64,000 bases of DNA, taken from NCBI GenBank assembly GCA_944350345.1, contig CALVOP010000003.1:22483-86482 (forward strand), written 5' to 3'. A model generated the notes under the pieces. It saw nothing but the letters and a program-made list of their open reading frames with translations. It did not search any database and had not been told where the DNA came from. This document shows positions 1 to 64,000 of the stretch, piece by piece. Within the stretch, counting starts at the first letter, position 1. Each line of letters begins with the position of its first letter. Source of the stretch: an uncultured Bacilli bacterium. Lineage in GTDB: Bacteria; Bacillota_I; Bacilli_A; RF39; UBA660. Position numbers and translations under genes: made by a program.

Positions 1-1
1 A

Positions 2-154
2 AAAATGACTTTTCCTATTGAAGCACCAATCAATGAATTTAAAGCGATTGATTATGCTCATTTTTATAATACAGTCCCTGACATTATATGCGATCCTAAT
101 TTGTCAATGGACGTGGCATTAGGTCTAATAAAGGAAAATAAAATGAGTATATAA
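2..154 (+). CDS. 3' end of a hypothetical protein (partial, window edge)
   Basis: Open frame ...KMTFPIEAPINEFKAIDYAHFYNTVPDIICDPNLSMDVALGLIKENKMSI* ending in TAA at 154. Confidence 0.5.
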   Translation, partial: KMTFPIEAPINEFKAIDYAHFYNTVPDIICDPNLSMDVALGLIKENKMSI

Positions 155-163
155 AATAATTTG

Positions 164-196
164 TTCATAAAATCCTCTTAATAAAATATATATTAT
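164..196 (+). promoter_or_regulatory. Putative sigma-E-type promoter of spoIIIAH
   Basis: TCATAAAA...AATATATT resembles the sigma-E consensus; a similar motif lies upstream of ydcC (~17484-17515). Confidence 0.4.
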
Positions 197-215
197 TGAA
201 ACGGAGGATTTTATT

Positions 216-710
216 ATGATAAACAAGCAAAGCTTATGGTTTGTAACCTTACTAAGTCTAGTTCTAGTATTAGGAGTATATTATGTAACAATGCCTAACG
301 ACTTACTAAAAACCGAAGAAACTAAAAACGTAAATAGTGAAGTAACAGTTGACGTAGAAGAAAGCGACATGTTAGTAGCACTAAGAGTAGAGAGAGACGA
401 AGAAGTAGCGACAAAAATGGATGAACTAGAATCAGTACTTACAAACGAAACATCAACTACAGATGAAAAAAACAACGCATTTGAAGAATTAAAATTACTA
501 AATTTAAACATAGGAAAAGAAGAAGAACTTGAAACATTAATTTTAGACACATACAAAATTAAAAGTTACGTAGAAATAAATAACGATCAAATAAAAGTAG
601 TGGTCAACTCAAGCGAACATGACTCAAAACTAGCAAATGACATAATGAGAACCATCCAAGGCGAATTTGATGAAAAAATGTATATAACAATCAAATTTGA
701 GACCAATTAG
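216..710 (+). CDS. spoIIIAH: Stage III sporulation protein AH
   Basis: N-terminus KQSLWFVTLLSLVLVLGVYYV, LRxER motif, SpoIIIAH-like C-terminal domain; GGAGG RBS. Confidence 0.85.
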   Translation: MINKQSLWFVTLLSLVLVLGVYYVTMPNDLLKTEETKNVNSEVTVDVEESDMLVALRVERDEEVATKMDELESVLTNETSTTDEKNNAFEELKLLNLNIGKEEELETLILDTYKIKSYVEINNDQIKVVVNSSEHDSKLANDIMRTIQGEFDEKMYITIKFETN

Positions 711-794
711 GCATAAACTCTCACTCAAAACTCACTTTCACATAAAATATTTTAGGAATAAGTATACACCCATACTTAGAAAGTGAGGGAAAGA

Positions 795-998
795 ATGAAT
801 AATATATTAACAAAACGAGAAAAAGAAGTATTTGAATTGTTAATCAAAAACAAATCTACAAAAGAAATAGCAGAAGAATTATTTATTAGCGAAAAAACAG
901 TTAGAAATCACATATCAAATTCAATGCAAAAACTAGGGGTAAAAGGTCGAGCAAGTGCTGTTATTGAACTATTAAAACTGGGTGAAATAAAATTATAA
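795..998 (+). CDS. gerE: LuxR-family spore regulator GerE
   Basis: LTKREKEVFELL...KSTKEIAEELFISEKTVRNHISNSMQKLGVKGR; sigma-K-like CATAAAATA upstream; adjacent to gerM. Confidence 0.9.
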   Translation: MNNILTKREKEVFELLIKNKSTKEIAEELFISEKTVRNHISNSMQKLGVKGRASAVIELLKLGEIKL

Positions 999-1056
999 AA
1001 TGGCTTTTATAGTCATTTTTTTAAATATTCAATAATAATATTAACTGGAGGCGTAT

Positions 1057-1989
1057 ATGTTAAAAAAACTTGGACTAAGAAAACTTGCTGTTACCACTTC
1101 AGCTTTATTTATCATAGGGCTTATTTATCTATTTCCATCAAATAATGAAGAACTAAAAATAGAAAAAAATATAACCTATATAGAGCCAGATGAAATATAT
1201 GAAGTATATCTAGTTGATCAAAACGATTATGTAAGTATGGTAACATTACCTTTAGACTCAACAGAATTAATAGACATTTTAAAAGAAAAAATAGAATATT
1301 TAATAGTAGATGGCCAAAAACAAGAAGAAGTTCCTAATGGATTTAAACCAATTATTCCAGAAGGAACAGAAATATTAGATTTAAAAGTAGAAGAAAATAC
1401 TGTAACAATCAATTTTAATGAAAACATAAAAAACATAAGACAAGAAGACGAAGAAAAAATGATAGAAGCAATAGTATACACATTAACCAACGAAAGCAAC
1501 ATCAATAAAGTATACATCAAAATAAATGGAGAAACATTAGAAAGACTTCCTAACTCAAATAAACTATTACCAATACCACTAGACAGAAGTTATGGCATAA
1601 ATAAATTTTATGACTTTAATAGCTTATATGGTTTAACAAAAACTACAATTTATTACGTATCAAATAATGGCGATTTAACATATTATATACCTGTAACTAA
1701 AGTAACTAATGATGACAGAGAAAAAATAACTGTAATAATTGATGAGTTAAAAAGCAATGTAATATATCAAAGTAACTTAAGCAGTTATCTAAATGCTAAT
1801 GCAGAACTAGAAGAATATGAAATAATAGAAGATGCGATGCATTTAAGTTTTAATGATAAAATATTTGATTCACTAATAAACCAAAACATATTAGAAGAAG
1901 TAGAATATTCAATCAGCCTATCAGTAAAAGATAACTATGACGTTAACGAAGTAATATTTTATGTAAACGATAATTTAATAATGAATTAA
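1057..1989 (+). CDS. gerM: Spore germination protein GerM (two GerMN domains)
   Basis: VPNGFKPIIPEGT, EAIVYTLT, YYIPVT motifs. Confidence 0.8.
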   Translation: MLKKLGLRKLAVTTSALFIIGLIYLFPSNNEELKIEKNITYIEPDEIYEVYLVDQNDYVSMVTLPLDSTELIDILKEKIEYLIVDGQKQEEVPNGFKPIIPEGTEILDLKVEENTVTINFNENIKNIRQEDEEKMIEAIVYTLTNESNINKVYIKINGETLERLPNSNKLLPIPLDRSYGINKFYDFNSLYGLTKTTIYYVSNNGDLTYYIPVTKVTNDDREKITVIIDELKSNVIYQSNLSSYLNANAELEEYEIIEDAMHLSFNDKIFDSLINQNILEEVEYSISLSVKDNYDVNEVIFYVNDNLIMN

Positions 1990-2027
1990 GCAAAAAAATA
2001 AAGCGTATAAAACGCTTTTTTTCTATA

Positions 2028-2104
<77 letters not shown>

Positions 2105-2160
2105 AGCTCATAACGCTATTGATTATACAATAATTTTTTAAATAATTCAAGAAAATTTAA

Positions 2161-2206
2161 AAAAAACGATATCATATTGAGTGTTTAAAAAACGATATCA
2201 TATTGA
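2161..2206. repeat. 20-bp direct repeat AAAAAACGATATCATATTGA (2161-2180, 2187-2206)
   Basis: Two exact copies separated by 6 bp. Confidence 0.85.
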
Positions 2207-2255
2207 AAATATTTAAAATATTATAACAAAAACTGATGGACAAAATGTTATACCA

Positions 2256-2570
2256 ATGGAAAACGGTAAATTTACTATATCAGTTAAAGTAGATGAAGAT
2301 ATGGCTAACAAATATAATGCATATAAAGCCGCATACATCAATGATGAAGGCAAAGTAGAAGAAGTAATAGATGCTAATGAAAAAGACGGATATATTACAT
2401 TTGAAACATCACACTTAAGTACTTATTCAGTTTTAGGTTACAATGCAACAACAACCGAAGTACAAAATCCTCAAACCTATAATGGAATTATGAATTATGC
2501 ATTTATTGGACTTCTATCTATTGTATGTTTAGCTGGAACTGCATTATACTTAAAAAGAAAATTTAACTAA
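2256..2570 (+). pseudogene. Probable C-terminal remnant of a cell-surface protein with an NPQT sorting-like signal
   Basis: TFETSHLSTY motif, then NPQT, TM helix and basic tail; no signal peptide or clear RBS; frame continues a short way upstream. Confidence 0.6.
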
Positions 2571-2689
2571 TAGAAATATTTAACTAAAGTATAAAAGTAG
2601 ACACATGATGTGTTTACTTTTTTTGTTTTATAAGAAACAAATAATTCATATGGTCAATATACATGTTATAATAAATAAAAGGAGAAAAA

Positions 2690-3913
2690 ATGATATACAT
2701 AATAAAAGAAGAAAAAGAAATAAAAAAACATGATATAAAACAAATAATAGATTGCAATAACAAAAGTTTAGAAGAATTTTATAATGAGTTAAAAGAATTG
2801 AAATTAAACGATAAAGATAACATAGGTTTATTAAATGGAACAAAAGAACAAAAATCATTATTAGATTTTTATTTATACTATCAAAAGTCTAAAAAAAATA
2901 TAGATAAGGCAATAAAAGAATATAACAAAAACTCAAATGAAAAAGATAATTTTATAATAAAAAATGCCATAAAAAAATTAGCAATTGCAAACAAAGGTGG
3001 AAAAAATTTAAGGGGAATGCTAATAAACCTAGCCTATGACATAACAGGAGAAGAAGACACAAATCCAATGCCATTAATAATTGCATATGAACTATTTCAA
3101 ACATCAATTTTAATACACGATGACATAATAGATAAAGCAACACTTAGAAGAGGGGAAAAAACAATTCCAGAAAATTACATAGACGAATTCAAAAAAAATG
3201 ATGAAAAAAGTAAACACATTGCAAACTCTTTAGCATTATGTTTAGGAGACTATGGATTCTTTAAAACAAACGAAATATTATTAAAAAACTATGGTAAGAA
3301 CGAAAACTTTACAGAACTTTTTAGTTATTATAACAAAATAGTAATAAATACAATAAAAGGAGAGATATTAGACGTATATTTGCCATACAAAGAAGAATAC
3401 AAGCTAGGAAATTCAACAAAAGAAAAAGAAGTATTAGACATATACAAATTAAAAACAAGTTATTACACAATAATTGGTCCATTTACATTAGGATTAATTC
3501 TAGGAAACACAAAACAAAGTGTTTATGAAAAATATGAAGAATTTTTACTTAACATCGGCATATCTTTTCAAATAAAAGACGACATATTAGGTATATATAG
3601 TGAAGAAAGTGCACTCGGTAAATCAACAATATCTGACATCAAAGAATATAAACAAACCATATTATACACAACAGTTGAAGGCAAATATAAAAAAGAACTA
3701 CTAAAATATTATGGAAAAGAAAAATTAAATCAAAAAGAAATAGCAAAAGTAAAAGACATATTTACAAAAAGTGGAGCATTAAATTATGCTACCAATAAAA
3801 TGAACGAGTACTTTAATAAATCAAAAGAAATACTTAAAAACTTAAAAATCAAAAATGAATACAAAAGCATATTACTAGGATTAATTATATATTTACAATT
3901 AAGAAATAAGTAA
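2690..3913 (+). CDS. Polyprenyl diphosphate synthase family protein
   Basis: GGKNLRG, HDDIID...RRG, KT and QIKDDILG motifs. Confidence 0.9.
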   Translation: MIYIIKEEKEIKKHDIKQIIDCNNKSLEEFYNELKELKLNDKDNIGLLNGTKEQKSLLDFYLYYQKSKKNIDKAIKEYNKNSNEKDNFIIKNAIKKLAIANKGGKNLRGMLINLAYDITGEEDTNPMPLIIAYELFQTSILIHDDIIDKATLRRGEKTIPENYIDEFKKNDEKSKHIANSLALCLGDYGFFKTNEILLKNYGKNENFTELFSYYNKIVINTIKGEILDVYLPYKEEYKLGNSTKEKEVLDIYKLKTSYYTIIGPFTLGLILGNTKQSVYEKYEEFLLNIGISFQIKDDILGIYSEESALGKSTISDIKEYKQTILYTTVEGKYKKELLKYYGKEKLNQKEIAKVKDIFTKSGALNYATNKMNEYFNKSKEILKNLKIKNEYKSILLGLIIYLQLRNK

Positions 3914-3970
3914 ATAATTTCATTTGTATTTCAACTAGTATATGATATAATAAAAAGTAGGTGATTAAGA

Positions 3971-4546
3971 GTGGCAAACAAAAAAAATAACAAAACAAAA
4001 AAAACAAAGAATAACATAAAAGTTATAAAAAAACAAATAAAAAAAGAAACAAAAAAAATAGAAAATAATAAACTAGACGGAGAAATTTTAAGCTTTATAA
4101 AAATTGCCCTAGGTGTTGGAGTGGTAGTATTAATAGTATTTGGTGCAACAATATTAATGAATAAACTTGGAGTATTTGACGAAGGATACACTAAACCAGA
4201 AAAAGGTGAAATAATTATAAGTTATGAAGATGCAACTGTTGGAACAATATTTAATCGCCCTGATGCCGAATACTATGTAATATTTGATGACTTTACAGAA
4301 AATCCAAACCAATACTTGACAAGTATACTATTCAGATATAGTAACGAAGAAGAGACATTACCAATTTACAAAGTAGATATGTCAAATGGATTTAACACAA
4401 AATATGCTGGCGAACAAGGCAATCCAAGTGCGCAAAAAGTAGAAGATATAAAGATAAATGGCGTAACACTAATAAAAATAGTAAACGGAAAAAATGTTAA
4501 GTATATAGAAGGCACAACAAATATTGAAAACGAACTACTAAAATAA
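3971..4546 (+). CDS. Membrane-anchored hypothetical protein (possible degenerate thioredoxin-like fold)
   Basis: Basic N-terminus, single TM; EYYVIF...IYKVD...TLIKIVNGK pattern. Confidence 0.6.
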   Translation: MANKKNNKTKKTKNNIKVIKKQIKKETKKIENNKLDGEILSFIKIALGVGVVVLIVFGATILMNKLGVFDEGYTKPEKGEIIISYEDATVGTIFNRPDAEYYVIFDDFTENPNQYLTSILFRYSNEEETLPIYKVDMSNGFNTKYAGEQGNPSAQKVEDIKINGVTLIKIVNGKNVKYIEGTTNIENELLK

Positions 4547-4573
4547 AAAATCTGAAAATTTTCAGATTTTTTT

Positions 4574-4741
4574 TTATGCAGCTTTTTTAGCTGATTTAAT
4601 TTCTTTAGTAGATAATCTAACTTTTTTACCGTCAATTTTAACAGTTTGCAAATTAACTTTTTGAGTTTTTTTAGTAGCTTTCAAAGAAAAAGGTCTATTA
4701 TTTGCTACATTATTCTTTCTATTTGATATATTTTTTGCCAT
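4574..4741 (-). CDS. rpmB: 50S ribosomal protein L28 (short, Cys-free)
   Basis: NNRPFSLKATKKTQKVNLQ...KVRLSTKEIK; GGAGG RBS before ATG at 4741. Confidence 0.8.
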   Translation of the reverse strand: MAKNISNRKNNVANNRPFSLKATKKTQKVNLQTVKIDGKKVRLSTKEIKSAKKAA

Positions 4742-4827
4742 AAATGCCTCCTTAAATTCCTCTAATAATTTAGCATAAAACACTAGTTAAGTCAACCAAA
4801 AACGTGTATAATGTAATAGGTGGTAAT

Positions 4828-5688
4828 ATGTTATACATAGGTAGTCATGTAAGTTTTAATAAAGATACACAACTCATAGGAGTAGTACAAACAGCAATAG
4901 AAAATGATGCTAACGTTTTCATGTTTTACACAGGAAGTAATCAAAGCACATTAAGGTTCCCAATAGACAAAAGCCTTACAGACAAAGCACATCAAATAAT
5001 GCTAGAACACAACATAGATAGAGAAAAATGTATTATACATGCTCCATTTATAATTAACCTAGCCAACAACAGCGATGAAAGAAAATATCAGTTTTACATA
5101 GATTTTTTAAAACAAGAAATAGACAGATGCATAGCTTTAGGCATAAACAACTTAGTTTTACACCCAGGCAGTCATGTGAAAGTAGCAAAAGAAGAAGCTT
5201 TATTAAGCGTTTCCAATGGATTAAACGAAGCACTAAAAGAAAATCAAAACATAAAAATACTAATTGAATTTATGAGTGGGAAAGGTACAGAAGTAGGATC
5301 AACAATAGACGAACTTAAGACCATTTTAGAAAACGTTATATATAAAGACAAAGTATATATATGTTTAGACACATGCCACATAAACGATGCCGGATATGAC
5401 TTAAACAATTTTGACGAATTTTTAAACGAATTCGATCAAAAAATAGGAATAGATAAAATAAAATGCATTCACATAAATGACAGCAAAAATAATTTAGGCA
5501 CTCACAAAGATAGGCATGAAAACATAGGATACGGAACCATTGGATTTCAAACACTTATAAATATAATTTATAATAAAAGACTAGAAAGCGTACCTAAAAT
5601 ATTAGAAACACCTTTTATAAATGACCAAAGTCCGTACAAAACAGAAATAAAAATAATTAGAGAAAAAAAGTTCATAGAATTCAAATGA
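4828..5688 (+). CDS. nfo: Endonuclease IV
   Basis: IGSHVS, HAPFIINLAN, LHPGSH, CLDTCH, HINDSK, DRHENIG, ILETP. Confidence 0.95.
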   Translation: MLYIGSHVSFNKDTQLIGVVQTAIENDANVFMFYTGSNQSTLRFPIDKSLTDKAHQIMLEHNIDREKCIIHAPFIINLANNSDERKYQFYIDFLKQEIDRCIALGINNLVLHPGSHVKVAKEEALLSVSNGLNEALKENQNIKILIEFMSGKGTEVGSTIDELKTILENVIYKDKVYICLDTCHINDAGYDLNNFDEFLNEFDQKIGIDKIKCIHINDSKNNLGTHKDRHENIGYGTIGFQTLINIIYNKRLESVPKILETPFINDQSPYKTEIKIIREKKFIEFK

Positions 5689-5929
5689 ACTTTTTATATT
5701 TATTATAAAACTCTAACAACTTTAAATAAACCTCATCACTTAACTTATCCTTATAGTCTTCCAAATAAGCAATAGGATCCTCAAGCAAAACATCTATATC
5801 AAAATGAATTGCCTTAAAGATAATATCAACTTCTGCATCACTTACCATTACATTTTCCTTATATGCAAAACTAACAATATCATTTTTTGTAACATTAGCT
5901 GCATATCTTTTAATTACACTTTTATTCAT
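5681..5929 (-). CDS. Small YqfT/DUF2624-like protein
   Basis: GGAGG RBS; size and position next to nfo as in Bacillus. Confidence 0.55.
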   Translation of the reverse strand: MNKSVIKRYAANVTKNDIVSFAYKENVMVSDAEVDIIFKAIHFDIDVLLEDPIAYLEDYKDKLSDEVYLKLLEFYNKYKKFI

Positions 5930-5961
5930 TATACCTCCTATATAGTTTATGTTATTAAATT

Positions 5962-7965
5962 TTGGAAATACTAAATAATATGAAAAAATATTTATCAGAT
6001 AACAAATTAATAAAACTAAAAATAAATTTCATTTCCATTACAATGATAATTATTTTTGCGTTCATACTACTTTACACATTTAAAATAATGATAATAGATA
6101 AAGAAAAATACGAAGAACTTTTATACATAAAAACCAGCAAAATATACAAAGGAAGCGAAGCACCACGAGGAAACATATATGATAGAAATGGAATACTTTT
6201 AGTTGGAAACGAAAGCATTCCTATAATAAAATACACAAAAACAAATTTAACAAATGAAGAAGAAATAAAACTAGCAACCAGAATAGCTGAAAACATTAAA
6301 ATCGATTACACAAAAGTAAACGAAAACATGTTAAAAGAATATATTTATAATACTAATAAAGAAGAACTTTTAGGTAGAATAACAGAAAAAGTAAAAAAAC
6401 AATATGAAAACAGAAAAATTACAAACCAAGAATACAAAGAAATAATACTAGATAACATAACAGAAGAAGAAATAAATTCACTTAGTGAACAAGAAAAAAC
6501 GACTGCATACATATACTACATAATGAATTTAGGCTATAGATACGAAGACAAAATGATAAAAAACAAAGAAGTAACAGAAGAAGAAATGAAATACATAGAA
6601 AATGAACCAAACTTATATATAGACTACATTTACGAAAGAACATATCCGTACGGAGACACACTAAAAAACATATTAGGAAATGTAGGCAGCATTCAAGAAG
6701 AAGACTTAGAACAATATTTAGAACAAGGATACTTTAGAAATGATTTAGTAGGAACAAGTTACTTAGAAGAAGAGTACGAATCATATTTAAAAGGAACACC
6801 ATACACTTATAGAATAACAAGCGATGGAAAAAGAGAGACAGTAACAGAAATGGAAAAAGGAAACGATTTATATCTCACAATAGACATAAATTTACAAGTT
6901 GAAATAGAAAAAATAGTAGAAGAACAAATGATAAAAACAAAAGGTGAGCCAAACACGACATATTTTAATAAAAACTACATCATAATTGGAAACGCATACA
7001 ACGGAAGCATTTATGCATTTGTCGGTAAAATGATAACATACAACGGAAAATATAATTTCATTGATAACAGTTTAGGTTTAATTACCGATGCGATAACACC
7101 AGGTTCATCAATAAAAGGAGCAAGCCATTTAGTAGGTTATAGCACAGGTGCAATAACATATGGACAAAAAATAACAGATGGCTGCATTAAAATAAAAAAT
7201 ACTGACGAAAAATGTTCATGGAAAAATCTAGGAGTAATTGATGACCTAGAAGCACTAAAGTATTCATCAAACTACTATCAATTTGTAACAGCCATAAAAA
7301 TTGGCAAAGGAAATTACAGATATAACGCACCACTAATACTAGACAAAAACGGTTTTGAAACATACAGAAAAATTTTTAACGGATTAGGTTTAGGAATAAA
7401 AACAGGTATAGATTTACCTTATGAAAGCACCGGTTTTAAAGGAAACGATGAATACGTATTAAGCTTATTAGACTTTCCTATAGGACAGTACGATAACTAC
7501 ACACCAATTCAAATGTTTCAATACATCTCAACAATATATAATAACGGCACCAGAGTTGCACCACACTTAGCAAACTACATAAAAAATGACACAGAAACCA
7601 TATACGAATACAAAAGGAATGTAGTTGGCGGGGTAAACGTAAAAGAGCAAGACTTTTTAAGAGTAAAAGAAGGCTTAAAAATGGTAATGGAAAGTGGTGG
7701 AACAGGGTATGGATACATAAATTTAAAATACAATCCAATAGGAAAAACAGGAACAGCTCAAAGCTTTATTGACACAAATGGAGACGGGAAAATAGACACT
7801 GAAACAGTAAGCAAAGCATTTGTTGGAATAGCAGATGAAATAACTTTTGTAGTATTAAGCCCAAACATAAGCGATAGAAAAACATCATACACATCTAGTA
7901 GCAACAAAAAATTAAGCAAAACAATAAGCAACTTATATTTTGAAAAATACAAAAAAACCCAATAA
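5962..7965 (+). CDS. Class B penicillin-binding protein (PbpA-like)
   Basis: RGNIYDRNG, GSSIK (SxxK), SSN, KTGTAQ motifs. Confidence 0.9.
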   Translation: MEILNNMKKYLSDNKLIKLKINFISITMIIIFAFILLYTFKIMIIDKEKYEELLYIKTSKIYKGSEAPRGNIYDRNGILLVGNESIPIIKYTKTNLTNEEEIKLATRIAENIKIDYTKVNENMLKEYIYNTNKEELLGRITEKVKKQYENRKITNQEYKEIILDNITEEEINSLSEQEKTTAYIYYIMNLGYRYEDKMIKNKEVTEEEMKYIENEPNLYIDYIYERTYPYGDTLKNILGNVGSIQEEDLEQYLEQGYFRNDLVGTSYLEEEYESYLKGTPYTYRITSDGKRETVTEMEKGNDLYLTIDINLQVEIEKIVEEQMIKTKGEPNTTYFNKNYIIIGNAYNGSIYAFVGKMITYNGKYNFIDNSLGLITDAITPGSSIKGASHLVGYSTGAITYGQKITDGCIKIKNTDEKCSWKNLGVIDDLEALKYSSNYYQFVTAIKIGKGNYRYNAPLILDKNGFETYRKIFNGLGLGIKTGIDLPYESTGFKGNDEYVLSLLDFPIGQYDNYTPIQMFQYISTIYNNGTRVAPHLANYIKNDTETIYEYKRNVVGGVNVKEQDFLRVKEGLKMVMESGGTGYGYINLKYNPIGKTGTAQSFIDTNGDGKIDTETVSKAFVGIADEITFVVLSPNISDRKTSYTSSSNKKLSKTISNLYFEKYKKTQ

Positions 7966-7969
7966 GGGT

Positions 7970-8293
7970 TTAAATAATAGTATTATTATAAGTAATATCT
8001 TCTTCCTTAACTTGTTCTAACTTAGATATTCTCGTATCAAGATTTCTAACTTGTCTTTCAAGTTTAGTTAACCTATCATCAATATCATAATCATAAATTT
8101 GGTTAGCCATTTGAGGATACATCATATTTTGATTATACATTTGATTTGGTAAAGAACTGTTTTGCATCATTTGGTTTGGCATCATCATATTAGGCATCAT
8201 TTGATTAGGCATAAAGTTCTGATTAATTGGCATAGGTTGGTCTATAAATCCACCAGCATTATAATTAGAATAAAACATATCACGCTTGTTCAT
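7970..8293 (-). CDS. Small M/Q/P/N-rich protein, possible spore coat protein
   Basis: PNQMM-type repeats and C-terminal coiled coil RLTKLERQVRNLDTRISKLE; GGAGG RBS. Confidence 0.6.
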   Translation of the reverse strand: MNKRDMFYSNYNAGGFIDQPMPINQNFMPNQMMPNMMMPNQMMQNSSLPNQMYNQNMMYPQMANQIYDYDIDDRLTKLERQVRNLDTRISKLEQVKEEDITYNNTII

Positions 8294-8378
8294 AGTTTAC
8301 CTCCATTATTTCACTCATATTATATGATTATTGTTAAAAAATGTGAAAAATGCTAAAATATACATGAGGTCATATAAA

Positions 8379-8999
8379 ATGAGATTAAAAAACATAAAAG
8401 GCGCTAAAGAATTTGTGACAAAAAACGATTACATAATAAAAAATCCAACAAATTATAAAGGCAAATACAAAAGCATATTTAAAAATAAAAACAAAATTGA
8501 ATTAGAAATAGGTGTAGGCAAAGGAGACTTTATAATAGAAAAAGCCCTATCAAACCCAAATATAAATTATATTGGCGTAGAAAAATACGCCAGTGTTTTA
8601 ATATTTGCAATAAAAAAAGCAGAAAAAAACAAAATTACAAATATAAAATTCATTCTATCAGATGCAATACATATAGACGAAATATTTTATAAAGAAATAA
8701 GTAAATTATATCTTAACTTTAGTGATCCATGGCCAAAAAAGAGACACGAAAAAAGAAGATTAACAAGTGACGTGTTTTTAAATAAATACAAAAGCATATT
8801 TAAAAACATAAAAATAATCGAGCAAAAAACAGATAATGATAACCTATTTGAATACAGTATAAAAAGTTACAAAAGAAATGGATACATACCTATAAAGAAA
8901 TCAACAAACTACATAAGCAAATACAAAACAGAATACGAAAACAAATTTATAAAAAAAGGTAAAAATATAAATTACATAAAAGTAATAAAATTAGTTTAA
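8379..8999 (+). CDS. trmB: tRNA (guanine-N7)-methyltransferase
   Basis: LEIGVGKG, LNFSDPWPKKRHEKRRLT, KTD, TEYE. Confidence 0.95.
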   Translation: MRLKNIKGAKEFVTKNDYIIKNPTNYKGKYKSIFKNKNKIELEIGVGKGDFIIEKALSNPNINYIGVEKYASVLIFAIKKAEKNKITNIKFILSDAIHIDEIFYKEISKLYLNFSDPWPKKRHEKRRLTSDVFLNKYKSIFKNIKIIEQKTDNDNLFEYSIKSYKRNGYIPIKKSTNYISKYKTEYENKFIKKGKNINYIKVIKLV

Positions 9000-9046
9000 C
9001 TTTTACAAAATATTTGTTATAATTTTAAATGGAAGTGGGTGAAGTG

Positions 9047-9694
9047 ATGCTAAAAAAAATTATCTTGATAACCGGGCTATTTCTAATTACAGGATGTACA
9101 AGCGTGAGCATCAATACATTAAGTATTGAATCTGCAATTAATAACGTATTAAATCAAGATAACGAATTATATAACACCTATGAAGTTGGATATAGATTTT
9201 ATAAACCAAGAAACTTTAATTTATTAAAAAGTGATGGAAACAATTATGAATATATAAATAACGGAAAAAAATATTACTTATATGTAGACGTATTAGCCTA
9301 CTACAATAAAGTAAATAATCAATACAGCCTAAAGAAAGATGCATATTACATACAAGAGTTTAACTACAATGGAGAATATGGTTTTTTAAATATTATTCAA
9401 AAAGATGATTACTTTTATCTTAAAATAATGTATAATTATGCTATAATAGAAGTGAAAGTTAAAGAAGACGATATAATTGAATCAATAATATATTCTAGTA
9501 TTTTGCTTTCGTCTATAAATTACAATGATAATGTAATTGATCATTTAGTTCAAAACAATCTAATAGGAACTAACGAAAAAAAATTTGAGTTAGAAGGGCC
9601 TAAAGAGAAAGAAGAAACATATTTAGATTATTTAGAAGATTACGATGATTATGACAAAGAAAATGAAATACCTGACCCAGATGTTATTAATTAG
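9047..9694 (+). CDS. Putative lipoprotein
   Basis: Lipobox LITGC. Confidence 0.7.
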   Translation: MLKKIILITGLFLITGCTSVSINTLSIESAINNVLNQDNELYNTYEVGYRFYKPRNFNLLKSDGNNYEYINNGKKYYLYVDVLAYYNKVNNQYSLKKDAYYIQEFNYNGEYGFLNIIQKDDYFYLKIMYNYAIIEVKVKEDDIIESIIYSSILLSSINYNDNVIDHLVQNNLIGTNEKKFELEGPKEKEETYLDYLEDYDDYDKENEIPDPDVIN

Positions 9695-9709
9695 AAAGAG
9701 GTGTAAAAA

Positions 9710-10561
9710 ATGGGTTTAATCGGAAAACTTAAAAACATATTTTATGATGAAGAAATTGTTGAAGTAAAAGAAGAACCAACAGTTAGAGAAGAAAAAAAAG
9801 AAGAAATTAGGAAGCCAAGAATAGAAGAGATACAGGTTCAAAAAGAAGAAAAAATAGAAAACACATATAGTGAAAGAGAATTATTTAAAAGTGAACCAAC
9901 ATTCAAATTTCCAGTTATTGATGAGGATGATGATGAGCCAATTCAAACGAGAAGCAGAGTTAACACGATAGATTTAGATAGACGAGAACCAACAAAAAGA
10001 TCTGAAATAGTAACTGAAAGAATTAACGAAATTCACAAACCAAGCATAAATACTACTATTAACAAGGAGAGGAATACTGAAAAAACTTTTACTCCATCGC
10101 CTGTCATTTCGCCAGTATATGGAATCCTTGATAAAAATTATACTAAAGAAGAAATAAAAGAAAAAATAGAAACATCAAAAAGACCAAGTGAATCGGAATT
10201 TAATTATGACTATGTAAGAAGAAAAGCTTATGGAACGCTTGAAGATGAATTAGAAAATACTTTAACAAAACTAAATAATGAGGTAGACAAAAAAGTTAAA
10301 GAAGAGCCAAAAGACGATAATAGTAAAAGCATAGAAGAATTATTAACTGAAATAGAAGAAAATGCTAACATATCAGTTGGCGATTTAGAAGAAAAAATTA
10401 AAGACGAATATGAATTAGAAGAAGAACAAACACCAGTATTAGAAGAAAAAGAAGAAATCAAAATAGAAAACGACTTATCATTAGATACAGATGACAAAAC
10501 ACTTGAACATGATTTATTTAACTTAATAGATTCAATGTATGAAGATAAGGAAGGAGAATAA
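9710..10561 (+). CDS. Acidic protein resembling the N-terminal region of SftA without a motor domain
   Basis: Amphipathic N-terminus, FKFPVI and FTPSPVISPVYG motifs; lies before ytxG/ytxH-like genes. Confidence 0.5.
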   Translation: MGLIGKLKNIFYDEEIVEVKEEPTVREEKKEEIRKPRIEEIQVQKEEKIENTYSERELFKSEPTFKFPVIDEDDDEPIQTRSRVNTIDLDRREPTKRSEIVTERINEIHKPSINTTINKERNTEKTFTPSPVISPVYGILDKNYTKEEIKEKIETSKRPSESEFNYDYVRRKAYGTLEDELENTLTKLNNEVDKKVKEEPKDDNSKSIEELLTEIEENANISVGDLEEKIKDEYELEEEQTPVLEEKEEIKIENDLSLDTDDKTLEHDLFNLIDSMYEDKEGE

Positions 10562-10563
10562 AA

Positions 10564-10851
10564 ATGGAGGCGCTACAATTAACACTACCTATTGTTATTT
10601 ACTTTTTGCTAATAATTTTACTCATAATAGGAATAGTATTAGGAATAAAATTAATAACAACTATGAATAAAGTGGATAAAATTTTAGATGATGTAAATGA
10701 AAAATTAGAATCAGTTGGTGAGGTATTTAACGTCATAGACTTTGTAACTGGTAAAATGTCAGCGATAAGTGAAACAATAATTGGAGCATTAACTACTGCA
10801 GTAGTTAAAATATTCAAGAAATTTAATAAGGAGAGTGGAATTGATGAGTAA
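10564..10851 (+). CDS. DUF948/YtxG-like membrane protein
   Basis: TM plus coiled coil, overlapping a YtxH-like gene. Confidence 0.6.
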   Translation: MEALQLTLPIVIYFLLIILLIIGIVLGIKLITTMNKVDKILDDVNEKLESVGEVFNVIDFVTGKMSAISETIIGALTTAVVKIFKKFNKESGIDE

Positions 10852-11290
10852 AGGAAAAGGATTTGGGAAATTTATTTGTGGAGCAGCGTTAGGCGCAGGT
10901 TTGGCATTGTTATTTGCACCTAATAAGGGAAGTGTAACAAGAGCAAAACTAAAGGCAAAATTAGATGAAGTACTAGATTATGTGAAAAACATTGACAAAG
11001 AAGAAGTAAAAGAAGAAATAACAAATAGAGTATATGAATTAAAAAAAGAGTTAGCAACACTAGATAAAGAAAAAGTATTGGATATCGCAAAAGATCAAGC
11101 ACAAAAAATCCAAAAGAAAGCAGAAGAATTATATCAATATGCAATAAAAAAAGGGACACCAGTTTTACAAGATGTTACTAACGAAGTAAGATTGCGTGCT
11201 TTACAAGTAGCCAAAGATATAGTTGTTAAATTAGAAAGTGCTGATACTAAGCCTAAAAAAACTACAACAAAAAAGAAAACAACAAAATAA
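10844..11290 (+). CDS. YtxH domain protein
   Basis: GAALGAGLALLFAPNKGSVTR motif. Confidence 0.85.
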   Translation: MSKGKGFGKFICGAALGAGLALLFAPNKGSVTRAKLKAKLDEVLDYVKNIDKEEVKEEITNRVYELKKELATLDKEKVLDIAKDQAQKIQKKAEELYQYAIKKGTPVLQDVTNEVRLRALQVAKDIVVKLESADTKPKKTTTKKKTTK

Positions 11291-11296
11291 TCTATG

Positions 11297-11490
11297 AAAA
11301 AAACGAATAGCAATATAAACTGATTTCAGAAAGTTAGTGGGAGATGAAAACTAATACGGTTATATTGTAAATGTACATTTTTGGAGATTAATTAGGTCAC
11401 GCTTTATAGTGAATGAGAAAAAAATAAGGTGGTACCACGGAAAAATTCGTCCTTTAGTGCTATCTTTTTTATTATTTAAAGGAGGATAAA
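11297..11490 (+). promoter_or_regulatory. T-box riboswitch (Tyr) upstream of tyrS
   Basis: AGA-box/stem I region, TAC specifier near 11374, T-box AAGGTGGTACCACGG at ~11426-11440 with CGTCCTT antiterminator partner. Confidence 0.85.
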
Positions 11491-12684
11491 ATGAAATTAT
11501 ATGAAGATTTAAAATGGAGAGGACTAATAAATGATATAACAAGTCCAGAACTAATTGATAAATTAAATGAAGGTGGAATGATTTTTTATGTAGGAGTAGA
11601 CCCAACAGGAGATAGTTTACATATTGGACACTTCTTAACAGTAATAGCAACTGTAAAAAGATTAAAAGATGCAGGGCATACCCCCATTATTATCGCGGGT
11701 GGAGGAACAGGATTAATTGGAGATCCAAAGCCTAATATAGAAAGACCAATGATAACAAAAGAAGCAGTAAAACATAACATAGAATGTATAAAAAAACAAG
11801 TTAGCAACTTTCTACATGATGACATTATAATAGTTAACAATGCAGACTGGTTATTAGAAATAAATGCAATTGATTTTTTAAGAGATTATGGGAAACATTT
11901 CAACATTAATTATATGATAAATAAAGATACAGTAAAAAGAAGATTAGATATAGGAATTACATATACAGAATTTTCTTATATGATATTACAAAGCATAGAT
12001 TTCTTAAAACTATACGAAAAATACAATTGCACATTACAGATTGGTGGACAAGATCAATGGGGAAATATAACATCAGGATTAGAATTAATAAGAAAAGTAC
12101 ATGGAGATAAAGTAAAATGTTATGGATTAACAGTGCCGTTAGTAACTAAAAGTGACGGAAGCAAATTTGGAAAAACTGAAAAAGGTGAAAGTTTATGGTT
12201 AGATAAAGAAAAAACAAGTCCGTACAAAATGTACCAATACTTTATAAATAGTGAAGATGTTATGGTAATTGATTACTTAAAAAAATTAACATTTTTACCA
12301 AAAGAAGAAATAGAAAAGTTAGAACAAAGTTTAAAAGATGAACCAGAGAAAAGATTAGCTCAAAAAGCATTGGCATACAATATTGTGAAATTTTTACATG
12401 GAGAAAAAGAGGCAGAAAATGCTAAAAAAACAAGTGAAGAAATTTTTAGTGGAACATATAATAATATGCCTACAATGAAAATTGGTAAAGAAAAAATAAA
12501 TATACTTGAACTATTAGTAGAAATAAATATAGCAACATCCAAAAGTGAAGCAAAACGACTAGTTGTACAAGGAGGAATCAAAATCAACGATAAAAAAATA
12601 TTTGATGAAAAATACGATATTGCTCTTGACAAAGAAATAGTGTTACAAAAAGGTAAGAAAACATTTGTAAAAATTGAAAAATAA
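11491..12684 (+). CDS. tyrS: Tyrosine--tRNA ligase
   Basis: GVDPTGDSLHIGH, QIGGQDQWGNI, KFGKT, C-terminal S4 domain. Confidence 0.97.
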   Translation: MKLYEDLKWRGLINDITSPELIDKLNEGGMIFYVGVDPTGDSLHIGHFLTVIATVKRLKDAGHTPIIIAGGGTGLIGDPKPNIERPMITKEAVKHNIECIKKQVSNFLHDDIIIVNNADWLLEINAIDFLRDYGKHFNINYMINKDTVKRRLDIGITYTEFSYMILQSIDFLKLYEKYNCTLQIGGQDQWGNITSGLELIRKVHGDKVKCYGLTVPLVTKSDGSKFGKTEKGESLWLDKEKTSPYKMYQYFINSEDVMVIDYLKKLTFLPKEEIEKLEQSLKDEPEKRLAQKALAYNIVKFLHGEKEAENAKKTSEEIFSGTYNNMPTMKIGKEKINILELLVEINIATSKSEAKRLVVQGGIKINDKKIFDEKYDIALDKEIVLQKGKKTFVKIEK

Positions 12685-12809
12685 TAATTAAGCTTTTTAA
12701 TAAATTTATAGAGAATATAAAAGCTTGAATATATATAAGATTCAAGTTTTTAATTTAATAATACAAAATTTGAATAATTCATAAATATTTGCTATAATTA
12801 CAAATACAT

Positions 12810-13162
12810 GGGGCTGTTTTGTTTCGACAGAGTGATGATTTTGTTAATAGCAAGTAGTAGGGATACTATAAATCCAAAAACGTTAAATAAACGGAAAACA
12901 AAATAATTTTGCACCTGCTTTTGCCTAATTAAGGTACGCGGTGGCTCTTTCTTAACTTTGTTTGCGAGTTAAGGTAAAGGGTTCATAAAAGCAAACTATA
13001 TCATTTATATGTCTATATTAAATGATGAAATTTATAGACTTAGAAAAACATTGGAAGTTGGCAATCCATAAATGTTTTTTAAAAATACTAAACCAACTAA
13101 ACTTGTAGAATATTAATGAAATTGCGCTTTGGACACGAGCTCGATACTCGTCAGCTCCACCA
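12810..13162 (+). ncRNA. ssrA: tmRNA; tag (A)GKQNNFAPAFA* encoded at 12893-12928
   Basis: 5' GGGGCTG...TTCGAC, 3' ...CAGCTCCACCA Ala acceptor stem; tag ORF after ATAAAC; TATAAT promoter upstream and terminator downstream. Confidence 0.93.
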
Positions 13163-13300
13163 ATTTGTTATTTAGTCCATAAAGGACTTTTTTTATGCAA
13201 AAACAAGTAAAATATTTTACATTTTTTATATATTTAGAGAATACTTTACTTTAAAAAAAATAAAATAGGTTGTATACTCTATAGTGAAAGTAGGTAGCGT

Positions 13301-14362
13301 ATGAAAGCAAAAAAAATAATAATATCAATAATTGTAATAATATTAATAATACTAGGTTTATGTTTTATAAATTCTAAATTTAACATATTAGATAACATAT
13401 TTGGTTTAGGAACAAGTGAATATGAAGAAAAAGAAGAACCAAAATTACAAATAGTAGATGAAGAAAGTGATTCAAGAATAATCGCGGTTATGATAAATAA
13501 TAACCATGCAGCATGGCCACATGCAGGACTGCAAGATGCATTTTTAAATTATGAAATAATTGTTGAAGGTGGAATAACAAGAATACTATCTTTATATAAA
13601 GATGCAGCCACAGAAAAAATAGGTTCCGTTAGAAGTGCAAGGCATTATTTTCTAGATTATGCAATGGAAAATGATGCAATATATGTACATCATGGAAGAA
13701 GCCCACAAGCATTAGAAGACATTGAAAGTTATAATATAGATAATATAGAGGGATTATATGATGAAGATGGATTTTGGAGAGACAAAACATTAAATAAGGC
13801 ATATGAACACACATCATTTACTAATATTGAAAGAATAAATACAGTAATAAAAGAAAAAGGATATAGAACAACAACTGAAACAGATTTACTGTTAAATTAT
13901 AGCGCTAAAGAAGTAGATTTGAGTAAGAAAGAAAATAGTGTCAAAGCTGATAAAGTTAGTATAGAGTATTCAAGTTATCAAACTACATACTATGAATATG
14001 ATTCGAAAAACAAACTATATTTAAGAAGTATGGACGACGAAAAACATGTTGATGCAATAACAGGAGAACAATATACAACAAAAAACATAATTACTTATCA
14101 AGTAAAAAATAGAACAATAGATAGTACTGGAAGACAAGATTTAGATAATGTTGGTAGTGGAGAAGGATATTATATATCAAATGGATATGCAGTTCCAATA
14201 ACGTGGGAAAAAGGTAGTAGAAGTAGCCAAACAATTTACAAATATATGGATGGCACAGAAATAGAAGTAAATGATGGAGTAACCTGGATCCAAATACAGC
14301 CAGTTGGTAAAGAATTAGGAATAGAAGCACTTGAAGAAGAATATAATGATACAGAAGAATAA
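13301..14362 (+). CDS. DUF3048/YerB-like protein
   Basis: AVMINN, EGGITR, GSVRSAR motifs. Confidence 0.85.
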   Translation: MKAKKIIISIIVIILIILGLCFINSKFNILDNIFGLGTSEYEEKEEPKLQIVDEESDSRIIAVMINNNHAAWPHAGLQDAFLNYEIIVEGGITRILSLYKDAATEKIGSVRSARHYFLDYAMENDAIYVHHGRSPQALEDIESYNIDNIEGLYDEDGFWRDKTLNKAYEHTSFTNIERINTVIKEKGYRTTTETDLLLNYSAKEVDLSKKENSVKADKVSIEYSSYQTTYYEYDSKNKLYLRSMDDEKHVDAITGEQYTTKNIITYQVKNRTIDSTGRQDLDNVGSGEGYYISNGYAVPITWEKGSRSSQTIYKYMDGTEIEVNDGVTWIQIQPVGKELGIEALEEEYNDTEE

Positions 14363-14423
14363 ATGAGTTGATTAATTAACGATAATTTGCTAAAATAAAA
14401 ATATAATAAGGAGGCTAGTAAAG

Positions 14424-14924
14424 ATGTTAGATTTTTTATCAGAAAATTATATATGGTTTTTTGTAGCCGCAGTTGTGCTACTATTTGCTTTAATAGGTTT
14501 TATAGTTGAAGGAAAGAAAAAGAAAAGTAAAGAATTTAAGGGAGAAAGTGTTAACGATAACGTTGAAAACTTAAACAGTGCTTCAGGACTTGAAGTAAAT
14601 GATATTCCAGTGGCTGAAACAATAAATAATATTTCTAGTGAACCAACAGCACCAGTTGAAAACATAACTGAACCTCAAGCTATTGAAGAATCTAATCAGA
14701 TGGAGACTTTACAAAATGTAGATGTAACCGCACAAACAAATTTTTCAGCAAATGAACCTCAAAGTGTAACAATAGGTGAACCAATAGAAATGCAAAGTGA
14801 ACCGGTAATACCAACTGCGCCCGAATCATTCTATGATGAACCATTAATGCCAGATAACAGCAAAGAAAAACCTACGGATATTGAAATAAATCCAAATGAA
14901 AATAATAATACTGAACGTCAATAA
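14424..14924 (+). CDS. Membrane-anchored low-complexity hypothetical protein
   Basis: N-terminal TM followed by E/P/N-rich tail; RBS. Confidence 0.7.
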   Translation: MLDFLSENYIWFFVAAVVLLFALIGFIVEGKKKKSKEFKGESVNDNVENLNSASGLEVNDIPVAETINNISSEPTAPVENITEPQAIEESNQMETLQNVDVTAQTNFSANEPQSVTIGEPIEMQSEPVIPTAPESFYDEPLMPDNSKEKPTDIEINPNENNNTERQ

Positions 14925-15008
14925 AAATGTTAAACAAATAAAAAGATATAGATAATATATCTTTTTTATTATATAATTAATTATAGTGAAAAGGGAGTTG
15001 AATTAAAA

Positions 15009-15860
15009 ATGTCATTATCAACTTTATATAATTTATTTACAGAAGTAGTAGATATTGCTATAGTATGGTTTATGTTTTATTACATTTTAAAATTAATAAA
15101 GAACAACGTAAAATTAGTACTAATATTTAAAGGGGTTATAATTATAGTTTTACTAAAACTTGTATCGGATTGGATGCATTTAAACACTGTAGGAATATTA
15201 CTTGAATATGTGATTGCTTGGGGACCGCTAGCCCTTATAATAATATTTCAGCCAGAAATAAGAACAGTTTTAGAAAATCTAGGACGCAGCCAATTATTAG
15301 GAAGACATAAAGTATTAACAGTAGATGAAAGAGAAAGAGTTGTATATGAAATAATGCAAGCCGTTGAATATTTTAAGAAAAATAGAATAGGAGCATTGAT
15401 GATTATTGAACGTGATTATAGTTTACAGCAATACATAGAACCAGCACAAAAGTTATATGCTGATATAAGTAACGAATTATTGATATCAATATTTTTTCCA
15501 AATAACCCTTTACATGATGGCGCTGTAATTATTCAAGGAGATAGAATAACTTGTGCAGGAAGTGTATTACCTACAAGTATGAATCCAAATATATCAAAAA
15601 GACTAGGTACGAGACACCGCGCAGCATTAGGAATTTCGGAAATTACAGATGCTATTGCAATAATTGTCAGTGAAGAGACAGGTAGAATAAGCATCGGATT
15701 AAATGGCGAATTAAATTACAATCTTACAGTTGATGATGCGAGAATGATGTTAATAAACGAATTACAACCTAAGAAAGAGACATTCTATGATGCAGAAGCT
15801 AATTTAGAAGAAGAAATTGAAAGCGAAGGTGAGACAAATGAAGAAGCAGAAGAAAAATAA
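15009..15860 (+). CDS. cdaA: Diadenylate cyclase
   Basis: Three TMs, IFQPEIR, LHDGA, GTRHRAA, VSEETG. Confidence 0.95.
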   Translation: MSLSTLYNLFTEVVDIAIVWFMFYYILKLIKNNVKLVLIFKGVIIIVLLKLVSDWMHLNTVGILLEYVIAWGPLALIIIFQPEIRTVLENLGRSQLLGRHKVLTVDERERVVYEIMQAVEYFKKNRIGALMIIERDYSLQQYIEPAQKLYADISNELLISIFFPNNPLHDGAVIIQGDRITCAGSVLPTSMNPNISKRLGTRHRAALGISEITDAIAIIVSEETGRISIGLNGELNYNLTVDDARMMLINELQPKKETFYDAEANLEEEIESEGETNEEAEEK

Positions 15861-17202
15861 AACAAACATATTTGTAAGAGCTTTCAAAGCAATAATTGAA
15901 TTTTTTGACAAATTTATAATAACACCACTTAGTAAATTAGCTTATATAATAACTGACAAACTAAATATAAAAAGTGGCACATTTGAAAAATTTTTAAATA
16001 AGCCTAACACCTTATTATATTTATCTCTTATATTAGCATTTTGTACATTTTTATTAATTGATAACAGGGTCATAAATTTAATTTCATCAGAGTCAATAGT
16101 ACTTGAAAATCAACCAGTAGAAGTAGAATATAATGATGAAGCATATGTAGTCGAAGGATTGCCAGAAGATGTAGATATAGTTTTAATGGGCAGAAAAATG
16201 GATTTGTATTTAGCCGAACAATTAGGAGATCATAAACTATCTTTAGATTTAAGTGACTATGGAGTAGGTACACATAAAGTCAACATAAAATATAACAATC
16301 CAGTAAACAATCTAGACTACATAATAAGTCCTTCGGAAGTAACAGTAGTTATATATCCAAAAGTAAGTGAAGTAAGAACACTTTCAATAGATGTATTAAA
16401 TACAGACAAATTAGATCAAACATTGGTAGTAAGCAACGTTTTACTTGATAGAGACGAAGTAATAATAAAATCACACGAAACAAAACTTGCAAAAGTGGCA
16501 AGTGTAAAAGCATTAATAGATGTAAATTCTTTAAATGCTACACAAGCAGGGACATATACACTTGAAAACGTCAAACTTGTTGCATATGACGAGAAAGGCA
16601 CTGAACTTTCTGATATCGAAATAATACCAGAAACAGTAACGGCAACAGTAACGATAACAAGTCCAAGTAAAGTTGTACCAATACAAATTGTACCAATAGG
16701 AGATGTTGCACCAGGTAGTGCAATAGAATCAATTGAAAGTAGTGTAAGGCAAGTAACTGTTTACGCAGATGAAGAAATTCTCGCAGCATTAAATTACATA
16801 GAAGTAGAAATAGATGTTAGTGGATTAAATGAAGATAAAACATATCAAAAAGTTATAAATAAACCAAACGGAGCAAGAAGTATAAGTGAAACATCAATTA
16901 CAATTAATGTAAAAATGGAGACAGAAACATCAAAAGAGTTTGAAAATATCCCTATAGTATTTGAAAACTTAGGCAATGGACTAAAAGTTAATGCACAAAG
17001 AGAAGAAGACACAAAAGTAACTGTATCAGTAGGTGGAGTTCAAAGTTTACTAGATAAATTAGAAGAAAGCGACATAAAAGCATACGTTGATCTAGAAGGC
17101 TTAGGAGTAGGAACGCATACCGTACCTGTATACGTAACTGGAGAAGACTTAAAATTAACATACACAAGCAAGACACAAAATATAAAAATAATAATTGAAT
17201 AA
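15838..17202 (+). CDS. cdaR: YbbR-domain cyclase regulator
   Basis: YbbR repeats (AYVDLEGLGVGTHTVPV); follows cdaA. Confidence 0.85.
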   Translation: MKKQKKNKTNIFVRAFKAIIEFFDKFIITPLSKLAYIITDKLNIKSGTFEKFLNKPNTLLYLSLILAFCTFLLIDNRVINLISSESIVLENQPVEVEYNDEAYVVEGLPEDVDIVLMGRKMDLYLAEQLGDHKLSLDLSDYGVGTHKVNIKYNNPVNNLDYIISPSEVTVVIYPKVSEVRTLSIDVLNTDKLDQTLVVSNVLLDRDEVIIKSHETKLAKVASVKALIDVNSLNATQAGTYTLENVKLVAYDEKGTELSDIEIIPETVTATVTITSPSKVVPIQIVPIGDVAPGSAIESIESSVRQVTVYADEEILAALNYIEVEIDVSGLNEDKTYQKVINKPNGARSISETSITINVKMETETSKEFENIPIVFENLGNGLKVNAQREEDTKVTVSVGGVQSLLDKLEESDIKAYVDLEGLGVGTHTVPVYVTGEDLKLTYTSKTQNIKIIIE

Positions 17203-17234
17203 AAATAAAACTGTAAGATTTAATTCTTACAGTT

Positions 17235-17438
17235 TTACTTTTCAGGATGAAATGGTTTAACAAGAAGTCCTATATTTATAATACCAGCTAAACCTACTAA
17301 AGCGTAAACTAAATTAGTAAACATGCTGTCTGCGCCAAACAGCGAAGATACTAAGTTGAAATCAAATAAACCTACAAGACCCCAGTTTAATGCACCTATA
17401 ATAGTAAAAGCTAGACATATCTTTTGTAATATATCCAT
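17235..17438 (-). CDS. DUF378 (YuzA-like) membrane protein
   Basis: IIGALNWGLVGLFDFNLV...YALVGLAG. Confidence 0.9.
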   Translation of the reverse strand: MDILQKICLAFTIIGALNWGLVGLFDFNLVSSLFGADSMFTNLVYALVGLAGIINIGLLVKPFHPEK

Positions 17439-17534
17439 ATTATTCCTCCTCAATTATATTTTAAACAAATTTTCATCTTTTATTCATAAAGTGTTTTAGA
17501 AGAAATATAATTTACTAATGATGGGGGAGGAAAA

Positions 17535-18533
17535 GTGAAAAAATTATTATTTATATTACTGTGTAGCATTTTAGTTGTTGGATGTGGAAAGGTTGATTCA
17601 GAAAAGGTGTTAAAAGAATTTGAAACAAAAGTGACAAATAGTGACAATTATACATTAACTGGAACTATGGAAATAATTAACAATGAGGACGTATATAATT
17701 ATGAAGTAAATGTATCTTATTTAAAAGGAGACTATTATAAAGTTAATTTAATTAATACCAATAATGAACATGAACAAGTAATCTTAAAAAATGATGAGGG
17801 TGTATATGTAATAACACCTTCCTTAAATAAAAGTTTCAAATTCCAAAGTGATTGGCCAAACAACTCTAGTCAAACATACATCTTAGATTCATTATTATCA
17901 GATTTAAAAAGCGATGCAAATAGAGAATTACTAGAAGAGGGAGATAAATTAATATTAAAAAGCAGTGTAAATTATCCAAACAATAGTAATCTTGTAAGTC
18001 AGTCAGTAACATTTAATAAAGATATGGATTTAGAAAAAGTAGAAGTATTTAATGACGCAGGAGTAGCCCAAATTACTTTAGTTGTAACCGAACTAAACTT
18101 AAAAGCAAACAACACAAAAGAAATATTTAATCTAAGTAACATAATTCAAGAATCTGATGTAGATACAGAAACTGAAACAACAGGAACAATAGAAAATATA
18201 ATTTACCCAATGTATGTACCGACAGGCACGACATATAGTAGTGAAGAAAAAATAACAAACGAATCAAGCGAAAGAGTAATACTTACTTATACAGGAGAAA
18301 AACCGTTTATAATAATAGAGGAAACTGCACAAGTGCCTGAAGAAACAGAAGTAACAGCAGTGAATGGAGATTTGGTAACATATGGGAACATTGTAGGAGT
18401 ATTGACAGATACTTCATTAAATTGGACAACAAACGGAATGGAATACTACATAGTAAGTTCAAATATGAGTGCAGAAGAATTACTACAAATTGCTGCATCT
18501 ACCGCTACAGTAGCTGTATCATCTATAAAATAA
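17535..18533 (+). CDS. ydcC: Sporulation lipoprotein YdcC (LolA-like)
   Basis: Lipobox; QVILKNDEGVYVITPSLNKSFKFQSDWPNNSSQ. Confidence 0.85.
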   Translation: MKKLLFILLCSILVVGCGKVDSEKVLKEFETKVTNSDNYTLTGTMEIINNEDVYNYEVNVSYLKGDYYKVNLINTNNEHEQVILKNDEGVYVITPSLNKSFKFQSDWPNNSSQTYILDSLLSDLKSDANRELLEEGDKLILKSSVNYPNNSNLVSQSVTFNKDMDLEKVEVFNDAGVAQITLVVTELNLKANNTKEIFNLSNIIQESDVDTETETTGTIENIIYPMYVPTGTTYSSEEKITNESSERVILTYTGEKPFIIIEETAQVPEETEVTAVNGDLVTYGNIVGVLTDTSLNWTTNGMEYYIVSSNMSAEELLQIAASTATVAVSSIK

Positions 18534-18676
18534 CGTCTTTAAAAAGACGTTTTTTAATTTAAGAAAGCAAAATCTGTAAAAAATATGTGAAATCACTTGA
18601 TTTTTAGGCATATACTTAGTAAAATGATAAATGTAAGCATAAAATATGCTTAAAAAATATAATGGAGGTATTAGGA

Positions 18677-18949
18677 ATGACAAAAAATGCATTAGTTGAA
18701 TTCATAGCTGCAAAAGCTGGTTTAACAAAAGCAGATGCCGCAAGAGCATTAGAAGCTACATTAGAAGGGATTGAAACTGGATTAAAAAAAGAAAAAAAAG
18801 TATCACTAGTAGGTTTTGGTACATTCTCTGCTAAAAAAAGAGCTGCTAGAGAAGGTATTAATCCTTTAACTAAAAAACCATTAAAAATTCCTGCAAAAAC
18901 AGTTGCTTCATTTAAAGCTGGTAGCAAACTAAAAGATGCTTTAAATTAA
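18677..18949 (+). CDS. hup: HU DNA-binding protein
   Basis: GFGTF...RAAREGINPLT...IPA...FKAG. Confidence 0.95.
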   Translation: MTKNALVEFIAAKAGLTKADAARALEATLEGIETGLKKEKKVSLVGFGTFSAKKRAAREGINPLTKKPLKIPAKTVASFKAGSKLKDALN

Positions 18950-19000
18950 AAAAGCCATTTGGCTTTTTTTTTAAATTAAAATGTAATATAATATTTATAT

Positions 19001-20080
19001 ATGAAAGAAAAATATTTTAATATATTAAAAGTTCTTAATAATAATGGATATGAGGCCTATATAGTAGGCGGTTTTGTTCGTGACAAACTTTTAGGCATAA
19101 ATACAAGTGATATAGATATATGTACATCAGCAACACCAAAAGAAGTATTGGATATTTTTAAAAACAATGTAAAAGTAATAGAAGAATATGGAACAGTAAA
19201 ACTAACATTAGAGGACAACACAATAGACATTACAACGTTTAGGACGGAAGAAAATTACAAAAATAATAAACCTACAAAAATAAATTATACAAAAAGTCTA
19301 AAAGTAGATCTGTTAAGAAGAGATTTTACAATAAATACAATATGCTTAGATAAAGAATCAAATATAATTGATTTACTAAACGCCAAAAAAGATTTAGAGA
19401 ATAGGATATTAAAAGTAGTAGGTAATACTGAGCAAAAACTTAAGGATGACGCCACAAGAATGCTTAGAAGTTTAAGATTTATGACAGTTTATAATTTTAC
19501 ACTAGATAAACCATTATATGATTATATTTTAAATAATAAAGAAAAATTAAAAACAATAAGCTATTCGAAAAGAAAAGAAGAACTAGAAAAACTATTCAAG
19601 CACGAACAAATAAAACCATTTTTTGACTTTATAAAAGAACATAACATTGAGAAATACTTGGGCATAAAGTCAAATAATTTTGTAGAAACAGGAACAATAG
19701 TAGGCGTTTGGGCTCAACTAGAAGTTGATGAAGAATACCAATTTACAAAAAACGAACGTGAAGAAATAGAAAAAGTAAAAGAAATAATACATAACAAAAA
19801 CATTTCCAAAGAAACAATATATCATTATGGCTTATACCTATCAATAATTGCTGGAGACATATTAGGAATAGACAAAGCAATAATTAATGAGATTTATAAC
19901 AATTTACCAATAAAAAGTACAAAAGATATAAATATATCTTATTTAGACATACAAGAAATAACAAATGCAACTCCCAAAACAATAAATAATATACTTAAAA
20001 ATCTTGAAACTGAAATTTTAAATGGTAAAATAGAAAATAACCATGAAAAATTAATAGAAAAAGTCAAGGAGTATTTATGA
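19001..20080 (+). CDS. cca: CCA tRNA nucleotidyltransferase
   Basis: VGGFVRD, DIDI, DLLRRDFTIN motifs. Confidence 0.9.
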   Translation: MKEKYFNILKVLNNNGYEAYIVGGFVRDKLLGINTSDIDICTSATPKEVLDIFKNNVKVIEEYGTVKLTLEDNTIDITTFRTEENYKNNKPTKINYTKSLKVDLLRRDFTINTICLDKESNIIDLLNAKKDLENRILKVVGNTEQKLKDDATRMLRSLRFMTVYNFTLDKPLYDYILNNKEKLKTISYSKRKEELEKLFKHEQIKPFFDFIKEHNIEKYLGIKSNNFVETGTIVGVWAQLEVDEEYQFTKNEREEIEKVKEIIHNKNISKETIYHYGLYLSIIAGDILGIDKAIINEIYNNLPIKSTKDINISYLDIQEITNATPKTINNILKNLETEILNGKIENNHEKLIEKVKEYL

Positions 20081-20673
20081 AAGAATTAAAAGAATTTTTA
20101 AAAACTAAAAGCTTTGTAATTAATTCTAGTGTATTAAAAAACATATGTAATTTAGATATAAGTTTAAAAGAATTCATTTTAATTTTATATTTTATAAATA
20201 TAGACAACCATTTGGATTTAGAAAACATAAAAAAATACATAGATTTAGGTGATGAAGAGGTATTAAATATATATACATCGCTAATTAACAAAGGCTTAAT
20301 TGAGACAAAACTTAACAAAAATGGGACTACAATAGAAGAAGAAGTAAGTTTAGATTTATTCTATGATAAATTAATATTAAATAAAAAAGAAGAAAAAAAA
20401 GAAACTGATATATTTGAAGTATTTGAAAGCGAATTTGGACGCACATTAAGCCCAATAGAATACGAAACAATAAATACATGGTTAGATAGCAATATTGACG
20501 AAGAAACCATCAAAAGTGCATTAAAAGAAGCTGTGTTAAACGGAGTAACCAATTTAAAATACATAAACAGTATTTTATATGAATGGACAAAGAAAGGCAT
20601 TAAAAATAAGTCATTAGAAGAAACAAAAGATTTTAAAGATTTATTTGATTATGATTGGCTAAAAGATGAATAG
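20077..20673 (+). CDS. dnaD: DnaD replication protein
   Basis: FESEFGRTLSPIE, ALKEAV, YINSILYEW; cca-dnaD-nth synteny. Confidence 0.9.
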   Translation: MKELKEFLKTKSFVINSSVLKNICNLDISLKEFILILYFINIDNHLDLENIKKYIDLGDEEVLNIYTSLINKGLIETKLNKNGTTIEEEVSLDLFYDKLILNKKEEKKETDIFEVFESEFGRTLSPIEYETINTWLDSNIDEETIKSALKEAVLNGVTNLKYINSILYEWTKKGIKNKSLEETKDFKDLFDYDWLKDE

Positions 20674-21289
20674 TAAAGAAATATCAGAAATTTTAGATAA
20701 TTACATTCCTAATCCAAAATGTGAACTAGAGTTTAACAAAGACTATGAATTAGTACTAGCAGTGATGTTAAGTGCACAGACAACGGACAAAAGAGTAAAC
20801 ATGGTGACAAAAGAATTATTTAAAGAATATGATTCATTAGAAAAATTAAACGAGTTATCTATTAAAGAAATAGAAGACAAAATAAAAACCATTGGTATGT
20901 ATAGACAAAAAGCAAAACATTTCAAAAACATAGTTAATGAATTATCAAAAATAGGATACGTACCAAATGATAGAAAGTATTTAGAAAGTTTAAGTGGAGT
21001 AGGCAGAAAAAGCACTAACGTTGTGCTTGCAGTTTTATATAATGAGCCATGCATAGCAGTTGATACACATGTGACAAGAGTAAGCAAAAGACTTGGACTA
21101 GCGGATGAAAAAGATGATGTTTTAAAAATAGAACAAAAACTTATGAAATTTTTTCCAAAAGAATTATGGACGAAAATACATTACCAATTAGTTTTATTTG
21201 GCAGGTACCGTTGTTTAGCAAAGAAACCGCTATGTGATAACTGTAAATTCAAACAAATTTGTACATATAAAAAGAGTTCAAATAAATGA
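20666..21289 (+). CDS. nth: Endonuclease III
   Basis: LSAQTTD, HhH motif, VDTHV, C-terminal 4Fe-4S Cys cluster. Confidence 0.95.
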   Translation: MNSKEISEILDNYIPNPKCELEFNKDYELVLAVMLSAQTTDKRVNMVTKELFKEYDSLEKLNELSIKEIEDKIKTIGMYRQKAKHFKNIVNELSKIGYVPNDRKYLESLSGVGRKSTNVVLAVLYNEPCIAVDTHVTRVSKRLGLADEKDDVLKIEQKLMKFFPKELWTKIHYQLVLFGRYRCLAKKPLCDNCKFKQICTYKKSSNK

Positions 21290-21295
21290 ACTCTT

Positions 21296-24145
21296 TTATT
21301 CTATATAAATGCTTCTACCTTCACTACTATAAGTAACACCCAAGTATGTAACATGATAAGTTATTTGATACCAACCTTTTTGAGAAGTATCTATATCAGA
21401 TACACTATTCAACGTTTCGTTAGAAACTCTATCTTTAATAGTCATAGTAATGGTACTTTTATCAATAGTTTCAGTAACATCTAACCCGTTTACAATTACT
21501 TTAATCGTATTTACACTGACGTCCGGAATAGTACCACCTATACTTATTGTCGGATGAATTTTGCCAATACCCTCTAGAGCTAAAAGTTCAATATCAACTT
21601 CAGTAGCAGAACCGGTAATAGCTTTAGTCATACCATTACTAGCATTATCCTTAAATTTACTATATGCACTTTTAACCATAACCTCATTATATCCTGAAGT
21701 ATTACTAATAGTATAAGTTGTATCAGTTGTAAATCCGACATATTTCAAAGTATCGCCATTTTTTAAATAAATATCAAATCCAAAAGTACCCATATATGTA
21801 TTGTTGTATTGTAATCTCAAATTGTAATATTTATCTGCATATTTTCCATAATTAGTATTAAAGTAATCTCTCAAATATTCTTCAGTAGAAACTTCTGGAA
21901 CACCAGGAGAAGTCCAGCTCAAAGTAGCACCACTACTAGTTTCAATAACATTTAAATCAGTAGGATCAGAAAGTTTAGCAAATCTAGGAGAAACTTCAGA
22001 TGGTTCAGTACCCTTAATAAACAAGTGTGTTTCTACTAAATCATCAGGTGTATACTCACTAGCCAACTGAGCAGGTATAGTTTCAAGTTCAACTTTTACA
22101 GAACTTATACCTCCTGGATTAGTAAACTTAGAATTTTTTTCAAATAAATTGTTTAAAAGTACACCTTGAATTTTATTTCTATTGCTTGACGATGAACCCA
22201 TTGTATTATAGTATTCGCTATATAATTCATCATAACCATACCAGAATGATAAAGTATAATCAGGACTATAAGTTGCTACCCATGAGTCACGTATTGTGCT
22301 AGATGGAACACCATATTCTTTAAGAGCCTCATCATCATAACTACTTGTGCCAGTTTTAGTTGCAACCTGTGTACCACTTACTCTTACACTTGAAGGTGTT
22401 ACATTAAATAGTATGTTAGTTATCATATATGCCGTTTGAGGTGACATTACTTTTTCACGCTTGTGTTTAGGTTCTACAACTTCACCAGTATCTCTATAAA
22501 CAATTTTAGTTACAGTATATGGTTCAGTGAAATATCCACCATTAGCAAACGCAGAATAAGCACCGGCAAGTTCGGAAGGAGTAACACCATTAAATGCTCC
22601 AACTGCATGGGCTTCGTGTAGATATCCATCAGTTGTTTCTGGAGTAATACCTAGAGAAGTAGCAAAATCATATTTTAAATTATTATCTATTGCTTGGAAA
22701 GCTTGAAGTGCAATAGTATTTTTACTCTTATATAAAGCATATTTTAAAGTGACTAGTCCTTCGTACTGACTATTCCAGTTCGAAATAACTTGACCACTTG
22801 AATAAGCTACATCATTTTCATCAAAGAATGGAGTATAAGTAGACCATTTTAAATATTCAATACCTGGTCCATATTCAAATATTGGTTTAGCAGTAGATCC
22901 AGGATGACTATCTATTTCAGTTGCATAGTTAAATCCTAATGCACGATCTTTATTTCTACCAGCACCGACAGCTATCATCGCACCAGTATCATTATCTAGC
23001 ATACTTATACCAACTTGTATTTTTTCATCTTTAAATTCATAACCTAATTCTTCATTGTAGAATTTATTAATAATATCTTGTTTACCTTTATCAATAGTAC
23101 TATAAATTTCCATTGAAACATCATAAGGACTAACATCATATTTATTTATTATTTCTTTAACAACAGTATCAACAGCTCCTTGATATTCACTCACAGAAGA
23201 AGCACTAGAATTAACTAACAAATCTTTAATATGAGTACTTTTAGCTGTTTCGCATTCTTCTTTAGTTATATAACCATGTCTTAACATCAAATTTAAAACA
23301 ACATTTTTTCTAGCATCAGCATTATCAGGATAAACATAAGGGTCATATGCAGTAGGAGCCTGGAACAATCCAGCAATCATTGCAGCTTCAGGAAGAGATA
23401 AATCACTAACACTTTTGCCAAAATAAACTTGAGAAGCTTGCTCAACACCAAAAGCACCGCTACCTAAAAAAGGTCCGTTTACGTAAAACTCAATAATTTC
23501 ATTTTTAGTATAATTCTTTTCAACTTTAAATACTGCCATATAAATATCAGTAAATTTTCTTATTATACCTTCAATACCAGTAGAGACATTATCAGTCCAT
23601 GTATTTTTAACAACTTGCATTGTCAAAGTAGAAGCCCCACCTGCATCAGAATTACCCATAAGTTGACCAACAGATGCTTTCAAAAATCTAAACAAGTCAA
23701 AACCATTATGCTGAAAAAATCTAGCGTCTTCAGTTGCAATTAAAGCATCAATGAACACTTGACTTAACTCATCATATGTAACCTTTTCACGTTTTTCAAC
23801 TGTATCATCACCAACACTAGTACCTAATGTTGCCATTATTTCACCATTAGAGAAATATATAATTGACGCTTCTTTTTCATATAACTTATCTGGATCAAAA
23901 GCAGGAGCCTTAAAAATAATATAAGCACCAAATGCAATCACAGCTAGCAAGAAAAGAATAGCCAAACCAGTTATTGCTATTAAAATATAATAACCAACTC
24001 TAGAATTTTTCTTTTTCTTTTCTTTTTTAGTTTTCTTAACTTTCTTGCTTTCTCTTTCTTCCTTATCAGCCTTAAGTTTGGCTTTTATTTTACTTCCTTT
24101 ATTTCTAATCTTATTAAAATTAATTTTATTCTTTAAACTTGTCAT
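21296..24145 (-). CDS. ponA: Class A penicillin-binding protein PBP1A
   Basis: TEDARF, GASTLTMQ, RKFTD, STAK, SKN, KTGT; C-terminal FN3/Ig-like extension. Confidence 0.92.
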   Translation of the reverse strand: MTSLKNKINFNKIRNKGSKIKAKLKADKEERESKKVKKTKKEKKKKNSRVGYYILIAITGLAILFLLAVIAFGAYIIFKAPAFDPDKLYEKEASIIYFSNGEIMATLGTSVGDDTVEKREKVTYDELSQVFIDALIATEDARFFQHNGFDLFRFLKASVGQLMGNSDAGGASTLTMQVVKNTWTDNVSTGIEGIIRKFTDIYMAVFKVEKNYTKNEIIEFYVNGPFLGSGAFGVEQASQVYFGKSVSDLSLPEAAMIAGLFQAPTAYDPYVYPDNADARKNVVLNLMLRHGYITKEECETAKSTHIKDLLVNSSASSVSEYQGAVDTVVKEIINKYDVSPYDVSMEIYSTIDKGKQDIINKFYNEELGYEFKDEKIQVGISMLDNDTGAMIAVGAGRNKDRALGFNYATEIDSHPGSTAKPIFEYGPGIEYLKWSTYTPFFDENDVAYSSGQVISNWNSQYEGLVTLKYALYKSKNTIALQAFQAIDNNLKYDFATSLGITPETTDGYLHEAHAVGAFNGVTPSELAGAYSAFANGGYFTEPYTVTKIVYRDTGEVVEPKHKREKVMSPQTAYMITNILFNVTPSSVRVSGTQVATKTGTSSYDDEALKEYGVPSSTIRDSWVATYSPDYTLSFWYGYDELYSEYYNTMGSSSSNRNKIQGVLLNNLFEKNSKFTNPGGISSVKVELETIPAQLASEYTPDDLVETHLFIKGTEPSEVSPRFAKLSDPTDLNVIETSSGATLSWTSPGVPEVSTEEYLRDYFNTNYGKYADKYYNLRLQYNNTYMGTFGFDIYLKNGDTLKYVGFTTDTTYTISNTSGYNEVMVKSAYSKFKDNASNGMTKAITGSATEVDIELLALEGIGKIHPTISIGGTIPDVSVNTIKVIVNGLDVTETIDKSTITMTIKDRVSNETLNSVSDIDTSQKGWYQITYHVTYLGVTYSSEGRSIYIE

Positions 24146-24681
24146 AATTCACTCCTTATTAATTCATCAACAATTTTTAGATAATCAATTCTTGGAAAAT
24201 ACTTTTCAGGAATTTTATGTCCGTTACTTTGTATAAACTCAAATGGAATACTTTTTCTATCATTATTATATATATATTCTAGAAGAACTTTACCTTCCAA
24301 CAAATAAAACGCATTATTCATAAAGATTATTAAAAAAGTAATTCCACCATGCCTAATTATATTATCGATATGATTTAACTGATGCTTTTTAATATTTGAA
24401 AGAGGAAAACTAGTTGTACTTTTACACTCCTTTGCATCAAATTCAATATATTTTCCTTTATAAATACCATTATAATCTAGAGTAGACGTATGAGCATAAA
24501 CAGCCTTATCGATTATAGTAGTCTTCTTACTCCTATAACACACATTAAGCACTTTAATAGGTGTAGGCTTCTTATAAATAACAGCAATATCCTTAGATAA
24601 ATAATAAGTATTAACGTCATTTATAATATTCTCAAGCCACATTCCGCGGTTACTATAAATTGATTTAGTCTTAATTGCCAT
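24142..24681 (-). CDS. recU: Holliday junction resolvase RecU
   Basis: NRGM, KKPTPI, DYNGIYKGKYIEFDAKE, HQ. Confidence 0.95.
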   Translation of the reverse strand: MAIKTKSIYSNRGMWLENIINDVNTYYLSKDIAVIYKKPTPIKVLNVCYRSKKTTIIDKAVYAHTSTLDYNGIYKGKYIEFDAKECKSTTSFPLSNIKKHQLNHIDNIIRHGGITFLIIFMNNAFYLLEGKVLLEYIYNNDRKSIPFEFIQSNGHKIPEKYFPRIDYLKIVDELIRSEL

Positions 24682-24819
24682 TTAGTCCACCTAACTAATT
24701 ATACTATATTTTTTAGGAAATATCTATTTTACAAACATTTGACAACGGAATAATGTCAAGCAAAAATAATTTGTCTTTTCAAAAAAAGTATGTTAAAATA
24801 CTAATTGGCTTTAAAAAAT

Positions 24820-24893
24820 AAACACTTTTATGGATTTTATTTACCAGTGCTCATAGAATATGAGTGTAAATATTTAGAAATAAAAGGGTGTAA
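24820..24893 (+). promoter_or_regulatory. Structured rpsB 5' leader (probable S2 autoregulatory element)
   Basis: ACACTTTT...AAGGGTGT closing stem with inner GCTCATA/TATGAGT hairpin directly upstream of rpsB. Confidence 0.45.
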
Positions 24894-24913
24894 TAACGAA
24901 GGGAGAGATTTAT

Positions 24914-25858
24914 ATGGCAGTAGTGTCAAAAAGTTATTTATTAGAAGCAGGTGTTCATTTCGGACATCAAACAAAAAGATGGAATCCAAAAATGAAGGAG
25001 TACATTTTTACATCAAGAGACGACATTTATATTATTGACTTACAAAAAACAGTTGAAAAACTTGAAGAAGCATACGCCGAATTATTTAAAGCCACACAAA
25101 ACGGTGGAAAAGTGTTATTTGTAGGTACAAAAAAACAAGCTCAAGAAGCAAGTATTGAAGAAGCAAAAAGATGCAAAGGATATTATGTAACTGAGCGTTG
25201 GTTAGGAGGAACACTTACTAACTTTAAAACAATTAAAGAAAGAATCAATAGACTTTCAGAAATTGAAGAACTTGAAAAGAAAGGAACATTAGAACTTTTA
25301 CCAAAAAAAGAAGCAGCTAAGATTAAAAAAGAATACGACAAACTTAATAAAATATTATGCGGTATAAGAGAAATGAATAGATTACCACAAGCAGTTGTAA
25401 TCGTAGATCCAAGAGTTGAAATAAATGCAATTAGAGAAGCAAGAAAACTAGGAATTCCAGTATTTGGAATAGTTGATACAAACTCAGACCCAGACGATGT
25501 AGACTTTGTAATACCAGGTAACGATGATGCAGTAAGAAGCGTTAAAGTAATACTTGGAGTTTTAGCAAATGCTGTTTGTGAAGCAAATGGTTTACCACTT
25601 GACGACTATATAACAGAAGATAGTGAAATTAAGCCAAAAAAGAATGAAAATAAAGTAGAAATAGAAGTTATAGAAAAAGAAGTTGAGTCAAAAGAAAATA
25701 CTGAAGAAGAAATAGTTAATGAAGAAGTAAAAGCAGAAAAAGAAGAAGTTGACTTAGATAGTATGAAATTAGCTGAATTAAAAGCATTAGCTAAAGAAAA
25801 AGGAATAAAAGGCTATTCATCAATGAAAAAAGAAGAATTAATAAAAAAATTAAAGTAA
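24914..25858 (+). CDS. rpsB: 30S ribosomal protein S2 with acidic linker and C-terminal Rho_N-like domain
   Basis: [25 protein letters not shown]; C-terminus [32 protein letters not shown]. Confidence 0.97.
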
Positions 25859-25870
25859 AGAGGTGCTATT

Positions 25871-26746
25871 ATGGAGATAAACGCTAGTCTTGTAAAAGAA
25901 TTAAGAGAAATAACAGGTGCTGGAATGATGGACTGCAAAAAAGCATTAGTAGAATGCAACGGAGACATCGATAAAAGCATAGATTATTTAAGAGAAAAAG
26001 GTATCAGCAAAGCTGCAAAAAAAGCAGATAGAATTGCTGCAGAAGGATTATCAAATATATATATAAATGGTAACAACGCTGTAGTAATAGAAGTTAATTC
26101 TGAAACAGATTTCGTAGCAAAAAATGATGAATTTAAAACAATGGTAGACAAAATTGGTAATGCAATTTTAAGTAGTGATGTTAAAACAGTTGAAGAAGCA
26201 TTAGAATTAAACATTGATGGAACTACAATTAATGATTTAATAGTAAATGAAACAGCTACGATTGGCGAAAAATTAAGTTTAAGAAGATTTGAAAAAATAA
26301 CAAAAAATGACGATGAAACTTTTGGAGCATACTTACATATGGGTGGAAAAATTTCATCATTAGTTGTAATAAAAGGTGCGAGCGAAGAAGTAGCAAAAGA
26401 TGTAGCAATGCAAGCAGCAGCAATGCGTCCTGAATATATTGACAAAGACTCAGTTCCTGCTGAAGTAGTAGAACATGAAAAAAACATACTAAAAGAACAA
26501 GCATTAAGCGAAGGAAAACCTCAAGAATTTGTTGAAAAAATAATAACAGGTAGACTAGAAAAATTTTATGCTGAAGTATGTTTAGTATTACAAACTTTTG
26601 TCAAAGACAGCGATTTAACTATAAGACAATATTTAGATAAAAATAATTCAGATATTGTAGCATTAGTTAGATATGAAGTTGGCGAAGGTATGGAAAAAAG
26701 AAATGACAACTTTGCTGAAGAAGTAAGGAGTCAACTAAATAATTAG
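25871..26746 (+). CDS. tsf: Elongation factor Ts
   Basis: VKELREITGAGMMDCKKAL, NSETDFVAKN. Confidence 0.98.
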   Translation: MEINASLVKELREITGAGMMDCKKALVECNGDIDKSIDYLREKGISKAAKKADRIAAEGLSNIYINGNNAVVIEVNSETDFVAKNDEFKTMVDKIGNAILSSDVKTVEEALELNIDGTTINDLIVNETATIGEKLSLRRFEKITKNDDETFGAYLHMGGKISSLVVIKGASEEVAKDVAMQAAAMRPEYIDKDSVPAEVVEHEKNILKEQALSEGKPQEFVEKIITGRLEKFYAEVCLVLQTFVKDSDLTIRQYLDKNNSDIVALVRYEVGEGMEKRNDNFAEEVRSQLNN

Positions 26747-26755
26747 TGATTAGTC

Positions 26756-27352
26756 ATGAAAAAAAATAGAAAAAAAGGAATGGCAATGCTAGTTGTTGCC
26801 ATCTTTCTTTTGTTAATAATCATAAACTTTGAGAGTTTAAGAAATACAGATGAAAACCTATTACTTAGTTTTAATAGTTCACACACATCATATAAAAAAG
26901 TAAAAGGCGAAGTATTTGACATATTAACTGAAGATGCAGTAATAATATTTACAAGTGATGATACAGAAGCAAAAGAAGCAAAACGAATTTTATATAATGC
27001 GGCGGTAATAAATGATTATAGACCAATTTACGAAGTGGATTTAACTGCAGAGGAAATAGAAATAGAACTTGTAGATAATAAAAACATAAATATAACAAAA
27101 GAACCAACCGAATTTTACAAAAAACTTTTGAGTGAATTAGGATCATTTTCTGAAGTATATGCTATAAAAAATGATTTTGGAGAGTACATAAATACAGGTT
27201 ACCAAAAAATATATACACCATTAGTTGTATTTGTAAAAGACGGCAACATTTTATATTCTCTTTACTTAAGTCAAGACGAAGAGATAAGTGATGAAGAGTT
27301 AAAAGAAATATATTTATATGGATTTAAATTACTAAATGATGAGAATGCCTAA
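26756..27352 (+). CDS. Membrane-anchored hypothetical protein (possible thioredoxin-like fold without CxxC)
   Basis: N-terminal TM; TPLVVFVKDG pattern. Confidence 0.55.
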   Translation: MKKNRKKGMAMLVVAIFLLLIIINFESLRNTDENLLLSFNSSHTSYKKVKGEVFDILTEDAVIIFTSDDTEAKEAKRILYNAAVINDYRPIYEVDLTAEEIEIELVDNKNINITKEPTEFYKKLLSELGSFSEVYAIKNDFGEYINTGYQKIYTPLVVFVKDGNILYSLYLSQDEEISDEELKEIYLYGFKLLNDENA

Positions 27353-27450
27353 AAGGCATTTTTTTATTTGTCATAAAAAATGTAAAGTTTAATAAAAAAA
27401 ACAAAAAAAGCCAAAAAAATATTTACAATAAAAACTAAAAATAGTAATAT

Positions 27451-27487
27451 AGTGGTAGATAGTGGCAAGATGTGGAAGAAAGTGGGG
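27451..27487 (+). promoter_or_regulatory. MraZ-binding repeats
   Basis: GTGG at 27452, 27462, 27472 and 27482 (10-bp period) upstream of mraZ. Confidence 0.85.
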
Positions 27488-27494
27488 AATGGTA

Positions 27495-27923
27495 ATGTTT
27501 ATAGGCGAGTTTCATCATAACATAGATGATAAAGGCAGACTCATAATTCCATCAAAATTCAGGTGCGAATTAGGAGAAAAGTTTATAATTACTCGTGGAT
27601 TAGATAAATGTTTGTTTATATATTCAATGAACGAATGGGAAAACATTACCAAAAAACTTCAAACACTTCCATTCACTAAAAAGGATGCCAGAAATTTTTC
27701 AAGATTCTTTTTAAGTGGCGCTACTGAATGTGAATTCGATAAACAAGGTCGAATCCTAATTACCTCACCTTTAGTTCATTACGCCAATTTAGTACAAAAA
27801 TGTGTAATAATTGGCGTAAATGAACGAATTGAAGTTTGGGATGAAGAAGAATTTAACAAATTCCTAAACGACAACGAAGAGCAGTTTAGTGAAATTGCAG
27901 AAAATCTATTTACTCAGGAGTAA
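27495..27923 (+). CDS. mraZ: Transcriptional regulator MraZ
   Basis: [25 protein letters not shown]. Confidence 0.96.
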
Positions 27924-27925
27924 AA

Positions 27926-28822
27926 ATGCATATAAGTGTATTATTAAACGAATCAATCGAATCACTAAATATTAAAGGTAATGGGAAATACATAGATGCG
28001 ACACTTGGTTATGCAGGTCACTCTAGTGAAATCCTAAGGAGGTTAGAAAAAGAGGGGTTCCTTTTCGCCTTTGATCAAGATGAAGAAGCAGTAAAATTTA
28101 GCACAGAAAAGCTAAATAAAATTAACAGTAACTTTAAAATCTTTCACACAAATTTTAAAAATATGAAAGAATACATCGACGAAAAAGTTGATGGGATACT
28201 ATTTGACTTAGGAGTAAGTAGCCCACAACTAGATGAAACAGAAAGAGGATTTAGTTACCACAATGATGCACCATTAGATATGAGAATGGACAAAAGACAA
28301 AAATTAACCGCTTACGATGTAGTAAATAATTATAATCTAGAAAAACTTATAAAAATATTTTACGAATACGGAGAAGAAAAATATTCAAGAAATATAGCAA
28401 GAGAAATCATAAAAAATAGACCAATAAACACTACATTAGAACTAGCAGAAATAATAAAGTCAAGCGTTCCAGAAAAATATAGAAATAGTGCACATCCAGC
28501 AAGAAAAGTATTTCAAGCTATAAGAATTGAAGTTAATCAAGAATTAGAAATACTCGAACAAGCTTTATTAGATGCATTTTCGCTATTAAATAGCGGAGGA
28601 AGAATATCAGTAATAACATTTCATTCACTAGAAGACAGAATAGTAAAAAATGTATTTAAAAAACTAACAGAAGAAGATGAAGTTAGCAAAAAATTGCCAA
28701 CTACAAAAACAAATCAAAAAGCAAAATTAATAACGAAAAAACCAATTATTCCTAGTGAAGAAGAATTAGAAGAAAATAGAAGAAGTAGAAGTGCAAAACT
28801 AAGAGTAATTGAAAAAATATAA
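27926..28822 (+). CDS. rsmH: 16S rRNA m4C1402 methyltransferase
   Basis: HISVLL, DATLGYAGHS, DLGVSSPQLD, FHSLEDR, RSRSAKLR. Confidence 0.97.
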   Translation: MHISVLLNESIESLNIKGNGKYIDATLGYAGHSSEILRRLEKEGFLFAFDQDEEAVKFSTEKLNKINSNFKIFHTNFKNMKEYIDEKVDGILFDLGVSSPQLDETERGFSYHNDAPLDMRMDKRQKLTAYDVVNNYNLEKLIKIFYEYGEEKYSRNIAREIIKNRPINTTLELAEIIKSSVPEKYRNSAHPARKVFQAIRIEVNQELEILEQALLDAFSLLNSGGRISVITFHSLEDRIVKNVFKKLTEEDEVSKKLPTTKTNQKAKLITKKPIIPSEEELEENRRSRSAKLRVIEKI

Positions 28823-28834
28823 AGGAGAATAAAA

Positions 28835-29122
28835 ATGGCTAGAAAAAGAGTAATTACATTAAAAGGAGAAAAAGTATTATATGTTTTAATTGGACTATTA
28901 ATAGTTTTAAACGTCTTAGGTCAATCTTTTTCTATGGCCTTATTAAGTAAAACAAACATTGAAGTTGAAAGCATGAGAACAAAGATAGAAAAGCAAGAAA
29001 ACTTAAATGCAAGTTTAGAAATGAAAATAAACGAATTAGCATCTCTTGACAATATTCAAAGTGTTGCATACGCATACGGATTAGAGTATAATAATGATAA
29101 CATTAGAGTAATTGAAGAGTGA
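28835..29122 (+). CDS. ftsL: Cell division protein FtsL
   Basis: TM plus coiled coil, located between rsmH and a PBP gene. Confidence 0.8.
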   Translation: MARKRVITLKGEKVLYVLIGLLIVLNVLGQSFSMALLSKTNIEVESMRTKIEKQENLNASLEMKINELASLDNIQSVAYAYGLEYNNDNIRVIEE

Positions 29123-29132
29123 GGTGCAATAA

Positions 29133-31268
29133 ATGAGTAAAGCAAGAACCATTAGAATAAATCGCGTTTTTTTGATGGTTGTTGTTTTTTTGTTTGCACT
29201 TATAATTGCTAAATTAGTATATGTAGGATTAAGCCCCGTAGTAGATGGAGTAAATATCAAAGAATTTGCAGATAGTAGGAATACAAAAAAAGAAACCATA
29301 GTTGCTAATAGAGGAACAATATATGATTCAAATGGAGAAATATTAGCCCAAAACGTAAATAGTTATACCGTCATAGCGTACCTAAGTGAATCAAGAACAA
29401 CTGATCCAGAAAATCCCTACCATGTTGTAGACAAAGAAAAAACAGCAAAATTACTATCTCCCATAATAAACATGACAGAAGAAAGAATATTAGAACTATT
29501 AAATTATGATGCATACCAAGTAGAACTAGGTCCAGGTGGAAGAGGATTAACGGAACTAGTAAAAGAAGAGATAGAAGCATTAGATTTGCCAGGAATAGAC
29601 TTTATAAAAAGTACAAAAAGATACTATCCAAATGCCGACTTCTTGTCATATACTATAGGATATGCAAAAACAGACGAATCAAACAATGTTATAGGAGAGT
29701 TAGGAATTGAACTATACTATAACGAGATACTAACTGGTAAAAATGGTTATAAAGAATACCAATCAGATATGTATGGATACCAAATAGCAAACACTGAACC
29801 ACTCATAGAAGAAGCAGAAGACGGAAATGACATATACCTAACAATAGATACAAACATTCAAATGTTTATAGAACAAGCGATGAACACATTAACTGAATAC
29901 GGTGTTGACTGGGCATCAATAAGTATAACAAATGCAAAAACAGGAGAGATATTAGGAATAAGCTCTTCTCCAAGCTTTGATCCAAACATAAAAGACATCG
30001 AATCATATTACGATCCATTCGTATCATATACATACGAGCCAGGTTCAACAATGAAGATATTTAGTTTTATGGCAGCAATAGAAAACGGATTATATGATGG
30101 AGAAGAATTATATAATAGTGGACAGTTGACGATTGGAGAAGACAAAGTAACAGATTGGAACACATACGGATGGGGAAAAATATCATTCAATCGAGGATTC
30201 TATGCTTCCAGTAACGTCGCCGCAACATTACTCGCACAAAGACTTGGAAGAGACAAATTAAAAGACTTTTACGAATCACTAGGATACGGAAAAATAACAG
30301 GAATAAATTTGCCCGAAGAACAAACAGGTGTCATAAATTTCAAATATGACATTGAAGTAGCCAATGCGGCTTTCGGTCAAGGAATGAGTGTAACACCAAT
30401 TCAAATGGTACAAGCACTCACATCATTAGCAAATAATGGAACAGTAATCAAGCCATACATAGTAGATAAAATTATGGACGGAGACGAAATAGTATATGAA
30501 GGAAAAAGAGAAGAAGTAAGAAAAGTAGCAAGTCCAGAAACAATAAAACAAGTATTAGAACTAATGAATGGAGTAGTAAATTCAGAAGACAGCATAGCAA
30601 CAGGAACAAGTTACAAAGTAGATTTTGTCAATTTAGCAGGAAAAACAGGAACCGCGCAGATAGCTAGCTCGAGCGGTGGATACATGACAGGATATTATGA
30701 CAACATAAGAAGTTTTGCAGGAGTATTTCCATATGAAGATCCAGAAATAATAGTATATGCAGTTGTAAGAAGACTAACAGACACATCACTACTACCAGAA
30801 TCTGTAAAAGCACTAGTAGAAGATGTATCAACTTATTTAAATATAACTAGCACTGATATAGTAAAAGAAGAAGGGACATACGAAGTAGATAGTTTCATTA
30901 ACACTATAACTAAAGAAACAAAAGAAGATTTAGAAAACAACGATTTCGAAGTTATTGCAATAGGAGACGGAAGCGTAGTAATAGATCAGTACCCTAAAAA
31001 AGGAACCACAATAAATGAGAAAGACAAAATATTTCTACTAACAAACGGGACTAACAAAACATATCCAGATATGACAAATTGGTCGAGAAGTGATGTAACA
31101 TCATTTGCGAACTTAATAGGGTTATCAGTAACATTTGATGGATATGGTTACGTAAAAAGTATGACGTCAAAAATAGGAGAAACAATAAACCTAAACCAAA
31201 CATTAAAAGTATCTCTTGAACCAATTTACAATTTAGAAGAGAGTCTAACAGAAAACGACAAAGAATGA
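29133..31268 (+). CDS. pbpB: Division class B PBP with PASTA domains
   Basis: EPGSTMK, SSN, KTGTAQ, PASTA repeats; dcw synteny. Confidence 0.85.
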   Translation: MSKARTIRINRVFLMVVVFLFALIIAKLVYVGLSPVVDGVNIKEFADSRNTKKETIVANRGTIYDSNGEILAQNVNSYTVIAYLSESRTTDPENPYHVVDKEKTAKLLSPIINMTEERILELLNYDAYQVELGPGGRGLTELVKEEIEALDLPGIDFIKSTKRYYPNADFLSYTIGYAKTDESNNVIGELGIELYYNEILTGKNGYKEYQSDMYGYQIANTEPLIEEAEDGNDIYLTIDTNIQMFIEQAMNTLTEYGVDWASISITNAKTGEILGISSSPSFDPNIKDIESYYDPFVSYTYEPGSTMKIFSFMAAIENGLYDGEELYNSGQLTIGEDKVTDWNTYGWGKISFNRGFYASSNVAATLLAQRLGRDKLKDFYESLGYGKITGINLPEEQTGVINFKYDIEVANAAFGQGMSVTPIQMVQALTSLANNGTVIKPYIVDKIMDGDEIVYEGKREEVRKVASPETIKQVLELMNGVVNSEDSIATGTSYKVDFVNLAGKTGTAQIASSSGGYMTGYYDNIRSFAGVFPYEDPEIIVYAVVRRLTDTSLLPESVKALVEDVSTYLNITSTDIVKEEGTYEVDSFINTITKETKEDLENNDFEVIAIGDGSVVIDQYPKKGTTINEKDKIFLLTNGTNKTYPDMTNWSRSDVTSFANLIGLSVTFDGYGYVKSMTSKIGETINLNQTLKVSLEPIYNLEESLTENDKE

Positions 31269-31302
31269 CAAGAATATAATGTATTCTAGTAATGGTGATA
31301 TT

Positions 31303-31728
31303 ATGAGAATATATTATATTTTTTTAATAAAAAAAGAAATAGTAGAATTAACCAAAACCAAACCTTACAACCTATATAAAATGTTAGAAAACATATATTT
31401 AATGAACAATGACGACATAGTATTAGGATACAAAACATTTGAAAAACTGTGCAAAGTCATAAACAAAAGCAACTTTAGTAAACTTATAAAAGACATAAAC
31501 AAAGACAATTTAAATTACACATGCTTTAACAATACACATTTATTAAACGATTTCTTTAAAAATGAAACGACCAAATTAATAATAAATAACAGTCACATGA
31601 AATTAAAAAGCAATGTAGAATACCCATCATTCTTAAAAGACGTAAAAAACATACCCAATTTATTCGTATGTGATTTTATAAATATGGATTATTTCTACAT
31701 AAAAGACATATTAGTAGAAGCAAAATAA
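31303..31728 (+). CDS. sirA: Sporulation inhibitor of replication SirA-like protein
   Basis: MRIYYIFLIKKE N-terminus and FVCDF C-terminus; directly upstream of yneF as in Bacillus. Confidence 0.65.
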   Translation: MRIYYIFLIKKEIVELTKTKPYNLYKMLENIYLMNNDDIVLGYKTFEKLCKVINKSNFSKLIKDINKDNLNYTCFNNTHLLNDFFKNETTKLIINNSHMKLKSNVEYPSFLKDVKNIPNLFVCDFINMDYFYIKDILVEAK

Positions 31729-31792
31729 TCGCAAAGAATAATACTTGTAAAAACAACATAAAATTGATAAAATGATAGTGAGGTGACAACAC

Positions 31793-32002
31793 ATGTTAAT
31801 GGATATACTATATATATTAATTGGATTAATAGTAGGTGTAATAATTGGATTTTTAATAGCTAGGCACATTATGAAAAAGCAACTTAAAGAAAATCCGCCA
31901 GTAAATGAAGAAATGATAAAAGCACTTATGAGAGGTATGGGAAGAAATCCTAGTCAAAAACAAGTAAATCAATTAATGAAACAAATGAGTAGATTTCAAT
32001 AA
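31793..32002 (+). CDS. yneF: YneF/UPF0154 protein
   Basis: LKENPPVNEEMI...MGRNPSQKQVNQ. Confidence 0.9.
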   Translation: MLMDILYILIGLIVGVIIGFLIARHIMKKQLKENPPVNEEMIKALMRGMGRNPSQKQVNQLMKQMSRFQ

Positions 32003-32063
32003 TCACTCATTTTTATTTTTTTATCTTTTCTTTTTATAAATTATCATTTAAAATAAACTTTAG

Positions 32064-33344
32064 GTGAGTAGAATGAAAGATATAAAATTATCTCCTTTAG
32101 ACATATATCAAGTAATAAACAAAAGCATATTAAACGAAACTGATAAATTAGTTTTAACGATACTTTATATGCCACTTATAGGAAATAACAGCATAACTTT
32201 ATATCAAACGTTATATAGTGAGTTAAGCCTAAATAATTACATAACTAGAGAACTTTCGCACCATCACTTAATAAGTACCACTGGATTAGGAATTAAAGAA
32301 CTAACCGAAGCCAGAATGAAACTTGAAGGAATTGGGTTAATGAAAACGTATATAAAAGAAGACGACATAAATAGCTATATTTATGAACTATATAGTCCAA
32401 TAAGTCCAAATGAATTTTTTAACCATCCAATATTTAATATGGTTTTATTTAACAATATAGGAAAAGAAGAATACAATAGATTAATAAATTATTTTAAAGT
32501 TCCAAAGATAGATTTTAAAAATTACACAGATATAACATCCCCATTTGATATGTGTTTTAAAAGTGAATGTTTTACACCACTTGAAATAGAAGAAAATATA
32601 ATCAAAAAAGAAACATTAAAACTAAATTATGAACTTGATTTTGATTTTGATATTATAATTAAAAGTATTCCAAAAAGCATATTTAACAGCAGATGTTTAA
32701 ACAAAAGCATGAAAGAATTAATAATCAATTTAGGATTTTTATACGAATTAGACCCACTAACAATGGCAGACTTAATAAAAACAGCTTTAAATGAAAAAGG
32801 ATGCATAGAAAAAGAAGCATTAAGAAAAAATGTAAGAAAATACTATCAATTTAACAATAGTAATAGATTACCAAGTTTAATTTTTAAAAGTCAACCCGAA
32901 TACTTAAAAAGTAATAAAACAGATAATACAAATCGTACTAGACTAATAAGAGTATTCGAAAATACAAGTCCTTACCAATTTTTAAGAGCAAAATATAAAG
33001 GTGCTAGGCCAACTGACAGAGATATGAGCATACTAGAAAACCTGCTAGTTGACTTAAAACTAAATCCAGCAGTAGTAAATGTACTAATAGATTATGTACT
33101 TAAAACCAATAACAACAAACTAGTAAAAGCATATATAGATACAATTGCAGGACAATGGAAGCGAAGTGGAGTAGAAACAGCAAGTGAAGCCATGGATTTT
33201 GCTGAAAAAGAACATAAGAAAAAAACAAAAAGCAAAAAAACAATAGAAAAAACACCTGTTTGGTTCAACAAAGAGATAGAAAAAGAAGAAGTGAGCGAAG
33301 AAGAAAAAAAGGAATTAGAAGAACTATTAAAGGAGTTTAAATAA
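32064..33344 (+). CDS. dnaB: Replication initiation and membrane attachment protein DnaB
   Basis: LYMPLIG, LEGIGL, VVNVLIDY motifs; precedes dnaI. Confidence 0.88.
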   Translation: MSRMKDIKLSPLDIYQVINKSILNETDKLVLTILYMPLIGNNSITLYQTLYSELSLNNYITRELSHHHLISTTGLGIKELTEARMKLEGIGLMKTYIKEDDINSYIYELYSPISPNEFFNHPIFNMVLFNNIGKEEYNRLINYFKVPKIDFKNYTDITSPFDMCFKSECFTPLEIEENIIKKETLKLNYELDFDFDIIIKSIPKSIFNSRCLNKSMKELIINLGFLYELDPLTMADLIKTALNEKGCIEKEALRKNVRKYYQFNNSNRLPSLIFKSQPEYLKSNKTDNTNRTRLIRVFENTSPYQFLRAKYKGARPTDRDMSILENLLVDLKLNPAVVNVLIDYVLKTNNNKLVKAYIDTIAGQWKRSGVETASEAMDFAEKEHKKKTKSKKTIEKTPVWFNKEIEKEEVSEEEKKELEELLKEFK

Positions 33345-34249
33345 TGCAAAAAATAAGTAATATGAACAAATACAAAAAGAAAGATTTAACACTAACATTA
33401 AGAAAAAGTTTTATGCTGGCATTAAAAGACGAAAAATTTGTTAAATTAGTAAATAGACTAGATGTAGATGAAGAGACATTAATAAAATATACTACAAAAC
33501 TAGAAAATACAGTTAGTGAACTTAATAATTGCAGCGGATGTAAAGGAATTAGCCATTGCAAAAACAGAGTAACTGGCTATGTAAGCTATCCAGGAAAACA
33601 AAATAACGGACTTGTATTTTCATACATTCCATGCAAACATCAAAAAGAACTATCTAAAATAAAAAATACAGTTACATTTTTTGAAACTCCCAAATTTTTA
33701 AGAGAAGCAAAAATGAAAGACATATATTTAAATGATAAAAGAAGAATAGAAGTAATAAAATACGCGAAAAAATTTATAGATTCTTATAAAAACGGAGAAA
33801 AAATAAAAGGACTATATTTATACGGATCGTTTGGCAGTGGAAAAAGTTACATAATCAACGCATTATTAAACGAATTAGGAAAAGAAGGAGTAATATGTAT
33901 AAGCGTATACTATCCAAGTCTACTTAAAACATTAAAAGAAGGATTTAAAACAAATTACGAAGAAAGACTAAAAGAGATAATAGAATGTGATGTATTATTA
34001 TTAGACGACATAGGCGCAGAAAATAATACAGCATGGGCTAGAGACGAAATATTAGGGACAATTTTGCAATACAGGATGGACAATGGTCTACCAACATTTT
34101 TTACATCGAACTTAAATTTAGAAGAATTAGAAGAGCACCTTAAAACCACTACTAATAGCACTGATAAAATAAAAGCGAGAAGAATAATAGAGAGAATAAA
34201 ACAACTTACTGAACCACTAGAATTAGTCAGCAAAAACTTGAGAAAATAA
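33344..34249 (+). CDS. dnaI: Primosomal protein DnaI (helicase loader)
   Basis: Zn Cys motif, GSFGSGKS, LLDDIGAE, TFFTSN. Confidence 0.93.
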   Translation: MQKISNMNKYKKKDLTLTLRKSFMLALKDEKFVKLVNRLDVDEETLIKYTTKLENTVSELNNCSGCKGISHCKNRVTGYVSYPGKQNNGLVFSYIPCKHQKELSKIKNTVTFFETPKFLREAKMKDIYLNDKRRIEVIKYAKKFIDSYKNGEKIKGLYLYGSFGSGKSYIINALLNELGKEGVICISVYYPSLLKTLKEGFKTNYEERLKEIIECDVLLLDDIGAENNTAWARDEILGTILQYRMDNGLPTFFTSNLNLEELEEHLKTTTNSTDKIKARRIIERIKQLTEPLELVSKNLRK

Positions 34250-34293
34250 GTTTAATGTGATATAATACATTTTTATAAAAAGGGGTATTGGTT

Positions 34294-35124
34294 ATGGAAT
34301 TAAAAAATGGTGATCAGTTAAAAGCATATTTGAAAAAAGAATCAAAAAGATTGGGGATTTCAATTAATAGTACGTATAATGCATTTTTTACTAGAAATTT
34401 ATTAGAAAGTATATCTGGGCTAAATTATGGAAATTTCGTTGTTAAAGGTAGTTTTTCTCAATTAATTCACTCAGGGACAATGTATAGGCCAGTCACTGAT
34501 ATTGATTTAGCAAGCAATAATGAAATTTCAGCTTTAAACCTTTTATATGAATTTTTAAACGGACAAAGTTCATTTATAACATATCAAATTAATAGAGAAC
34601 CGCGTGTTACATCTCATGGCACTCATAATTTTTCAGTTTATTGTATGTTTGATAGTATTAAACATTCAATTGGAATTGATTTTATGCCAAATTATAATTG
34701 CTTATACGAAATTCAATATAAACCAGTTCCCAAAATATTTTTAGGAGATAACGAATTTTATGTTAACACTCCATCATATGAAGAGTATTTAGCAGAAAAA
34801 GTTTGTATTGTTGCTGAAAATAATGCGTCTGGAAGAATTTTTAGAGTTAAAGATTTTTATGATATATATAAATTGCATAATGGTAAATATGATTATGAAA
34901 AATTTTCTATGTATTTTCAAAAAATGTTAAAAGATAGAAAACGTATTTCTATTGATGATGTCGATGCAAAGCATTTGAATAAAGATCTAATATTAAGAAT
35001 CCAAGATATGTGGAATAATGTTAAAAGCAATCATGAATTCTTGGATAGTTCGGTAGAACTTGAAGAAGCAGTTTATTATAGTAAAGGCGTTTTAGAAGAC
35101 CAAATATTAAGGTTAAGGAGGTAA
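34294..35124 (+). CDS. AbiEii/AbiGii-family nucleotidyltransferase
   Basis: VVKGS, RPVTDIDL, LAEK, RVKDFYDIY motifs. Confidence 0.8.
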   Translation: MELKNGDQLKAYLKKESKRLGISINSTYNAFFTRNLLESISGLNYGNFVVKGSFSQLIHSGTMYRPVTDIDLASNNEISALNLLYEFLNGQSSFITYQINREPRVTSHGTHNFSVYCMFDSIKHSIGIDFMPNYNCLYEIQYKPVPKIFLGDNEFYVNTPSYEEYLAEKVCIVAENNASGRIFRVKDFYDIYKLHNGKYDYEKFSMYFQKMLKDRKRISIDDVDAKHLNKDLILRIQDMWNNVKSNHEFLDSSVELEEAVYYSKGVLEDQILRLRR

Positions 35125-35125
35125 T

Positions 35126-35332
35126 ATGGATAAAACATCATTTGATGGCAAAATGAGTATGTTAGTGACAGAAAAGAGGCTTTTAGAAACTAGTTACAAA
35201 AGAACAAAGGATGAGGAGGTACAGTTGGAAATAAAAAGAAGAATAATACACATAAGAAGCGAAATGCAAAAATTAAAAAAGGAATATAACGAAAATCCAA
35301 ATACCTTAGAAGAAATTGAGGGGATAGAATGA
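35126..35332 (+). CDS. Small coiled-coil hypothetical protein
   Basis: AAGGAGG RBS overlapping the end of the AbiEii gene. Confidence 0.7.
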   Translation: MDKTSFDGKMSMLVTEKRLLETSYKRTKDEEVQLEIKRRIIHIRSEMQKLKKEYNENPNTLEEIEGIE

Positions 35333-35523
35333 GTTATAAAGATGAACTATTTGATTTACAACTTAGAGAGCAAATTTTAAAAGTGGAATTTTACAAAACT
35401 AAAGACGAAAAACGAAAAAAAGAAATTAAGGCATTAATTAGTGAAATAAACCGAGCAAAAAATACAATTGAAAAACATCAAACAAAAGCATACAAAAAGG
35501 CTGGACTTTATTTTAAATTTTAA
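35329..35523 (+). CDS. Small coiled-coil hypothetical protein, similar to the preceding ORF
   Basis: ATGA overlap, GAGGG RBS; shared TKDExxxxEIK motif. Confidence 0.7.
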   Translation: MSYKDELFDLQLREQILKVEFYKTKDEKRKKEIKALISEINRAKNTIEKHQTKAYKKAGLYFKF

Positions 35524-35579
35524 GCGTTCATTAAAACAATGGATGCTTTTTAATTGTAAAGGGAGAAGCAACATGATAA

Positions 35580-36079
35580 CAAGATGAAAACGGGACAATA
35601 TATTTAGTAAGTGAAGATAATGCATTACTAACTATATACAAATTGGTTATTGATGAAATAACTGATGAAGTGCAAATCAAGAGTGTTCAAGATTTATTAA
35701 AATCAAATGAAACACTAATAAATTTATATGATATAAATTTATTAGATGGAAATAATTTAGTTGTAAAGTTAGAAAATGGAAATTATCTAATAAATATTAA
35801 ACTTAAAGATGAGTTAAAAAATTTGAAAACCTACAAATAGTTTATGTAGATGAAAGTAGAGAAATTGCTGAAAGATTAGGTGCAAAAATAGAATATGGAT
35901 ATGTGACTTTTGCTACTATACACTTAAGTACCTATGGAATTGTAGCATTGGGTAAAGTGGAAAATCCACAAAGAAATGATATTATCATAGCGTATATAAT
36001 TATAATAATATGTGTTGTTAGGGGAATAGTAGGGTCAGCTTTATATATAAAATTTATAAAGAAAAAAAGATTTAATTAA
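35580..36079 (+). pseudogene. Frameshifted remnant of a surface protein (paralogue of 2256-2570)
   Basis: LYDINLL...ENGNYLINIK, frameshift near 35835, then IVYVDES...GYVTFATIHLSTY...ENPQR, TM, ALYIKFIKKKRFN*. Confidence 0.75.
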
Positions 36080-36217
36080 AAAAACTGCTCAAAAAAAATA
36101 CTTGACTGAATATAATTAATGTAGTATGATTATTTTGCTTTGAGTTTTCGCGAGAAAACTTAATAAAAATACAAAATATGATACACCAGGATGTGTGTAT
36201 AAGAAGGGAGAAATTAT

Positions 36218-36634
36218 ATGCCTACAATTAACCAATTAGTTAGAAAGAAAAGAGGACAAAAAGTAAGAAAAAGTAAAAGTCCAGTATTAGGAATGGGATT
36301 TAATACTAAAGATAGAAAAAGAACAAATTATGCTTCACCACAAAAACGTGGAGTATGTACACGTGTAGGAACAAAAACGCCAAAAAAACCAAACTCAGCA
36401 CTTAGAAAATATGCACGTGTTAAATTAAGTAATAACTACGAAGTAACATGCTACATTCCAGGAGAAGGACACAATTTACAAGAGCACAGTGTAGTACTAA
36501 TTAGAGGCGGTCGTGTAAAAGACCTAATTGGAGTACGTTATCACATTGTACGTGGAACATTAGATACAGCTGGTATAGATGCAAGAAGACAAGGTAGAAG
36601 TAAATACGGAACTAAAAAACCAAAAAGTAATTAA
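36218..36634 (+). CDS. rpsL: 30S ribosomal protein S12
   Basis: [20 protein letters not shown]. Confidence 0.99.
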
Positions 36635-36651
36635 TAGAAAGGAGAATTACA

Positions 36652-37119
36652 ATGCGTAAAAAAAGAGCAGAAATAAGAGAAGTATTACCAGATCCAATTT
36701 ATAATTCAAAAGTAGTAACAAAACTAATAAATAGAATTATGATAGGTGGTAAAAAAGGAACAGCACAAACAATATTATATGATGCATTTAATATTGTAAA
36801 AGAAAAAACTGGTAAAGATCCAATGGAAGTATTTGAACTTGCATTTGAAAATATCAAGCCATCACTAGAAATAAAAAGTAGACGTATTGGTGGAGGTAAC
36901 TATCAAGTACCAGTTGAAGTAAGAAAAGAAAGACAGCAAGCATTAACATTACGTTGGTTAGTGCAATATGCAAAAAATAGAAATGGCAAAGGAATGGCAG
37001 AAAACCTTGCTGACGAAATAATTGATGCTTCAAACGGAGTAGGTGGTGCAGTTAAAAAACGTGAAGATACACACAAAATGGCAGAAGCTAACAAAGCATA
37101 TGCTCATTATAGATGGTAA
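36652..37119 (+). CDS. rpsG: 30S ribosomal protein S7
   Basis: [26 protein letters not shown]. Confidence 0.99.
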
Positions 37120-37134
37120 GAAGGGAGAAAATAT

Positions 37135-39207
37135 ATGGCGCGTGACGTATCGTTAGACAAACTTCGTAATATAGGAATAATGGCACATATTGATGCCGGA
37201 AAAACTACATTTACTGAACGTGTTCTTTTCCATACAGGAATTACACATAAAATTGGAGAAACTCACGATGGTGAATCTCAAATGGACTGGATGGAACAAG
37301 AAAAAGAGAGAGGTATAACTATTACAAGTGCAGCTACTACAGCACATTGGAAAGGTTATAGATTAAATATAATAGATACACCAGGGCACGTAGACTTCAC
37401 AATAGAAGTAGCGCGTTCATTAAGGGTATTAGACGGAGCGATAGCTTTAATAGATGCTCAAGCTGGTGTTGAAACACAAACTGAACAAGTTTGGAGACAA
37501 GCAAACGAATGGAAAGTTCCAAGAATGATATTTGCTAACAAAATGGACAAAATGGGAGCAGATTTTAAATACAGTTTAAACAGCATTAAAGAAAGATTAA
37601 GCGAAAAATCAGCACCTATTGAGTGGCCAATTGGAGCAGAAGACAATTTCAATGGAATAATCGATTTAGTTTCATTAAAAGCTTACAAATATAATGGTGA
37701 ACAACACGAAGAACCAGAAGAAATAGAAATACCAGAAGATTTAAAAGACGAAGTAATGGAAAAGAGAAACGAACTTATAGAAGCAGTTGCAGACTTTGAT
37801 GACGAATTAATGGAAAACTACTTAGAGGGAAAAGAAATTACTGCTGAAGAACTTAAAAAAGCAATCAGAAAAGGCGTTTTAAGCGTAGAATTCTTCCCTG
37901 TAATGTGTGGAACAGCATTAGGAAACATTGGAGTAAAACTAGCACTTGATGCAGTACTTGATTATTTACCAGCACCTACTGATATTGAAGCAATTAAAGG
38001 TGAAGATATGAAAGGTAATCCAATCGAAAGAAAAGCAAGTGACTCTGAACCATTCAGTGCATTAGCATTTAAAGTAATGAACGACCCATTTGTAGGAAAC
38101 CTAACTTTCTTTAGAGTATATTCTGGTACATTAAAAAGTGGAAGTTACGTAATGAATTCTACAAAAGGAGAAAAAGAAAGAATTGGACGTATTTTACAAA
38201 TGCATGCCAACCAAAGAAAAGAAATTAGCGAAGTATATGCAGGAGAAATCGCTGCTGCAGTAGGATTAAAAGATACCACAACAGGAGACACATTATGTGC
38301 TGAAAATAATCAAGTAATTCTAGAAAAAATGGAATTCCCTGAACCTGTTATTCAATTAGCAATTGAACCAAAAAGTAAAAATGACCAAGAAAAAATGGGA
38401 ATTGCATTACAAAAATTAGCAAAAGAAGACCCATCATTTAAAGCTAGTACAGACCATGAAACTGGTCAAACATTGATAGCTGGAATGGGAGAACTACATC
38501 TAGAAGTATTAGTTGATAGAATGAGAAGAGAATTTGATGTAGAAGCAAACATTGGTAAACCACAAGTTGCATACAGAGAAACATTAACACAAGCTGGAGA
38601 ATGTGAAGGAAAGTACATCAAACAATCAGGTGGACGTGGACAATACGGACACGTTTGGGTTAAATTTGAACCAAACAAAGACAAAGGCTACGAATTTGTT
38701 GATGAGGTTGTAGGTGGAGTTGTACCTAGAGAATACATAGGAGTTGTAGATAAAGGTTTACAAGAAGCACTTCAAGGAGGTCTATTAGCAGGATATCCTA
38801 TGATAGACGTTAAATGTACATTATTTGATGGATCATACCATGACGTCGACTCATCAGAAATGGCATTTAAAATAGCCGCTAGCATGGCACTTAAAGAAGC
38901 TAAAAACAAATGTAAACCAGTACTACTAGAACCAATTATGAACGTAAGTGTAGTTGTACCAGAAGAATTTATGGGAACAGTAATGGGAGACCTTACAAGT
39001 AGAAGAGGTAGACCACTTGGAAATGAAAGTAGAGGTCGTGACTTAGAGATAAGAGCAATGGTTCCACTTTCAGAAATGTTCGGTTATGCAACAAGTTTAA
39101 GAAGTAACACACAAGGTAGAGGTACTCACCAAATGATATTTGATCATTACGAAGAAGTACCAAAAAATATTGCTGAAGAAATTATAAAAAGAAATAGTGT
39201 TCAGTAA
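37135..39207 (+). CDS. fusA: Elongation factor G
   Basis: [24 protein letters not shown]. Confidence 0.99.
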
Positions 39208-39292
39208 TCAAAAAAATGATAATAATACTTGCAAAAATTAGAAGTATTAGATAAAATTATATATGTAATTAAAAAAAGGAGGAAATTAAAAA

Positions 39293-40462
39293 ATGGCAAG
39301 AGAAAAATTTGATCGTTCAAAACCACATGTTAATATTGGTACTATTGGACACGTTGACCATGGTAAAACAACGTTAACAGCTGCAATTACAAAATATTTT
39401 GGTGATTTCGTTGATTATGCTGATATCGATAAAGCACCAGAAGAAAGGGAAAGAGGTATAACTATTAATACTGCTCACGTTGAGTATGAGACTGAAAATA
39501 GACACTATGCTCACGTTGACTGTCCAGGACACGCAGACTATGTAAAAAACATGATTACAGGTGCTGCACAAATGGACGGGGCAATTCTAGTTGTTAGTGC
39601 AACAGATGGACCTATGCCTCAAACAAGAGAGCACATCTTATTATCACGTCAAGTTGGTGTACCAAGAATGGTAGTTTTCATCAACAAATGTGATATGGTA
39701 GATGATCCAGAATTACTAGATTTAGTAGAAATGGAAGTAAGAGACTTACTTACTGAATATGAATTCGATGGAGACAACACTCCAATTATAAGAGGTAGTG
39801 CATTAAAAGCACTTGAAGGAGATCCTGAAGCAGAAAAATCTATAAGAGAATTAATGGCTGCAGTTGATACTTGGATTGAAACTCCACAAAGAGATACTGA
39901 CAAACCATTCTTAATGAGTATAGAAGACGTTTTCACAATCACAGGACGTGGAACAGTTGTTACTGGTCGTGTTGAAAGAGGAAGACTAAATCTAAACGAA
40001 GAAGTTGAAATCGTTGGAATTAAACCAACACAAAAATCAGTTGTTACAGGAATCGAAATGTTCAGAAAACAACTTGAATATGCTGAAGCAGGAGATAATG
40101 CAGGTGTATTACTTCGTGGAATTAACCGTGAAGATGTTGAAAGAGGACAAGTTCTTGCAAAACCAGGAACAGTTACTCCACACAAAAAATTTAAAGCAAG
40201 CGTATATGTATTGTCTAAAGAAGAAGGCGGAAGACACACTCCATTCTTCAGTAACTATAGACCACAATTCTACTTCAGAACTACAGATGTTACTGGTGTA
40301 ATCGAATTACCACAAGGAACTGAAATGGTAATGCCAGGTGACAACGTAGATATGACAGTTGAATTAATTACACCAATCGCTCTTGAAAACGGAACTAAAT
40401 TCTCTATAAGAGAAGGTGGACGTACAGTTGGTGCTGGTGTAGTTTCAGAAATTATCGAATAA
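39293..40462 (+). CDS. tuf: Elongation factor Tu
   Basis: [32 protein letters not shown]. Confidence 0.99.
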
Positions 40463-40573
40463 TACATTTTAAAAAGTGCGATTTCATCGTACTTTTTTTA
40501 TTGACAAAAAATACAAATATTTGCAATTTTTAATATTTATGATATACTAAAAATATAATAAGAGGTGAAATAG

Positions 40574-42397
40574 ATGACTAACAATTACTTTACTATATGT
40601 AGTTTATTTTATATAGTCACTATTTGCATCGCTTTTTTTATAAAAGAAAGAATAAATTCAACTGAAACAAATATATACAAATACATAATATTAACTAATT
40701 TATTTACTGTTATAACTGCAATAATATGTTTCTTCACAATTAAATATTATGAAATTATTCCATTTATAAACATGATAGTTTCAAAGACATTAATTGTATT
40801 AATGTTTAGTTTTCATGTATTTTTAACAGCATATATTTATTATATCTCATCTAAAAATGTAAATAAAAATAAGAAAAGTTATGTTTTTGAAATACAAATA
40901 GCATTATTATTTTATATGATATCTGTGCTTTTAATATATGCTTTACCTCTTTATTACCACAATGACAATAATGTTATATATTCATACGGTCCAAGTGCAA
41001 ACGTAACTTATATATCAACCATAGTAATATTTGGATTTTGGATTTATTGTTTAATTAAAGATAGAAAAAACTTTAAAGATAAAAAGTATTGGCCGTTTTT
41101 TGTATTTATGATTTTAAGTATTATATGTGTTATAATACAAAAATTATATCCAGGTATTTTAGTTTTAACTGCACTTGAAACATTTATATGTGTAATAATG
41201 TACTTTACTATAGAAAATCCTGATGTAAAATTAATTAAAGAATTAAATTTAGCAAAAGATCGGGCAGAAAAAGCCAACAGTGCAAAAACGGATTTTTTAT
41301 CTAACATGTCACACGAAATAAGAACGCCATTAAATGCTATAGTAGGATTCAGCGAAACACTATCAAGAGAAAATGTACCAAGTGAAATAAAAGAAGAAGT
41401 CAAAGACATACTAATGGCAAGCGATAACCTATTAGAAATAGTAAATGGAATATTAGATATATCAAAAATAGAAGCAGACAAACTAGAAATAATTAATACA
41501 CCGTATAATTTTAATAAAATAATAGATGAACTAGCAGCATTAACAAAGTCAAGAATAGGAGACAAACCGATTGAATTTATAGTAAAAAAAGACGAATCGA
41601 TACCAGAATATTTATATGGTGACAGTGGAAGAGTAAAGCAAGTAATACTAAACCTACTTACAAATGCAGCAAAATATACACTCGATGGAAGAATAACATT
41701 TACCATAAGCAGTATAATAAAAGGAGATGCAATAAGATTAATATTCAGCGTAGAAGACACTGGAATAGGAATTAAGGAAGACAAAATAGACAAATTATTT
41801 GGAAAATTTGAAAGATTAGGAGTAGAAGACGAAATAACTATAGAAGGAACTGGTCTTGGACTAGCCATTACAAAAAAACTATTAGACTTAATGCATGGAA
41901 AAATAGTCGTTCAAAGTACATATGGTGAAGGAAGTAAATTCATAGCCTATATAGATCAATTAATAGTAAAAGACACAACTGAAATAAAAAATAAAGAAAT
42001 GAATACAGTAGTTGACATAAACGTAAATTTTGCAAACAAAAAAATACTATTAGTTGACGATAACGAACTAAACATAAAAGTTGCAAAAAGACTTTTAAAA
42101 AATTATAATTTAGATATAGAAGATGTAATGAGTGGACAAGCGTGCATTGATAAGATAAAAACAGGAAACAAATATGATTTAATATTATTAGACGATATGA
42201 TGCCAAAAATGAGTGGAAAAGATGTTATCAAAATTTTAAAATCAGATCCAGATTTCAAAATTCCAGTTATAATGTTAACAGCAAATGCTTTAACTGGTAT
42301 GAAAGAAGAATACATTAATTTAGGATTTGATGGGTACTTAGCAAAACCAATTGATAGAAAAGAAATGCTAAAAATATTAAAAAAATATTTAGGATGA
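40574..42397 (+). CDS. Membrane hybrid histidine kinase (7TM-HisKA-HATPase-REC)
   Basis: FLSNMSHEIRTPLN, NLLTNAAKYT, DTGIG, GTGLGL, LLVDDN...LDDMMP...KP. Confidence 0.93.
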   Translation: MTNNYFTICSLFYIVTICIAFFIKERINSTETNIYKYIILTNLFTVITAIICFFTIKYYEIIPFINMIVSKTLIVLMFSFHVFLTAYIYYISSKNVNKNKKSYVFEIQIALLFYMISVLLIYALPLYYHNDNNVIYSYGPSANVTYISTIVIFGFWIYCLIKDRKNFKDKKYWPFFVFMILSIICVIIQKLYPGILVLTALETFICVIMYFTIENPDVKLIKELNLAKDRAEKANSAKTDFLSNMSHEIRTPLNAIVGFSETLSRENVPSEIKEEVKDILMASDNLLEIVNGILDISKIEADKLEIINTPYNFNKIIDELAALTKSRIGDKPIEFIVKKDESIPEYLYGDSGRVKQVILNLLTNAAKYTLDGRITFTISSIIKGDAIRLIFSVEDTGIGIKEDKIDKLFGKFERLGVEDEITIEGTGLGLAITKKLLDLMHGKIVVQSTYGEGSKFIAYIDQLIVKDTTEIKNKEMNTVVDINVNFANKKILLVDDNELNIKVAKRLLKNYNLDIEDVMSGQACIDKIKTGNKYDLILLDDMMPKMSGKDVIKILKSDPDFKIPVIMLTANALTGMKEEYINLGFDGYLAKPIDRKEMLKILKKYLG

Positions 42398-42411
42398 AAG
42401 GTGAGTGTATT

Positions 42412-43188
42412 ATGAGAGATGTAAACAAGTTAAAAGAAAATGGAGTTAATGTTGATAAAAGCCTAGAATTATTTGGAGACATGGAAATGTATGATGCGAC
42501 ATTGATTGATTTTTTAGAAGGAGTAGATGAAAAACTAAAAAACTTAGAACACTGCAAAGAAAATGCTGATATGGTTAACTATGCAATATATGTACATTCA
42601 TTAAAAAGTGATGCTAGATACTTAGGATTTGAAAAATTACAAGATTTAGCATATCAACAAGAGATGAAAAGTAAAGCAAATGACATCATGTTCATATATG
42701 ATCATTACGATGAGCTTATGGAAGAGGCACATAGAGTAATTGACTTAGTTAACGATTACCTCGGTAAAGAAAAAGAACAGGTAGAAAAACCAGATTTTAT
42801 TATAAAAGATAAAGCAATACTCGTTGTAGATGATTCAGACATGATAAGCAGATTTATAAAAAAAGTATTTAATAACGATTATGAAGTCTACACAGCAAGT
42901 GATGGAGCAGAGGCAATAAAATTTTTAGAAGAAAATAGGGACAATACAAAAATAAAAGCAGCACTAATAGATTTAAATATGCCAAACGTAAATGGTTTTG
43001 AGTTATTAGACTATTTTATTAAAAATCAATTATTTATAAAAATCCCAGTTTCTATAATAACTGGAGTTGATGATAAAGAGACAATAGAAAAGGCGTTTCA
43101 ATATGGGATAGTAGATTTATTAACTAAACCATTTAATGAAAGAGATATTAAAAGAATTGTAGAAAAAACAATTAATTATAATATATAA
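42412..43188 (+). CDS. HPt-receiver protein
   Basis: YVHSLKSDARYLG (HPt); ILVVDD, DLNMP and KPF (REC). Confidence 0.85.
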   Translation: MRDVNKLKENGVNVDKSLELFGDMEMYDATLIDFLEGVDEKLKNLEHCKENADMVNYAIYVHSLKSDARYLGFEKLQDLAYQQEMKSKANDIMFIYDHYDELMEEAHRVIDLVNDYLGKEKEQVEKPDFIIKDKAILVVDDSDMISRFIKKVFNNDYEVYTASDGAEAIKFLEENRDNTKIKAALIDLNMPNVNGFELLDYFIKNQLFIKIPVSIITGVDDKETIEKAFQYGIVDLLTKPFNERDIKRIVEKTINYNI

Positions 43189-43287
43189 TGTAAATTAATT
43201 ATAGTATTATATATTTATATTGACTATATAAAAAAAAGAGTGGTATAATTTACTCAGATAGAAAATAAGAAAGGATGGTATATTTAT

Positions 43288-43731
43288 ATGAAGAAAAACA
43301 GTAAGAAAGGGTTTACTTTAGTAGAATTAATTGCGGTTATTGCAATATTATCTATATTGTTAGTATTGGCATTACCACAAGTACTAGAATTATTTAATGA
43401 TTCAAGAGAAAGTGCATTTATTACACAAGTTCAATCTATTTATAGAGCAGCTGAAGAACAATATGTATCTGATCAATTATTACCGAGTGCTAGTTCTACA
43501 TCAGTTTCATATTGTAAATCTTCTAGTGGTTCTGGAACATCTAGTACTTTAAACATAAGTAACGATGATGTTTATTATGATATTGAGTTTAATTCAGAAG
43601 GTCAAATAACTAAAATAATAGTAACAGATGGTAAATATTCTTATACTAATAATTCAAGTAGTGCAATTAAAATAGGCGACATTAAAGATGTAGATGAAGA
43701 TATCGCCACTATAACTTGTCCTACAGAATAA
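43288..43731 (+). CDS. Type IV pilin-like protein
   Basis: Prepilin cleavage motif KKG|FTLVELIAVIAIL; two Cys; own promoter and terminator. Confidence 0.9.
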   Translation: MKKNSKKGFTLVELIAVIAILSILLVLALPQVLELFNDSRESAFITQVQSIYRAAEEQYVSDQLLPSASSTSVSYCKSSSGSGTSSTLNISNDDVYYDIEFNSEGQITKIIVTDGKYSYTNNSSSAIKIGDIKDVDEDIATITCPTE

Positions 43732-43754
43732 AAATTTTGCAAAATTAATGTTTT

Positions 43755-43802
43755 AAACTTAAAAAAATACAATACTTTAATCTATTGTATTTTTTTAAGT
43801 TT
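43755..43802. terminator. Perfect 20-bp inverted repeat, probable terminator after the pilin gene
   Basis: AAACTTAAAAAAATACAATA-N8-TATTGTATTTTTTTAAGTTT. Confidence 0.7.
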
Positions 43803-43970
43803 TGATAAAATATAAAAAACATTTTTCAAATATGTTATATGTATAAATTGCTAAACAAAATTGTATTCTAACAATATAAAATAGTAAATTTTTGGAGTAA
43901 AAGTAATTTTATGAATAAAATAAACTTCCAAATGAAAATTAGTGTTAATATTTTATGTCTGTAATTGCAA

Positions 43971-43999
43971 TTGACATTAAGAAAAATAAAAAGTATAAT
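43971..43999 (+). promoter_or_regulatory. Consensus sigma-A promoter of the 1533-aa gene
   Basis: TTGACA-N17-TATAAT. Confidence 0.8.
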
Positions 44000-44020
44000 T
44001 TAATTTAGAGTAGGTGCCAT

Positions 44021-47000
44021 GTGAAAAATAGATTATATTTAATAATTGTTTTAATAGTTTTGTGTTTAATTTTAAGTATATGTGGAACATATGCTTGTTT
44101 TAGTACAAGAATTGAAAGTACAGAGGGAAAAGTGACATTAGTCACAGATGAACTTAAGTTAATTTATACTGATACTTTAGGAATGAATGATTTATCAATA
44201 CAACCAGGTTGGAGTGTGACTAAAACATTTACAGTAGAAAATACAACAAATGAAGAAAAATATTATAAAATAGTATGGAAAAACTTAGTTAATACTTTTG
44301 TAAATATTGATAATTTAACAATAACAATTAATAGCACAAACGGTGGGGGAAAATTAAGTAAAAGCTCTGTTAAAAGCAGTAGTCTTCCAGGAAATTATGA
44401 CATAATTTCAAGCGTTGCTATTGCAGGAAAAACTATACAAGAGTATACAGTTACATTTGAATATGGAAATACAATTGTGGATCAAAGTGCAGATATGGGT
44501 AAAACATTTAGTGGAAGCATAGAAATAGAAGCATTAGAAAGCGAATACACGGAAGCATATTTGTATGCACAGGTGTTAGAAGATAACCCAAATGTAGAAA
44601 CAAGGACAGATTTTAGTACAATATTTACAGAGAGTAACAATGGAAACACAATATATAAAGCAAGTGGCCAAGACGGAAAAGACACATACTACTTTGCGGG
44701 ACAAGTAACAAATAATTACGTAAAATTTGCTGATAAGTACTGGAGGATAGTAAGAATAAACGAAGATAATAGTGTACGTCTAATATATGCAGGAACAAGC
44801 GCAACAGATACAGCAGCATTTATAAGTACAAGTCAAGTATATAACTCAAGCTATAATAATAGTGCATATGTAGGATATATGTATACGGCAAGCGAACAAT
44901 ATGGAACAGGAACAAATAGCTCAATAAAAACAACAGTAGATAACTGGTACACAAGTAACTTGAATAGTTACTCAGGATATATAAATAAGACAGCAATATA
45001 CTGTAACGATAGAACAGTGGCAAGTGGAACATGGAGTGCAACAGGAAGTACATTCTACTATGCTGCATATGCAAGATTATATATAAATAAAACACCAACG
45101 TTTGTATGTAGTAATGCAAATGACAAATTCACAGCAAGTACAAGTACGGGAAACGGAAAACTAACATATCCAATAGGACTAATAACAGCAGACGAAATAA
45201 GCTACGCAGGTGGATTGTGGGCAACAACTAACTTAAACTATTATATAGCCCAGAACGTATCGAGTGGAGCATCGTGGTGGTGGACAATGAGTCCGAGCTA
45301 CTGGAATGGCAACTACGCTCGCGTGTTCATCGTGGGTGGGTCTTCTTACACTGGCTACTTGAGCTACGACTGGGTCAGCAACACGTACGGCGTGCGTCCC
45401 GTAATTTCTCTGAAATCTTGTGTTCTCGCATCTGGAGGAGATGGAACGGCAAGTGATCCATATACAGTAAGTTTGACGGATGAATGTGCTAATGTAGAAA
45501 ATGAGATACTAGAAGAAAATACAGTAAGAGTAAGTGCAACAACAAATGATACAAGCATGGCTTCAGTCAATGCACCAAGTTCAGTAATAATAAATAGTGG
45601 AAGTTCACATACATTTACACTTACAGTAAAAGACGGATATGAATATGAAAGCGTAACAGGATGTAATGGGGTATTTGATACAAACACAAATAAATTAACA
45701 GTAAGCAATGTAACGAGTAATACAACATGTCAAGTTAACTTTAAATCAAACAACCATACAGTAAATATGAATGTAAGTGGTGGAACAATAAGTCCAACGA
45801 GCGCAACAGTGAGTCATGGCTCAAGTAAGACATTTACTGTAACAGCAAGCACAGGATATACAACAACAGGAGCAACAGTAAGTTGTACAAATGGAGTAAG
45901 TGGAAGTATAAGTGGAAGCACAGTAACAGTAAGTAATGTAACGAGCAATACAACATGTACAGTAACATTACCATCAAAGACATATACAGTAAGTGCAACA
46001 ACAAATGATACAAGTATGGCAACAGTAAATGCCCCTGCATCAGTATCAGTAAATAACGGAAGTTCACATACATTTATATTCACAGTAAAAACAGGATATG
46101 AGTATGAAAGTGTAAGTGGATGTAATGGGGTATTTGATACAAGCACAAATAAATTAACAGTAAGTAATGTAATAAGTGATACAACATGTCAGGTAAACTT
46201 CAAAGCCAAGACATATACAGTTACTATGAGTGGAAGCGGAGGAACAATAAGTCCAACGAGCGCAACAGTGAGTCATGGCTCAAGTAAGACATTTACTGTA
46301 ACAGCAAGCACAGGATATACAACAACAGGAGCAACAGTAAGTTGTACAAACGGAGTAAGTGGAAGTATAAGTGGAAGCACAGTAACAGTAAGTAATGTAA
46401 CAAGCAACACAACATGTCAAGTTAACTTTAAATTAAAGACATATACAGTAAGTGCAGCACCAAATAGTACAACATATGCAACAGTAAGTGCCCCAAGTTC
46501 TGTATCAGTAAGTCATGGGGGAAGTCATACATTCACATTTAGTGTAAAAACAGGATACCAATATAGTAGTTTAAGCAATTGTACTGGAGGAAGTTATAAT
46601 ACAAGCACAAATAAATTAACAGTAAGTAATGTAACAAGTAACAGGTCATGTACTGTAAACTTTAAAGCGCTAAGCCCATTATATGCGCAAGTGTTAGAAG
46701 ATAATCCAAATGTAAGTACAAGGAGTAGCTTTAGTAGTATATTTACAGCAAGTAATAATGGAAACACAATATATAAAGCAAGCGGGCAAAACAATAAAAC
46801 TACATATTATTTTGCAGGGTCTGTAACAAATAACTATGTAAAATTTGCTAATAAGTACTGGAGAATAGTAAGAATAAATGAAGATAATAGTGTTCGATTA
46901 ATATATGCAGGAACAAGTGCAACAGATACAGCTGCATTTATTAGTACGAGCCAAGCATATAACTCAAGTTATAATAATAGTGCATATGTGGGATATATGT

Positions 47001-48622
47001 ATACAAAAAGTCAGCAATATGGAACAGGGACGAATAGTCCAATAAAGACAGTATTAGATAACTGGTACACAAGTAACTTGAATAGTTATTCAGGGTATAT
47101 CAGTAAGACGGCAATATACTGTAACGATAGGACGGTAGGAAGTGGAAGCTGGAGTGCAACAGGAAGTACATTCTACTATGCTGCATATACAAGATTAAAT
47201 ACAAATAAAACACCAACATTTGCATGTAGTAATTCTAATGATAGATTTACATCGAGTACGACAACAGGAAACGGAAAGCTAACATATCCAATAGGACTAA
47301 TAACAGCAGATGAGATAAGTTACGCAGGGGGATTATACGGAACAAATAACTCAAACTATTATATATTCCAGAACGCATCGAGTGGAGCACGTTACTGGTG
47401 GACAATGAGTCCGGACCTCTGGAGTAGCCCCAACAGCACCGCTTTCGTGTTCATGGTGGGTGGGGCTACTCGCACTGGCTACTTGGACAGCAACTACGTC
47501 TACGTCACGTACGGCGTGCGTCCCGTAATTTCTCTTAAAGCTTGTGTTCTTGCCTCTGGAGGAAGCGGAACTGCAAGTGATCCATATACAGTAAGCTTGG
47601 CGGATGGGTGTGCTAATGTAGAAAATGAGATATTAGAAGAAAATACAGTAAGAGTAAGTGCAACAACAAATGATACAAGTATGGCAACAGTAAATGCTCC
47701 AAGTTCAGTATCAGTAAGTCATGGAGGAAGCCATAAATTTACATTTAGTGTAAAAACAGGATACGAATATAGTAGTTTAAGCAATTGTACAGGAGGAAGT
47801 TACAATAAAAATACAAACACATTAACAGTAAGTAATGTGACAAGTAACAGGTCATGTATTGTAAACTTTAAAGCAAAAACATATACAATAAGCTTTAATG
47901 CTAGAGGAGGAACAGGAGGGCCAACAACTGTAACAAAGACACATGGAGTGACTTTAACACTACCTACAACAAAACCGACAAGAAGTGGATACACATTTGT
48001 AGAGTGGAATACGAAATCAGATGGAACAGGTACAGCATATGCCCCAGGAGCATCATATACAGGAAATGCAAATGCGACATTATATGCAAGATGGTTAGGG
48101 GCAAATACTTATACAGTACAAGCAACAAGTACAAATGCAGGGTGGTATGATAAATGGACAAGTGACTGGTATAATAACTATTACGCAGCGGATCATGAAA
48201 GAGTTGGAATGTCATCAACAGGAATACCATATGCAATAAATATATTATTTGATCTCGAACCATACAAGAATAAAGAGATAACAAAAATACTATTATATAT
48301 ATATGTAATAGATGAAGCAACATGGCAATTTAGTATAGATCATAAATATAATAACACAGCGACAGGCAATTATAAGTCACAAGCGTGGGCAACAGTAGGA
48401 TATAATTATAGTGGAGTAGGATCTACAAAAAGGAAGTATGTATATAGAAGTGACACAGTAGAAGGATGGAATGCGATAGATTTAACGGAATATGGATTAC
48501 CAGATTATGGATACGTACTAGGCCCATATAGTTCAAATGTAACAAACTACTGGAGAATAAGTAGAACAGCAAGTAGTGGAGGGAAACCATACTTAGTTAT
48601 AACAGTAAAAGAAGAAGTATAA
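44021..48622 (+). CDS. Large secreted adhesin-like protein and putative DGR target: SipW-type signal/TasA-like N-terminus, two CLec-like domains, Cys-paired beta repeats, InlB B-repeat
   Basis: GTYACF signal; two copies of YWRIVRIN...YPIGLITADE...WWTMSP...GVRPVISLK; six ~75-aa repeats; YTISFNARGG...RSGYTFVEWNT...LYARW. Confidence 0.8.
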   Translation: MKNRLYLIIVLIVLCLILSICGTYACFSTRIESTEGKVTLVTDELKLIYTDTLGMNDLSIQPGWSVTKTFTVENTTNEEKYYKIVWKNLVNTFVNIDNLTITINSTNGGGKLSKSSVKSSSLPGNYDIISSVAIAGKTIQEYTVTFEYGNTIVDQSADMGKTFSGSIEIEALESEYTEAYLYAQVLEDNPNVETRTDFSTIFTESNNGNTIYKASGQDGKDTYYFAGQVTNNYVKFADKYWRIVRINEDNSVRLIYAGTSATDTAAFISTSQVYNSSYNNSAYVGYMYTASEQYGTGTNSSIKTTVDNWYTSNLNSYSGYINKTAIYCNDRTVASGTWSATGSTFYYAAYARLYINKTPTFVCSNANDKFTASTSTGNGKLTYPIGLITADEISYAGGLWATTNLNYYIAQNVSSGASWWWTMSPSYWNGNYARVFIVGGSSYTGYLSYDWVSNTYGVRPVISLKSCVLASGGDGTASDPYTVSLTDECANVENEILEENTVRVSATTNDTSMASVNAPSSVIINSGSSHTFTLTVKDGYEYESVTGCNGVFDTNTNKLTVSNVTSNTTCQVNFKSNNHTVNMNVSGGTISPTSATVSHGSSKTFTVTASTGYTTTGATVSCTNGVSGSISGSTVTVSNVTSNTTCTVTLPSKTYTVSATTNDTSMATVNAPASVSVNNGSSHTFIFTVKTGYEYESVSGCNGVFDTSTNKLTVSNVISDTTCQVNFKAKTYTVTMSGSGGTISPTSATVSHGSSKTFTVTASTGYTTTGATVSCTNGVSGSISGSTVTVSNVTSNTTCQVNFKLKTYTVSAAPNSTTYATVSAPSSVSVSHGGSHTFTFSVKTGYQYSSLSNCTGGSYNTSTNKLTVSNVTSNRSCTVNFKALSPLYAQVLEDNPNVSTRSSFSSIFTASNNGNTIYKASGQNNKTTYYFAGSVTNNYVKFANKYWRIVRINEDNSVRLIYAGTSATDTAAFISTSQAYNSSYNNSAYVGYMYTKSQQYGTGTNSPIKTVLDNWYTSNLNSYSGYISKTAIYCNDRTVGSGSWSATGSTFYYAAYTRLNTNKTPTFACSNSNDRFTSSTTTGNGKLTYPIGLITADEISYAGGLYGTNNSNYYIFQNASSGARYWWTMSPDLWSSPNSTAFVFMVGGATRTGYLDSNYVYVTYGVRPVISLKACVLASGGSGTASDPYTVSLADGCANVENEILEENTVRVSATTNDTSMATVNAPSSVSVSHGGSHKFTFSVKTGYEYSSLSNCTGGSYNKNTNTLTVSNVTSNRSCIVNFKAKTYTISFNARGGTGGPTTVTKTHGVTLTLPTTKPTRSGYTFVEWNTKSDGTGTAYAPGASYTGNANATLYARWLGANTYTVQATSTNAGWYDKWTSDWYNNYYAADHERVGMSSTGIPYAINILFDLEPYKNKEITKILLYIYVIDEATWQFSIDHKYNNTATGNYKSQAWATVGYNYSGVGSTKRKYVYRSDTVEGWNAIDLTEYGLPDYGYVLGPYSSNVTNYWRISRTASSGGKPYLVITVKEEV
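45248..45411 (+). repeat. Putative DGR variable repeat VR1
   Basis: GC-rich patch dominated by NNC codons, ending in GVRPVIS; differs from VR2 almost only at codon positions 1-2. Confidence 0.8.
45782..46417 (+). repeat. Near-identical ~177-bp intragenic duplication (45782-45958 and 46241-46417)
   Basis: GGAACAATAAGTCCAACGAGCGCAACAGTGAGTCATGGC... repeated with only a few substitutions. Confidence 0.9.
47366..47535 (+). repeat. Putative DGR variable repeat VR2
   Basis: Shares an identical 30-nt 3' block CACGTACGGCGTGCGTCCCGTAATTTCTCT with VR1; two extra NNC codons. Confidence 0.8.
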
Positions 48623-48723
48623 AAAATAACTGGATGCTGTAAAAATGTTTGATGTAGAAATTTAAATGTTTATATAATAAACTTTGTCTACAATGGAAAA
48701 AGCATATAAATTATATGTTATCA

Positions 48724-48752
48724 TTGCTAGATAAAATAAATTTTAATATAAT
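48724..48752 (+). promoter_or_regulatory. Putative sigma-A promoter
   Basis: TTGCTA-N17-TATAAT. Confidence 0.55.
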
Positions 48753-48764
48753 TATAAAATATAT

Positions 48765-48883
48765 TACTTGGGTTGTCTTATATCATGATTATTTTATGAT
48801 AGCTTATTTGACACAAAGAAGTAAGTAAATTAATGTCCCAGATAATTTATTAGATTTTTATGAAGTCACGGGCAACCCAAGTA
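48765..48883 (+). ncRNA. Candidate structured RNA or MITE-like element
   Basis: TACTTGGGTTGTCT pairs with GGGCAACCCAAGTA (14 bp, 2 G-U); inner TATCAT/ATGATA and GACA/TGTC stems; promoter just upstream. Confidence 0.4.
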
Positions 48884-49041
48884 TAAACACAATACTAATA
48901 AATGTTTATTTACGTGAAAAACTCTACTTATAAAAATATTAACAAATATAATGATATATGTTTGATAAATGTGGCTGAGAAACAAAAAATATAATGGTAA
49001 ACTCATATTTGAAAAATACTAGTTCATATTTTAGAATTTAA

Positions 49042-50010
49042 AAAGCGTATAGTTTAATAAATAATATAACAAGTAGCGAAATAAATAATGTAAGTATAAG
49101 AAGCAAACATAGTACAATAATTACAGCATGTAATAATGGAAACACAATATATAAAGCAAGCGGGCAAAACGGTAAAACAACATATTATTTTGCGGGAACT
49201 GTTACAAATAACTATGTAAAATTTGCTAATAAGTACTGGAGAATAGTAAGAATAAACGAAGATAATAGTGTACGTTTAATATACGCAGGGACAAGTGCAA
49301 CAGATACAGCAGGTTTTATAAGACTAGCCGCAGAATACAACACCAATTATAAGAATAGTTCGTATGTGGGATATATGTATACTGTAGGGGAACAACATGG
49401 AACAAGTACAAATAGTAATGTAAAAGCTATAGTAGATAATTGGTATGTAAGTAATCTAAATAGTTATGATAATTATATAAGTAAAACTGCAATATATTGT
49501 AATGACAGAACAGTAACAGAAGGTAGTTGGTTCGCAACTGGTTCAGAAGAAATGTTATATAGTGCGCACACAAGGTTTGATAAATATGCACAACCATCAT
49601 ATGTATGCAGCAATGCAAGTGATAGGTTTACAGTAAGTACGAGCACGGGTAATGGAAAACTAACGTATCCAATTGGATTAATAACTGCAGATGAGGCATA
49701 TTATGCTGGTGGCGGATTTTACAACAGGAATTCTAATTATTATTTAGTTCAAAATGCTTTAAATGCAGAGGCATCATGGTGGACAATGACACCGAATAAT
49801 TATTGGACACAAGGTAGCGGAGCAGGCGTATTTTATATAGGAGTATCTGAAATTGGAACTATAAGGGATGCGGGTGTATATCTTGATTATTTTTCAGTTA
49901 GACCTGTAATTTCGCTTAAATCATGTGTGACGGTATCTGGAGGAAATGGAACGGCAAGCAACCCATATACAGTAAATATTACTACTGCATGTTCAAATAG
50001 TGAAAATTAA
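49042..50010 (+). pseudogene. Start-less third copy of the CLec-like target domain
   Basis: Frame is open from 49042 and homologous from ~49087 (NVSIRS...NNGNTIYKASGQN...YWRIVRINEDNSVRLIY), but has no ATG/GTG/TTG until 49366 and no signal peptide. Confidence 0.7.
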
Positions 50011-50042
50011 ACAACTATGCTAATATTTATGGTAATTCCTTT

Positions 50043-50070
50043 CAAAAATCACATTTGAAAGTGATTTTTG
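50043..50070 (+). terminator. Hairpin downstream of the third domain copy
   Basis: CAAAAATCAC-N8-GTGATTTTTG. Confidence 0.6.
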
Positions 50071-50130
50071 CATTAAATTAAATTTTGGGACTATTTTAAT
50101 AAAAGGGAATTTTTTTGCTTGTTTCAACAA

Positions 50131-50243
50131 AGCAACCAAAATGTTAACAACGCTAACGTGTTTAACGTAAGTGATCACTAGCATTAGAAATTTGAACAAT
50201 GGCTAATTTAACAACACGAATAAAATGTGTCCTATAATATTCT
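50131..50243 (+). mobile_element. Degenerate DGR template repeat (TR)
   Basis: AAC AAC GCT AAC GTG TTT AAC GTA...AAT TTG AAC AAT GGC TAA TTT AAC AAC ACG AAT aligns with VR1/VR2, with A at most positions that vary between the VRs. Confidence 0.7.
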
Positions 50244-50421
50244 TTTAATGAATATCAAATTTATTACAACAATTATGGTACGATAAATTTTAATAAAATA
50301 AGTGAAGTTTTATATGAAAACTATGAGAAATAAAACATGTAATTGTCAATACTAATATCAAAACTAAAAATTTGTTAAAGTTAAAATCTGATATTTTAAA
50401 TCAGATTTTTTAGATATAAAA

Positions 50422-50495
50422 TTAGCACTTGCATATTGACATTGCTAATGCATAATATTATAATATGTTTAGCACTTGTGAATAATAAGTGCTAA
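50422..50495 (+). promoter_or_regulatory. Two CIRCE operators around a sigma-A promoter
   Basis: TTAGCACTT-N9-CATTGCTAA (50422-50448) and TTAGCACTT-N9-AAGTGCTAA (50469-50495); TTGACA(50436)-N17-TATAAT(50459). Confidence 0.92.
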
Positions 50496-50507
50496 AGGGG
50501 AGAGAAT

Positions 50508-51503
50508 ATGATTGGAGATAGACAAAAAAATATCTTGAAATCTATTGTTGAAGAGTACATTAAAACTGCTAGACCAGTTGGATCTAAAAGTTTATGTAAG
50601 AAGTTTAAGTGTTCTAGTGCTACTATTAGAAATGATATGCTTAATTTGGAGGAACTAGGGTACTTGGAAAAACAACATATCTCTTCTGGACGTATACCTT
50701 CTGAAAAGGGTTATAGATACTATGTAGACTATTTGATGGAACCAAAGAAAATAAGTGGCGAAGATATGTTAAAGCTTCAAACTATATTTTCTAATAATGA
50801 ACTTAATTTGAGTTCTGCCATTGAAAAGAGTCTTGAAATTATTAGTGATATTACAAATTACACGTCTGTTGTACTTGGTAAAGCTTCAAGTGATAATAAT
50901 TTACAAAAAGTTGAACTTATACCAATTACTGAAGAAACTCTTGTTGCAATTGTTATTACTGATAAAGGTATTGTTGAAAATAAACAAGTTAATTTATCTG
51001 AACGAGTTGATATGGGTGAAATTACTAAAACAAGTGAAATACTTAATAAAATGCTTGTTGGAACTCCTATTGATGAAGTAAGTAGTAAACTTGAATTTGA
51101 GATTAAACCTATTATTGGTAACTATGTTAAGAATTACGAAGTTTTATATAATGCATTTTATGAAGCATTCAGTAATTTTGCAACTAAAGAATCTGTTAAA
51201 TGGCGTGGTAAAGCTAATATATTAAAACAACCGGAATTTTCTAATGTCGACGATGTTAAAAACATTGTAAGTAAATTTGAAAGCAAAGAAGTAGTGAATA
51301 AAATTGAAGGTACAGACGATGAGGTTAAGATATATATTGGCAAAGAAAGTGAACTTGATGATAATGTTACTGTAATTAAAACTAAAATTAGACTTAATGG
51401 TGAAGATATGTCTATTGCTGTTATTGGACCTAAAAGGATGGAATACGGTAAAGTCGTAACAATGCTAGAGTATATTAAAGACAACTTAGAGAAGAAAGGA
51501 TAG
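50508..51503 (+). CDS. hrcA: Heat-inducible transcription repressor
   Basis: PVGSK, SSATIRNDM, HISSGRIPSEKGYRYYVD, IGPKRMEY. Confidence 0.97.
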   Translation: MIGDRQKNILKSIVEEYIKTARPVGSKSLCKKFKCSSATIRNDMLNLEELGYLEKQHISSGRIPSEKGYRYYVDYLMEPKKISGEDMLKLQTIFSNNELNLSSAIEKSLEIISDITNYTSVVLGKASSDNNLQKVELIPITEETLVAIVITDKGIVENKQVNLSERVDMGEITKTSEILNKMLVGTPIDEVSSKLEFEIKPIIGNYVKNYEVLYNAFYEAFSNFATKESVKWRGKANILKQPEFSNVDDVKNIVSKFESKEVVNKIEGTDDEVKIYIGKESELDDNVTVIKTKIRLNGEDMSIAVIGPKRMEYGKVVTMLEYIKDNLEKKG

Positions 51504-51506
51504 GTT

Positions 51507-52028
51507 ATGGAAAAGACTAAGAATAAGAAATGTAAGTGTGAAGATAATTCTAAAAAAGAATGTGAATGTAAAGAATGTCATTGTGATGAAAAAGATTTAA
51601 AATTAAAAGAAACAGAAGACAAGTTACTTCGTTTACAAGCTGAATTTATGAATTATCAAAATAGACGTGAAAAAGAACTCGAAACTTTGTTTAAATATGA
51701 AGGCGAAAATATCATTAAAGAAATATTAAAAGTCGTTGATAATTTTGAACGTGCGATTAGTATGGATGATGACGATTTAAGTGATGAAGTTAGTAAGTTC
51801 TTAAGTGGGTTTAAGATGATTTATACTTCTTTAGTTAATATGCTTTCTGAGTTGGAAGTTACTGAAATAGAAGTAGATGGTAAAGAGTTTGATCCAACTA
51901 TTGCTGAAGCAGTGCTCGTTGAAGAAGATAAAACTAAACCTGCTAATGTAGTACTAGAAGTATTACAAAAAGGATATAAATATAAAGATAAAGTAATTAG
52001 ACCAGCGATGGTTAAAGTTAATAAATAA
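51507..52028 (+). CDS. grpE: Nucleotide exchange factor GrpE
   Basis: RLQAEFMNY, DNFERA, FDP, QKGY...IRPAMVKV. Confidence 0.96.
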   Translation: MEKTKNKKCKCEDNSKKECECKECHCDEKDLKLKETEDKLLRLQAEFMNYQNRREKELETLFKYEGENIIKEILKVVDNFERAISMDDDDLSDEVSKFLSGFKMIYTSLVNMLSELEVTEIEVDGKEFDPTIAEAVLVEEDKTKPANVVLEVLQKGYKYKDKVIRPAMVKVNK

Positions 52029-52042
52029 GAAAGGATTGATAA

Positions 52043-53863
<1,821 letters not shown>

Positions 53864-53905
53864 GTTCTAGATTTTCTAGAACTTTTGAATATGAAAGGAC
53901 AAATT

Positions 53906-55660
53906 ATGGAAAATAGTTGGAATTTAAGTAAAATTATTAAAAATAATAAAGAATTTGATAAATTAATTAGTGAATGCGAATCATTAATTAATAAACTTAT
54001 TAGTTATAAAGGGAAGATTACTAAAAATAGTAAAACTTTATATGAATTTTTAAAATTAGAAGAAACACTTAATAGAAAATATGAAAAATTGTATGTTTAT
54101 TCTTATTTAAACTACTATAGTGATATGACTAATGATAAGTTTAAAAATTTGACTTTAAAAGTTAATAATTTGGGAGAAAAGATTTCTGATAATTTGTCCT
54201 TTATTTTACCTGAAATGATGGAATGTGACTATAAGACTATTAAAAACTATATTAAAGAAAATGACTTGTTAAGTGAATATGCTTTTTCACTTGAACAAAC
54301 TTATAGATACAAGTCTCATACTTTGAGTAAGGCTGAAGAAAAGATTGTTGCTAATGCTACTAATGCAATGGGGCTATGTGATGAAGCATATTCTGCTCTT
54401 AATAATGCTGATGTTAATTTTGAACCAATTAAAGATGAAAAAGGTAAAGTAGTAGAACTTAATCAGTCTAACTATTCAGTATATATTAAAAGCAAGTCTT
54501 CTAAAGTTAGAAAGAGTGCTTTTATGAGTATGCATAATTTTTATAAAGAACATATTAATACAATATCTAATTTATATCTAGGTGATATAAAAGAGCATTA
54601 TTTTGTATCAAATGTTAAGAAGTTTAATAGTCCTTTAGAAAAAAGTTTATTTTCAGATAAAATAAAACCTGAACTATATGATTTATTAATAAAAGTAGTT
54701 AATGAAAATTTGCCTTTATTACATAGATATATAGCTTTAAAGAAAAAGATGCTTAAATCTAAAGATTTTCATATATATGATGTGTACATTGAACCTTTAA
54801 AAGTTAAAAATAAAAAAGTTAGTTATGATAAGTGCTTAGAAATGATTTATGATGCTTTGGTACCTCTTGGAAAAACATATATTACTGACTTAAAAAAAGG
54901 TATAGCAAGTGGTTGGGTAGATGTTTATCCTAAAAAAGGTAAAAGAAGTGGTGCTTATTCGTGGGGTAGTTATGATACATTGCCTTATTTAAGCATTAAT
55001 TATGAAAATGATTATAGTAGTGTAGATACTTTAATTCATGAACTAGGACATTCTATGCATTCATATTATTCAAATAAGTGTAATAATTATAGTGATGCAA
55101 GTTATCCAATATTTCTTGCAGAAATTGCATCAACTGTTAATGAAATGCTTTTAACTAAATATATGCTTAATAATACAAAAGATAAAAATGAAATAAAAAA
55201 ATATGTTTTTGAATTACTTGAAAGTATAAGAACTACAATATTTAGACAAACTATGTTTGCTGAATTTGAACGAGACATTTATGATAAATATAATAATGGT
55301 ATTAGTATAACTAGTGAGGAGTTAAATAGTACTTATTATAATTTAAATAAAAAATATTTTGGCGAAAACATTATAATTGATGAAGAAATAAAATATGAAT
55401 GGGCAAGAATCCCACATTTTTATACACCTTTTTATGTATATAAATACGCGACTGGTTTAATTGTTTCATTAATTATAAGTGATAAACTTATTAAAGAAGA
55501 AGGTTTTAAAGAAAAGTATATTAAATTTTTAAGTAGTGGTGGAAGTGATTATCCGCTTAATATTCTTAAAAAATTAGGAATTGATATTACTAAGAAAGAA
55601 ACTTTAGAAAGTGCATTTAAAATATTTGAAGAGTACTTGAATATTTTAGAAAAGGAGTAA
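53906..55660 (+). CDS. pepF: Oligoendopeptidase F
   Basis: GKRSGAYS, HELGHSMHS, AEIAST, RIPHFY, YKYATG. Confidence 0.93.
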   Translation: MENSWNLSKIIKNNKEFDKLISECESLINKLISYKGKITKNSKTLYEFLKLEETLNRKYEKLYVYSYLNYYSDMTNDKFKNLTLKVNNLGEKISDNLSFILPEMMECDYKTIKNYIKENDLLSEYAFSLEQTYRYKSHTLSKAEEKIVANATNAMGLCDEAYSALNNADVNFEPIKDEKGKVVELNQSNYSVYIKSKSSKVRKSAFMSMHNFYKEHINTISNLYLGDIKEHYFVSNVKKFNSPLEKSLFSDKIKPELYDLLIKVVNENLPLLHRYIALKKKMLKSKDFHIYDVYIEPLKVKNKKVSYDKCLEMIYDALVPLGKTYITDLKKGIASGWVDVYPKKGKRSGAYSWGSYDTLPYLSINYENDYSSVDTLIHELGHSMHSYYSNKCNNYSDASYPIFLAEIASTVNEMLLTKYMLNNTKDKNEIKKYVFELLESIRTTIFRQTMFAEFERDIYDKYNNGISITSEELNSTYYNLNKKYFGENIIIDEEIKYEWARIPHFYTPFYVYKYATGLIVSLIISDKLIKEEGFKEKYIKFLSSGGSDYPLNILKKLGIDITKKETLESAFKIFEEYLNILEKE

Positions 55661-55663
55661 TAA

Positions 55664-56791
55664 ATGAAGAAAGACTATTATGAGGTTTTAGGTGTTTCTA
55701 AGAATGCAACAGATGATGAGATTAAAAGTGCATTTAGAAAACTAGCAAAAAAGTATCATCCAGATGTAAGTAAAGAAGAAAATGCTGCTGAAAAGTTTAA
55801 AGAAGCACAAGAAGCTTATGCTGTTTTAAGTGATAAAGAAAAAAGGCGTCAATATGATCAATTTGGTCATTCTGCATTTAATAATAATGCTGGTGGTGCT
55901 GGAGGATTCTCTGGTGGATTTGATTTTAGTGATTTTAATTTTGATGATATATTGAACGAAGTGTTCGGTGGCGGTTTTTCATCATTTGGCTTTGGTGGCT
56001 TTGGTAATAAGAAAAGTAAAACTAGAGCTAGAAAAGGCGATGACTTAGTATATAGAATGAACATTACTTTTGAAGAAGCTGCATTTGGTACAAATAAAGA
56101 TATTACTATAGATGTAACTGAAAACTGTAAAAACTGTGATGGTGTAGGTGGCCATGGTGTTAAAACTTGTCCTGTATGTAATGGTGCAGGTGTAGTTGTT
56201 GAACAAACTAGAACAATTTTAGGTGTTATTAATTCTAAAACTACTTGTTCTAATTGTTCTGGAACTGGTAAAGTTTATGAAACTATTTGTGATGAGTGCC
56301 GTGGTAAAGGAAAGGTTAGAAAGAGAAAAACTATTTCTGTTAAAGTTCCTGCCGGAATTGACACTGGAGAACAAATAAGATTATCTGGTAAAGGTGAAGC
56401 AGGGCACAATGGTGGAGAGAATGGGGACTTATATATTGAATTTAATGTAGAAAGTCATCCATTATATAAAAGAGAAGATAATAATATAATTATAGAAATG
56501 CCTGTAACAATAACTGATTTAATTTTAGGATGTAAAAAGGAAGTTAAAACTTTATACGGGTTAATAGACGTAAAAATTCCTGCTGGTAGTCAAGCGGGAG
56601 ATATTTTGAAGATAAAAGGAAAAGGAATAGAAAGTGTTCATACTGGACGTATGGGAGACTTATTTATAGTTTTAAATCTAGTTTTGCCTAGTAAATTAAC
56701 TAGAGAACAAAGAGAATTACTTGAAAGGTTAGATGAAACTGATTTGGAAAATAGTGATGAATTTAAGAGATTTAATAGATTAAATAAGTAA
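55664..56791 (+). CDS. dnaJ: Chaperone DnaJ
   Basis: HPD motif, G/F region, four CxxCxGxG repeats. Confidence 0.98.
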
Positions 56792-56875
56792 AAATGTAAA
56801 AAAGTGTAAAATTAAGCAAAAATAAAAAAGAGTTTTGCTTTTTTTATGAGTATATATAATAGTGTAGGAGGTAAA

Positions 56876-58603
56876 ATGGCTCTTATAGATAGTGAAACAG
56901 TAAATAAAATTAGAAAATCTAATGACATAGTTGACGTTATAAGTAGTTATATTGATTTAGTTCCTAAAGGTAAAAATTATTTTGGTGTTTGTCCTTTTCA
57001 TGATGATCATAGTCCTAGTATGTCAGTTAGTAGGGAAAAACAAATTTATAGATGTTTTACTTGTGGAGCGAGTGGTAATGTTCTCACTTTTGTAATGAAC
57101 TATGAAAACATTGGGTTTGTAGATGCTTTAAAAAAACTTGGGGATAAGGTTGGAATACATTTAGATATTAAAAGTAGTCAAAAAAATTCTAAATATAGTG
57201 AATTTTATGATATATATAAGCTTAGTACAAATTTTTACAAAAATAATTTAAATTCTCCACTTGGTGAAGAAGCTAGAAAATATTTGAATAGTAGAAAGAT
57301 TACTGAAGATATGATTAAGACTTTTGATATTGGACTTAGTTTAAATGATTCTTTAAGTAAAATGTTGGTAAAAAAATATGATTCAAAGAAACTTATTGAT
57401 ATCGGTTTGTCTCATGAATATAATGGTAAAATTGCTGACTTGTTTTTAAATAGAATTATGTTTCCAATTAAAGATTTGTTTGGTAATGTAGTCGCCTATA
57501 GTGGAAGAAAATATGATAATAGTGATGCGCCTAAGTATATTAATACTAAGGAAACTGTTATTTTTAAAAAAGGAAATGTTCTTTATAACTATTTTAGTGC
57601 TTTAGAAGAAATAAGACGAAAGAAAGAGATAATTATTTGTGAAGGCTTTATGGAGGTAATTCGTCTTTATTCAATAGGCGTTAAAAATGTTGTGGCTTTA
57701 ATGGGGACAAGCTTTACTAATGATCAGTTAGAAGTTATTAAAAAACTAAATGTAAATGTAGTTCTTAATTTGGATAATGATGATCCTGGTAAACTCGCTG
57801 CATTTCAAATTGGTGAGACGTTATCTAAAAATGGTATTAACCCGTCTGTAATAGTTTTTGATAGATATAAAGATACTGACGAACTTATAATGAATGATGG
57901 AGCGGATGCTTTTCACAAAGCTTATAATAATAGAGTAAATTATATTGATTATAGACTTCATTATTTAAAAAGTAATAAAAACTTGAATGATTCAGTTGAA
58001 CTTGCTAAATATATAAACGAAGCAATACTTTCTATTAATGAAATAGATGATGATATTTTAAAAGAGATAAAAGCTAAAGAGTTATCTAGTGAATTTGATA
58101 TTAGTCTAGAAACTATTAAATCTAAGCTTACAACTAAAGAAGTAAAACCTAAAGAAATCGCTAAACCTAAAAAGATTATTTTAAATGATAAATATAGAAA
58201 AAGTGAAATTAGAATAATATATTTAATGCTTAATAATAAAGAAGTTATTAGAAAATATGAAAAGAATCTTGGATTTTTACCCAATGATGATATGAAAAAA
58301 CTTGCAAACGAAGTCGTTTATTTTAAAGAGATCAATGGTGGCTGGGATTATGCTGATTTTATTACATATGTTATGAATAAGCCTTGGCTTAAAGAAAGCC
58401 TTGATATTGTATTAAATACTGAACAAAGTGAAGAATATTCTAAAGAAGAACTTGAAGACTATTTTACAACTATTAAAAAGTTTGAAGTGGAAAAACAAAT
58501 AAATAAATTAACTAATAAGATGAAAGAAACATTAGATATTGAGGAAAAGATTAAAATTGCTAAAAGAATAGAAAATATAAAAAAGGATGTGTTAGAATGG
58601 TAA
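56876..58603 (+). CDS. dnaG: DNA primase
   Basis: [29 protein letters not shown] motif. Confidence 0.96.
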
Positions 58604-59685
58604 ATAATATTAAAACTTTTGAGGAAAGAGTACAAGAATTAGTAAAAGATGGTAAAGAAAATGGATTTTTAACTTATGAACAAATCGCTAAAAAAACTAT
58701 TGATTTGGATTTAGATAGTAACTCGCTTGATGAGTTATACAATACCCTTACTGAAAATCAAATTGAAGTTAGAGCTGAAGATGAAGAAGAAGCAATTAAT
58801 TTAGAAGAAGAAAATTTGGAAATTGTTGATATTCCTAATGAATCAAAAGATATGAGTGTTAATGATAATGTTAGGATGTATCTTAAAGAAATAGGTAAAA
58901 TTAGTTTGCTTAATTTGGAAGAAGAACAAAAGTTAAGTAAAAGAGTTGCTGAAGGTGATGAAGAAGCTAAAAGATTGCTTGCTGAATCTAACTTGAGGCT
59001 TGTCGTAAGTATTGCAAAAAGGTATGTTGGGCGTGGACTTTTGTTTCTTGACTTGATTCAAGAAGGTAATATTGGTCTTATGAAAGCGGTTGAAAAGTTT
59101 GATTACGATAAAGGTTATAAGTTTAGTACTTATGCTACTTGGTGGATTAGACAAGCTATTACTCGTGCTTTAGCAGATCAAGCTAGGACTATAAGAGTTC
59201 CTGTACATATGGTTGAAACTATTAATAAAATGGCAAGAATTGAAAGACAAATGACTCTTGAACTTAATAGGGAACCAAGTGATGAAGAACTTGCTAAAAA
59301 AATGGGACTTAGTGTAGATAAGATTGTTGAAATTAAAAAGATAAGCCAAGATCCTGTTTCACTTGAAACTCCTATTGGTGAAGAAGATGATTCTCATTTG
59401 GGAGACTTTTTAGCAGATGAAAGAACTATGAGTCCTGAAGAATATGCGACTTATGAGATTTTGAAAGATGAATTAAGGGATGTTCTTAAAACTCTTACTA
59501 AAAGAGAAGAAGAGGTGCTAGAACTTAGATTTGGGCTTCTTGATGGCTCTTGTCATACTTTGGAAGAAGTTGGTAAAAAGTTTGGCGTTACTCGTGAAAG
59601 AATTAGACAAATTGAAGCAAAAGCGCTTAGAAAACTTAGACATCCATCACGTGCGAAAAGATTAAAGGATTTTTTGATTGACTAG
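58597..59685 (+). CDS. rpoD: Primary sigma factor SigA/RpoD
   Basis: [38 protein letters not shown]. Confidence 0.98.
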
Positions 59686-60295
59686 ATTAGAAGCAATAAA
59701 TAATAGAATATCTCCAAACGACATTGTTTTAGATGTCGGCTGTGACACTGCATTGTTAGGTGGTTTGCTTGCTAAAAGAGGTATTCATAATTATGCATCA
59801 GACATTAAAGAGAATATTGTTAAAAATGCATACGAAAAAGCTTGCAGTGAGAAAACTGATAAGTACATTACATTTATAGTAAGTGATGGGCTAGATAATG
59901 TAAAATTAGAAGAAATAGATACATTGGTTTTTGCTGGCATGGGAACTTATACTATTCTTAAAATTTTAGATAGAACTGATAAAAAGTTTAAAAAAATTAT
60001 TACTATTTCTAATAATAATCATGATATTTTAAGAATTAATATGAATAATTTGGGTTATTCTATTAAAGAAGAAGAGATAATAAAAGAAAATGGAAAATAT
60101 TATAATTTAATTGAATTTAAAATTGGCAATGCAAAATATACAAGAGAAGAAGTTTTACTTGGTAAAAATCATCAAAATGTTGAACTGTTAATTGAAAAAA
60201 ATAATTATTTATTAACTAAATATAAAGATTTCTATGATAAAAGTGAATCTATTAAAGAATTAGTTGATGTTATAAAAAATTATAAATACAACTAA
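59678..60295 (+). CDS. trmK: tRNA (adenine-22-N1)-methyltransferase
   Basis: RLEAI, DVGCD, SDGL, AGMG; position after rpoD. Confidence 0.85.
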
Positions 60296-60299
60296 TTTT

Positions 60300-60584
60300 T
60301 TATTGAAAAAATGTAAGAGTGTCTAAATCAAAAGAACCTCTAGATTCACCATTCTTTTTAGTTACATAATTTGTTTCAGGTCTTTTAAATTGTTCATTAA
60401 TTCTGTTTTGTTCAATTATTTCTTCTTTTTTAACAGTGTTTAAAGTATTAAAAAAGCCTTTTACATTTGAATATATTGGTTTCACTTGTTTGTATACCGG
60501 TATAGCTTGATTTATAAGTGAAACTCCTTTGCTAACACTACCTATAATTTTTGATATATTTAAACTTGAAAACATAATATTCAC
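60300..60584 (-). CDS. YqfQ/VrrA-like small protein
   Basis: INQAIPVYKQVKPIYSN motif and C-terminal LTFFQ. Confidence 0.55.
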   Translation of the reverse strand: MNIMFSSLNISKIIGSVSKGVSLINQAIPVYKQVKPIYSNVKGFFNTLNTVKKEEIIEQNRINEQFKRPETNYVTKKNGESRGSFDLDTLTFFQ

Positions 60585-60693
60585 CTATAATATTTTATGT
60601 GTTTAATAAAATTAGTTTAATATCATAAAAAAATCTTTTTTAATTTTAAAGGCTATGTTATAATTAAATAGTATAAGAATAGAGGGAGTATAA

Positions 60694-62517
60694 ATGAAAA
60701 AGAGAAACACTAAAGTATTTAAAAATATTTTTAACTTCATCTATAGTATTATAAAAATGTTTTTTATAAGTTTATTTAAAACTTTAAAATTTATATTTTT
60801 GGAAATTGCTTTACTTTTAAAGTATTTTAGTGTAGGCTTGTTTAGATTTTTTGATTTTACTATAACTAAACTTATTTCGTTATTTAGTTATATTGGTTAT
60901 GGCTTACTAATAGTTTGTAAATATACTGGTAAACTTTTATATGTTGTTGGAAAATACTCTTATAAATATTTTTTAAGGTTTATTTGTATTGAAATTTATT
61001 TGTTATTAAAAGCAATTGGTAAAGGGTCAACTTTGACTATTAAGTTTTGCTTTTATGAATTCCCAGTTTATATAGTTGGAAAATTAGCTGATTTTATTGA
61101 GTACTTAAGTAAAAAATTTAAAACTACTTTTGAAAAGACAACTACTTTTTTTAAAGAAATACCGAATAAAATAAAAAGTTATTTTGTTAGAAAATGGAAT
61201 AATTTGGCTATTGTTAAACACTATAGAAATAAAAGAGATAGAGATTTAGAAGTTTTGCTAATTGATAAGTTTGGAAAAGATGCAGAAAGAAGCGAAAAAA
61301 AACAAACTTATCAATATTTGGCCAGGAACTCAAACGGAAAACTTGTAAAAGGATATTTTAGTGCCTTTTCTAAATTAGACACACATTCATATTTACTTGA
61401 TGAAGGCTATGAAGTTTATGAGATTAAGACGAACTGGTTTATTAATTTTGCACATGGCGAGAGTAAATATTTTCAAAAGAATATGCGCAACAAAGATTTG
61501 ATCTTTTGGTTAACTCAATTGTCGACTTATATTAAAAGTGGTATACCTTTGACTGACGCTGTGAAAATACTTGCTCAACAGGATAAAAAGAAGAGATATA
61601 AAAAAGTCTATGATTCTCTTACTTATGAGCTTACTATGGGAGAAAGTTTTAGTGAGGCTTTGAAAAAACAGGGAAGTGTTTTTCCTGGACTATTAATTAA
61701 TATGATAAAAGCGGCAGAACTTACTGGTGAGCTTGAAAACACTTTAGATGAAATGAGTAATTATTATAATGAAAAACAACAAACTAAAGATGCTTTGATA
61801 TCTGCTATGACTTATCCAGCAATTATTTTGGTATTTGCAGTAGTGGCTGTAAGCTTTATTCTTATTGTTATTATTCCTGAATTTGTTGATATATATGATT
61901 CTATTGATGTCAAAATAAGTGGTTTAACATTAATCGTCATAAGTGCGTCTGAATGGTTAAAAGCAAAATATATATATTTAATTTTATTTGTAATTGGAAT
62001 ATCTATTTTGTATAAAGTGCTTTATACTAACGTTAAAGCATTTAAAACGGCAATGCAATATATTTATATGCATTTACCTATAGTTGGTAAGATGATAATT
62101 TATAATGAAATGTCGTTGTTTGCTAAAACGTTTGCCGTTTTAAATAAAAATAATGTTCTTTTAACTGATAGTATAGATTTACTTAGTAAAATAACTAATA
62201 ATGAAATTTATAAAATGATAATGTATGACACAATATCTAATTTGTTACGTGGTGATAAGATGAGTATGTCATTTAAAGATAACTGGGCGGTTCCTGAAAT
62301 AGCATATTATATGATTACTACTGGTGAAAGTACTGGGCAAATTTCAGAAATGTTGGATAAAGTTAGTGATTTTTATAAAGTTCAGGAAATTAATATTTCT
62401 GATAAATTGAAAACGTTTATAGAACCTTTCTTGATAGTTGTTTTAGCAGTTATGGTTGGATTTATATTGATTGCTGTTATTTTGCCAATATTCCAGATGT
62501 ACAATCAGTTATTATAG
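60694..62517 (+). CDS. pilC: Type IV pilus platform protein (PilC/GspF) with a long N-terminal extension
   Basis: QLSTYIKSGIPL, GESFSEAL, AAELTGEL, AMTYP, GESTG, IEP. Confidence 0.85.
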   Translation: MKKRNTKVFKNIFNFIYSIIKMFFISLFKTLKFIFLEIALLLKYFSVGLFRFFDFTITKLISLFSYIGYGLLIVCKYTGKLLYVVGKYSYKYFLRFICIEIYLLLKAIGKGSTLTIKFCFYEFPVYIVGKLADFIEYLSKKFKTTFEKTTTFFKEIPNKIKSYFVRKWNNLAIVKHYRNKRDRDLEVLLIDKFGKDAERSEKKQTYQYLARNSNGKLVKGYFSAFSKLDTHSYLLDEGYEVYEIKTNWFINFAHGESKYFQKNMRNKDLIFWLTQLSTYIKSGIPLTDAVKILAQQDKKKRYKKVYDSLTYELTMGESFSEALKKQGSVFPGLLINMIKAAELTGELENTLDEMSNYYNEKQQTKDALISAMTYPAIILVFAVVAVSFILIVIIPEFVDIYDSIDVKISGLTLIVISASEWLKAKYIYLILFVIGISILYKVLYTNVKAFKTAMQYIYMHLPIVGKMIIYNEMSLFAKTFAVLNKNNVLLTDSIDLLSKITNNEIYKMIMYDTISNLLRGDKMSMSFKDNWAVPEIAYYMITTGESTGQISEMLDKVSDFYKVQEINISDKLKTFIEPFLIVVLAVMVGFILIAVILPIFQMYNQLL

Positions 62518-62525
62518 GGGGATTT

Positions 62526-63260
62526 ATGAAAATTTTGATAGTGATTTTTATAGGAGTTTTAGGAGCAATTTTAGGAAGTTTTTATGCTTGTATGGGTTAT
62601 AGAATTCCTAATAAAATTCCTTTGTCTAAACCAAATAGTTACTGTGAAAGTTGTAAAAAGGAAATTAAATGGTATATGAATATACCTGTTTTTTCTTATC
62701 TGTTTTTACGTGGTAAATGTGCTTATTGTAAGAGTAAAATTGATAGTTTATCTTTTATTGTTGAAGTTTTAACTAGTTTTTTATTTATTGTTTTTTATTT
62801 AAAATATGGATTTTCTATTACTTTTTTTATTTCCTTGGTTCTTATTAGTGTTTTAGGTGTTACTATGGTAAGTGATTTTAAATATTATTATGTGAGTGAT
62901 AGAGTTGTTATTTTAGGTCTGATTAGTTTAATAGTTTTGGTTTATTTTGAAAAGGATTTTATGTTTTATAAAATAATAAGTGGAATTGTTATGTTTTTAT
63001 TGATGTTTTTAATTAAAATAATAGGTGACAAATCTTTTAAAAGGGAAAGTTTAGGTGGTGGAGACGTTAAATTGCTTGGGCTTATTGGTCTTGCTTTGGG
63101 GTTCTATCCAACTCTTATATCTTTAGTTATTTCATGTTCTATGACGTTAGTTTATTATTTTTTAAGTAAGCAGGATGAAAAGGAAATTCCTTTTGGACCT
63201 TTTTTGTTAATTGGGGCATTATTGGTTTTGTATTTTATTCCTAATTTTAATTTTATTTAA
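62526..63260 (+). CDS. pilD: Prepilin peptidase
   Basis: GSF, two CxxC, GGGDVKL, IPFGPFL. Confidence 0.92.
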   Translation: MKILIVIFIGVLGAILGSFYACMGYRIPNKIPLSKPNSYCESCKKEIKWYMNIPVFSYLFLRGKCAYCKSKIDSLSFIVEVLTSFLFIVFYLKYGFSITFFISLVLISVLGVTMVSDFKYYYVSDRVVILGLISLIVLVYFEKDFMFYKIISGIVMFLLMFLIKIIGDKSFKRESLGGGDVKLLGLIGLALGFYPTLISLVISCSMTLVYYFLSKQDEKEIPFGPFLLIGALLVLYFIPNFNFI

Positions 63261-63308
63261 TTTGATAAAGTGTATAAAAAACATTATAATTTGTTATAGG
63301 TGATTACT

Positions 63309-64000
63309 ATGAAATTAAAAGTACTTTTAGTTTTTTTTGCAATTATTTTTGCATCGATTTTTGTTTCAATTTTTATTATATATTATGAAAACAGAAAAAT
63401 GGTTCCAATTTTAACTTATCACTCAGTTGAACTTTTAAGTGATAATGATTTAACAATTGAAGTATCTAAATTTGAACGTCAATTAAAATTGTTAAAGAAA
63501 CTAGGATATAAAACTCTTACTCTTGATCAATTCTTATGCTGGAAAAATGGTAAATGTGATAAACCTAACCGAGCGGTTTTAATAACATTTGATGATGGCT
63601 ACTATAATAATTATAAGTATGCTTTTGAATTATTGAAAAAATATGATTTTAATGCCGTTGTTTTTTATTTAGGTGTAAATTATGACAAAGAAAACACAAA
63701 CTATATGAATATAAAAGATATTTTAAAAATTAAAAACGAATACCCAAATATTGAGTTTGCTTCACATACTTTTAATTTGCATAATCGTGAAATGAAAAAC
63801 TATGAAGTAGTTAAAAGTGATAGTGATAAAATGAAAAGAATTATTGATACTAAGTATATTGCTTATCCTTATGGTGAATATGATTCGGAATATATCCGTG
63901 CGTTAAAAGATAATGGGTATGAAATGGCTTTTACTTTTGGCCCTGGGAAAGAGCATAGAAAAGCTAGATTAACTGATGATAATTATAAAATACCAAGACT
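63309..64000 (+). CDS. Polysaccharide deacetylase (partial, window edge)
   Basis: PILTYH, LITFDDGY, SHT, AYPYG motifs; N-terminal TM. Confidence 0.85.
   Translation, partial: MKLKVLLVFFAIIFASIFVSIFIIYYENRKMVPILTYHSVELLSDNDLTIEVSKFERQLKLLKKLGYKTLTLDQFLCWKNGKCDKPNRAVLITFDDGYYNNYKYAFELLKKYDFNAVVFYLGVNYDKENTNYMNIKDILKIKNEYPNIEFASHTFNLHNREMKNYEVVKSDSDKMKRIIDTKYIAYPYGEYDSEYIRALKDNGYEMAFTFGPGKEHRKARLTDDNYKIPR

Follow-up and report, generated by a model that had tools for sequence, protein, structure and literature searches.

The AT-rich DNA in front of hrcA in this small Bacilli genome raises the question of whether it carries the remains of a DGR template, as a sequence-only reading of the locus had claimed, and, if it does, what has kept the variable regions (VRs) of the same genome in their present state. 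In a DGR, the RNA of a template repeat (TR) is turned by Avd and RT into cDNA with misincorporation opposite adenines, and the cDNA replaces the VR. We suggest that ~50087-50337 is very probably a pseudogenised orphan TR unit of such a system, consisting of leader, TR, and spacer. The window (the whole stretch of 64,000 nucleotides that was analysed, G000:C3:22483-86482) belongs to an 898-kb assembly with 27% GC, 33 contigs, no contig below 2.5 kb, and 90% estimated completeness, and the runs holding the stretch are mostly labelled chicken gut metagenome.

The fossil is located between a truncated copy of a surface-protein domain (49057-50010) and hrcA (50508-51503), and the features of the locus are collected in Table 1. 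Logan contigs of 4 runs from 4 studies bridged 49946-50520 with 0, 0, 3, and 9 differences (one of them reaches only 50448), and thus the junction is real and stable and no assembly artefact; one of the 4 bridging runs may be the source sample. The Logan contigs are short, break in repeats, and mix paralogues, and they were used only for this bridging. Rfam gave nothing relevant in 49900-50600. The hairpin behind the third domain copy was not called by the terminator scan because it has no G-C pairs. On the hrcA side, the operator arms are TTAGCACTT, followed by a 9-nt spacer and then the imperfect or exact complement, and we take these inverted repeats to be CIRCE-type operators. The hrcA operators and promoter are conserved in the related genomes G001, G002, and G003, and homology to these three resumes at 50422-50495.

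Table 1. Coordinates of the TR unit upstream of hrcA, of the related features in the window, and of the reference cassette in G004 (contig C63)
Feature	Position	Strand	Description
Fossil TR unit, leader	50087..50130	+	GGGACTATTTTAATAAAAGGG and following bases; homologous to the leaders of all three G004 TR units (alignment)
Fossil TR proper	50131..50243	+	Short length class like VR1; AAC/AAT at VR-variable codons
Decayed spacer homologue	50244..50337	+	Homologue of the ~90-nt spacer after each intact TR in G004, L036, and L037
VR1	45296..45403	+	GC-rich; domain copy 1 of the 1533-aa surface protein gene (44021-48622)
VR2	~47414..47527	+	Domain copy 2 of the same 1533-aa gene; 6 nt longer than VR1
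Third domain copy	49057..50010	+	Truncated at the 5' end, directly upstream of the fossil
AT-rich hairpin	50046..50072	+	After the stop codon of the third copy; read directly from the sequence
Two inverted-repeat operators flanking the hrcA promoter	50422..50495	+	Context, outside the fossil (repeat family D19)
Sigma-70 promoter for hrcA	50436-50464	+	12/12 match, TTGACA-17-TATAAT
G004 target gene end with VR	C63 1-150
G004 three tandem TR units	C63 290-1410; TRs ~345-468, 833-957, 1194-1314		Each with conserved leader and ~90-nt spacer

The 1533-aa ORF of the window has two copies of a ~320-aa domain. Several Ig-like repeats of ~76 aa, which form double units of 459 nt, are also present in this protein, as is a single Listeria-Bacteroides repeat at residues 1288-1356; its C-terminal domain matches no family. 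By tblastn, 15 copies of the ~320-aa domain were detected in the genome. A GC-rich patch (52-62% GC) is present in 11 of the 15, namely two on C3 (both in the window), four on C2, three on C10, and two on C16, and these 11 VRs show the classic DGR pattern of A-free invariant scaffold blocks alternating with copy-specific NNC codons; the remaining four copies (on C8, on C17, at C2:965, and the third copy in the window) are AT-richer. Within the domain, the VR takes up the C-terminal end, and its last residues are GVRPVISLK. The VR-bearing C-terminal ~55 residues match DUF6273 (PF19789) at E 6-8e-5, over profile positions 119-172 only and with 23.0-23.4 bits at a cut-off of 23.5. Neither Pfam nor NCBIfam gave a match to the complete domain, and the whole proteins match only the Listeria-Bacteroides repeat.

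Among the nine VRs with the canonical 3' end, 8 of 603 positions, counting synonymous ones, depart from the scaffold they have in common, and the two VRs with a deviant 3' end have 4 and 6 scaffold differences; 13 of the 18 scaffold differences across the VRs are GC>AT. At least three VR lengths (141, 144, and 147 nt as extracted) and one further +3 variant were found, so that one template cannot account for all VRs. VR1 and the VR at C2:114161-114301 have identical variable codons over the first ~100 nt and differ at their 3' ends, a pattern suggestive of gene conversion or a recent duplication rather than of retrohoming, and it follows that neither has been rewritten since that event. The 3' end of the C2 copy is the non-canonical GCGCCCTGTAATTTCATTG. 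The third copy in the window is an open frame with no ATG, GTG, or TTG start before 49366; it lacks the first ~25 domain residues and any signal sequence, and it is probably a gene fragment. Its VR-equivalent (~49780-49925) is AT-rich and not diversified, with 28/64 scaffold matches.

The unit upstream of hrcA and the TR units of a related cassette

The sequence-only reading had aligned 50131-50243 to VR1 with one 2-nt gap. The VR1 strings it quoted were found at 45296-45403, with 66/106 identical positions in the global alignment, and MAFFT placed the 2-nt deletion in the fossil scaffold after 50174. Of the 40 mismatches to VR1, 26 fall on an A of the fossil and the remaining 14 on other bases, including 9 with T in the fossil and C in the VR; the mismatches to VR2 divide into 27 at A and 16 at non-A. 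AAY codons had been noticed where the VRs differ, and this was borne out by the column counts: the fossil has A at 31/43 VR-variable columns vs 12/63 constant non-A columns (Fisher 4.7e-8). The other mismatches, described before as mostly C-to-T or G-to-A, are indeed largely of this kind, since 40/65 constant columns are matched and the 25 mismatches (VR to fossil) comprise G>A 10, C>T 9, T>C 2, G>T 2, and C>A 2. Taken together, the earlier description of the element was confirmed in every checkable point.

A template deduced from the VRs by setting the variable columns to A matched the fossil at E 0.0021 and 18.2 bits in the genome-wide nhmmer search, and the fossil was the only match outside the paralogous domain copies (next E at least 16). 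This stricter definition was used instead of a naive template with A at every varying column, which was of low complexity and gave hundreds of spurious matches, with the fossil absent among the C3 matches listed. No other sequence in the own genome matches the fossil.

We detected an intact cassette for comparison in G004, a genome of the same genus (contig C63, L011). Its three TR units are of different lengths, ~91% identical to one another, and located upstream of avd. The Avd-like gene matches bAvd and DivGenRetAVD at E ~1e-8, below the curated cut-offs; it is accompanied by the RT gene (373 aa, RVT_1 63.9 bits) and a MutS_I-like gene (135 aa), after which ecfA1, ecfA2, and ecfT are located. 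All 18 mismatches between TR1 and the adjacent VR fall on TR adenines, and the G004 cassette is therefore a valid intact reference; the differences between the hrcA-upstream fossil and the VRs, by the same measure, are not confined to its adenines. For two other G004 VRs, TR2 is the best-fitting template, and each of them has 2 mismatches to it at bases other than A. A second RT of G004 (C28) matches RVT_1 only. The G004 units also bear on the TAA of the fossil, which had been proposed to explain the odd tgg/tac pair of the VRs. That explanation is not needed: of the three intact G004 TRs, one has TGG at this codon and two have AAC, and two G>A changes would turn TGG into the TAA.

The BLAST match of the fossil to each of the three G004 units extends over 137 nt, past the TR and into the spacer (best E 1.3e-12, 72% identity), and in the multiple alignment ~50087-50337 is collinear with the whole TR unit, from leader through TR to spacer. 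No similarity was found between the fossil and the conserved coding flank of the VRs, TGGTGGACAATGAGTCC. This homology to genuine TR units, which takes in the non-templating leader and spacer as well, supports the interpretation of the element as a probable decayed DGR template repeat.

The upstream order is alike in the window and in G004, with the target gene stop, the hairpin, and then the leader of TR unit 1; the hairpin at 50046-50072 is collinear with the G004 hairpin between the target gene stop and TR unit 1. Since the fossil follows a 5'-truncated target copy and a hairpin in the G004 order, it appears to be the relic of a module made of a target and a TR unit. This block of truncated target plus TR unit could have come from a block duplication from the cassette or from a former local cassette.

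The place upstream of hrcA differs among the relatives. It is occupied by yceD-like and rpmF genes in G002, in G001, the closest species sampled, by a target gene whose VR is pristine, with the fossil lacking, and by a target gene with a different VR family in G003 (L014, C18 1160-1300). This VR family suggests that G003 has a separate template lineage. The G003 VR scaffold contains, for example, GTAGGGGACTCAACTGCTACGGGC and has the 3' end GGGGTGCGCTCAGTAGTT. The G001 target genes are at most 84% identical to those of the own genome, while hrcA is 96-98% identical, suggesting that the target arrays are reshuffled quickly; this low identity also precludes a comparison of the VRs orthologue by orthologue. 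The lack of the fossil at the G001 locus implies that the history of the element involves rearrangement.

The missing cassette and the state of the system

By established DGR knowledge, from which the mechanism is inferred here, a working unit, as intact in G004, would be transcribed, and an Avd/RT complex would copy the TR into cDNA, misincorporating opposite adenines; the cDNA would then replace the VR at the C-terminal tip of the DUF6273-like surface-protein domains. The copy before hrcA, which seems to have drifted to the AT-rich composition of the genome, would no longer be able to template. The 11 pristine VRs would go back to three or more other TR units that differ in length, none of which is in this assembly, just as avd, RT, and the MutS-like gene are not. 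That the VRs are mutually pristine and were written by other templates agrees with the counts, the nine canonical VRs having 8/603 scaffold differences vs 25/65 in the fossil.

The sequence-only reading had gone further and suggested that a remote TR and RT now serve the VRs, and for this part we found no counterpart in the assembly. In the 33 contigs (90% complete), no RT was detected (PF00078, 0 matches; tblastn with the G004 RT, E up to 0.01), the G004 Avd and MutS-like proteins had no tblastn match, and no intact TR was present, the VR profile finding only the 15 domain copies and the fossil. An intact TR-RT pair of the kind envisaged does exist in G004, within the same genus, and is absent from the own assembly. 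The exact-pattern scans for intact TRs returned only G004's own contig among the genome contigs and none among the metagenome contigs.

The Pfam RT search of 40 relatives gave DGR-size RTs in 15/24 other genomes of the family. Within the genus, RTs were found by this search in G004 and G003; the G003 RT has 646 aa and matches RVT_1 only, and no DGR-size RT was seen in the G003 assembly. The order avd, RT, MSL, ecfA1 is conserved in four further Bacilli MAG loci (L031, L032, L034, and L035), indicating that the site upstream of ecfA1 is the ancestral cassette home. This site is assembled through in the own genome (G000:C10:30501-30740), where a target gene with VR, its stop, and ~235 nt of AT-rich spacer are followed by ecfA1, and no remnant of TR, avd, RT, or MutS-like gene was detectable there. 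In G003, a target gene is located directly before ecfA. G005:C60 1-560 (L025) is a cassette scar, in which the pre-avd region and a shortened MutS-like gene are kept before ecfA1, whereas the counterpart of G004 1535-2999, which comprises avd and nearly all of RT, is lacking; no RT was found in the G005 genome. The scar in G005, a sister species, is a real avd-RT deletion.

The missing cassette parts, the empty site before ecfA1, and the G005 deletion together make a recent loss as likely as an unassembled cassette. We consider that the cassette was, somewhat probably, lost very recently. The low scaffold counts of the VRs (8/603 in the nine canonical ones, 4 and 6 in the two deviant ones) argue against a loss of long standing; the GC>AT share of 13/18 and the codons common to VR1 and the C2:114161 VR would fit a decay that is just setting in. 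It is conceivable, with a chance that we rate a little lower than even, that an active DGR persists and keeps the VRs pristine, its intact TR units and avd-RT being unassembled or unbinned on a repeat-broken small contig or another replicon. Such persistence would agree with the few scaffold differences of the nine VRs and with the incompleteness of an assembly that has no contig below 2.5 kb; tandem TR units are repeats, which short-read assemblers handle badly, and the G001 and G005 contigs break right at the cassette site, the G001 contig ending there. It is opposed by the ancestral site, which was assembled through and is empty, by the absence of RT, Avd, MutS-like gene, and intact TR from the assembly, and by the true deletion in G005. 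The VRs themselves also speak against it, because GC>AT changes already make up most of their scaffold differences and because VR1 and the C2:114161 VR still share their variable codons. The active-DGR reading, which corresponds to the remote TR and RT of the sequence-only reading, is about the present condition of the system and does not conflict with the interpretation of the hrcA-upstream unit as a fossil.

A further, unlikely possibility is that TR units are separable modules that duplicate or move with target-gene ends, and that the VRs are rewritten in trans by a retroelement of a phage, a plasmid, or an unbinned replicon, with no chromosomal RT. In that case the fossil would stand for an older module that has been abandoned, and the enzyme of the system would no longer be chromosomal.

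Decay of the unit and less probable readings

The orphan TR unit proposed here is strongly eroded. Of the columns on which the three G004 units are unanimous, 144/214 are retained in the fossil overall, with 23/35 in the leader and 58/87 in the spacer. Relative to the G004 consensus, GC>AT changes were counted at 46/88 G/C sites vs AT>GC at 10/126 A/T sites, and the unit has 25% GC vs 40-42% in the intact G004 units. These counts, with the homology to the intact G004 units, uphold the earlier proposal that the local TR has decayed under AT-biased mutation. The 2 nt missing from the fossil are present in every VR and intact TR, stops occur in the VR reading frames of the fossil (TAG 50179, TAG 50185, TAA 50204), and A is found at scaffold positions that are invariant across the VRs. 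The GC-rich 3' run, GGCGTGCGTCCCG in the VRs and intact TRs, is eroded to AAAATGTGTCCTA in the fossil; we presume this run to be the IMH of the VRs and the IMH* of the TRs, both in name and in role.

A decayed target-gene fragment, that is, a dead VR or a piece of a pseudogene and not a template, is a very improbable origin of the element. A truncated paralogue does lie in the region, and there are 15 domain copies in the genome, four of them AT-richer. However, the homology ends at the VR borders on the coding side, where the VR flank has no counterpart, and continues into the TR-specific leader and spacer, and the dead VR is ruled out by this distribution of homology. The base composition of the variable columns also argues against it, with A at 72% of them in the fossil vs 33-44% in the four non-diversified, AT-richer paralogues; the corresponding range in the 11 VRs is 23-47%.

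Equally improbable is a divergent TR of another DGR lineage that is still functional and serves an AT-rich VR. The ~35% divergence of the fossil from the G004 units is similar to that between distant intact units, and a weak promoter-like site (9/12) is located upstream, at 50055-50084. On the main reading too, part of the divergence of the fossil could be lineage divergence rather than decay: in the spacer, the fossil keeps 30/42 columns that are invariant in five intact units, which lies inside the range of the distant units L036 and L037, at 42/52 and 42/68 (leave-one-out). The spacer is predicted to fold no better than its shuffles (z -0.85 to +0.28 in three intact units and +0.61 in the fossil), and neither these folds nor the invariant-column counts separate decay from divergence. 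Against a functional TR stand the excess of GC>AT changes, the absence of any cognate sequence anywhere in the assembly and of RT, and the stops and scaffold A's, which would randomise or truncate any target.

The alignment to the VRs also stood up to shuffling. The local score of 50100-50270 is 69 vs VR1 and 54.5 vs VR2, and 2000 dinucleotide-preserving shuffles gave a mean of 17.6 (sd 2.4) and a maximum of 31 for VR1 and 33.5 for VR2, with z = 21. Chance similarity in AT-rich intergenic DNA, to which the insignificant hit of the 11-VR profile alone (genome-wide nhmmer, E 4.7, 6.0 bits) and the rank of A as the commonest base of the genome might have pointed, has a negligible probability and is refuted by the shuffles, 0/2000 of which reach the observed score, and by the match to independent TR units of another genome.

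Meaning of the relic and comparison with known systems

The fossil would be a DGR template relic of dated appearance. Set beside the G004 cassette with its three TRs, the G005 scar, and the empty site in the own genome, it suggests that a DGR has been dismantled stepwise within one genus, in very small gut Bacilli genomes whose target genes still have fresh-looking VRs. The three-unit TR array of G004 and this stepwise dismantling are the more interesting by-products of the analysis. Two warnings for annotation follow, namely that GC-rich VR islands can outlive their retroelement and that AT-biased decay can push a TR below ordinary search thresholds. We found no description of a decayed TR in the open-access literature text searched.

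The target domain is similar to the DUF6273 and C-type-lectin-like targets of DGRs in the PF19789 match of its VR-bearing C-terminal end. It differs in that this match is just under the family cut-off and that the ~320-aa domain has no family match.

The MutS-like accessory gene and the avd-RT-MSL "Architecture D" were described by Wu et al. 2018 (PMC5758913). The fossil resembles this architecture in its homology to the TR units of the G004 cassette, with its Avd-like, RVT_1, and MutS_I-like genes, in its AAY codons at VR-variable positions, and in its location downstream of a target-gene copy. In contrast, it adjoins no RT or avd, has mismatches beyond adenines, and shows both a frameshift and an eroded GC run at the 3' end; it represents a relic, not a functioning member of the avd-RT-MSL cassettes.

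For Stenotrophomonas sp. SKA14, a DGR with two TRs and six VRs is described (PMC6642488). Multiple TRs are the common feature, as G004 has three in tandem and the VRs of the own genome, in at least three length classes, need several templates. Unlike what is given for SKA14, the three G004 units each have their own leader and spacer and are located upstream of avd, and the window has one further, dead unit.

Treponema denticola isolates are described that keep DGR target genes after the loss of the core RT and TR (PMC4891356). The own genome likewise keeps VR target genes, with no RT or intact TR found, and by analogy with the Treponema denticola case its condition looks like a cassette loss within a genus. 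It differs from the isolates described there in retaining a recognisable decayed TR unit, away from the cassette site, and in belonging to a ~0.9-Mb gut Bacilli lineage with 11 VRs. Across these comparisons no new mechanism is revealed: the way in which DGRs work was known before, and what is added is one more member of the DGRs, in a decayed state.
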